From contig OZ024751.1 in assembly GCA_964016885.1 (NCBI GenBank), positions 45,136,001 through 45,200,000 of the forward strand: a stretch of 64,000 nucleotides of DNA, read 5' to 3'. Numbering within the stretch: position 1 is the stretch's first letter; every line of letters starts with the position of its first letter. Position numbers and translations under genes: made by a program. A model generated the notes under the pieces. The model worked only from the letters and a program-made list of their open reading frames with translations. It did no database searches and was not told where the DNA came from. Below, in pieces: positions 1 through 64,000 of the stretch. The DNA comes from Eledone cirrhosa (taxonomy: Eukaryota).

Positions 1-117
1 TTTCATTATAATACCATTATATATTTTAAAGGATTGTAAATAAAACGAGTAAATCAGACAAAGTTGTAATTCCTCTTATTAATATATATATACATATACA
101 TATATATAGGTATTTAA

Positions 118-238
<121 letters not shown>

Positions 239-1313
239 GGATGGTGCTTCCATTCACTAAAGACTCTCCAGAATGTATGAATGACATGATACATTTTCTA
301 GAATTAAGTTAAACTTTAGTTAAACAGAAATAAACAAACTAATAAAATGAGTTCTATAATAAAATAATAAAATTATAAATTAAATAAATACATAAACTAA
401 TAAATAAATATAATGTTTATCATTTAAATTCGATTTTTTTTTTTTTTCTAAAATCTAAAACTGGTTTAAGGAGTAAGATTTGCTCTCTATTATAACACCT
501 CGTTGTTAATTTCGTGTCTTGATTTGCTAGAAATAGCTCCGAAATCTCCATAAAATCAATAAAGAAAGAAGAAAATTGAGCAAAATTTTAATTTTACCAG
601 CTGAGTTGACTGGAGCCACGTGAAATAAAGTGTCTTGCTCAAGGACACACTACGGCGCCGGGAATTAACCTCGTGATCTTAGGATCGTGAGCTGAACACT
701 CTAACCACTATACCGCGGTCTTTCACATGGAAGTCAACAAGGATTGTTTAAAGATGCCTCCTTACTGACCAGCTACTCTCAAGTTACTTGTTGGTATGTG
801 AGAGTGTTCTTAACTGATTTTCAATAATTAAAGACAAACAAATGTCGTGTTGTTGTTGTTGTTGTTGTTGTTATTGTTGTTATTGTTGTTATTGTTGTTT
901 GCTTGGAGAAGTGTATGTGTGTATGTATGCGTATATGTACGAGTGTGTTTGTGTGTGTGTCTTTGTGAGAAGAAGAAGAAGAAGAAGAAGAAGAAGAAGA
1001 AGAAGAAGAAGAAGAAGAAGAAGAAGAAGAAGAAGAAGAAGAAGAAGAAGGATGCCCCCTCCTACCTCCCACCCCACTCAAAAAAACGTGAACGAAAACG
1101 AAACAGTGGAGAGGTCACAACTTCGTCTGAGAGTGAAGAAGAAAATACTGGGATTTCGGCATGTTTTGTCAATATTTTCCGAACTATGTTATACCCAGCA
1201 CAACTTCTTTCTGGGTAATGTTTATACACACACACACACATATATATATATATACAATATATATACATGTATGTACGTGTGTGTGTGTGTATGTGTGCCT
1301 GTGTTGTGTATAT

Positions 1314-1391
<78 letters not shown>

Positions 1392-1464
1392 GTATATATA
1401 TATGTATATATATATATATATGTATATATATATGTATATATATATGTATATATATATGTATATA

Positions 1465-1552
<88 letters not shown>

Positions 1553-1779
1553 TGAATATATAAGCGATCATCAACTTCTTCGAGTTCCATTTGAAGGGGA
1601 AGGTGAGAGTAGCGGGTTTTGATTTCTGGTGTATTTTATGAAAGATGAGTGAGAGCAGCGAGATTTGGGGAGGTTGGGCGTTTCTAATCTGACATTGCTT
1701 TTCTAAACAGGAAGAAATACACCAGGAGAGTGTACTTTCAATACCCGTCAGTCCACGGAGTAATCTGGGCTTTCGTGTG

Positions 1780-2025
1780 TGGTTTCTCTCTGAACTACTC
1801 TAAAGTGCAGTCCCCAAACTATTGGGAAACTTGCCCTTGTTGTTATTTGTTAGGGTTTTCTATTGTTATATATTTATATATTACAATTTCTAATATTGCT
1901 ATTCCTATCTTTGTCTCTTTCGGTGATGCCCCTTTTCCTTTACTTGATGTAAACTCCACTCTGTGTTGTTTTTGTCCTTGTATTTTCCCCCATTGTCTTT
2001 GTCCTAGCGACCAATAAAAGAAATC
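1780..2025 (+). mobile_element. Possible diverged Tx1-type 3' UTR remnant
   Basis: Ends CTTTGTCCTAGCGACCAATAAAAGAAATC, similar to the Tx1 3' ends above, and contains CTATTGGGA as in the copy A and D UTRs. No coding remnant recognised. Confidence 0.35.
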
Positions 2026-3128
2026 ATAGCGGATTGGCATTAATCGGTAGAGCGTCGGATAAAACGCGGCACTTGCTCCAACTCATTAAGCTCTGGGTTC
2101 AAATCGCGTAGAGGTCAAATTTGCCCATCATCGATAAGATATAGTACCAGTTGAATACTGGAGTCAATTCAATCAACTTTTCCCCCACCTTCTCTTTCCA
2201 AATTATTACTAGCCTTGTACTTAATTTTGAAATCGCTATTTCTAAAATAGTTGCTTCCATTTTGTTCGAGTAAGATGAAAAATTCTGTTAAGGGAAACAT
2301 TTGAAGAATTCTATATAATGGCGATTGTCATCGGTTAACATTATTTTACGACACATAAACTGCTGCTGCTCTTTGAAAAGGCATTAATATCAAAAGTTCC
2401 AACTTTATTCTCTCGGAAAATAAAATAAACGCCCTAGTGTCTTGTCGAGAAAAAAAAAAAATATGTATGATAAATGACTACCGAAAGCCATAAAACACGA
2501 ATTAAGCTCCAGTTGCGATAACTTGTTGACAGCTTGCTTTTTATTAGTAGTAACAGTAGTATTTTTGTATTTTACTTGCAGTAAAATCCAATCTATATCA
2601 TCTTATGTAGCTAATAAAATTCTTACATTGGAGAAGGTCTCGCAATGTTCTCAATATTTCAACATGGTGGCATGTTAGAAAATTTGTCGTCTGCTGATAT
2701 TCTTTAATAAATTATCACAGTTTGAGGAGTCTGTTGTAACTTCTTATTTGCAATATCTTCATATTCTGAGATTCCTTTATTTTGATTCATTCTTTTATTC
2801 TGTTAATCTGTTTTGGTATCATTTGACTGCGGCAATGCTGGGGCACCACCTTGAAGTGATTTAGTTGATCATATCGACCGCATTACTTTTTTATTATCTT
2901 TTATTTTTCAAATCCATATATTATGTTACCGATCTCTTTTTGTGAAACCGGTACGTTACGGGATATATATATATGTGGGGGGGGGGGGGGGGCGTATGTG
3001 TGTTATTTATATGTTGTTTAATGGATTCTGAAGAAAAAAAAATAATGGAACAACTTACTGTATTTATAGAAACATTCGTAAGTCAATTAAATAATTGAAT
3101 GTAATTTAATCCTGGTTATTTTATTCTG

Positions 3129-3215
<87 letters not shown>

Positions 3216-3312
3216 TGTGTATATATATATACGAACATTCCACAAGGGGAAGCATCACAAAAGCACAATATAGTACAAATATGATGAAAGACATATTACT
3301 GTAACATTTCAT

Positions 3313-3333
3313 ATAGATAGATAGGTAGGTAGG

Positions 3334-3411
<78 letters not shown>

Positions 3412-3412
3412 T
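3313..3412 (+). repeat. (GATA)n microsatellite, first of four tracts (3313-3412, 3882-3993, 5902-5945, 8428-8510) separated by Tx1 insertions
   Basis: Directly visible tetranucleotide repeat. Confidence 0.97.
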
Positions 3413-3880
3413 CTTTATTTGCCACAGGGGCGTACAAAAATGGGACATTACAAGACGTGACGGCGGGGGTTTTACATAAAAATAACTTTAACATTAATAA
3501 TTAACAATAAACTATATATAATAAAATAACAATTGAAATCCCCAATAGGGGGGGAACGTTACTGCGGGGTTGTTTTACACCCCATGGATAGAACTACCCT
3601 CAACACCAGGAACACGTTTTATATGTGTTCCTGTCTTCCCTCTGTTTATCTTCCTCAACCTACAGGTTTATATACAGAGAAGACCCATTCACTTGGGCCA
3701 TTTTTGCCACATTCACCCACCTTTCAGCGAATTTACTGGGGTGTAGCACCTCTCTCTCCACTCTCACCTTCCTTCTGAAGTGATACTTAAAGAAGGGGAT
3801 GAGTTGTTGTCCGGAGAGAAAGGTGTTTGCCCTCAATCTTTTTAACCTCGTCCACCATATTACCTCTTTCGCCATAGCCA
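3413..3880 (-). mobile_element. Tx1-clade non-LTR retrotransposon, heavily 5'-truncated copy A, in a (GATA)n tract
   Basis: Encodes AMAKEVIWWTRLK.LR..TFLSGQQL..FFKYHF..K.R.EREVLHPS, homologous to the C-terminus of copies B and C. The 3' UTR ends GTGGCAAATAAAGA followed by (TATC)n. GATA tracts flank both sides. Confidence 0.9.
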
Positions 3881-3942
3881 CTAGACAGAGATAGATAGAG
3901 AGAGAGATAGATATATAGATAGATAGATAGATAGATAGATAT

Positions 3943-3993
<51 letters not shown>

Positions 3994-3994
<1 letters not shown>

Positions 3995-5901
3995 GTTTCT
4001 TTTATTTGCCACTAGGGCATCAAAAGTGGGACAAGTACAAAGGGGGGAGTTTACACAAAAAGGCGTCCTCAATAAGGAGGAGGCAATAACAAAATATAAA
4101 AATAAAATGAGATATAACAAAAAATAAAATTTTTAACAAAATCCTCAATAGAGAGGAGGCGCCTTGGGGGGTCGCACACACCCCCGAAAAAAGTGTGCAA
4201 CCCTTCTCCTCAGGAGCACAGAGAAGGGGTGCTCCCTTGGTCTTTCATCTTCCTCACCTATAGTCTGATGTAGAGTGAAGGCCCATTCACACGGGCCATT
4301 CTCGCCACTTTCACCCATCTTTCATAGAAACAGCTGGGGTGCAGCACCTCTCTCTCCATCCTGATCCTTCTTCCGAAATGATATCGGAAGAAACGGACCA
4401 GTTGTTGGCCAGAGAGAAAGGTGCCTGACCTCAGTCCTTTCAGACGCGTCCACCATACAACCTCTTTCGCCATGGCTATTACGCACAGAAACACCGCCTC
4501 TGCTTCATCTTTGAAGGGGGGAGGCGGCTTGATCATTACAATAGACTCGGTGGTCAACCGGATCGGTCCCACCCTTGACAGCAGTTGTTCGACATAGCCC
4601 CACAGATCGGCTACGCCCGAGCAGTGTACCAATGCGTGTGCAACGGTTTCCTCGTCGCACACGCATCTGGGACAGATCTTTTTGGCGGGGTCCCTACCCG
4701 GGCGCCCGTGTCTGTAGAGCCTTTCTCGAACGGGTAAAGCCCCTCGGTAGCACTGCCAGGCCAGGGACTTCTGGAAGTTGTCCATAGGTCCCGGGCTGAA
4801 TGTCCTACCGAACAGGCTGGCCAGTTCGTCCTCCTCCATGTCTAGGGCTTCTCCGAGGACGTCGTCGCACTTGCTGCGTACCAGCCCTCTATAGAATGTT
4901 GCGGTGGAGTCTCCACTGATAACCGGATCCGCCTGCCAGAGGGCGGTGAGCGCCTGGGCACACTCAGTGTGCCAGGCGCCCAGTTTTCTCGGTCTTTGCT
5001 TGACCCAGGATTGCAGCTCGGTGAGTGAGACGAGTCTGGGAAAGGTTCGTCTCACAAACGAGGCCCACACCGGTTGTCCGGTGAGGAATACATAGAGGTG
5101 CCGTAGCCTTAATGCGTGTTTACGCATCATTAGCCACGGCATCCCCAGCCCTCCTTTCGAAGGGTGTTGACAGCAGATGGATCTCCTCACCATAGGAGCC
5201 CGCCTCTTCCAAAGGAATTGGAAGAGCGCGCGCTCCATCTTGGTGAGGGTTTCCCTTGGGCAGGGCACTACGGTCAGGCGGTAGTAGATGACGGACGCTA
5301 TGTAGGTGTTCGCCACCTCCGCCCGACCTTTCAGGGATAGTTTGCAACTGGCCCACTTCTGGGTCAGTGCAAACACCCTGTTCGTAACCTCCGCCCAGTT
5401 TTTCTCCACCTGGAGGTCCGGTCCGAACCAGACCCCGAGCAACTTCACCGGGCCCTCCGTCCAGCGTCCGACGACGCCATCGGAGGGCATCGGTCTGCCC
5501 CTCCACGTGCCGAGTTGCAAACCGATCGACTTGTCCCGGTTCAGCTTAGCCCCTGTGAACTTTTCGTACTCCTCCAGTAAGGTGCCGACCGCCTCGATTT
5601 CGGAGGCCGTCGACACCATTACTGTCACGTCATCGGCGTAGGCCGACACCGCTTTCCGCAATCCCAGTTCCAAAGGGATGCCCTGCAACAACTCCAACTT
5701 CCGCAGTAGTGGCTCGAGAGTCAACACATACAGAAGGGAGGAGAGAGGGCACCCTTGTCGGATGGACCGCGCGATTTTGAACGGCTCCGAGAGGTAGCCG
5801 TTCACCTTGACCCTAGAGCAGATGCGGCTGCTGTGCATAGCAGTGATCCAGCCCCTGAAAACGGGTCCGAAGCCTGCCGCCGCTAGCACCGCATCCAGGT
5901 A
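3994..5901 (-). mobile_element. Tx1-clade non-LTR retrotransposon, 5'-truncated copy B (open RT C-terminal half plus zinc knuckle)
   Basis: RT motifs IRQGCPLSSLLY and AYADDV, KLLGVWFG, KLSLKGRA, GGLG, and CPRC..DEETVAHALVHC (zf-RVT type). Stop at 4258, ~265 nt 3' UTR with AATAAA, flanked by (GATA)n. Confidence 0.95.
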
Positions 5902-5908
5902 GATAACC

Positions 5909-5945
<37 letters not shown>

Positions 5946-5947
<2 letters not shown>

Positions 5948-8427
5948 TTTCTTTTTATTTGCCACCAGGGCATCAAAAAGTGGGACAAGTACAATGGGGG
6001 GAGTTTACATGAAAAGGCGTCCTCAATAAGGAGGAGGCAATAACAAAATATAAAAATAAAATAAAATATAACAAAATAAAATTTATAACAAAATCCTCAA
6101 TAGAGAGGAGGCGCCTTGGGGGTCGCACACACCCCCGAAAAAAAGTGTGCAACCCTTCTCCTCAGGAGCACAGAGAGGGGGTGCTCCCTTGGTCTTTCAT
6201 CTTCCTCACCTATAGTCTGATGTAGAGTGAAGGCCCATTCACACGGGCCATTCTCGCCACTTTCACCCATCTTTCATAAAAACGGCTGGGGTGCAGCACC
6301 TCTCTCTCCATCCTGATCCTTCTTCCGAAATGATATCGGAAGAAACGGACCAGTTGTTGGCCAGAGAGAAAGGTGTCTGACCTCAGTCCTTTCAGACGCG
6401 TCCACCATACAACCTCTTTCGCCATGGCTATTACGCACAGAAACACCGTCTCTCCTTCGTTTTTGAAGAGGGGAGGCGGCTTGATCGTTACAATAGACTC
6501 GGTGGTCAACCGGATCGGTCCCACCCTTGACAGCAATTGTTCGACATAGCCCCACAGATCGGCAATGCCCGAGCAGTGTACCAATGCGTGTGCAACGGTT
6601 TCCTCGTCGCACACGCATCTGGGACAGATCTTTTTCGAAGGGTCCCTACCCGGGCGCCCGTGTCTGTAGAGCCTTTCTCGAACGAGCAGAGCCCTTCTGT
6701 AGCACTGCCAGGCCAGGGACCTCCGGAAGTTATCCATGGGTCTCGGGCTGAATGTCCTACCGAACAGGTTTGCCAGTTCGTCTTCCTCCATGCCTAGGGC
6801 TTCTCCGAGGGCGTCGTCGCACCTGCTAACCACCAGCCCTCTATAGAATGACGAGGTGGATTCTCCACTGACAGCCAGGTCCGCCTGCCAGAGAGCCGTG
6901 AGCGCCTGGGCACACTCGGTGTGCCAGGCGCCCAGTTTTCTCGGTCTTTGCTTGACCCATGATTGCAGCTCGGTGAGTGAGACGAGTCTGGGAAAGGCTC
7001 GCCTCACAAACGAGGCCCACACCGGTTGACCGGTGAGGAATACCTGGAGGTGCCGTAGCCTTAATGCGTGTTTACGTATCATTAGCCACGGCATCCCCAG
7101 CCCTCCTTTCGAAGGGTGTTGACAGCAGATGGATCTCCTCACCATAGGAGCCCGCTTCTTCCAAAGGAATTGGAAGAGTGCGCGCTCCATTTTGGCGAGC
7201 GTTTCCCTTGGGCAAGGCACAACGGTCAGGCGGTAGTAGATGACGGGCGCTATATAAGTGTTCGCCACCTCCGCCCGACCTTTCAGGGACAGTTTGCACT
7301 CGGCCCACTTCTGGGTCAGTGCAAATACCCTGTTCGTTACCTCACCCCAGTTCTTCTCCACCTGGAGGTCTGGTCCGAACCAGACCCCGAGCAACTTCAC
7401 CGGGCCCTCCGTCCAGCGCCCGACGACGCCATCGGAGGGCATCGATCTGCCCCTCCACGTGCCGAGTTGCAGACCGATCGACTTGTCCCGGTTCAGCTTA
7501 GCCCCTGTAAACCTTTCGTACTCCTCCAGTAAGGTGCCGACCGCCCCGATTTCCGAGGCCGTCGACGCCATTACTGTTACGTCGTCGGCGTAGGCCGACA
7601 CCGCTTTCCGCAATCCCGGTTCCAACGGGATGCCCTGCAACAACTCCAACTTCCGCAGCAGTGGCTCTAGAGTCATCACATACAGAAGGGAGGAGAGAGG
7701 GAACCCTTGTCGGATGGACCGCGCGATTTCGAACGGCTCCGATAGGTAGCCGTTCACCTTGACTCTAGAGCAGATGCGGCTGCTGTGCATGGCATTGATC
7801 CAGCCCCTGAAAACGGGTCCGAAGCCTGCCGCCGCTAGCACCGCATCCAGGTAACCATGGTCGACCCTATCGAACGCCTTAGATTGATCCAAGTTGATCA
7901 GGGCCCCACCAAAGCTGGGTTCGTTCCCAACCCTCTCTATGATGTATCGCATGAGGTGGAGGTTGTCGTGGCTGGACCTGGTGGGAAGATGCATGTCTGC
8001 GCATCTCCCACCAGGTTGCCCCACGACAAGCGCCAACCTCTTTGCTAGCACCTTGGCCAAAATCTGTAACTCTGTATTTAGCAGAGTTATGGCCTGAAAT
8101 TATTATATCGTCCCCCTTGTTCTCGTCCCTTCCTCACTAGCGTGACTACGCCTTGGTCACAGCACAGGGAATTCTCCCGTTCTGTTGCCAGTTGCAGTAG
8201 ACCGCCTCGAGGAGATCGGGGAACAAGTCCGGCATAGCTAGATACAGTTCGTATGGAAGACCATCGAGACCCGGGGATTTTGCGGTTTGCCGCATTGGTT
8301 CAGCACGTCCCCTCTATCTCAGCGGCTGAAATCGGCTCCTCGCAGGACTTCGCCTCCCTGTCCGAGAGACGCGGCAGGCCGTCGAGGTATGGACCGAAGT
8401 CCACATCCCAACCGGCTCCCCGCCCCT
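5946..8427 (-). mobile_element. Tx1-clade non-LTR retrotransposon, 5'-truncated copy C (most of RT domain; frameshifted near 5' end)
   Basis: Motifs AKVLAKRL, LDQSKAFDRVDH, IRQGFPLS, AYADDV and CPRC..ETVAHALVHC. Near-identical to copy B over the shared part. Upstream 8060-8427 is RT-proximal sequence with indels. Flanked by (GATA)n. Confidence 0.95.
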
Positions 8428-8511
<84 letters not shown>

Positions 8512-9079
8512 CATCCTTTCATGACAGAAACAACTCCGTCCCACCGACCCAGTACTTCCCCTTCTTACCCTGCACTGAAGAACAATAAACAAACGAACAA
8601 AACAAAGTGTTAGTATCTGGGTAATCAAAGATGACGTTGAATAATGGTTCATGTGTGTTTATTTGTAAGCCAGCTAAAATCAAACAACAGAACGTATTGA
8701 ATGCAAAGCGTCTCATTTTACTGAGAAGGTACGTCATGGCTTTCAACTACCCTTGTGGCAAACTGTGTTGCCCCAAGGGGAAACAACTGCTGACGTTGAT
8801 CGATCCATTTTCATGTCGCTCCAGTGCAGATTTTTCTACCCAGAAACACAATACTAGCAATAGTGTGTATATTTTGGGGTGCTTATCTGAATAAACGTAA
8901 TTTGTTTGTGTGCGAGAAAGAGGGAGAGAGGGAGAGATTGCGTGTGTGTGTGTGTGGTGTGTTTGTGTGTCTGAGTTTGTAGGGTGCTTGTGTGTGTATG
9001 TGTGTATATGTATTTTGTTTGTGTTTGTGTGTGTTTATTTATGCATACACGTAAAGGCATGTATATATATATATATATA

Positions 9080-9130
<51 letters not shown>

Positions 9131-9145
9131 TGTATATATTCACGC

Positions 9146-9185
<40 letters not shown>

Positions 9186-9206
9186 TGTATATATTCACGC
9201 CTTTAT

Positions 9207-9240
<34 letters not shown>

Positions 9241-9535
9241 GTGTGTGTATGCGTGTGTGTGTGTGTGTGTGCGTGTGTGTGTGGATAATAATAATAATAA
9301 TAAGAAGAAGAAGAAGAAGAAGAAGAAGAACAAAGAAGAAGAAGAAGAAGAAGAAGAAGAAGAAGAAGAAGAAGAAGAAGAATGTATAATAATAAATAAT
9401 ATATTAAGAGTGAGGCGGTTAAGATGTGTCTCTCTATCAAAACCTTTGTCAAGGACGATAGGGCTGGAAATTAATAGAAACACAATTTTGAAAACCGTTT
9501 TCAAACAACATGGCGCTAGGTATACACACAGACTG

Positions 9536-9575
<40 letters not shown>

Positions 9576-9638
9576 TATATATATATATATATATACTTAT
9601 ATATATATATATATACACACACACATATATATATGTAG

Positions 9639-9709
<71 letters not shown>

Positions 9710-9761
9710 ATAATATACTTATATATATTATATATACACACACACACATATATATATGTAG

Positions 9762-9806
<45 letters not shown>

Positions 9807-10001
9807 TTATATGTATTTATTTTTATAACCCAGTAGGGTTTACTGAACTAAATCTATTAAATCTTTTATGTTCCCTATATCTGATGACGTCGCCGATCGT
9901 CTTGCATCATGGTCTGATGACGTAAGCCGATCACTGAAATACGTATTGTGTAATTGTGAAACATCAGTTGGATATATGGCAATCCGCCCTTCTATTTTCA
10001 T

Positions 10002-10058
<57 letters not shown>

Positions 10059-10137
10059 TGCATATACAAATGCAAAAATACATGCATACGTACGTACATA
10101 CTTATATACATACAGACATCTGCGATATATATATATG

Positions 10138-10254
<117 letters not shown>

Positions 10255-10351
10255 TATATATATATTATATATATATGTATATGTACATATGTATATCAAC
10301 TATATATATATATATGTGTGTATATATACATATATATATATACATATATAC

Positions 10352-10392
<41 letters not shown>

Positions 10393-10395
10393 CTA

Positions 10396-10446
<51 letters not shown>

Positions 10447-10739
10447 ATGTACATATGTATATAACTATATATATATATTGTGAGTGAGTGTGTGCGTGTG
10501 TGTATGTATGTAGGTGCTTATTTATGTGTTTGTGTGTGTGTATGTGTGTACATGCACCAATTTCTCGTCTCTTCCAGCGAAGCCACTGTTGTCTTGAATC
10601 CTTCCTGTTCCGGTGTGTCATGGAATAAAAACAAGTCCTTAACCGGATATCCGTTTCCAGAGTACACTGCCCTTACCAATCAGCAATCGTACACGTCATT
10701 TGACTACGTTTTCATCAGCCAGTAGCTCAAACAACATCG

Positions 10740-10819
10740 CAGCTGTCTTCTATCATCATCATCATCATCATCGTCATCATCATCATCATCATCGTCATCG
10801 TCATCGTCGCTGTCTTCTT

Positions 10820-10867
<48 letters not shown>

Positions 10868-11582
10868 GTCGCTGTCTTCTTATCATCATCATCATCATCA
10901 TCATCATCGTCGCTGTCTTCTTATCATCATCATCATCATCATCATCGTCGCTGTCTTCTTATCATCATCATCATCATCATCATCATTATCGTCGTCGTCG
11001 TCATCATCATCATCATCGTTATCATAAGCATCATTTTCTTCATCATCATCATCATCATGATCAACATCAATATATATATCGTTAGTGTCATCTCATCTTC
11101 ATCATCATCATCATCATCATCAATATATCTATTGTTAGTATCATCATTATCATCATCATCATCATCACCATCATAAACATGATCATCATCACCATCTTCA
11201 TAATTATCATCGTAATCATCGTTATCCTAGACATAAAGATTATCATAATTATCTCCATTGCAATCATCATCAACATTATCGTACTTTTCATCGCTAATAT
11301 TCATCATCATCCTCGCTATTATCATTGTTATCATCGTTATAATGATATCCTCATCTACATATTCATCATCCTTGTCATCATCATTATCATCATCATCACC
11401 ACCATCATCATCATGTCCATCATCGTCGTTGTCATCGTTACCATCATCGTCATTTTCATTGTCGTCGATAACGTTCTCTCATGCATCGTTTTCGTCATTA
11501 ATTTTCGTCCTCTTAAGCCTCATCATCATCATTGTCTTCTTATGTGTCGTCATCATCATCGCCTTAAACGTCATCATCATCT
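10740..11582 (+). repeat. (CAT)n microsatellite, compound at the 5' end (punctuated by CGTCGCTGTCTTCTT) and degenerate 3'
   Basis: Directly visible. Confidence 0.9.
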
Positions 11583-12373
11583 CTATCTCTCTCCATTTCT
11601 CTCTCTCTCTCTCTCTCTCAACTCTCTCTCTCTCTCTCTCTCTCTTCATTACATTCATTCCCTTTTCTCTTATACACTCTTATCCAACACCTCTTCTATA
11701 TATACTATCTATCAATCTATATATATATATATACATCCATTGTATATATATCCATTGTCTATATATCCTCTCTATCACCACCCCGCACCCCCACCCCCCA
11801 CCCCCCCCCACCCACACACACAACACGACACCCACCATCACCACCTTCACCCCCATCACCACCTCCACCGCCACCTTCACCCCCCACCACCACCACCACC
11901 CGCCATCACTTCCCCCCTACCCCTCCAAACCAACACCGCCACCTCACCCCACCACAATACCACCATCACTATCCCCCACCACCACGACCCCCCCCACCCA
12001 CCACCCACCAATACCACCATCACTACCACCACCACCACCACCAATACCACCACCACCACCACCCATCCTACTTCTACCTCTCAGTACTTCACAAGCCAGA
12101 CTGGAACTCGCGATTCCTTGTTAATGTAGACCGTCGTGTGAATAGTGAATACACTTGCCAAACAGAAAACAAACAAACTACACGAAGTATTACGAATAGT
12201 AATATATAGTAATAATATTTGCACACAACCCAAAACATTGTAGCTTGCATCACTTCTATTCTTCATCACTTCATCACCAATATTTTTACAATATATTACA
12301 TATATATATGGTGTGTGTGTGTGTGTACATATACAGTATATATATATTTGTATTATGTACATATTATATATAC

Positions 12374-12419
<46 letters not shown>

Positions 12420-12422
12420 GAG

Positions 12423-12454
<32 letters not shown>

Positions 12455-12460
<6 letters not shown>

Positions 12461-12620
12461 TCAGGACCACGACGAATGAGCTCCGGTCGTTTCGTAGCTG
12501 TCGAAACGGCCGGAGTTCAGCGTCGGGGTCCTGATTCTTTTTCTATTACCCACTCTACTACCCTAAGTATCAAGTACTCTGGTGCGTTATGGTCCAGCTG
12601 GTATCTTCCACACCTTCTAT
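12455..12620 (+). mobile_element. Hairpin-ended half-hammerhead element, copy 1 (diverged)
   Basis: Hairpin 12455-12540 with GTCGAAACGG...CGTCGGGGTC; tail homologous to the reverse complement of 19902-19980. Confidence 0.8.
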
Positions 12621-12663
12621 TATATATATATATAATATATATATTATAGAAAAATTTCGCTAC

Positions 12664-13003
12664 AATAAATGTAATCTGAGTTTTTCGAATATTAATAATA
12701 ACATTCGATTCGTTTGCAATTATGCAAACAAGTCTCAATTTTATAGCCATGTCAGTAGAATTAACACTTCATTTTTGCTCTTTGTTCGCATGCCAGCACA
12801 AGAGTAAGAATGAAGTGTTCATTCTACTGACATGGCTATAAATTGAGTCTTGTTTGCATAATTGCAAACGAATCGAATGTCTTTGCCTTTCATCCTTATG
12901 GGGTCGATAAAATAAAGTACCAGTAATACACTGGGTAATAGCTGGCCTTGTGCCAAAAGTAGAAACAATTATTAATATTCGAAAAACTCAGATTACATTT
13001 ATA
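12664..13003. mobile_element. Fold-back or MITE-like inverted repeat interrupted by a SINE fragment (12881-12970)
   Basis: 12664-12782 pairs with 12800-12880 plus 12969-13003. The insert matches the TTTGCCTTTCATCC..GGGGTCGATAAAATAAAGTACCAG SINE. Confidence 0.8.
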
Positions 13004-13010
13004 TATATAT

Positions 13011-13039
13011 TGGTTCGGTCTGACGAGTTCCACATCACT

Positions 13040-13073
<34 letters not shown>

Positions 13074-13103
13074 AGTGATGGGGAACTCGTCAGACCGAAC
13101 CAA
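13011..13103. repeat. Short inverted repeat around (TA)n carrying a CUGACGA hammerhead 5' half
   Basis: TGGTTCGGTCTGACGAGTTCC.CATCACTGGT (TA)n ACCAGTGATG.GGAACTCGTCAGACCGAACCA. Confidence 0.75.
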
Positions 13104-13306
13104 GGAAACAATATTTCCATTGGTCTTTTCAATTGGAGATACTATCTACCGGTCGCAATTCCTGACAAGGAACAACACATCGTTTTACTCGGGAATCGAA
13201 CACACAGCCTTGCGTGTGAATCCAACTTCCTAAGCCCTAAGCAAAACAACCAATTGACTGTAAAAACATTAGGAACATTTGAAATTTCAGATGTAGTCGT
13301 CTAAAT

Positions 13307-13643
13307 CAGGGGTTCTCAACCTTTCTTTCGCTGTGGACCACCAAAATAAGTAATTTTTTCCCGTGGACCACCTAAACTTTAAAATCTTTTGTAATAGAAC
13401 TGCTACTTATAAGCATCAGTAGATGGGTTTTTTCAATGAATTAGATAGTGCTATTATCATGTCGCAGTGCCTAAAAATCTACGCAAATAAACAGCTGAAG
13501 TCGTACTTATGCGAAGAATAAGAACAGCGCTTAAGTCAAATGCAGGGATCAAAAAAGAATTTGCTATTGAAACTTTTCTGTGGACCACCTGAATTTTCCT
13601 GTGGACCACTAGTGGTCCACATGGACCAGATTCAGAACCCCTG
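13307..13643. mobile_element. hAT (Charlie-like) MITE
   Basis: TIRs CAGGGGTTCT / AGAACCCCTG, perfect 8-bp TSD GTCTAAAT (13299-13306 and 13644-13651), subterminal GTGGACCAC repeats. Confidence 0.9.
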
Positions 13644-27695: not shown

Positions 27696-27832
27696 CATGG
27701 CTTAGTGGTTAGAGCATTGGCCTTGCAATCAAAAGATTGTGAGTTCAATCCTCAGACCGGGTGATGTGTTGTTTTCTTGAGCAAGACACTTTATTTCACA
27801 TTGCTCCAGTTTACTCAGCTGTAGAAATGAGA
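27696..27832 (+). mobile_element. Second tRNA-derived SINE family (also ~595-725, 37235-37400, 42220-42330, 42430-42525, 60600-60800, 62685-62955)
   Basis: TGGCTTAGTGGTTAG (A-box), GAGTTCAATCC (B-box), then TTGAGCAAGACACTTTATTTCAC.TTGCTCCAGT..ACTCAGCTG. Confidence 0.8.
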
Positions 27833-28834
27833 TGATAGGGACTGGGGTCCATATCATTCCACTGCAAAGTGGTCGTGGAGGTGCCACGGCAAAAAAGCAC
27901 CCAGCACTCACTGTAAATGAGGTTGGTGTTAGGAAGGGCATCCAGCTGTAGAAATCAAGCCAGCATCAGTTCCCGTCCCACCCTTGCAAGCGGACGTAAA
28001 ATGCAATGATGATGATGAATGATAGACCTGAATTTATTTCATTGTTTCAATTTCACGACCACCACCATCACTCCTACTGCCAAAATCACCACCATTGCAA
28101 TCATTGCTACTATCAAAAGAGATTAGATTTCTGTGGAATCCATTTCCTGGAGAGCCAAGCTGGTTGCTCTCTATTTCTTTGTTATTTATTGGTAAATATT
28201 GTTGAAAATAGAGAGAAAATAAAGAAGAAATCAACAATGAAAATAAAACAAAGAATTAATGTTAAAGAAAATCTCAGTGTTTTTACTTCTTCCATTCCAT
28301 ACAACTATTGAGGCTTCCACCCCCACAATCAGCATTCACATCTCTTTCTCTCTTTTTCTCTCTGTCTCTTTGAAACCCTCACACCATCTCTCCCTCTCTC
28401 TCAAAACTCTCACACCACTGCCACCACTCTCTCTCTCAAAACCCTCACACCACTTCCACCACTCTCTCTCTCAAAACCCTCACACCACCACAATCATCAT
28501 TTAGTTAATATATTAATTTAATGCTTGAAACAGTAGGAAAAGAATTGCAACGTTTCGGATGTTAGTCCTTCATCAGAAGATAGAATGAGAAATAAAAAAA
28601 TAACTAGATAATGAGAAGAGAAAGAAATGGGAAACCACATTTCAGCATGTACTGGTAACTTTTTCTCAAGGACCCCAACAACACTACATGACCACCTTAC
28701 AGGGTAGACTAGGAGCTTTTTGTAATGGTGTCAATGTGACCAGTGAGAGAGAGTGAGACAGAGAGAGAGAGGGTCAGAGAGAGAGAGAGTAAGAGAAAAG
28801 GAGAGAGTGAGAGAGAGAGAGTAAGAGAAAAGGA

Positions 28835-28918
<84 letters not shown>

Positions 28919-29058
28919 ATTTCTAGGCAGACTATCTAGGGATGACGATAAAAAGATTTTGTTACAAAAAAATAATTAGAATATAATTAATTACCTGAAG
29001 CAAGTTAAAATGGAAGTGTTTATTCCAGTTAAGATGTAAACAACATTTCTTTGTGATG

Positions 29059-29104
29059 TTACAATATGGAAGCTGAAGTTGGTAAGGCTGGCACTCTGGG
29101 ATTT
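29059..29104 (-). CDS. Candidate last coding exon of the C9orf85-like gene (VNPRVPALPTSASIL-stop)
   Basis: Unique-sequence island with ccctatag acceptor at 29105, phase-compatible with exon 2, TAA at 29061-29059 and a CAG|GTAATT donor-like site at 28995/28994. No homology support and a weak pyrimidine tract. Confidence 0.3.
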
Positions 29105-29759
29105 CTATAGGGATATTATATCTATTACTGACTTTCTAACAACAATTATACATACACACACACATATATACACATATATATACACACACACATTTATATC
29201 TATTATATTATATTATATATATCTATTACTGACTTTCTAACAACACATACATACACACACACACACATTTATACACCCATACACATATATACATACACAC
29301 ACATTTACACATATACATATACCCATACACACATATGTATATACACATGCACACACACACACACACACATACATATATACATCATCATCATTTAACATCC
29401 ACTTCCCCTGTATACACGCATATACATATATGTATGTGTATATATATACATATATACACGTACAAAACCTTGGTATTTTAATATTTTAATATTTTAATTA
29501 AGAATATTAATAACAACTTCATATCTTGTTTCTCTCTCTCTCTCTCTCCTTCTCTTATTCTCTCTCTCTCTCTTATCTTTCAAGTTGAAGGAGAGAATAT
29601 AGTGATGATGATGATGGTGACAATGATACAGGTGATGGTCGTATTGTATGAAGATGGTTGTACCGCTGGTTATGATGATGATGATGATGATGATGATGGA
29701 GGGAGTGACAGAAGTGGTAGTACTGTTGGTGATGGCGGTAGTGATGATGATGATAGTAG

Positions 29760-30035
29760 TCAGGGTGCGTTTTGTAATGACACCAGCACTACCACCTTAC
29801 AAGATGTTCCTAATAGAAGGCGGCAGGGACATCTTGTAGTATGGTAGTGCTGGTGCCATGACAAAATCCAGCCAGTCCACACTGTAAGGTGGTAGTGCTG
29901 GTGTCACAACAAAAAGCACCCTGTCCACCCTGAAAAGTGGTAGTGCTTATGGCTTGACAAAAAATACCCAGTCCATCCTGCAACGTGATTGTGCTAGTGT
30001 CACAACAAAAAGCAACTAGACCACCCTGTAAGGTG
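29760..30035 (+). repeat. Related ~48-bp tandem repeat (4-5 units) with one inverted unit
   Basis: GGTAGTGCTGGTGTCACAACAAAAAGCACCC...CTGTAAGGT units; 29760-29810 is inverted relative to 29826-29875. Confidence 0.75.
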
Positions 30036-30151
30036 ATCTAGCAATATTATATTCACAGTGTGAAACCTATATAACCAGTTTAGCAGATAAGTCTACATGG
30101 TAACCGAAAAGTTTCTATTTATTACAGAAACGTAACAATATATATATATAT

Positions 30152-31860
30152 ATCATCATCATCATCGTTTAACGTCCATCTTCTACGCTTGCATGGTTTT
30201 GGACGGGAATTTTCCCACTTGAGGCAAGATTGGTTGTCTTGCTCGTATAGGACTGTCTGGCAGGTTATCTACGGCTGGATGCCCTTCCTAACACCAACCA
30301 CTTTTACAGTGTGGACTGGGAGGTTTTTACCGTGTTACCTACATGGCCACATTACAGCGTGGACTGTGTTTCTTTTGTCGTGACACCTACACGACCTCAT
30401 TTATTTAGGACTGGATGTTGTGGTACCAACATAACTTTACATCGAAAGGGGTGGTGTGGATGGGGTGGGGGTAGTGGAACGGGGGTGTATTTTTGTGAAG
30501 AGGTGCCTACCGACTGTAGTTTTCGCTTTGTACTTAGGCAAGGCGGGTCTTCTGTATTACTGTGTAGCGCCAAACATCTCGGTCCAGAGACATTGTCTTG
30601 GAGAGATGTAAGTGTGTGAGGTCGGAATTTATCAAGTCGTCCCAGGTTTTTCTGGGTCTGCCTACTCCGTGGCTACGTCTATTTTTATCGCCCTGCACTT
30701 TTTTATACAGCTGTCGTCTTTCATGCGCATCACGTGACCATGCCAATGTAGTCTTTTCTCGAGTAAACAACATCTGATCCCTCTTATTCCTAATTTCTCC
30801 CTTAGTTCATTTATGCTTTGCCGTTCAAGTATATTACTATTACACATCCAACGGAGCAAGCAAGCTTCATTCCTCTCCAGTCTGCGTATATCCTCTGCAC
30901 ACAATGCCCAAGTCTCACTGCCATGTAACATTGCTGTTCGTATGCAGGCATCATACAGCCTGCCTTTCATTTTTAGAGAGAACCCTTTAGCGGCCAATAG
31001 TGGTATAAGCTCTCTGAACTTTTTCCATCCCGTTCTGACTCTAGCTACTGTACTTTCAGAGCACCCTCCACCACTGCTGATTTTGTCACCCAGGTAACGG
31101 AAGGTGTCCACTATTTCTATAGAACCATCTGTGCAATGGAATGAGCATTCTGTGGGCACTTGCTGCTACTTATTGCACCTGAGCACTGGCCACATATAAA
31201 ATCTATATTCTTAGTTAGCTTACCTGTGATCCCACTACATCTTTTATGCATCATACTTTGCATTTGGGACATAAAATGGAGTTTCTGCCTACTCCTTTCC
31301 TACACACTAGCATGGCCATTTCCCAGATGGGACCAGTGCCCTATTTTCCTTCCTACAAACTAGAACTTTAGTCTTAGACAGGTTAATTTTGAAGCCTTTT
31401 GATTCTAGGCCATGCTTCCATGTTTGGAATTTCTTCTCTAGTTCAGCCATTGATTCAGCTATGAGCGTTAGATCATCTGCGTATAGGAGTTCCCATGGCC
31501 AGGCGGTCTTGAACTCCTCTGTTATAGCCTGAAGGGCACTAATAAATAGGAGGGAGCCCTGATGAACACCAACTTTTACGCTAAACTCTTCACTATATTC
31601 GTTGTTAATTCTAACCTTGCTGACTGTTTCTTTATACATGGCTTGTATAGCTCTCACAAGCCATTCATCAACACCTAGTTTTCTAAGAGCCCACCAGGTA
31701 ATGGAGCGGTGGACTCTGTCAAAGGCTTTCTCCAAGTCAACAAAAGCTAAGTATAGGGGTTTACTTTTAGCTAGGTACTTCTCCTGTAGTTGTCGTACAA
31801 TGAAAAGAGCATCTGTGGTACTTTTACCTGACACAAACCCGAACTGCATTTTATCTAGAT
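30152..31860 (-). mobile_element. RTE-clade LINE, 5'-truncated and degenerate
   Basis: MQFGF..GKSTTDA.F..RQLQEKY, FVDLEKAFDRV, GVHQGS, LLYADDL, FRYLGD, MLHGSETW, RL.W.GHVMR, GRPRKTW; (GAT)n 3' tail; stops and frameshifts present. Confidence 0.93.
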
Positions 31861-32223
31861 GAAATATATATATATATACAAACACACATATACATATATC
31901 ATCTGTGAAACTCATGTAACAGGTCGATGATCAATAACATGTAAACGAAACTTCATCTTTCTTTTCTTTATGTGTGTATACATACATACATATATATGCA
32001 TATACATACACACATACATACACATATATATATATATATACATACATGTACATACATACATATACATATATGTACACATATTTAAACGATGATGATGATA
32101 TATATACATATATACATATATATACACACACATACGTATGTATATATACATACATATATATATATATATACATACATATATACATACATATATATATATA
32201 TACATACATATATACATACATAT

Positions 32224-32283
<60 letters not shown>

Positions 32284-32784
32284 GTATATAAAGTAAAATA
32301 AATATTATAATTGAAGAAATGTTATGATAATAATGGTGGGCAAAGGTTAAAGGTTTAGAGATATAAAGTTTTTTTAACAAAGGTCAATCATCCTAAATAC
32401 CACCATTAAGATATCTTTATGAGTGTTCTGGATATCAAATACTTTGGTTATCATAGCATATATATATGGTGGAGTTGTAGGGGTGCCAAAGTGACATACG
32501 ATGACATACCATGTATCTTGGGGCACTTTAAACCTGGCAGAGCCCATCTTCTTCCTACATCTGAACACAGTTTCTTCCAGAGAATAGAAGAGAGAGATGT
32601 ATATATAGAGAGGGACAAAAATAGACCCTCACCACTCGTATTGGACTGGTACTTTTTATTTATCAACCTTGAAAGGATGAAAGGAAATGTTGACCTAGCA
32701 GGATTTGAACTTAAAGTTCAAAGAGTCAGAATGAACACCACAAAACATCCCATACAATGCTCTAACAAATCACCCAATTTGTTG

Positions 32785-32994
32785 CCTATACTCTTGTATT
32801 TAGCTACCATTTAATATACTGTAGCCTATACTCTCATTATTAGCTACCATTTAATATACTGTAGCCTATATTCTCAATATTAGCTACCATTTAATATACT
32901 GTAGCCTATACTCTTGTTATTAGCTACTATTTAATATACTGTAGCCTATACTCTTGTTATTAGCTACTATTTAATATACTGTAGCCTATACTCT
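32785..32994 (+). repeat. 40-bp minisatellite, ~5 units
   Basis: Unit CCTATACTCTTGTTATTAGCTACTATTTAATATACTGTAG. Confidence 0.92.
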
Positions 32995-33030
32995 GATGGT
33001 GGTGGTGATGACAATGAATTATATACTTAC

Positions 33031-33156
33031 ACATCACTATTTTCCTTGGTCCCAACACAGTTTTTAATACATTTGGGACACACCTGCTTCTGTTCAGCAC
33101 ATTGCTGGCAAATTAAATGATAAGCTCGTTTGATAGTCTTCTGGGAACAACTGGCA
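33031..33156 (-). CDS. C9orf85: C9orf85-like protein, coding exon 2 (126 nt, phase 2-2)
   Basis: Minus strand reads ttttgcag|T GCC AGT TGT...GAT GT|gtaagt. Joined to exon 1 it gives C-ASCSQKTIKRAYHLICQQCAEQKQVCPKCIKNCVGTKENSD, matching the C9orf85 pattern CVKCLQKTVKDSYHIMCRPCACELEVCAKC. Splice phase is compatible. Confidence 0.9.
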
Positions 33157-35464
33157 CTGCAAAATATAATACGAAAATATATAAATGTAGTAAACTAAAG
33201 CAACAGCCTTTTACCCCTTGAGACATCAAGTGTGGATTCATTTTGATAATTCAGTTTAATTATGGATGCAGAGATATCAATCTGCCACAGGTACTTCTCA
33301 TTTACAATAAATAGATGAATGCTTGTAGGTAAAGACAGATGCTCCCACTCCAGCAAAGCTTCTTTCCATGGTGATATTTTACAGGTAGATATACTCCACA
33401 GTAAAAAAAGTTATCCCCAGTTCCATCAACACTATCTTTCCAAAGTTGTGGCATATAATATTTTCTATCTGCCACATGGTGATATCCAAAGGAACTATAC
33501 AGGGCAGCTTTATCATAAACAACTTTAACGGTAGTTATAAACAACACATAAACACATGCACATATACAGCTGTATGGGATGAGCTGGGTCATAACAACAT
33601 ATACAGAAAAAAAAACATGTTTTAATAGCCATGCAGTTACTGTTTAATCTGTGTTACTAAGTCAATTGTGCAACAAAATATTATTATTGTTGTTGTTATT
33701 TTACAAAGAAACAATAACAGAAGGAAAAGTGAGAAATCAATAAAAATGTAATTTAAAACCTTCCATCATCATACATTTATTTTTCTATATTGCCACACAA
33801 CAGAGAAGAAATTTAATTAAAATAGGACAAAAGAACATTTAAAAAACAAAACAATTTTAAACATATTAAATTATTCATTCATTTACTTTTAATAAATGAC
33901 CATCCTGAACAACCAATACCACCACCACCAACATAATAACTAAAATATCAACACCACTACCAACATAACTAAAATACCAACACCATTAACATCACCACAA
34001 TCACCACAACAGCAACAACAAAAACATCATCACCAACATATCAACCCCAGCACAACATCAATAACAGTAACACCACCAACACAAACACCATAACTGACAT
34101 CACCACCACCATCAACAACAACAACAGCAGCAACACCACCAACACAACAACACCACCAACTCTAACCCTACTACCAACATAACTGACACCACCACCACCA
34201 ACAACAATACTAAACACACAACCAATACAAAGCTACTATATAGCTATACTACTCAACAATAACAATTTAATAGTACAAAACACTTTAAGAGTTCGTTTAT
34301 CTGTGACTAAAACACCCGTTTGAAGGAAACAATTTTCATACTTGAACATAATTCTTATTTTTTTAATATAACAAACAAGGGTAATTACAGTGTATTGTAT
34401 AAATGTTTCACGGTCATGGTGGTTTGGTATGGACCTGTAACTCAAGAGGGAGTTGTAAGGGAACCATATTGGCATATGGCGTATCTAGGGCATTTTTTAA
34501 GCCTGGCAGAGCCCATCTCTTCTCCAGGCCTGAATACAGTAGATTTCTTCCAGAGAAGGATAGAGAAACTGAGAGAAAGGAAGTGAGAAAGAGATATAGA
34601 GGAAGAATTGACCCCAGTACTTGACTGGTACTTTTTTTTTTACCTCAGATGGATGAAAGGCAAAGTTGACCTCAGAGAACAGAGAGCCGAAACCAGTAGA
34701 GTTAGACACCAAGGGGGCCAACAGAAAAACAAGATGGCATCACAATCTACCACCACCACACATTATTGCAAGGTGGGATGTCACTAATCTGCGAAGTGAA
34801 TTTCAAGGATACTTCTTCCAGCAGTCCTCTGGAAGTGTCCATTGTCTGAAATATGATTTATCGAGAGAGAAAGAGGGAGAGAGAGACTGATGAGGTTCAG
34901 GAATCCACATCAAATCCAAATGGTGTACAGCAATGTTGGGTTGTACGGTATGGAGAAGAATTGTTGGGAATGTTCCGACTTTGGATCCAACTGAGGGAGG
35001 TGGAGATGAAGAGATATTGTATGGTATGGAGAGGAATTGTGGAGAATGTTCCAACCAACCAGGTCGAACGATGATGATGATGATGATGATGATGATAAAG
35101 GGAGATAATTACGTGCTAGTTTTTCATTATATGTTTGTCTGTCTGACTGATTCATTGATTCTACTTATTTTAGTAAAGACAAACATACTCCCTCCTCCCT
35201 CTCTCGCCCATTCTCCTTCCTCCCTCTCCTATATTCACACAAACACATTATTTTTTAACGAGCCACTGCATAATTACATGATCAATTAGCAACAACACAT
35301 TTATAAGAATGCAACATGCATATTTCAAAAATATAATCCATGTACTGAAAAAACAAAAACGTATTTTATTGATGATAACTTTATAGAAAACAATACAATA
35401 ACAACAATAGTTCTTAATAATGGTTCCTGATTTACACACAATTTTGAGGGAGGGGAAGTGCATT

Positions 35465-36020
35465 ATGGGTACTTGATTTTATCGACCTCCCCACCCCCCA
35501 CAAAGATGAAAGGCAAAGCTAACCTCAGCAGAATTTGAACTCAGAATGTAAAGGGCCTTAACTCTATGCTGCAAAGCATGGTGTCCGACGCTCTACTGAT
35601 TACTGTCAATCCACCGCCCTTATTACTACTACTACTACTACTACTACTACTAATAATAATAATGATTTCTGCTTTAGGCACAAGGCCAGCAATTTGAAGG
35701 AGAGGAGAAAGGCAAAGCTAACCTCGATGAGATTTGAACTCAGAATGTAAAGGGCAATAACTCTATGCTGTAAAGCATGGTGTCCGAAGCTCTACCGACT
35801 ACTGCTAATCTACCGCCTTACTTCTACTAATAATTGTTTCTACATTTGGCACAAGGTCAGCAATTACCCAGTGCATTACTGGTACATTATTTTATCGATC
35901 CCGTAAGGATGAAAGGCAAAGTTAACTTCGGCGGGATTTGAACTCAGACCGTAAAGGGCCGTAACTCTTTGTTGCAAAGCATGGGGTCCGGTCCTCTACC
36001 GATACTGCCAGTCCACTACT
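35465..36020 (-). mobile_element. Cluster of three tRNA-derived SINE copies (same family at ~2030-2230, 36910-37000, 42901-43088, 50470-50580, 54520-54695, 63290-63590 and elsewhere)
   Basis: Repeated GAGTTCAAATC (B-box)...TTTGCCTTTCATCC...GGTCGATAAAATAAAGTACCAG...GCTGGCCTTGTGCC on the minus strand. Confidence 0.8.
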
Positions 36021-38035
36021 GCTAATAATAATAAACACTGAAAGATCTTGTTATTGAATTAGGCATATGTGAGGAGGAGTGGGGGAAGGGTGTTGAGAGG
36101 AGGAGAGATATCTAACTACTTCAGTTATTACATCATATTACATGTTGGTGTGAGGAGGTGGGCTGGAACAATGCTACAAATAGAAAGTATGGCTTAGTGA
36201 TTAGGATGTTTAACTAATGATTGTAAGGTTGTGATTTCAATACCAGGTTGGGTGTTGTGTAATAGGTAGGAAGGCCAGAGTGAGATAGGAAAGGTGGTGT
36301 AGTTGGAAGGGTGGTGTGTGGTGGGAAAGGTGGTGTGGTAGGAATGGTGGTGAGGTGGGAAGGGTAGTGTGGTGGGAAGGGTGGTGTGGGGTAGGAAGAG
36401 TGGTGTGTGGTAGTAAGGGTGGTGTGTGATATGAGGAGCAGTATAACATAGGAGGGGTAGTGTGGTTGGAAGGATGGTGTGTGATATGAGGTGTAGTAGG
36501 AGTGGCAGTGTGTGGTAGGAGGGGCAGTTTAAGGTAGGAGGGAGAATGTGAGGAATCAAAAGGTAGGAGGGAAGGTTAAAAGCCAAACTGTGTAAACAAG
36601 GAAGCAGGCACCATTGAACTGATTAAAAGACAGAGATTTCCTGAACAAGACTAGTAAATTCCAGAGATTCCATAACGGCTGCTAACAGTGCAGTTGGTCT
36701 GTTGTCTGTTGGAGTGGTGATGGTGGGAGTGATAGTGGAGGTGTGATGATAGTGGGGAGGTCGTGATGGAGTGGCAAGTGTAGTGGTTGTGGTGTGTGAT
36801 GATAGTGATGATGGAGTGGCAGGGATATTGGTGAGGTGGTGAGTGGTGATGATGGCAGTAGTGGTGATAATGGGTGGTAGTGAGTGTGGTCCTACTGGTA
36901 ATGGTGGTTGGCAGAGGTCCTACATTCTGAATTCAAATCCCAGCAAAGTCTACTTTGCCTTTCATCTTTCAAACTTGATAAAATAAAGTACCAGTAAAAT
37001 ATTGAGGAGGAGACCTTATAATTGACCTCAGCAGGTGAAAATCCGGGTCTGATTGTCAGATAGGGGGACCATGGAAACCAATGATTTACAAATATTGAAG
37101 GTCATATTTGTTCAAAATACATTAAAAATGACAGGAAAAATAAATTTCACTTTCAAAATCCTAACCAAACCTATCAACTAACTACTCTAAAAATATTTAT
37201 TATTACACTCGACTCAGAAACAGGCATAATGTCCTGGGTTTGATTCTTGGACCAGGTTGCGCATTGTCTTCTTGAACAATACACTTCATTTCACGTTGCT
37301 ACAGTACACTCAGCTGAAAATAAGTACCAGCAATAGTCGTGAATTAACTCTACAATGGACTAGCATCCTGTCCAGAAAGGATTCTTGTACTCTCATTTAC
37401 TGATGAAAAATGAAATCAGAGAAAAGAAACCAGCCTGATGAGCTTAATGGGAAAGGCATATCAAACATTACCTATGTTTCACAAATAATTGGTTCAAGGT
37501 ATTTATCGATGTGATAGATATGACTCCAGTACCGACATATGGATTCAAATCAAAATATTTCTGTATATACATATAAATATATATATACATCCTATCCTAT
37601 CCAATCCAGAGCCTTCTCACACCTGTTGGAGGAACCCCTCCCGGTTTGACCTCAAGTGCTTTCTGTTTAGTTTTAATCATGTTAGGAGTGTAGCTGTACT
37701 CACTACGCTTGGCCAATTGTGGGTTGGTGAGGCTATTTAACCTGTAGTTGGGATGGATGGCCATTGACTCTGAGAAGTTCATCTATCCTTTTAACAACAG
37801 CTCTTGGTTTTTTGTGATGCTAGGAGTTCCACTTATCCTCCTAACCAGACCCTTGTCTAGTATATAGCTCGGTCTGAAGATCTGCATAAGGTGAAACATT
37901 TGATCTCGGTATGGTGAACTAACTGTTGTGGAACTACTTCTACCAAACTCGTCCCATGGACTGAGCACTCTACCACTACGGATATAACCCTCCAATGTGC
38001 AATAGATAGCAAGTGTCCACAGGGTACTAGCCCCT

Positions 38036-39045
38036 TCTATTGCCCAGATGGTTCTATAGAAATAGTAGACACTTTTCGTTACCTGGGTGACAAAATCAGC
38101 AGTGGTAGAGGGTGTTCTGAAAGTACAGTAGCCAGAGTCAGAACAGGATGGAAAAAGTTCAGAGAGCTTATACCGCTGTTGGCCACAAAAGGTTTCTCTC
38201 TAAAAATGAAAGGCAGATTGTATGATGCTTGTATACGAACAGCAATGCTACATGGCAGTGAGACGTGGGCATTGCGTGCAGAGGACCTGCACAGACTGGA
38301 AAGGAACGAAGCATGCATACTCCGTTGGATGTGTAATAGTAATATACGTGAACGGCAAAGCATAAATGAACTAAGTGAGAAACTAGGAATAAGAGGGATG
38401 AGATGCTGTTTACTCGAGAGAAGACTACGTTGGTATGGCCATATGATGCGCATGAAAGACGACAGCTGTATAAAAAAGTGCAGGGCAATCAAAATTGATG
38501 GTAGTTACGGAGTAGGTAAACCCAGAAAAACCTGGGACGATCTGATAAATTCCGACCTTACACACTTGCACCTCTCTAAGACAATGTCACTGGACCGAGA
38601 TCTTTGGCGCTACGCAGTAATACAGAAGACCCGCCTTGCCTATGTACAAAGCGAAACCTACAGTCGGTAGGCACCTCTTAACCAAATATACACTCCAATC
38701 CACTACCCCTATCCTATCCTCCCGCCCACCAACACCACCCTCTCTCTATAAAGTTGGTACCACAACATCCAGTCCAAATAAATGAGATCGAGATCATGTA
38801 GGTGTCACGAGAAAAAAACACACAGTCCATGCAGTAATGTGGCCGTGTAGGTAACACGGTAAAAAATTCCCAGTTCCACATTGTAAATGTGGTTGGTGTT
38901 AGGAAGGGCATCCAGCCATAGAAAACCTGCCAGATAGTCCTATATGAACGAGACATGGTCACCCGACCAACCTTGCCTCAAGTGGGACAACTCCCGTCTA
39001 ACCCATGCTGGAAAGTGGACGTTAAACGAGGATGATGATGATGAT
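38036..39045 (+). mobile_element. RTE-clade LINE 3' fragment
   Basis: FRYLGDKI, MLHGSETW, RRLRWYGHMMR, GKPRKTW; 3' UTR ends GGACGTTAAACGAG(GAT)n; very similar to the reverse complement of 30152-31150. Confidence 0.93.
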
Positions 39046-40074
39046 ATATATCATCATCATTTTACGTCCGCTTTTCCCTGCTTGCAAAGGTGGGACACAT
39101 ATATATATATAGTTTTTACATAATTCTGCTTACAGCCCCAGTTTTAGGTGAGACTAACTAAAAAAACACTTCTTGTTTCATAAGAGCACACCAACTTCGT
39201 TAACTGACATTTTTTTAATTTATTCCCACATATTATTAACTAATCATTAGAGGCAAAACATTTTACACCTCAATGCTCTTCTTCTCCCCTGTCCCCTCCC
39301 CCTACAACCACTACTATTACTACTACTACTACTAATCATTCAACCTTAAAATAGGAGTGGCAGATTTGTGTTTGTTTGTTTTTCTTCTTTGTATCCAATC
39401 CAGTATGAATGAAGGAGAGAAAGAGAGAGACAGAGGAAGAGGGTGAGAGAGAGAGGGGGAGTAATGTGTTGTGTTTTAGAGGGAAATATCACAATGGTTT
39501 TGGTGCAGAATTTGAACTTTAAATAAAATGAAAAATAAAAAATACAACAATGAAATAAATAAAATGATTGTGAGGGCGGTGGGGAGGGGGGTACAAGAAA
39601 AGAACAAAAAAAAAATGAATATACTACACACCCAACCACACCCTACACCATTGCATTATGGTAAACTAAACAGAGAACTGTAGTGGTAGTAGGAGGGGTC
39701 TATAGACACAGGTGGTGGGAGTGGGAGGAGTCCATAGTCACAGTTAGGTGGTGGTGGGAGTGATGGATGGGGGCGGGGGTAAGTAAATATTAGGAGAGTT
39801 AATTGCAATGTATGATTAATTCCATTGCTATGTTTCTGTGAGGGGAGAAACCAGAAACTAGAGATTTAGAGAGGAAAACACTCTAACAGTGTGTTGGGAC
39901 ATTTTGGAAATACTCCAGACCACACCCACCCAGCTCACAAACTAATTGATAATTGAAAAACTGTGTGGTGTGTGTGTGAGATCTGTATTTACTATTCACT
40001 GTTAAAGGGTTAGTCTACCTCATGGACCCGTGGTCCCGGCAGACAGGAAGGAGAAGACATAGCCCTAATCTCTT

Positions 40075-40330
40075 TGGATCTTCTTCTTCACCCACTTATT
40101 CCTGAGAGGGTCATGGAGGCAGAGTCCTCAAACACTCCTTCCAGTAGGTTCTGTCAGCAGCAACCATCTCCAATTGATCAGGCTGGATCTCCAAATGAGA
40201 CCAGCCAAGGTCATGAATGTTATCCAACCCTTCTTGCTCGAGGTCTACCCTTGGGTCTCTTGCTGGTTGATTTTGCCAGTAAAATCTGTCCAGTGACTCT
40301 TTCCTGAGACATTGTAATCACGTCCCTTTG
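40075..40330 (-). mobile_element. RTE-like LINE 3' end from a different family
   Basis: Degenerate translation KRPKGRPRAR...DLGWSHLEI...AADRTYW..CLRTLPP followed by a (GAA)n tail. Confidence 0.6.
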
Positions 40331-42714
40331 GCTTATTTATGTATATATAAATATATGGACCTTCAAAATGTTGATGGTCTCATAGAACTGTTGTCCTGAA
40401 ATATGGCGTGCCATGGCTACTTTAAACCTGGTGGAGCCCACCACTCCCTCCAAGTCTGAATACAGCCTATTTCTTTCAGAGAGAGAATGAGAAGGAGATA
40501 TAGAGGAAGAATCGACCCCAGTACTTGAATGGTACATTTTCTTTTATCACCTTTAAAAGGATGAAAGGCAAAGTTATCTGGGAGGGATTGGAGAGCAGAG
40601 AGCTGGAATGAATACCACAAAGAATTTTATCCAATATTCTAACAACTCTGCCAATTCAAACACCTATTCAGTCATTTATAGAAGAATATAATTTACCCAT
40701 AAAATAATTAGAGACTTTCCATTGTTCTTAATATTTCTAAAAATATAACCAATGAGTGTGATGTTGTATGTAAATGTAGGCAAAAGACAAGATTATATTT
40801 CATCGTTAAATAATCTTAATTAGGCCATAAGTTATCATTAGAGCAATAAGTAATTGTGTTGTGTCAATTAGCAATAACTGAAGCAGGACTATAATCACAG
40901 ACCATAAAAAATGTTCATTATTGACCAAGTTATAACTGATACATACAGGACTCCACAACTAATTCATTAAATATTCAGGAGATTTAAAGACAAAAGGTGG
41001 TCGATTTCAGAATTGTTGTAGCATCAGCTAGAATGTGTTCTAATCCTGCCAGGGTCTATTGTGGCTTTCATCCTTTTGGGGTCAATAAAGAGAGCACCAG
41101 TCCAGTACTTGTGCAGCCTTAAATATGACACCCCTCATATAAATCAAATGTCAACAGATCTAAATATACAGTTTTCATCTCTAAACATAAGATTAATTGG
41201 TCTCAAAAATTATAATCATAAGCCATATTAGAGCTGTAGAAGAAATAGTAATTAATTCCAGGTTTAAATGCAATTAGTATCCTACTGGACAGCTTGTCAG
41301 TAACTGGTTAGTGACAGCATTTTACTGGTCAGCTAGTCAGTAGCTATCTCATCTTATCCATTGCCCTTAGGCAAGACAGCAAGCACAACTTCATGCCAAC
41401 AGTCTCTGTTTCCTATCAAGGTTTGTAGGTCTTCCTTGTCAATTCCAGTGTGTGTCTCTTGCTATGGTATCCTGGTAAAGGAGATCTCCCACATGAAGTC
41501 TGAAACCATTTCATCTTTACGCACTTACTTAGGAGATTTTTCCATATATATGATTGAGCATGGGATGAGTTTGCTCAGGAATATTTTTAGCCTTTCTCAG
41601 AAAGGTAGTGTAATATCTATTTAAATGGGTCTGTAGACAGGTGCGCAAAAATGTGTTTATAAGGAAATACAATACAATATAAAAAAGAAAACCACTAAGA
41701 GATCTAAGGAAATTTGTCATTTCTGAGATAAACCTTTGTGCCTCCATCCCCACCCAATTCATCTACTCATATCTAGAGACAGGAGACAGCTGAGTGGAGG
41801 TTGTCAGCAGATGTTTTTACTGAGAAGAGAAGAAAAATATAAGATTTTCAGAGAGATATATTTCTAGGAATAACAGCAGGGGTGACCCAGATTTTAGATA
41901 TATCTAATTGTAGGTACACCAGAATAAACTTGGGAGATAAAATAGCAAGTATTCCAGGTACTGGTGGTGACTCTCCCAACAACTGAATAGGGGTAAGATG
42001 ATGATGATGATGATGGTGGCGATGATAATCACAAAGATCATGATGATATCAATAAAGATGATGATGGTGATAATAATGATTATGATGATGATGATTAACC
42101 CTTACAGTACCATATTTCTAATGAAATAATACACCACCTATGTTTTTCAACCAGCTTTGATTTTAAATAGTCAATAATTTGAAGGAATTTAGTAAAATAA
42201 CTAACTATATCATTAAGCTGAGTGGTTAGAGAATTGAATTCACATTCTGAGGTTGCAAGTTCGATTCCCAGACCGGGCAATGCATTATGTCCTAGAACAA
42301 GACACTTTATTTCATGTTGTTCTTTCTGCCAGGAGTTGCAATTGGTAGATAGTTTCAGCAATGGAAACATTGTTTCCTTGGTCCGATTTGACAAGCTCCA
42401 CCCCACTTGGTAAGCGAATAAGGCCTGGGAGCTTGTTGATTGGATTCATGATCATAAGGTCTTGAGTTTGATCCCTGGCCCTAGCAGTACATTGTGTCCT
42501 TGAGCAAGGCACTTTATTTCACTCCAGAATAAGTTGTACCTATAAACTCAAGGGGCCAGCCTTGGCACACATTATGCCATGCTGCATCTCCCTCAGAAAT
42601 AAGTTAAAGGTATACGTGTGTGTGTGTGTGGAATGTTCAGCCACTTGCACGTTAATTTCAGGAGTAGGTTGTTCTGATGTAGGACCAATAAGTACATAGT
42701 TTAACAAATCTATT

Positions 42715-43100
42715 CTTCCATACCATTTAAACCGGCTGTATCCAGACAGAATTCTCTCACCTCTTTCTGTTCAAACTGGATATTCATACTGATGTTACGG
42801 TATTTTTCTCAAAATAAATATCAAAATCTCATAGATTCAAGATTCTGTGAGATAAAGCCTTTACCGTGAAAATACAATAGTATATATAGAGTAATGTAAA
42901 TAATTGTTTCTACTTTTAACACAAGGCCAGCAGTTATCCCAGTGCATTACTGGTACTTTATTTTATCGACCCCTTAAGGATGAAAGGCAAAGTTAACCTC
43001 GGCAGGATTTGAACTCAGACCATAAAGGGGAATAACTCTATGCTGCAAACTGTGAAGTCCGACCCTCTACCGATACTGCCAATCTACCATAAAGGGTTAA
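42715..43100. mobile_element. Inverted, older copy of the same piggyBac-type MITE, interrupted by a SINE (~42901-43088)
   Basis: Reverse-complement similarity to 43714-43921; ends AAAGGGTTAA. Confidence 0.7.
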
Positions 43101-43713
43101 ATATAAAAACTTGAAAACAAGAGGCAGTTGTATCTGTGTGGGGAAGTGCGTATCAAAAGAGTTAAGTGTAGAGAGAATAAAATAAAATCTGTATACAGGA
43201 TTTCTTTTCTTCAACTGATTTCAGTCATTAGATCGCGGCCATGCCGAAGCACCAGCTTAACCCTTCTGTTGCCATATTTCTAATAAAATATACTGCCTAT
43301 GATTTTCGAATAATTTTGAAAACAATCAAAAACCATTCTCTCTCTTTCACTCAACAAAGTTAATGGAAATATAATATATAAACAAAAAAATTTTTTTTAT
43401 TAAACCCAAATAGAATTAAAATCACTCAATCATGAAAAATATATCAGAGACTTATGAAATAATTAATTAATTTTATCAGAGTAATCTTTATTAGCTGTAG
43501 CAAGATTTAATATATAGACAACAATCAGTAAAATTAAATCAACTCGTTATCATTTCTATAATAGTAATTATTATTCAGAGCTGTACTTGTTTGCTAAATG
43601 ACTTGATTTGAGGCTGGCTGATGAAACTGAAGCAATTATATCATGGAAAAGATATTTTAGTCAGTGAAAAAATAAACAATAATGCAGAGAAAGAAGAGCA
43701 TGAGCTGTGTTAA

Positions 43714-43921
43714 CCCTTTAGCATTTGCATTACTCTATATTTACTATTGTATTTTCACAGTAAAGGCTTTATCTCACATAATATCAAATCTGAGATTTTG
43801 ATATTATATATTTTGAGAACAATACCTTAACAATACCTTATGAGTGACCAGTTATGGCGGGTTTGAACAGAAAGAGGTGACAGAATTCTGGCCAAATATG
43901 GCCGGTTTAAATGCTAAAGGG
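43714..43921. mobile_element. piggyBac-type MITE
   Basis: TTAA on both sides with TIRs CCCTTTAGCATTT / AAATGCTAAAGGG. Confidence 0.85.
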
Positions 43922-46066
43922 TTAAGGATACAGCATCCTCATCATCATCATTTAATGTCTATTTTCCCACTCTTGCATGGGTTAGATGGGTTGTCATGTT
44001 ACAAGACAAGTCAGGTCCGGAGTCCATGTCATGCTCATACAGATCTGTATTTTGGCTTGGTTTCTACAGTTGGATGCCCTTCCTAATGTTACAGTGGTAA
44101 TCTACACGATAAACACACATAGTACAATCTGTTCTGTAAAGCTGGTGATAAGAAGGGCATCCAGTCATGGAAAACCTGTCAAACAAAGGATCAAGAGGAC
44201 TCTTCAACTGTGTCAAAGACACGACAATCTCCCTAGTGCTGGTGCCATGATAAAATGCACTTGGTAGAGCTTGGGAATGTATGTAAGCCCCTCTGAGAGC
44301 TCAATAGCTGTGCTTGAATACAGACTCAACCCTTGCTAGGAGGGAAGACAGACATGAAACGATGATATTTCCATCTCATAAATGGTTGTTTCACCTTTGT
44401 TTGCTGATCACTGCCATAATTCCATTGTAATGTAATTGTGGCAGTGACCAGATCACAGAGGTGTGATGTAAATTTTAGAATTGTGGCAGTGACCAGATCA
44501 CAGAGGTGCAACAAAAGTGTTAATTTTATATTTAGGCACAAGACCAGCAAATTTTGTGGGTTGAATACAAAACATAGGTATGTGTGCAACACAAAAACAT
44601 GAATGAGGGTGAAACACAAAATACAGGTAAAGGTGAAACACAAAACAATATTCAACTAATAAATAATAAGCTAGAGGGGGGGGGGGTTCTATGTACATTT
44701 TTGACCTGGTAGAAATAGCAACCACATCTCCCTCAAATCATAACCTGGCGTTTTAATTAAGGAGATGACACAGGATAATGTAGTCTTAGTCATTACCCTT
44801 AAAAACGACTCCGTGGTCGAGGTAAGAATGCTTGATTAGGGTTGATCTAGAGCTAATCAATAACAACAACGGCTGGAGACATTTTGACAGTATTACATAA
44901 CAACCCTCTAAATAGTTGTTCAACCTGTTAGAAATAGCAGCCAAATTTCACTTGAATCACAACCAGCTGTTCCAAATGTGGAAATCCAAGGAAATTGTCG
45001 AAAACCCTTCCAAAAGTGTTACAGGGGTAGACCACGGAGGTGATACTCCGTCGGAATATTTTTGAGAAATTTGTTGTCATTTGATGAAAAAATAAATAAA
45101 TGATTAAATAAAATTGAATTCTCATAGTTAGAACAAGAAAACAAAAAGAGAGCATAACTAGAATTTAGTAGAGTTCCAACCCACGAAAAGGACCCAATAC
45201 TTTCATAATAGAAAAGTTCCGAATAGGCGATGTAGCCGGTAAACCCTTAAAGGGGCGCAACACACATCGCTATTGCATTTCACCAGCCCCTTCCTTCTGT
45301 TGTCTGTATCTGTTTATGTATTTGCGTGTAGAAGTGTGTGTGTATGTAACTTTAATGTTTGTTTTTTATTGGCTATTCTGAGATTAACGGTAGAGTTCAG
45401 TGATTAATAACGTGCCAGTTTTTCGAAAGGACGTTCGCCGTCACCAACAGGACATTTCCAAATTACTTTCGTTTTTAGTCCAAAAAAGAAATTATTATTG
45501 TAACATAAAATAAGCTTCAACCCAAAATATGCCAGTATTGCTAATAAAAAAAATACACACCATATGACTTTCACTTTATTTTTATTACTAGTTATTGGTT
45601 AGTCCGTCAAAGTACTTTTGCCACACACACACACATATATATATGGTGGCTGCCAACTCGTTTTCGAGTATGGCCCCTACTTTATATCCGTGTAGGAGAA
45701 CCCCTACCGATGCGATGAACGAGTGTGACTTTTTAGTCCAGCCAGCGACTTGAAAACTCTGGTACAAACACTACACGTTGACAATTACTGACACATAGTG
45801 CTCTCCGGGTGATTTTGGATGGCCATTGAGAGGTTTTGTTTTTAGTCCTGCAAGATGTCCAAAGTCACCCTCCTCACCAAGAAACCTTGGTTAGGGTTAG
45901 GGTTTAAACATTTTATCAACATAATCGAAAACGTATTTCTATAAAAAGCCATTAAAAACATATATTATTAAGACAGTTATTGGGGGCGGGAGGGAAGGGC
46001 ACTAAACTGTAGTTATGCGCCCGTACACAAAAACAAATAAATAAAGATTACGAGAATTTCTCTTAC

Positions 46067-46275
46067 CAAGCTTTAGGGTTAGTGAGAGGTTTATATTTCT
46101 TATATTTTACTTTCCATTCAATCACTTTTGTACATGATTCACACAATCCCGTAAATTCCAAAGAATTTATCAGCTTTTGTTTGTTACTATTATCGTGTAA
46201 ATTGTTTCTAAATGCTGTCTTATTTTTGTGACAGGGTGGACCAGATTTCTTTGTATTACCTCTTTGCGAACTCAT
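46067..46275 (-). CDS. C9orf85: C9orf85-like uncharacterised Cys-rich protein, coding exon 1
   Basis: MSSQRGNTKKSGPPCHKNKTAFRNNLHD...GLCESCTKVIEWKVKYKKYKPLTNPKA resembles the conserved C9orf85 N-terminus (MSSQKGN...GVCQRCKEVLEWRVKYSKYKPL). It ends TG|GTAAGA (phase-2 donor). Confidence 0.9.
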
Positions 46276-46834
46276 GATGTGAAGCTGTTATTATTATTGT
46301 TGTTTTTCTTTGTTGTTGTCAAAGGAATTGGAACAAACTTTACCATGTGCTCCATTAAATGGAAACTACAATAACGGAAGTGACGTGATGTACAAGTCGC
46401 ACGGATTTTTTTTTTTTTCAATTATTCTTATTTCAACGTTATAAATTAGATATTAATTTTAACATTTCTATTTGATTTTTTTTCTCATAATATTTAACTA
46501 ATGATACAAAAACAAAAAAAAAACAGATTTTTTTTCTTCGGCAATTAGGAAATACCGGAAGTGTATTTGTGAGTATGCAGTACGAAGTGGTATTGTGTGT
46601 CTGTCATGTGACGTCATATTGTATAGTCGTCTTACTTTGCTTCCAGTTGAATACATCGTCTCATGTCTAGCTATACTTTCTAAATTGAATGTTCTACATT
46701 ACTTCGTCGTCGTTCTCTTAAAAGTGGCTGTGTGCCTGCTTAGTCCTCTACTCAACAGCCTAGTTTCTTCGTTTTTTTTTTTCCCCTAAAAAAAAAAAAC
46801 AACCCATTTTGTTCAGGGCCCCAAACCTGAAGGT
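46276..46834. promoter_or_regulatory. Putative bidirectional promoter and 5' UTR region shared by C9orf85-like and ABHD17
   Basis: Divergent ATGs 559 bp apart. ETS-CRE composite CGGAAGTGACGT at 46375-46386, ETS/GABP-type CCGGAAGTG at 46555-46563, perfect CRE TGACGTCA at 46609-46616. The region is free of transposon insertions. Confidence 0.75.
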
Positions 46835-47481
46835 ATGAACGGCCTCTCTCTCAGCGAGCTTTGTTGTCTGTTTTGCTGTCCGCCATGTCCCTCGCGTATC
46901 GCTGCCAAACTGGCGTTTCTGCCTCCAGAACCGACATATTCCTTAGTATCGGACCAAACAGGATCACGGTACAGTTTGCATCTGACAGAAAGAGCAGAAT
47001 GGCAATATTCGCAAAAAGAACTGGATTGTATCGAAGTATTCATGACGAGAACTACACGGGGAAACAGAATCTCATGTATGTTTGTTCGCTGTTCCCCCAA
47101 CGCTCGTTTTACTCTCCTATTCAGCCACGGAAATGCAGTCGATTTAGGACAAATGAGTAGCTTTTATATCGGACTCGGATCTAGAATTAACTGTAATATC
47201 TTTAGTTACGATTATTCTGGCTATGGAGCTAGCTCAGGAAAACCTTCGGAGAAAAATCTTTATTCTGATATCGATGCGGCTTTACAAGCCTTGCGGACTC
47301 GTTATGGCATCAGTCCACAAAATGTCATTTTGTACGGACAAAGTATAGGTACCGTTCCTACAGTGGATCTCGCTTCAAGATTTGAAGTCGGAGCTGTTAT
47401 TCTACATTCACCTCTTACATCTGGGGTACGTTTGGCTTTTCCCGACACAAAACGCACTTGGTTTTTTGATGCCTTCCCGAG
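46835..47481 (+). CDS. ABHD17: Alpha/beta hydrolase domain-containing protein 17 (FAM108-type protein depalmitoylase), first coding exon; remaining exon(s) not found in window
   Basis: Translation [35 protein letters not shown]...[14 protein letters not shown]...[21 protein letters not shown]...[16 protein letters not shown]...[25 protein letters not shown] matches the ABHD17 family: N-terminal palmitoylated Cys cluster and GQSIG nucleophile elbow. It ends at a canonical phase-2 donor AG|GTAAGT (47481/47482). The exon with catalytic Asp/His was not located. Confidence 0.96.
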
Positions 47482-47861
47482 GTAAGTGACGATAATGATG
47501 TTGGTGTCATAATTTATTTATATGTATATTAAGCCACAGTAATACTTTTATATTATTTAATTTTCAGTTGTTTTTATCTTTTTTCCTTTCTTTCCTATTC
47601 TCTCATCTAAAGAGACCCCCCCCCCCCCTAAAGAGATGAATTATAATCGCTTGACTCAATATCCCGATACAATATCTGACTAATTTATAGTTATGTTATT
47701 ACAGTAAATATTTTTTTTAGTCTCACACCCATCACCTAGACAGGTGTGATGGAGTTCTCGGGTGGGGGAATCACTAAACAACGAGTTTCAACCACATACG
47801 GCGGTTTTGAAGGCCATATTCGTTCAAAATACATTTTTTTTTAAAACTCGATATGAAACAA

Positions 47862-47898
<37 letters not shown>

Positions 47899-47914
47899 TT
47901 AATCTGTTATTTTA

Positions 47915-47955
<41 letters not shown>

Positions 47956-48356
47956 CAGAAAGAAAAAAAGTATATTCGATCATCCTGGTGAGAATTAAAC
48001 ATAAACACTATGGCAACGGACTAATTAGCATCTTTTTAAAACATACCCAAGTCCGGGTTTTTTTAAAGTCTTCGCCATTTCCACCACTGCTGTCAAAAAT
48101 GATCTCTCCTTCTCTGTTCCATTGTTTAAGTATTGACCCTTCAACCTTATTGTCTGTTTCTTGTCTCACACATATGTCTACCACATACATATGTCTACAT
48201 TACACATACATTTAGACTATATATATATATATATATAGTCTGAATGTATGCTTGTCATCATTAAAGAAAGAGCCCTCAATATGTAATCATAGAAGTAAAT
48301 ATACTATATTGTATGAAATATTTTTCTAACATATTCTTTGATAACACACGCACGTA

Positions 48357-48389
<33 letters not shown>

Positions 48390-48653
48390 TGTGTGTGTGT
48401 GAGAGAGTATGAAGGAATATGTTAGGAAAAAACACACATACATTATATGAAAGAGAGATGGTGTTTATTAGAGAGTTAAATTAAAGAAGTATAATTTAAG
48501 TCTGTTTTACCTGCAAATAAAATACTGCCTCACCCAATGACAATTCTTAGCGAGACGTTCGTCGTATATTATCACTCAATTCACTTTGTTGATAAAAGGT
48601 TAGTGTGTATTATATATATACTACACTGAACTATGTAGTTTGGCTTTTATTTT

Positions 48654-48733
<80 letters not shown>

Positions 48734-50887
48734 GGATAAAATGAAACGAAATATATATATATAGTTTCGTGTTAAATGTTGATGAAAGGAAAAGAACTGT
48801 CGAAAACCTGTTTTCTTTTTATTTTTGGTTAAATTATTCATTCTGCCTTCGCCTTCTTGCTCATATTCTAACAGTTTAGGGAACTTTTAGCGATGTAATC
48901 ATTTAGGGAGCGACTGTTGCCATATAAACAGCAGTGATTAAACCATATGGTGAGCTTGATACTAGTTAGTTTAGTTGTTGGGTGCCAACTTCTCTCTCTC
49001 ATTCTACTAAGGTAACTAAGTAACTGACTGGCTGACTCAGTGCAAATCAACTTTTAACACATCCACCCACCCACCTTAACATACTAGCATCACCTTTCTA
49101 GCTAATCGAACCCCACATCTATAGTTCCTTCTAAACCACATACACCCACGGCATTGTGAATATCCATGTGTCCATTAAAAACCCCTCCTTCCTCGTGATT
49201 CGGCGACTTTCATCTTGAAACGAACTCTCGGGTTGCTTTTTTTTAGTATAAAATTGAATCCATCTCTCTCTCTATATATATAATGTGTGTATGTGTGTAA
49301 TGTCTAAAAGCAGAAAGAAATCTCTATTTCCATGTGAAACCAAATACTGTGTTGAAATGCTAAATAAATGAGTTTCTAGGTTATTACAGTAAAAATATGT
49401 TAAGCGACCACCACCTTCATCTCCTCTACCCCGCTCTCTTTTTCTTCCCATATATTCCACGCCTGTGATATATAAGATTTTAATTTAATTTAAAGCCGGG
49501 TTTTCTCTGCCAATGTTTACACTGTTACTACCTCATAAATAATGACAACATCCCCACCCACCCGTTATCTTAACTGGTAACTCAATTCCGACTCCCTTTA
49601 ATACGTTCATTGGCACTCCCTATTTTTTTTTTTATTTCTTAACTACGTTAAAATAAATATATATACGATAAATATATTTACAAAGTAAGTAAGTTTCTGT
49701 TAACATTTGGTGACAAAACTAAAAGATATGCAAAGGAAGTCACGTACTACTATTTTGTATTTTGTTGATATATATCTATCTATCTATATATCTATATATA
49801 TATAGATAGATAGATATATACACACGGAACGTGATCAACGGGAATCTGTGAACTCAGAGTAGCAACAGAATACTCTCAGTAATGTGTGTGTGTATATATA
49901 TATATTGTATATATACATAGTGAAGGCCTTTATATATGTGTGTGTGTATAAAGTTTCGAACTCGTGTCAACCGACAAAGATAAAAAGAAGCATTTCTTTT
50001 ATGTCTACAATAAATTGTTACAATATCCGTGTTTGTGTATTCATTCCGCCTACGATAAATGTCAAACAAATTAGGTATAGTAAATTAATAGTCTGTACTG
50101 AAATTTGTGAGATTTCCTTCAAAAGTTCATTATCTGGAAGGAGCCTAAATATTTGTTTCTACTTTAGGCACAAGGCCAGCAAACACCCAGTTCATTACTG
50201 GTACTTTAAATATTGTTCAGTGTTTGTATTGGACATAATAATAGAAATCTTTGCTTAGTTTATATTCGAAGCAAACTGAAATAAATATTTTTTTTAAAAT
50301 ATTTATTTATTTGCTTACGTTAGTATTACTGCTTTTATTTATATTATCTCAGAATATTTCTGAAAAGGTATCATTGCATTTAGCAAGTTTATTTATCTAA
50401 TAGTAAATGACGATAGATTTATAAAATATCGTCAGATAATGTTTAAATCACAGATCAAATATACGTAAATATAATTTTCTACTTTTGGCACAAGGCCAGC
50501 AATCATCTCAGTACATTACTGGTACTTTATTTTATCGACCCTGTAAGGATGAAAGGCAAAGTTAACCTCGGTGGGATTAGTTATATACCCTATAGCAACG
50601 TAGTTCTTTTTGGCTTTTTTTTTTTATTTAGTCAGTTAAAACTTTGATGTGATGATTGTAGAGAATAATTAGAGATATAGTGTTAAACATTTATAACAAA
50701 TCCCGTGAATGTAAAATATTTTGTTTGCAGCCTTTCCCAAAATCTTATTTGTAGTCAGTACAATTTGGGTGTGTTTCCTGTTAGCTTTACAATCCATCAT
50801 ACTTCGACACATATTTCTCCATGTGTATTATTATATAAATATTATATATATATATATATATAAATATTATATATATATATATATATA

Positions 50888-50934
<47 letters not shown>

Positions 50935-53125
50935 TTATATATATAAATATAATATATATATATATATATATCAATAGATGCATCCTTATTTAAATGATTT
51001 AAGGTGCAGGGTTGTTAAATTGGTGTTTTTCTTGTGCAATGTGAATTTAAGGTGCAATATTTTGCTGTAATCTTGCTTCAATAAAAAATAGGATTGATGT
51101 TAGTGTTAGCTGAAATATTCTTTTTAAACTTTCAACTAATTTTCATTGGTGTGAAGCAATTTTTATGTTGTTAGACTGGTGAAGGCTATATATTTTTTTG
51201 TCATATGTTGTAGTTTTTGTGTTCAGTTTATTATTTTAGTTTAGAGACTAGAAAAAAAAGTTGCTTATACATAAAGGAAATTTCATGTCTATATTTGAGT
51301 ATTTCTGTTGTATTGTTGGCCTCTAATTTAACTCAAATGCTTAATTAATTATATAACTTTCAATGCAAGTTTGTCAACTTATCGGTGTCATTGTCTGTAA
51401 TAATTTCTCTATCGATTATGACACATATTGCCATAGATCTGTGAATGGTTTTCATTCATCCCCATCTCTCTCTCTACTCTCATTATTATAATGTAACGAG
51501 GAGGAGGGGAGAAAAGGGGATCTCGTTACTATTGTGGTTCTTGTGTAATTAATATCCCTTATTATCAATGAGGCAAATAGCAAATTAGTTAAATATTTTC
51601 CGTGTTGCTATAGTGAGTGATCTTTTTTGCTAAACATTATACGTTCATACACACACTAGATTTCTGGTTTTTATTCCTTTCGGCACCCCCCCCCCCCACA
51701 CACAATCACCACCACCGTCTCTTCCTCCTCTCTACACTTGTAAATATATAAATATCACAACTGCATTGTTACAATCATGTAACATGCAGCATAAGAATCG
51801 ATCTAATCTATATAGGTTTATATGAATGGTCTAATTTAAGTTGTTAGTGGATATAGATAGATATAGGATTGACTGGGACTCCCAATTTCGCCCTCGGTGG
51901 CTGCTACTACATCCCCTCAAAAATAAATGTTTTGTTGTGACTTATAATCCCATAAGTCAACGACATGTACATTACACACACACATATATATATAGTTTAA
52001 TAAATGAACAGAGAGGGAGTACAAATGATAGTTTTTAGTTTCACGCTTGAGAGTGGGGGATATATTCACACTGTTGTTGTTGTTTAGCCCTAGGTCAATT
52101 ACGATCATGTAAACTTATTATTAAAGATATCACACTTAGGACAACAGTATCCAATATGCCGTTTTCGTTCCCAACACATTTTTCTATGTGGTTCAAAGAA
52201 AGATGTTTTGCTCATTATTTCTAGCAGACTGGTTGACTACACAGAGGCTTTCTCGTTGACTCAGTGTTATGTGTATCTCTTTATAGCTAAAATACCCACA
52301 ACTTTTTACTGATTCTTTCCTTGGTCATCTGAAACTCATTGGTTTAATTTTGGGGTCTTAAAAGATTTACAGCTGTTTATATGAAAACCTGATCTATCTT
52401 AAAATTCAGCTCTCAGAACAAATAGATTTCTTCCATTACAATGTTTTCTTAGTAAATCTTAAAACTGATGATTTCATGAAGAAATAATTATAGTTCTTTG
52501 TATAAACTGTTATTAAAGTATTATGTCTATGTTTCCATTTCCAGTACTGCTTGTTGGTCATTTTAGTAGTTTTACATTATACATTATTTACTTTTCTTTT
52601 GGCTTGAAGTTGCACTAATGGCGATAATTCTTTAATAAGACTTTTTTTTATATTTTAGTTTGGAATTTGTTAAAATTTCTATTTTTGAAAGTTTAAATTC
52701 CACCCATTTACATTGGTCAATTTTCCTAATAAACAAATCTGCAAGTGTGTGTGTACATTCTTCATACATAAAAGTCTAAGTTCCCCCAACCACTCCTTAG
52801 GTCTATACCGTGATGATGGACAGATTCATACATACCTACAAATTCACAGTACACAACAAGAAATTAGTTCATACAAAATAAATATTTTTTTTACTTTTAA
52901 TAGGTGGGTTTGCAGAAATAATTATGGTTGTCTAATTTGTTTGTGCGTGGTGTTGTGTACTTTTTAACACGTATTGTTATATACTGCTTACATTTGTGCT
53001 GGTATTGAGTATATATATACACACACACACATACATAGATCTAGTAGGTACCTCTTAACCACTATACCCTTTTCCATGTACCTCTCATGCCACAACACCC
53101 ACCCACCGCTGTCACACCACCCTTA

Positions 53126-53520
53126 TACTGTAAAGTGATTGTGTAGGCGTCACGACAAAAAGCCACCCAGCCTACACCATAAAGGGATTGTGTAGGTGTC
53201 ACGACAAAAAGCACCCAGCCCACACAGTAAAGTGGTTGTGTAGGTGTCACGACAAAAAGCACCCAGCCCACACAGTAAAGTGGTTGTGTAGGTGTCACGA
53301 CAAAAAGCACCCAGCCCACACAGTAAAGTGGTTGTGTAGGTGTCAAGACAAAAAGCACCCAGCCCACGCTGTAAGTTGGCCATGTAGGTGTCACGACAAA
53401 AATCACTCAGCCCACACTGTAAAATGGTCATGTAGGTGTAACGACAAAAAGTACTCAGCCCACACTGTAAAGTGGTTTTGTAGATATCACGACAAAAAGC
53501 ACCTAGCATACACTGTAAAT
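53126..53520 (+). repeat. 48-bp minisatellite (~8 units) inside an RTE 3' UTR-derived element ending at ~53668
   Basis: Unit CACACAGTAAAGTGGTTGTGTAGGTGTCACGACAAAAAGCACCCAGCC, followed by the RTE 3' end and a (GAT)n tail. Confidence 0.9.
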
Positions 53521-55421
53521 GTGGTTGACGTTAGGAAAGGCATCCAGTTGCAGAAACCAATCCAGAAACAGTTCTGTATGAGCAAGACACAGTCACCGAT
53601 TTGCCCCAAACAGGACAACCCTTCTAACCCATGCTAGCGTGGAAAATGGACGTTAAACGATGATGATATATATTTGTTATTGAAGTTTCACCAAAGTTGC
53701 TGGTTTTTAATGTAGCATTAACTAAGTTTGCATGCAAGCAAGGTCCTGTAACTCCCGAAGGAGTCGTAGGGGTGCCGTATCGACATACAGCATTTCTGGG
53801 GCATTTCTTACTGAACCCTTCCTTGGCCGTCTGAAACTCATTGGTTTAATTTTGGGGTCTTAAAAGATTTACAGCTGTTTTGAGCTTGGCAGAGCCCATC
53901 TCCTCTCCAGGTCCTGAATACAGTGGATTTCTTCCTGAGAAGCATAGGGAAAGTGAGAAAACAGAAGTGAATAAGAGATATAGAAGACGAACCGACTCCA
54001 GTACTTGACTGGTACTTTTTTATCGACCTGAAATGGATGAAAAGCAAAGTTGACCTCGAACTAAGTTTAGATAAGAGGAAATAGGTAGATGTAGGAAACA
54101 GTGCAAAAAGGAGTGAGGAGTAGAACATTAAGGTGTAGCAGAGGATACTAAAGAAAAGTTAAGGAATAGAGAGGTGAAATAAACAAACAATATCGAGGAC
54201 ATAGGTGTGAGGCGTATTTTCCACTTAATCATGTAAATAAATCCCCCTGCTCTATTAAGTGTTGAAGGTGAAGGTCACTGGTAAAAAAAACCCAATCAGA
54301 CTACATGTATGTATATATATATATATATATGTGTGTTTATTTGAATCTATAAATATGTGTATCTATGTACACACATCATACGATAACAGAAGTTTGATGT
54401 GCTTTTGATTCCAGAGTCGGACCCGATCGACACATCGAACCTTAAGCTGATCAATCGCGAAACGCGCGTCACATTTCAATAAATGTAATGAAAATTTGAC
54501 ATCTCGTCCATATTATTATTAAAGTACCAGTAATGTACTGGGTAATTGCTGGCCTTGTGCCTAAAGTAGAAACAATTATTATTATTATCCTGTCGAGGTT
54601 AACTTTGCCTTTCATCCGTACGGGGTCGATAAAATAAAGTAGCAGTAATGCACTGGTATAATTGCAGGCCTTGTGCCAAAAGTAGAAACAATTATTATTA
54701 TATATACACACATAAATACACATGTATATAAGTTTTATATCCACTTTCCCATGCAGGCATAGGTTGAGACAGTGATTTATAGACGAATGCCTACCATTTT
54801 AGTCACTTTCTAGCCACGTTGCATCTATTCTAATATACAGATATTCTTTATTTAAATCTGAAAATCGTTGAAATTCTATTTTAAAATGTCATTTAAATTA
54901 TATAATGTTTGCAGTAAAAAAGAATTCTTTGTTACTAATCTCTTGTGAAATGTTTGTCTGTGGGAACATTTCTTTAAATTTACAACCTCTGCATTTCCAA
55001 AACTTCTCAATATATTTTGTATTTTGGTCAGTTCTAAATTGTTTCATTCTTCGCGTTTTCGTGTCTAAGTTCATTGTTCTTCACGCCGTCTCCTTAGTTA
55101 TCTCCCCTTTTTTTTCATCTTTTAGGTCAACTCTCCATCATCTTCTCCATTAACCCCCCAACCAGCTCGCTGAAATATCCATTCATTCGCTTTCTCATAT
55201 ATTACTTACTGGTTTCTCTGCTGCAAATATTATTATCATTATTTGTTGTTTTCAATTTTCTGACATTTCAGCCCGCTAACATTATTATTGGTAGTAGTAA
55301 ATTTTATTGTAACTCATTGCAGACAAATAGTCTTTCAACGATTGGCATTCGTTATATGATGTTTCACAACAAACCATGTTTTTGGGAGTTCATAAAAATT
55401 AAGCTATATTTCCTTCTTTTA

Positions 55422-55460
<39 letters not shown>

Positions 55461-55501
55461 GACATTTGTAAATAAACATTGGAGCGTCGAGTGAAGTTGA
55501 A

Positions 55502-55729
55502 ATGCTTAGAAGCTGTAGACAATCTCGAACGCAGGCAAGTAGGTGTGAAATAACTTAAGAAATCGTGTTAGGTACTCTTCCTATAGACGAGAAAAAGTGG
55601 CCACCAGCCGCTACAGCGAATCGAACACTGTATCTCGCTGTAGCGGTTAATACCCACATTTTCTTCCGTCTATAGGGGTAGTTTACCCGATATTTTTTGC
55701 GTTCAACATTTTCTACATCTTCTAAGCAT
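55502..55729. repeat. Old imperfect inverted repeat (fold-back element remnant)
   Basis: ATGCTTAGAAG/CTTCTAAGCAT, CCTATAGACG/CGTCTATAGG and CCGCTACAGCGA/TCGCTGTAGCGG are nested symmetrically. Confidence 0.7.
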
Positions 55730-55834
55730 ATATATTTATATATACACATACATACAGATCCGTATGAGCAAGAATGGTCTCTGGACCTGACTTGTCTCAT
55801 ACAAGCGGGGAAAATGAACGTTAAACGATGATGA

Positions 55835-55881
<47 letters not shown>

Positions 55882-57379
55882 AGCCGTCGTCTGTCTGCAC
55901 TGCAATGAGCCATTGTTGCAGTGTATGCTGTATGCTTGCACTGCACGTACAATGTGTGTTAAGAATGTCTCCCCCATCCCCCTCTTCTACATCTGTTCTT
56001 GTGCACTAATTGCTTTCATTATTTACATATTGTCTCTTATATAGACATTGCTACAATGCTATCTTTCTCTATTTTTTTATAGAGATATAGCAACTTGTAT
56101 TTTCTCCCCATTCTACATTTAACAATCTGCAACAACATTACATTATAGTACAGAAAATATCTACCTTTATTATATTATCTCCTCTTTTCAATACTGCAAC
56201 ATATGGTCTAAAAATGATTGCTATTTTGTTTTACTTATTTTATTTATTTTTACTTCAGCTCTGATTTGTAATCATAAATATTTATTTTCTACATTTTTAT
56301 TCGAGTTAATATAAATTGCATTTAATACCTTTGTTGTTTTCTTGATGGCTCATTCACACTGTAATTTTCATGAATGTGTTTGTGTTATTTGTGTGTGTGG
56401 TATGGGGGTGGTATATAATGTGTGGGTAGGTGCATATGTACGTATATGTGTGTGTGTGTGGTATGTATGTATGTAGGTATATATATATGCAGGTGAGTGT
56501 GTATATATATATGTGTGTGGGTAATATTTTATTTCCTCCAACATTTTCATTAGTACTTTGCTTAGATTTAATTTCCATTCAGTCTAAATCCCCCAACAAT
56601 AGTAAGTCACTCTTAATACTAATTATACTAGCTATACTAACCGATAGAGAAGGGTGAAACTGTCTATACTAATTATACTAGCTGTACTAAGTGATAGAGA
56701 AGGGTGAAACACTGTCTATACTAACTGTACTATTAACAGTGATGAGCATGGATGATGAGTGCTGGGAAATGCCACTGGAAGGAAGCTGCATTAGAGGTAG
56801 ACCAAGAAAGACCTGAGCAAAGGTGGAACTGATGGGGAGCTCTGAGCAGTGGCTAGCTGGGGTAAGGCACTGGTTGAATGATTCTATGACAAAGGGCCCT
56901 GTGGGCTCTTCACTTGTGTCAAATACATGACAGTCTTCCTAGTGTTAATACCATGGTAAAATGTACTCAGTAGACTGCAGGAATGTAACCGAGGTGCAGG
57001 CCACTGGCCCCTCTGAGAGGTCAGTAGTTCCGCTTAAGAACTCTGTCTATAATTACTTTTCCATTAAGATAGGTGTCTTTATTTTAGGAAGAGATATGAC
57101 TTCAGAGGAGTGTGTGGAGGTATGTCTTTATTGCAGGAAGGGATATGGTGGAAGAGATTTTCATGATTGTGTTCAAAAAGCAGTAGGTGTGTTTGGGGAA
57201 GGGAGATTTTGGTCCTGTGTAACTGGAAGTCCTTTTGCTGGTATTAGATATCAATAATATAATTGTTTCTACTTTTTGGCACAAGGCCAGCAATTACCCA
57301 GTACATTAATGAGATGATATACATAGCAGTATTGAAACTAATTAGTATGAATCAGAAATCTATGTCCTTATATATATAT

Positions 57380-58439
57380 ATATCACGGTAAATTAAAGGA
57401 ACCATAGGCCCTCGCTATTCCCTGTAAATAATGTGCTCAAAGGAGAAGAAATCCTGAGCTCTTTAAAATACAATATGTTGAAAAGGTAACACACCAGAGA
57501 GAGATATACAGTGCGCTATCAATAAAACGGAAAAAAACCACCAGTGTATGGAATCTATAACCTATGAAAGGCAGACTATAGACATGATAATTAAAAATAT
57601 AAATTAAAGCGTAAATAAATACCTCTATAACTATATAACACGTACAAATCCAAAGATATGTTTCACCAGTAATTTGTTGAAAGAAATGGGTTAGCCTCGG
57701 TTCATCAGCGTGTGTAAGGCTATACATTTCAGACAACACTAAGAGAATTCTAAAAGTGACTGTGCAGCTACATGTGTGAGAGGGAAGTCGCAGCATGTTT
57801 AAGGGCACTGAACCAGTGGCCTCTGAGGGACGAACTGCTAGAAAGGGTAGCCCAAAGCCACTCAGAGAAGTGTGCTCAACCAAACAGAGATATAGGAAAG
57901 ACTGTTATGAGGAGCGAAATATCACGATAAATTAACGGAGCCATAGGCCCTCGCTATTCCCTGTAAATAATGTGCTCAAAGGAGAAGAAATCCTGAGCTC
58001 TTTAAAATACAATATGTTGAAAAGGTAACACACCAGAGAGAGATATACAGTGCGCTATCAATAAAACAGGGAAAAAACCCACCAGTGTATGGAATCTATA
58101 ACCTATGAAAGGCCGACTATAGACACGATAATTAAAAATATAAATTAAAGCGTAAATAAATACCTCTATAACTATATAACACACGTACAAATCCAAAGAT
58201 ATGTTTCACCAGTAATTTCTTTCAACAAATTACTGGTGAAACATATCTTTGGATTTGTACGTGTGTTATATAGTTATAGAGGTATTTATTTACGCTTTAA
58301 TTTATATTTTTAATTATCGTGTCTATAGTCGGCCTTTCATAGGTTATAGATTCCATACACTGGTGGGTTTTTTTCCCTGTTTTATTGATAGCGCACTGTA
58401 TATCTCTCTCTGGTGTGTTACCTTTTCAACATATTGTAT
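57380..58439 (-). mobile_element. Non-coding hammerhead-containing element (Penelope-like or retrozyme-like): partial tandem with 539-bp period plus an inverted terminal arm, in (TA)n
   Basis: 57381-57675 is directly repeated at 57920-58218. 58215-58439 is an inverted copy. Complete hammerhead at 57638-57713. TA repeats at both ends. Confidence 0.85.
57638..57713 (-). ncRNA. Type I hammerhead ribozyme
   Basis: Minus strand: acacg CUGAUGA acc-(loop)-ggu GAAA cauauc uuug gauuug UA cgugu. Stems I, II and III all pair, the core is intact, and the cleavage triplet is GUA. Confidence 0.85.
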
Positions 58440-59571
58440 ATATATATATATATGCAAGCAGGGAAAAGCGGACATAAAGTGATGATGATGATAACCCATG
58501 TAGATTGTTAATTTTATCAAAATAGATGAGTGTTTGATGTCAGAGAGTGAAATCTACATATGTGCACAGAGACACCGGCTCTATCAAAATAGGTGAGTGT
58601 TTGATGTCAGAGAAAGTGGAATCTACATATGCACAGACACCAGTAAAATTTGTGTAGTGTACATGACTGAGAGATTTGGTGATTTGGGCCAATTTATTTC
58701 AACACTGTTAAGTACAACATTATATTATAGTCTAATAAAGTAACCCGTGAAAAACTCTCCACAATTTATGGAGACCTTTAATATGTTATTTGAGTGCAGT
58801 AAAATAAAGTACCAATCAAGTACTGGGGTTGATATAATCAGCTGTTTTAGAGCTTGTGCCTGTTTAAAAAAATGTGGAGATGAGGAAGATAGCTAAATGC
58901 CAGGACTTGACTGACCGCTTCCTTTTCATGCCAGACTTCAGGTGTTCTTGGCCCCCAAACTGTCTTTTCCTCCACAAAATTGAGAGAAGTGCATCCTTAT
59001 TGCCTATGCAACATAACAGTTTGCACACAGGTATTATACAGACAGCTGAAACATATTTTAAGTATTTCATGAAATTTATCTAGGACAGTAGCAGTACATT
59101 GTTTGTTTCCTAATGTCTCCTGCTGTTCATTTCACTTTATTTATGTGAATTATTCACAAGTTCTTGATTTTATTAACTACAGGTCAGGAGTTGAAGAGGT
59201 CAAAAGTTCAAAAACCTTGTCTTCACAAACCCCAAAATTAAATTATCAATACTTTGTTGAGAAATTGTATAGAGAAAATATTTGAGCAGTTCTCCATGAT
59301 TGCACACTGAGGTGGTACTTGATTAGTGGCTGCTTGACTAAAACTACTGTGAATTGCTAGTGACTTGATGGTGATGGCTGTATCTTAAGTTATTATAAAT
59401 CAGTACAGACAGTAGAAACATAACTGTATGTAAAATAACAAAATACTCCGTCATATGAATATATTTAAATTTATTAAACCTCTCATATTGTTTTCATATA
59501 AAATGTGAGGTGTTATTAACATTGTTACCAGTGTAAAGCAACACTACTGGAACTAATGTGTGTATATGTAT

Positions 59572-59975
59572 GTCATCATCATCATCATCATCCTTACCTT
59601 CATGCTTGTTTGGGTTGGATGGGTCTTTTCCAACACAGCTTCCCTCCACCTACTGCATTGTGTCATCTCCTCTGTCAGGGTCAGCATTTTGATAACCACT
59701 CTCACCACTTCTGTCCAAGTCTTTCTTGGCCTTCCTCTACTGCAGCTTCCTTCGACTGGGAACCCATGGCATTTTTTCAACCAACAATCATCAACAATAT
59801 GCATCACATGTCCATACCAGCACAGTCTTCTCTCTTACTCACTTCATTTGATTCTTTTTATACCCAGTTTTTCTCTGTCCATACTTTGCCATTCATACAT
59901 ATTAACATTACACATCCATTTGAACATGTTCACTTCAATTCTCTCCAACCTCCACGTATCATTTACTTTTACTGA
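59572..59975 (-). mobile_element. Older RTE-clade LINE 3' fragment
   Basis: RGRPRKTWTEVV, W.EAVLEKT and a (GAT)n tail. Confidence 0.8.
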
Positions 59976-62900
59976 CTGTTTCATTCCCTCACAACATCAC
60001 CAGCCTTTTGTTCAGAGAAACATATATACATGTGTGAGGGTGGGTGGCAGTATCAATAGAACATTGGACAAAATACCTTGTGGTATTTGGTTGCATTAGA
60101 ATCCCATCCTGATGAAGTTTGGTGCAACAAGTACTATTCTACATATACTGGGACTGATATAATCGGCTAAACCTTTGAAAACAGTGTCCCAGCAAGGCCA
60201 CAGTCCATTAACTGAAGCCAATAAAGTAATAATAGTGACATGTCTGAAAACTACATTCAGCTGACCAGGGATAAGGAAATTGACAAATTTAAACTATAAG
60301 AATTCTAAAATCCTATAGATCCATGTTCTTTTTTTTTTTTTTGTTTTACAATATCTATAGGTCAAACTCAACTTTCATACTTCTGCAGTCATCATCATTG
60401 TTGTTTAAATAATAAATTTTCCATACTAGCATGGGTTGGACAGGATTTCTTGAGGCATGTTGATGCCTTTCCTAGCTTCATACATGCAGAGCTACAGTGT
60501 GCTTATTCTAAACCAGATAGACACTAAAAGTCTAAAATCTGCCTCGAGTCCAGAAGCTCCAGTTTCCACGGTGTTAAGCAACTGAGAGTATTAGACTCCC
60601 CCCTGGTTAGACCCCAATCTATTGCAGAGTTAACCTTGACCCCAGCTATTACTGGTACACATTTTCAGCTGAGTATACTGGAGCAATGTGAAATGAAGTG
60701 TTTTGCTTAAGAACCCAACACATAACCCAGTTTAGGAATCAAATCCACAATGTTAAGATCGTAAGTCCAACACAATTACCACTAGGCTGCACACCTCCAC
60801 AGATACACACAGTCAATAGAATATAGTAAATGTCAAGAATTGGGTTTCATATAATCTGCTCACTTTCATAAAACTGCCCACTTGTAGACCATCCGTGCCT
60901 TTTTGTGGTCATCTCAGTAACTAAAACCAGTAAAAGGAAAAGAACATATATACCATGTGGTATATTACCTTTGCTTCTCTAAATACGTTTTAATTGTTTG
61001 AAGATTAAACTTAAGATACTGCCATAATTGTTGAGAAGTTAAAGGTTGTTGACATAGACCTGGTTGGTAATGTTTACAAAGCCACATAGTATGGAGGTTG
61101 TATTAGCTTGGTTTGATATGTTTACAAAGACACATAGTATGCAATTTGTTCATTGAAGGTTCTCAACAGCAGTTTGTAAATAATCAATATAAAGGATGTC
61201 ACAGCTTGATCTAGGTCAGTACTGCTACTACACACACAATATCATACTGTGATGACCGATGACCTTGGTTATTTACCTAGGATATAGTGTTTATACCGGC
61301 TACACTCTTGTTTGATGTCCTGTGGATTAAGTGGAGGCGTGGGAATGGAATTGTCACAACACAATCTTATTTTATTGTTGGAACCTCATTGTTTTTATGT
61401 GGACTTTTCTATGCTGGCATGGGTTGGACAGGATTTTTTTTTTTGAGGCAGTGTTTTAAAGCTGAATGGCCTTTCTGATACCAACCCTTTTAGTTACTTC
61501 TAAAAAGATATGGTGTATCTATTCTAAACTGGATACACCTGACCAACCTAAAGGTCTAAGGTGGAAATGTTTTTAGTATATATTTGATATATTTAAATGG
61601 TGTACACTACTAAAATGCACACATACACATGCCAAACAAGGGACAAGAGGACTTTCTAGTGTTAGTCATTGTCATCAACTTCATATGTCCATTTTTCCCT
61701 GCTTGCATGACCCAGTACATTCTGTAAAGTGGTTGGTGAAAGGAAGGGTATCCAGCTGGGAGAAAACTTGCCTTGAAGGAGTCTGGAGGACTCTTCGGTC
61801 ATGTCAAAGACATGACACTCTCCCTGAATACCAGCAATAGCTGGGGGTTTAACCCTGCGACAGACTAGCGTCTTGTCCAGGGAGAAGTCTTGTACTTACA
61901 GTCGCTTCATGCCACAGAAACCAGGATAAGTACCGACTTGAGCCTCCAGCCTTGAGACAGAATTTAGACTTCTACATATACTACTCTTAGAAGCATCATA
62001 TACATGTTTATTTGTTAATATTCCCTTTACGTCTGAAACCTAAACTGTAACACTTAGAAGACACATACTTTTTTAATCCAAACAGTGACAACCAGTGGCA
62101 TTGTATGAAGTACTATGAAGAAGTGGTGCTAGTGCTGTGAAATCTTGCATCTATTTCAGCTCTTCTTATTAACTCCATTGTTTCTTTCCAGGGAAATGTT
62201 GAAAAATAAACCTCATTTGGTCATTCCATGAGAGTGTCTTGGTCAGCCTATAAACTTTTCAGCCAACCCTCGTACATAAATATATGCTGGAATCTAATAA
62301 TCTAATATAGTTTGTTAGTGATATCTATCTATGTAGAGACTATACTTGGAAATATTTCTCTTGATTTAGTTATATTAAATATTGGTTTCCCCAAAGAAAT
62401 AGTTCTATATATGATTTTTTTCTAAATGAATTACATGAGTAGCTGAAAGCATAATAACAGGTTCTAAAATATTTTAAATTAATATTAAAGCTATAAAAAT
62501 ATTTTAAATTAATATAAAGCTCATCAAAATCTAATAAATGCACAACAGAGTTAAATAAAATATATTCTTATATTAGATGTAGATTATAGGCATTGCTGTG
62601 AGTTTAAGTTGTTGATTTTACAACCACATGGTCTCAAGTTCAATTCCACTGTACAATACCATGAGTAAGTCTAAAGTCTGTCTCAATCCCGGAGGCTCAC
62701 CAGGTCAGTGCTTATCCCAATTTTCATGGCATGAAGCGACTGAGAATACAAAATTTCCCCCTGTACAAGATGCCAGTCTATCACAGGGTTAAATCCCCAG
62801 CTATTGCTGGTACTCATTTTCAGCTGAGTATACTGGAGTGACATGAAATGAAGTGTTTTGCTCAAGAACACAACACACAACCATGTCCAGTAATTGAACT

Positions 62901-63940
62901 TGCAGCATTATGATTGTAAGTCCAACATACTTACCACTAGGCCACATGCCTCCACTACCTTCAGTAAACATTTACTATATCCTTCGGTTGACCAATGCAA
63001 TGTGTATGAAATTTTGTCAGTCGAAACTTTGCTGAATCCTGTTATCCTTGTGTATATGTGTGTTAATTTGTTTCTATTTTGAATATAGCACAGATTGCTT
63101 GTTTAAATCCTTCAGAACTCACCAAAAAGTATTTACAGCTCTACACAACAGGGATTCTTGGAAAATATATATTTCTAGAATATTCATTATGTACAAAAGT
63201 AAAATCTCTCTGTCACTCTCTTCCCATCTCCATCACCAAACACTCTTTTATAGAGCTATCTGTGAAACTTCATATGTATGCATGTTTGGTCCTGTAACTC
63301 CTGTGTAAGTTGAGGAGGCACCATATTCAGATACAGCCGTTTTAGCTCATTTTAAAACCTAGTGGGGCCTATTTCCTCCAAGTCTGAATACAGCAGATTT
63401 CTTCCAGAGGATAGAGTGAGAAAGAGATATAAAGGAAGAATTGACCTCAGTATTAGACTGGTATTTTTTTTTATCAACCTTTGATGGTTAGAAGGCAAAT
63501 TTAACCTCGGCGGAACTTGAACTTAGAAAGCAGAGACGAATACTGCAAAGCATTCTATCCAATGTTCCAACTCTACCAATTCACTGCCTTATTACTTCAT
63601 ATGATATATTGTAAAATGAACATTTTATCCAACACGTTTTATTTTGTTTTCAATTGTTCACATGATCAACTTGTTTTGTCTTCTTTATTGGCTTAGATAT
63701 GGCTCCCAGTGCTTGTCTTGTTTAAGAGTAACCTACTACCACCACCACTTACCAAGTTTATCAATATCTTGCCTTGGGTTATACTCATTCCATTTACAAA
63801 GCCGACACTCCTACATTGAAATATTTTCAAGTTTACTTGTGTGTGTGTGCACAAAACTATAAATCTATGCATTTTCTGTCCATCCGTTACACAAATGTTA
63901 CAATCTGACAAAATCTTTTTTAGATGTTTTCATCTATCTG

Positions 63941-64000
<60 letters not shown>

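Follow-up and report, generated by a model that had tools for sequence, protein, structure and literature searches.

Why do three related retrotransposon copies lie head to tail inside one tetranucleotide repeat? The window (the whole stretch of DNA analysed, 64,000 nucleotides) carries three minus-strand copies (A, B, and C), differently truncated at the 5′ end and with GATA repeats between them, as a preliminary description had stated and as coordinates and alignments now confirm (Table 1). A fourth copy (D), absent from that description, lies in the same orientation at a second locus and is 74–81% alike to A, B, and C. We interpret all four as 5′-truncated copies of an L1-group element, probably of the Tx1 clade, whose family likely inserts specifically into (GATA)n by target-primed reverse transcription.

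Table 1. Element copies and adjoining repeats in the window.
Feature	Position	Strand	Description
GATA array 3′ of copy A	3313..3411	.	~25 units, 3 of them GGTA
Copy A	3412..~3890	-	last 76 ORF2 codons, stop at 3660; 248-bp 3′ UTR
GATA spacer, B (3′ end) to A (5′ end)	~3891..3993	.	12 perfect units by B, degenerate by A
Copy B	3994..5901	-	547 open codons, stop at 4258; 264-bp 3′ UTR
Spacer, C to B	5902..5945	.	1 GATA unit, 4-base island (5906-5909), 9 perfect GATA units
Copy C	5946..8427	-	longest copy; stop at 6210; 629 codons open
GATA array 5′ of copy C	8428..8511	.	21 perfect units, then unique DNA
GATA/GACA array 3′ of copy D	23450..23562	.	degenerate
Copy D	23563..24065	-	last 87 ORF2 codons, open, and 3′ UTR; third subfamily
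GATA/GACA array 5′ of copy D	24066..24129	.	degenerate, then unique DNA

The copies of the stack had been described as separated only by (GATA)n. GATA is indeed present at every junction, but the repeat contains GGTA units, the A–B spacer is degenerate next to A (82% of its bases are in GATA units) and the island at the 5′ junction of B interrupts the array. The island matches the four bases that follow in copy C at the corresponding place. Spacer purity suggests that A is the oldest copy in the stack. Copy A represents a distinct subfamily: it is 76.5% identical to B or C over 247 bp of the ORF tail, and its 3′ UTR is diverged. Its 3′ end carries AATAAA a few bases ahead of the repeat, with no poly(A). 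The protein of copy B includes a part of the reverse transcriptase (RT) and a C-terminal CCHC-type zinc motif. In copy C, ORF2 begins at about residue 388 of a 1111-aa relative (P0127); this copy has frameshifts within its 5′ 450 bp and lacks the endonuclease domain.

Tandem duplication or an assembly artefact could in principle produce such a stack. Identity between B and C is 94.3% over 1909 bp, and indels of C that are missing from most reads (e.g., from 915 of 1,159 at 8127) could be consensus errors. However, the 5′ truncation points of A, B, and C all differ, and A and D are only 74–81% alike to B and C, with dS of about 1.0 between A and the other copies and about 0.7 between D and B or C. 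Differences between B and C are distributed over the codon positions as 23/23/48, and dN/dS, computed from 547 codons, is 0.29 (p 2e-8 when compared with neutral change). The divergence between copies is shaped by purifying selection, and this codon pattern excludes a plain duplication of B and C. The same architecture was also found at another junction in independent short reads: in run X13, from another individual, a copy truncated at 7274 is followed by five GATA-phase units and then by the 3′ end of another copy. This joint is one of the 15 listed (there are 654 more) and is covered by 78 reads from one read start. Duplication or artefact is therefore highly improbable, and the earlier view that the copies are independent insertions holds.

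All eight element ends (four copies at two loci) abut (TATC)n on the sense strand. The four copies have a common 3′ end, which runs from a few bases past AATAAA straight into TATC with no poly(A), and four different truncation points; a constant 3′ end combined with varying 5′ truncation is a feature of the L1 group. The 3′ UTR pattern has four matches in the window, one per copy, with none expected. Two of the four 5′ flanks (those of A and B) double as the 3′ flank of a neighbour, and in the flanks of D 42% and 50% of bases are in GATA units. GATA-type arrays constitute 526 of the 58,623 non-element bases of the window (0.9%). The chance of two separate loci both lying in a GATA-type array in the same polarity is about 2e-5, an estimate for which the repeat type was picked post hoc, so one to two orders of magnitude should be allowed. 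Part of the text of PMC4494074 treats a Tx1 family as target-specific when one sequence type makes up more than 20% of its flanks; in the window this applies to four of four copies at both ends, the sample being two loci. The association with GATA persists across subfamilies separated by dS of 0.7–1.0. Since all four copies lie in (GATA)n in the same polarity, the family likely inserts specifically into this repeat. The proposal of GATA/TATC targeting is thus upheld by four of four copies together with the read-derived junction.

A further explanation is non-specific insertion followed by passive accumulation in microsatellite-rich DNA. Such accumulation has been put forward for Waldo-A and -B of Drosophila (PMC3812793, in part), and microsatellites are very abundant in the window (154 rows). 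Yet TA runs occupy 3,922 bases and GATA runs 324, while eight of eight ends are in GATA in one polarity. Moreover, the window contains an unrelated RT family that lies kilobases away from GATA, its six alignment ends (which are not proven element ends) being 2.4–11.8 kb from any GATA run. We therefore strongly disfavour passive accumulation. Insertion led by the tail of the RNA deserves more discussion, although we consider it unlikely. Here the RNA would end in (UAUC)n, the endonuclease would be weakly specific and copies would land where the tail pairs, including the tails of older copies, so that the element would also create or lengthen GATA arrays. The passage from AATAAA into TATC in four of four copies agrees with this, as does the fact that all GATA arrays of the window that exceed three units adjoin a copy: nine of 11 perfect runs of at least three GATA units are within six element-touching arrays, and the other two (at 49773 and 49802) have three units each. 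Relatives of the element form arrays that start immediately behind their own 3′ end, and target-pairing microsatellite tails were reported for RTE, CR1, and L2 elements (PMC6007223, in part). The same part of that source, however, gives only 1–2 bases of 3′ microhomology in animals. Furthermore, a search of the window with the 3′ UTR pattern found no element 3′ end beyond the 21 perfect units 5′ of C or the 64-bp degenerate array 5′ of D, so these arrays were not put there by a tail alone.

Specific insertion into (GATA)n could proceed as follows, judging from established LINE biology. An APE-type endonuclease would nick the GATA strand, and the freed 3′ end would prime cDNA synthesis, probably aided by base-pairing between it and 3′-terminal UAUC units of the RNA. 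Synthesis would stop early and the cDNA would join the other half of the repeat via 0–4 bases of microhomology. Each copy would regenerate the target, and later copies originating from other source elements would stack head to tail. In a periodic target, a target-site duplication would be invisible and both flanks would stay targets, which would lead to such stacking. Array growth by repeated insertion into a regenerated target, suggested previously, is supported by our data. Recent activity, also suggested previously, is not, as none of the copies reaches the endonuclease, C is frameshifted and just 2,001 of 173,621 reads (1.2%) are at least 99% like C.

The protein belongs to the L1 group. 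RVT_1 is recognised in C and B (E 4.8e-18 and 3.4e-11, respectively), and zf-RVT matches both with E-values (4e-5 and 1e-5) slightly under the curated cut-off, which is exceeded in P0127. This group is characterised by an ORF2 in which the RT domain precedes a C-terminal zinc motif. P0127, 69–70% identical to C and B over the shared part, combines endonuclease, RT and zf-RVT; the APE-type endonuclease, absent from all four truncated copies, is found there as Exo_endo_phos (E 2e-12). Among solved structures, human L1 ORF2p is the best relative of P0127 (E 1e-50, 175 bits). Higher bit scores were obtained with RNA-gene-flanked elements: 390–455 with four U2-flanked and one U1-flanked element, 320–351 with three 5S-flanked elements and 253 with a second U1-flanked one. 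Matches in the ESM Atlas were only to unnamed RVT_1/zf-RVT clusters, and the named relatives of the element are cephalopod.

Three IQ-TREE runs placed the element lineage, with moderate support, as sister to the U2/U1-flanked elements (SH-aLRT 97; SH-aLRT 94; bootstrap 80/SH-aLRT 95), using 47 hand-picked rows of 143 with neither a named Tx1 element nor an L1 outgroup. FastTree with all 143 rows did not recover this relation. Four loci and one protein with short RT matches, as well as 36 of 40 near-identical array loci, were dropped before tree construction. The Tx1 assignment of the preliminary description is accordingly probable rather than proven.

LINEs targeting microsatellites (TC, TTC, TTCC, TTTC, ACAY, AC, TAA, and TG) are already known, so the window family is not new in kind. 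Waldo, Mino, Dong, and Togen belong to the R1, R4 and NeSL-related clades. These non-LTR elements are specific for microsatellites but differ from the window family in clade and in repeat unit, which is ACAY, AC, TAA, and TG, respectively (PMC3812793, PMC4640811, both in part). Further examples are Kibi and Koshi, APE-type Tx1 elements of teleosts, which together with nearby crocodilian Tx1 families are specific for (TC)n, (TTC)n, (TTCC)n, and (TTTC)n (PMC4494074, in part). The target of Kibi, previously quoted as TCC, is actually (TC)n (PMC4494074, PMC3812793, both in part). The (TATC)n of the window is one base per unit off (TTTC)n; the repeat unit is another one and the host is probably a cephalopod.

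Of the groups whose kind of target is known, the one nearest to the element in the three IQ-TREE runs comprises three U2-flanked loci (L007, L012, and L014), labelled as Keno from their U2 flank and not from a named record. Their identity to the element is about 30%, their target is an RNA gene (U2 snRNA) and an A-run precedes it, whereas the flanks of the window copies consist of GATA repeats and unique DNA. The U2 flank begins with GTATCT in all three loci and the 3′ flank of the window copies begins with TATCT, a post hoc observation that serves only as a lead.

The nearest relatives with DNA context are the array loci of CAXXMW01 (L081-L118, L121, and L126), which are in the same 12-row clade as the element (support 100/100) but only 41–44% identical to it. 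They likewise form head-to-tail arrays, all 97 matches having the same orientation, although the units are mostly full-length, with an ORF1 containing a CCHC knuckle and a full ORF2; L089, a 41% relative, has a 636-aa ORF1 (zf-CCHC, E 1e-5). CCHC zinc knuckles in ORF1 are a trait of the Tx1 clade; the window copies all stop short of ORF1. No GATA spacer, microsatellite or Rfam RNA was found between the units. A telomeric role of these arrays was considered and rejected, as there is no TTAGGG doublet in any of the 40 loci.

Searches for close relatives with DNA context using alignment A2 gave none among 135 metagenome and 22 genome-contig candidates, and viral contigs matched neither the 3′ UTR pattern nor the broad alignment A4. 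With A4, 80 of 530 metagenome loci were kept, all of them distant (best segments 24–45%). A run of three TATC units is present in only one of 126 relative loci, at a contig start. Logan contigs of X5, X1, and X8 contain the family without a usable flank.

GATA was not found as a LINE target in the literature searched, exclusive of Repbase and Dfam. In Octopus vulgaris, L1-Tx1 elements comprise 80 families and 56.3 Mb, with 13 families and 421 insertions counted as recently active (PMC13282606). The window family may be among them; in that paper and its supplement, no target site is stated and neither GATA nor TATC is mentioned.

With GATA as a target, the list of microsatellite-specific LINEs would be extended by a repeat unit and by a host phylum, in genomes where L1-Tx1 spans tens of megabases and its target is undescribed in PMC13282606. 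GATA markers in octopods may also adjoin multicopy flanks. We speculate, with considerable reservation, that the ancestors of a cephalopod Tx1-type lineage were Keno-like and targeted U2, and that this lineage retained TATCT as a recognition core when it moved to (GATA)n. Sister branches would have turned to their own 3′ ends as targets, and the GATA branch would not only colonise GATA arrays but also found new ones. On this view, a single undescribed retrotransposon family would have left behind much of the long GATA repeat of octopod genomes. Diverged subfamilies with one target, together with sister branches whose copies accumulate on their own ends, would form a natural series on target change of the APE endonuclease, and the same series could address which of the two, enzyme or RNA tail, determines the target.

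The GATA-bounded copies of the non-LTR retrotransposon are a real feature of this region, and a stronger one than in the preliminary description, which reported three related same-strand copies (A, B and C); a self-search of the window added a fourth, copy D. B and C are 94.3% identical (1909 bp), and A shows 76.5% identity to either of them (247 bp). In A, B and C the stop codon lies 248-264 bp from the 3' end, and the sense strand passes a few bases beyond AATAAA straight into (TATC)n, with no poly(A) at the 3' ends. The 5' ends of the four copies are at different places; each joins the repeat behind TATC or TATCT, and 0-4 bases there may be microhomology. A 4-base island at the B junction equals the next bases of C. 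The shared 3' UTR pattern has four matches in the window, one per copy, and none in 100 shuffles.

Repeat features of the window and RNA-gene-flanked loci used for comparison
Feature	Position or loci	Strand	Remarks
Copy A	3412-~3890	-	GATA-bounded
Copy B	3994-5901	-	GATA-bounded
Copy C	5946-8427	-	GATA-bounded
Copy D	23563-24065	- (as A-C)	degenerate GATA/GACA arrays on either side
GATA array	3313-3411		outer boundary by copy A
GATA array	~3891-3993		between A and B
GATA array	5902-5945		between B and C
GATA array	8428-8511		outer boundary by copy C
Other LINE family, control	30491-31930, 37997-38686, 26523-26988		RT domain RVT_1, E 1.5e-21; away from GATA repeats
Direct repeat	57384-58230		about 300 bp; precedes the palindrome
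Palindrome	58007-58439		430 bp, near-perfect (98.6%), loop absent
48-bp minisatellite unit	29842-30035, 53127-53527, 26357-26463		dispersed
U2-flanked loci	L003, L005, L007, L012, L014		Rfam
5S-flanked loci	L018, L021, L122		Rfam
U1-flanked loci	L041, L120		Rfam; partial U1 snRNA gene at L041:9202-9356 and L120:9961-10137

GATA-type arrays occupy 526 of the 58,623 non-element bases (0.9%). The chance of two separate loci both lying within such an array in one polarity is about 2e-5, the true figure being one to two orders higher since the repeat type was chosen after the fact. Nine of the 11 perfect runs of at least three GATA units in the window fall in the six copy-touching arrays and two elsewhere. 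The control LINE family, presumably RTE-like by its motifs, has six alignment ends, all 2.4-11.8 kb away from any GATA run. Elsewhere in the window, the palindrome is either an artefact of assembly, folded back on itself, or a genuine inverted duplication, and the minisatellite unit is apparently part of a repeat family.

Sampled words of copy C are present in ten sequencing runs from six studies, under several organism codes, and the reads of four runs were aligned against C. In X13, a run from another individual, 173,621 reads match C (2,001 at 99% identity or above, 5,540 at 95-99%, 41,146 at 90-95% and 124,934 below 90%), indicating an abundant and diverse family. One X13 joint (78 reads, one start) leads from position 7274 to position 5953 by way of five units in GATA phase, followed by seven letters resembling the 3' end of D. 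Here another pair of copies lies head to tail across a GATA spacer, truncated at a new point. The joint is an example rather than a tally, the one such case among the 15 joints listed (654 more exist) and the 12 lettered rows listed (137 more exist), the other listed rows being internal.

We consider target-primed insertion into (GATA)n, with each copy regenerating the target, to be the probable origin of these copies. The anatomy, polarity and independence of the copies are observed; the remaining steps are modelled on target-primed reverse transcription, an established part of LINE biology (PMC4494074). The endonuclease would nick the GATA strand, the freed 3' end would prime cDNA synthesis, which would stop early, and the cDNA would join the other half of the repeat. 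As a periodic target hides the duplication and leaves target on either side, new copies can stack; tandem copies formed by sequential insertion have been described for SINEU-3 and Utopia (PMC4494074, PMC4640811). Array growth by repeated insertion, suggested previously, is supported.

A like outcome could be caused by a (UAUC)n tail of the RNA, as proposed for RTE-type elements (PMC6007223). We regard this main alternative as unlikely, since the 3' UTR pattern matches only once per copy, so that the 5'-side arrays of C and D do not belong as tails to any additional copy upstream. Tandem duplication or artefact is highly improbable. Over the last 77 codons, dS is 0.96-1.07 between A and the other copies and 0.67-0.70 between D and B or C, with dN/dS of 0.10-0.19, so that the copies derive from different source elements. 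B and C differ at 23/23/48 sites by codon position over 547 codons (dN/dS 0.29, p 2e-8 against neutral change) and thus are not a single insertion duplicated in place, in agreement with the independent insertions claimed earlier. Passive accumulation deserves equally little credence: TA runs are twelve times commoner in the window than GATA runs (3,922 vs 324 bases), but touch no copy end there.

The 3' flank begins with GTATCT in all three U2-flanked loci compared (L007, L012, L014) and with TATCT in the window copies. Judging by sequence, TATCT is a possible shared recognition core, although the likeness was noticed after the fact, five bases are a weak match, and a U1-flanked element within the U2 group has a different flank.

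Pfam finds RVT_1, with zf-RVT slightly below the cut-off. The closest proteins are 67-72% identical, and relatives from named organisms include Argonauta hians (61%), Octopus bimaculoides (51%, short stretch) and Acanthosepion pharaonis (37%), which points to an octopod as the likely host. P0127, a relative of 1111 aa (69-70% identity), combines EN, RT and zf-RVT. A 62%-identical relative (P0005/P0124) is assigned at NCBI to a Herbaspirillum sp. MAG; its contig, of 1.8 kb, is probably of animal origin and was binned with bacterial sequences.

The lineage was placed using fetched loci with Rfam-identified flanks (13 matches among 60 loci scanned), whose U2 and 5S targets suggest Keno-like and Mutsu-like elements, labels resting on target rather than on named records. 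P0127 scores 390-455 bits on five of these loci (four U2- and one U1-flanked), 320-351 bits with the 5S-flanked ones, 253 with L041 and 175 against human L1. All trees put the window copy in a fully supported clade with cephalopod proteins. RT phylogeny supports the Tx1 assignment made earlier in part: in trees of 47 rows, a chosen subset of 143, the U2/U1 group is the sister of this clade (SH-aLRT 97, 94; bootstrap 80 / SH-aLRT 95), but FastTree on all 143 rows does not join the two. As the trees contain neither a named Tx1 element nor an L1 outgroup, Tx1 membership is only probable. The two partial U1 snRNA genes lie 3' of distinct Tx1-like elements, and the nesting of L120 within the U2-flanked group suggests a U2-to-U1 target switch.

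Relatives at 41-44% identity, spaced about 6.4-6.9 kb apart, occur in 40 overlapping loci (L081-L118, L121, L126) of the GTDB genome CAXXMW01, by its title a bacterial MAG ('uncultured Arenicella sp.'); these arrays, too, probably come from an animal and were binned as bacterial. At least 16 contigs carry head-to-tail arrays of mostly full-length Tx1-like units (a unit having a 636-aa ORF1 with a CCHC knuckle and a 1158-aa ORF2), and 97 of 97 array matches share one orientation. The units abut immediately after AATAAA, suggesting insertion at their own 3' ends; there is no microsatellite between units, no TTAGGG doublet in the arrays and no Rfam RNA in the five loci scanned. Stacking is thus a habit of the clade, and GATA is not its sole context. 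Two distant relatives, single copies at the ends of L046 and L035, lie on contigs terminating in (ATTG)n or (AT)n; being single, they give no ground for proposing a target.

Recent activity, previously proposed for B and C, is not borne out. None of the four copies reaches the endonuclease or ORF1; B has 547 open codons and C 629, and the 5' 450 bp of C match P0127 in three frames. Several indels of C are absent from most reads (915 of 1,159 at 8127, 298 of 313 at 8281), and B, at 25 of the 35 sites listed for the shared ORF, has the read-supported letter instead of that of C. The frame breaks and indels of C may be decay or consensus errors.

Known microsatellite targets include (TC)n for Kibi, (TTC)n for Koshi, (TTCC)n and (TTTC)n for crocodilian Tx1 (PMC4494074), (TG)n for Togen (PMC4640811), and ACAY, AC, TC, TTC and TAA (PMC3812793). 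GATA/TATC is unmentioned in the accessible text of PMC4494074, and PMC13282606, which covers 80 L1-Tx1 families (56.3 Mb), nowhere names their target site in its main text or supplement. We found no GATA-targeting non-LTR element in the literature covered, mostly non-subscription texts outside Repbase/Dfam, among them accessible parts of PMC8869645, PMC6136364, PMC6007223 and PMC5203782. The GATA/TATC targeting put forward in the preliminary description is upheld as likely by four copies at two loci and the X13 joint: a probable Tx1-clade family likely targets (GATA)n. If Repbase has no such entry, this target would be a new variant among microsatellite-targeting elements.

Follow-up and report, generated by a model that had tools for sequence, protein, structure and literature searches.

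Structure of the copy in the window

Positions 57380 to 58439 of the window, which is the whole 64-kb stretch of Eledone cirrhosa DNA analyzed here, raise the question of how a non-coding repeat with a hammerhead motif came to lie as two opposed arms between two (AT)n tracts. The copy consists of 1.55 tandem units (57380-58218) and an inverted arm, with (AT)n on both sides. Positions within the unit are given as u1 to u539.

57370..57379, no strand: (AT)n target tract on the left side, read from the sequence
57380..57918, RNA sense on the minus strand: complete 539-bp unit (u1-u539), start of the long arm
57380..57467, minus strand: 88-nt "tail" between site 1 (57380) and site 2 (57468), the putative reverse-transcription start sites, a reading taken from PMC11167929
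57627..57726, minus strand: type I hammerhead motif, predicted from the sequence
57919..58218, minus strand: partial second unit (u1-u296), which ends the long arm and lacks the ribozyme 5' half
58215..58218, no strand: ATTT microhomology joining both arms
58219..58226: 8-nt loop directly after ATTT
58215..58439, plus strand: short inverted arm (u308-u89), without the tail and with the ribozyme 3' half only
58440..58453, no strand: (AT)n target tract on the right side, read from the sequence

The second unit (57919-58218) is about 96% identical to the first and forms, together with the short arm, a hairpin of about 205 bp with 0 substitutions and one gap. The initial annotation had described about 1.5 tandem units plus an inverted arm, with the inversion at a 4-nt ATTT inside loop II of the ribozyme. 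Both points were confirmed, as the arms occupy 57380-58218 and 58215-58439, the ATTT at 58215-58218 belongs to both, and both halves of the microhomology lie inside loop II. A rare variant at u194 is present in the second unit and the short arm and absent from the first unit. Three contig sets from one sample contained no empty site and no piece across the junction of this copy; these sets match the insertion flanks without differences, and the sample may represent the same individual as the source assembly.

The closest relative of this copy (locus L002) is single-armed and likewise ends at u308, which may be a preferred reverse-transcription stop. Additionally, short, extremely abundant repeats flank the insertion at 57255-57310 and 58800-58845. 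Contigs join the two on opposite strands, so both are probably pieces of a single SINE-like family that has no relation to the 539-bp unit.

Family size, periodicity and fixed ends

The copy in the window is an ordinary, slightly decayed member of an abundant non-coding 539-base repeat. Four queries yielded 1,566-2,527 candidates in the 3.0-Gb genome, and an 18-nt core motif gave 606 exact genome matches versus 0 for its reversed control; the family comprises roughly 1,000-2,500 copies. After merging duplicates and discarding loci without a central match, 210 fetched loci were reduced to 174 distinct insertions, in samples biased towards copies resembling the queries. The period was about 530-555, with spacings of 539 in one genomic array. 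The 155-codon stop-to-stop frame in the unit at 57380-57918 had no Pfam match, and the longest frame in five other family copies was at most 95 codons, with no conserved ORF. These results agree with the earlier description of a retrozyme-like, fixed-period unit without a credible ORF.

Among the 174 insertions, the unit continued only into itself, an inverted arm or the flank, and never into a coding element. The 62 open inner flanks gave only six pairwise matches, and since these differ in unit position and offset, the unit has no common extension. The concern raised at the outset, that the 539-bp unit might be just the end of a longer coding element, is thereby largely answered.

Ends were assigned from BLAST boundaries, with positions up to 10 forming the u1 class and positions 84-96 the u89 class. 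Two-armed insertions numbered 114 of 174, and the simple ones among them were all head-to-head (96 of 96). In 87 of the 88 insertions with both outer ends defined, one end was u1 and the other u89; the combination u1 and u1 occurred 0 times, and the single case with u89 at both ends is a compound four-arm locus. The remaining 26 of the 114 two-armed insertions had at least one end lost or displaced. Within the three samples not selected by either end, the combination of u1 and u89 was seen in 30 of 30. In a subset of 92 insertions, an (AT)n-like 8-mer adjoined 124 of 136 defined ends. A divergent subfamily, about 85% identical, has the same period and the same two ends, and one of its copies lies in the window.

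20140..20264, no strand: 125-bp two-armed copy of the divergent subfamily, with u89-164 facing u51-1, in (AT)n

Divergence was 2.7% between tandem units, 3.3% between the arms of one insertion and 4.8% between insertions. In the 92-insertion subset, 18 of 137 inner arm ends fell at u140-u149 (57519-57528 in the window), which makes this position a hot spot. At another locus (L017:1501-2979), three units in a row are identical, against differences of 1-3% in the first unit and the inverted arm, which suggests a later tandem duplication or an assembly collapse.

Hammerhead motif

The sequence elements of a type I hammerhead (CUGANGA, GAAA and NUH) and its three helices are all present on the minus strand, with CUGAUGA at 57708-57702 and GAA at 57664-57662. 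The GUA site lies between 57643 and 57642, where the initial annotation had placed it, and cleavage at this position is predicted. The motif is not fully paired as had been claimed: stem III (57661-57644) contains one U-U mismatch, stem II (57701-57698 with 57668-57665) has 4 bp including one G-U pair and carries a loop II of about 29 nt, and stem I has only 5 bp, with a private 2-nt deletion there. Among 127 distinct ribozyme copies in the family, the core was unchanged in 102; 88 combined an intact core with a stem I of at least 7 bp, 14 (the window copy among them) had a shorter stem I, and 25 had an altered core or cut site.

The minimum-energy fold of the window ribozyme is an alternative hairpin and not the hammerhead (z 0.02), and in constrained folding the hammerhead reached -7.0 versus -11.9 kcal/mol. 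In this predicted fold, the core is caught in a hairpin expected to form first during transcription. When units were folded as circles, the window copy gave a z score of -0.55 on the ribozyme strand versus a median of -2.7 for 12 other units, whose opposite strand had a median of -1.4; the scores of the 12 units come from related sequences with 20 shuffles each. The copy had been singled out as the best-preserved member, which is correct inside the window; genome-wide it is not, in view of the stem I deletion, the circle-folding score and a divergence from the family majority of 3.0% against a median of 2.8% (81 segments).

In an alignment of 30 copies, 93% of cells were paired in the ribozyme, and the predicted outer extension of stem I and the predicted pairing between the stem I bulge and loop II had 97% and 88% of cells paired, respectively. 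Covariation in these 30 ribozyme copies was limited to one pair changed on both sides, and an equal result came from 202 of 500 shuffles. With RNAalifold, stem I and its extension were obtained, and the core was not. Stem III occurs in three main forms, namely fully paired in divergent copies, shortened by 2 nt with two mismatches, and with one pair restored; if the forms arose in the order that we infer, this would indicate selection on the fold. The Rfam search of the window returned no match at gathering scores and no hammerhead; by E-value, it gave microRNA-type models on the palindrome and two weak sRNA matches, all below the cut-offs.

The 2026 report of Li et al. (10.64898/2026.07.22.740005) defines an "active" retrozyme by two consecutive complete ribozymes. 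The window copy lacks such a pair, and 14 of 248 family arms hold two or more. With its single complete hammerhead, the window copy would therefore not release a 539-nt RNA by double cis-cleavage.

Host gene and intron

The insertion lies in an intron of a gene for an alpha/beta-hydrolase, the first coding exon of which is in the window.

46835..47481, plus strand: host alpha/beta-hydrolase coding exon 1, with a GT donor; intron from 47482

We take the host gene to be ABHD17-like, in keeping with the initial annotation; comparison of the host protein with the PDB gave only two weak alpha/beta-hydrolase-like matches, which supply no name. No later host exon was found within the 64-kb window. 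An in-phase final exon 2 was identified in 100 kb of downstream sequence, at about 13.7 kb from the end of the window, which makes the intron holding the window copy 30.2 kb long and free of gaps. It had been supposed that an intron of this gene spans the site with the intact ribozyme antisense to the pre-mRNA, and both suppositions proved correct. The plus strand has only the 3' half of the ribozyme, inside the hairpin. The further idea that the ribozyme in the host intron is thereby spared from cleavage fits the window copy, as one single case. The copy is likely a dead end with one weakened predicted ribozyme antisense to the host pre-mRNA, and its sole effect on the host is likely the hairpin of about 205 bp in that pre-mRNA.

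Proposed insertion from two primed ends

The main clue to Penelope-like elements (PLEs), which the initial annotation missed, is the presence of two fixed ends beside (AT)n. PLE insertions show a partial tandem and an inverted 5'-truncated copy at (TA)n targets, and a tail of 30-40 bp that is often present at one end only (PMC8557442, PMC3846280). A lizard PLE protein cuts and extends both strands in vitro, starting at two internal RNA sites that delimit the tail, and the ribozyme is not needed (Frangieh et al. 2024, PMC11167929). The stretch of 88 nt from u1 to u89 is consistent with such a tail. We consider it probable, with good confidence, that the 539-bp repeat is a non-autonomous passenger of PLEs, reverse-transcribed into (AT)n from both ends of one DNA break.

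Under this proposal, a PLE protein, probably a dimer, would nick both target strands. One DNA end would prime at site 1 of the RNA and the second DNA end at site 2, in both cases through pairing of 2-4 nt of the AT repeat. The two cDNAs would then be extended towards the RNA 5' side, for about 840 and about 225 nt in the window copy, and their 3' ends would anneal at AAAT/ATTT before fill-in. The near-identity of the two arms of the window copy would likely reflect later arm-to-arm correction of the palindrome.

The junctions between arms carry much of the evidence. More than 15 nt from symmetric were 80 of 96, and as these junctions are not hairpins, priming from two ends explains the family better than fold-back of a single cDNA. 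Near-symmetric junctions (within 15 nt) numbered 16 of 96 versus 7.2 expected after permutation (p ~0.002). Exact mapping was achieved for 55 of the 96 junctions; 26 with long gaps, mostly private changes near the junction, were excluded, leaving 29 clean ones with overlaps of 0 nt (4), 1 nt (6), 2 nt (6), 3 nt (4) and 4 nt (6) and with small insertions in three. Microhomology of at least 3 nt was present at 10 of the 29 versus about 5% by chance, and asymmetric junctions have the same 1-4 nt microhomologies. In L1 twin priming, two target-primed cDNAs are joined at their 3' ends by short microhomology, which leads to a 5' inversion. Microhomology is thus general in the 539-bp family, as would be expected if two cDNA 3' ends are joined in the manner of L1 twin priming. 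The 539-bp family departs from that process in having a second priming site at a constant 88 nt from the first, and arms that overlap in sequence and can exceed one unit.

The initial annotation had proposed a self-primed fold-back, as suggested for PLE inverted ends and palindromic junctions by Arkhipova et al. (2013, PMC3846280). Here one cDNA would form a 4-bp stem closing an 8-nt loop, serve as its own template and then be joined to longer sequence. The window junction has exactly this hairpin geometry, the rare u194 variant is shared by the second unit and the short arm to the exclusion of unit 1, near-symmetric junctions exceed expectation, and arms differ by 1.9% in 13 symmetric copies against 3.3% in 70 asymmetric ones (0 substitutions over 205 nt in the window copy). 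Fold-back would also yield identical arms if the insertion were young and the units came from different template repeats, which counts against the reading of two primed ends. Nevertheless, fold-back leaves the 80 asymmetric junctions and the rule of one end of each kind unexplained. The long arm extends 88+539 nt past the start of the short one and so cannot arise by folding back the short arm by itself; a second primed cDNA is still required. Moreover, 10 of 18 near-symmetric junctions have at most 1 nt of microhomology or an insertion, too little for self-priming, and the shared u194 variant is equally explained by arm-to-arm conversion. The asymmetric junctions of the family therefore argue against the self-priming of 2013 (PMC3846280) as the general route; we regard it as unlikely for the family and as a possible origin of this one copy.

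Two further explanations deal with the unit and the palindrome themselves. Long perfect hairpins are a recognised artefact class, into which this one would fit, and no contig examined spans its junction. It is barely conceivable, though, that the palindrome is an assembly or long-read fold-back artefact, given that the short arm stops at the fixed u89 of the family against (AT)n and is followed by unique sequence, and that 114 of 174 insertions on many chromosomes have the two-armed design. The unit could also be no more than a terminal repeat (pLTR) belonging to a longer coding PLE, with the copies as truncations. The anatomy of pLTRs, with hammerhead, tail and inverted copy (PMC8557442, PMC3846280), would suit such an origin, which we hold to be very unlikely, as none of the 174 insertions revealed a common extension beyond the unit and 30 of the 71 copies chosen for an unusual base beside site 1 had no continuation in common.

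A strict rule of one site per end goes further than the biochemistry. PMC11167929 reports that initiation occurred in the absence of target homology, that the start site did not differ between strands, and that there are two start sites without a rule tying them to the two DNA ends.

Possible templates of reverse transcription

The ribozyme cut site is crossed by 156 of 248 arms, and an arm end within 3 nt of it was seen in only 4 of 248. With most arms continuing across this site, the template was uncut or re-ligated, and these 4 of 248 rule out cleaved linear monomers as the usual template. The template was likely a re-ligated circle or an uncut multimer, the two being about equally probable. 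The order of divergence (2.7%, 3.3% and 4.8%) is compatible with one repeatedly copied template, without proving it. Scars of RNA editing were not apparent as an A-to-G excess on the ribozyme strand (private changes at 19 of 4,290 A sites versus T-to-C at 45 of 7,446 T sites), and there was a small T-to-C excess among variants common within an insertion (10 of 31 versus 45 of 386).

If the insertion from two ends by a PLE is correct, the template may always have been a linear read-through of tandem copies, with no circle and a dispensable ribozyme, and within that premise we give this sub-case a little less than an even chance. Uncut RNA was the main substrate in vitro and ribozyme mutants inserted normally (PMC11167929), 8 of 9 Xenopus retrozymes did not cleave in vitro according to 10.64898/2026.07.22.740005, the ribozyme core is trapped in the early-forming hairpin of the predicted fold, and the 14 of 248 arms with two or more complete ribozymes could supply multimers. 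Opposed to this are tandem units that are not more diverged than arms (2.7% versus 3.3%), the unchanged ribozyme core in 102 of 127 distinct copies, and the arms differing by whole turns, in which the longer one is 5-15 nt short in 6 of 8, a small sample, as if lapping a circle.

The offsets behind this last point come from 18 near-symmetric junctions, 14 of them with a signed offset, in which the trailing arm was short in 10, level in 1 and beyond in 3. In the nine near-symmetric junctions with arms differing by whole turns, it was short in 6 and not in 2, with one unassigned. The whole-turn offsets hint at collision on a common circle and are not significant alone. We therefore also considered a model in which one PLE dimer works on one 539-nt RNA circle, each DNA end having its own start site and never the same site twice, with the two reverse transcriptases running round that circle; the hairpin-like junctions would then mark a lapping enzyme that hits a stalled one. 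We consider this model possible and somewhat less likely than not.

Search for a Penelope-like partner

GIY-YIG matches in the genome gave 10,596 candidates, and RVT_1 and GIY-YIG were found together in 4 of 4 tested frames, with three RT scores just below the Pfam cut-off. Nucleotide and six-frame comparison of 50 GIY-YIG loci, a small part of the 10,596, showed no credible similarity to the unit; the sole similarities there were one inserted family fragment and AT-rich noise. No RT and GIY-YIG frame was attached to the 539-bp repeat in the 174 insertions, and no partner was found via the unusual neighbour at site 1 or via the divergent subfamily.

Coding RT/GIY-YIG elements of the genome also occur as head-to-head inverted pairs (loci L166 and L174). 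One such coding family ends about 528 and 575-590 nt from the stop codon, suggesting a tail of 50-60 nt in that family.

Comparison with known elements

The 539-bp family resembles EN+ PLEs (Craig et al. 2021, PMC8557442; PMC3846280; PMC11167929) in its partial tandem, inverted 5'-truncated copy and one-sided tail, in its AT-rich or (TA)n target, and in a hammerhead upstream of two start sites. It differs from them, as they are described in those sources, by a 539-bp unit without an ORF, a tail of 88 nt versus 30-40, and ends with 2-4 nt of pairing to the target. An autonomous PLE was rejected, as the 174 insertions contained no shared extension into a coding frame.

The family also shares with metazoan non-LTR retrozymes (Cervera and de la Pena 2020, PMC7229834; 10.64898/2026.07.22.740005) a non-coding tandem unit with one type I hammerhead, head-to-tail units in place of LTRs, a GC content below 45% (39% in the unit), dispersed monomers and short multimers, a length inside the reported 51-972 bp, and the proposed dependence on PLEs. 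The unit is longer than the 150-450 bp of the 2020 paper (PMC7229834), and the available accounts of non-LTR retrozymes lack head-to-head two-armed insertions with fixed paired ends, which make up two thirds of the 539-bp family. A plant LTR retrozyme, with a type III hammerhead in LTRs and a 4-bp target duplication, was rejected on account of the type I topology and the head-to-tail tandem units; a duplication is unreadable inside (AT)n. Our literature search found no description of the 539-bp family, which supplementary tables of retrozyme papers could list. By a sequence-level definition, it is a new family within animal non-LTR retrozymes.

Other repeats in the window

At 13005-13110 there is a perfect inverted repeat that is centred on an (AT)n tract and carries CUGACGA on either strand; it resembles two ends of a different repeat family that meet in a single microsatellite. 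Hammerhead-like motifs with no relation to the 539-bp unit also lie at 13795-13860 (plus), 28520-28590 (minus), 37862-37925 (plus) and 9881-9960 (plus), and the motif at 13808 resembles motifs in loci L166, L170 and L173. Two non-LTR retrotransposon frames, near-intact and about 610-630 codons long, lie in tandem on the minus strand (4261-6096 and 6213-8099). LINE fragments at 26619-27017, 30537-31930, 37918-38667 and 59556-59834, which we presume to be RTE-like, include a 469-bp inverted pair (30678-31146 and 38030-38498).

Implications for retrozymes and Penelope-like elements

It is the family statistics that give these results their value, since they concern the way in which PLEs form their ends; the individual copy matters little. 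The origin of the inverted ends and one-sided tails of PLEs is still an open question in the field. The clean count of 87 of 88 suggests that a different site is used at each DNA end, and the junctions show that hairpins account for a minority of the inversions. With putative start sites as far apart as 88 nt, the family could also serve in vitro work as a short non-coding substrate. Retrozymes are reported to derive from PLE pLTRs in vertebrates (Li, Clavereau and Pollet 2026, 10.64898/2026.07.22.740005), and the 539-bp family would extend the link between retrozymes and PLEs to an invertebrate, a case that this report lists as untested. If the model of a dimer copying one RNA circle is true, the inverted ends of PLEs would stem from this process in place of self-priming, and the family would provide genomic evidence for rolling-circle reverse transcription of retrozymes.
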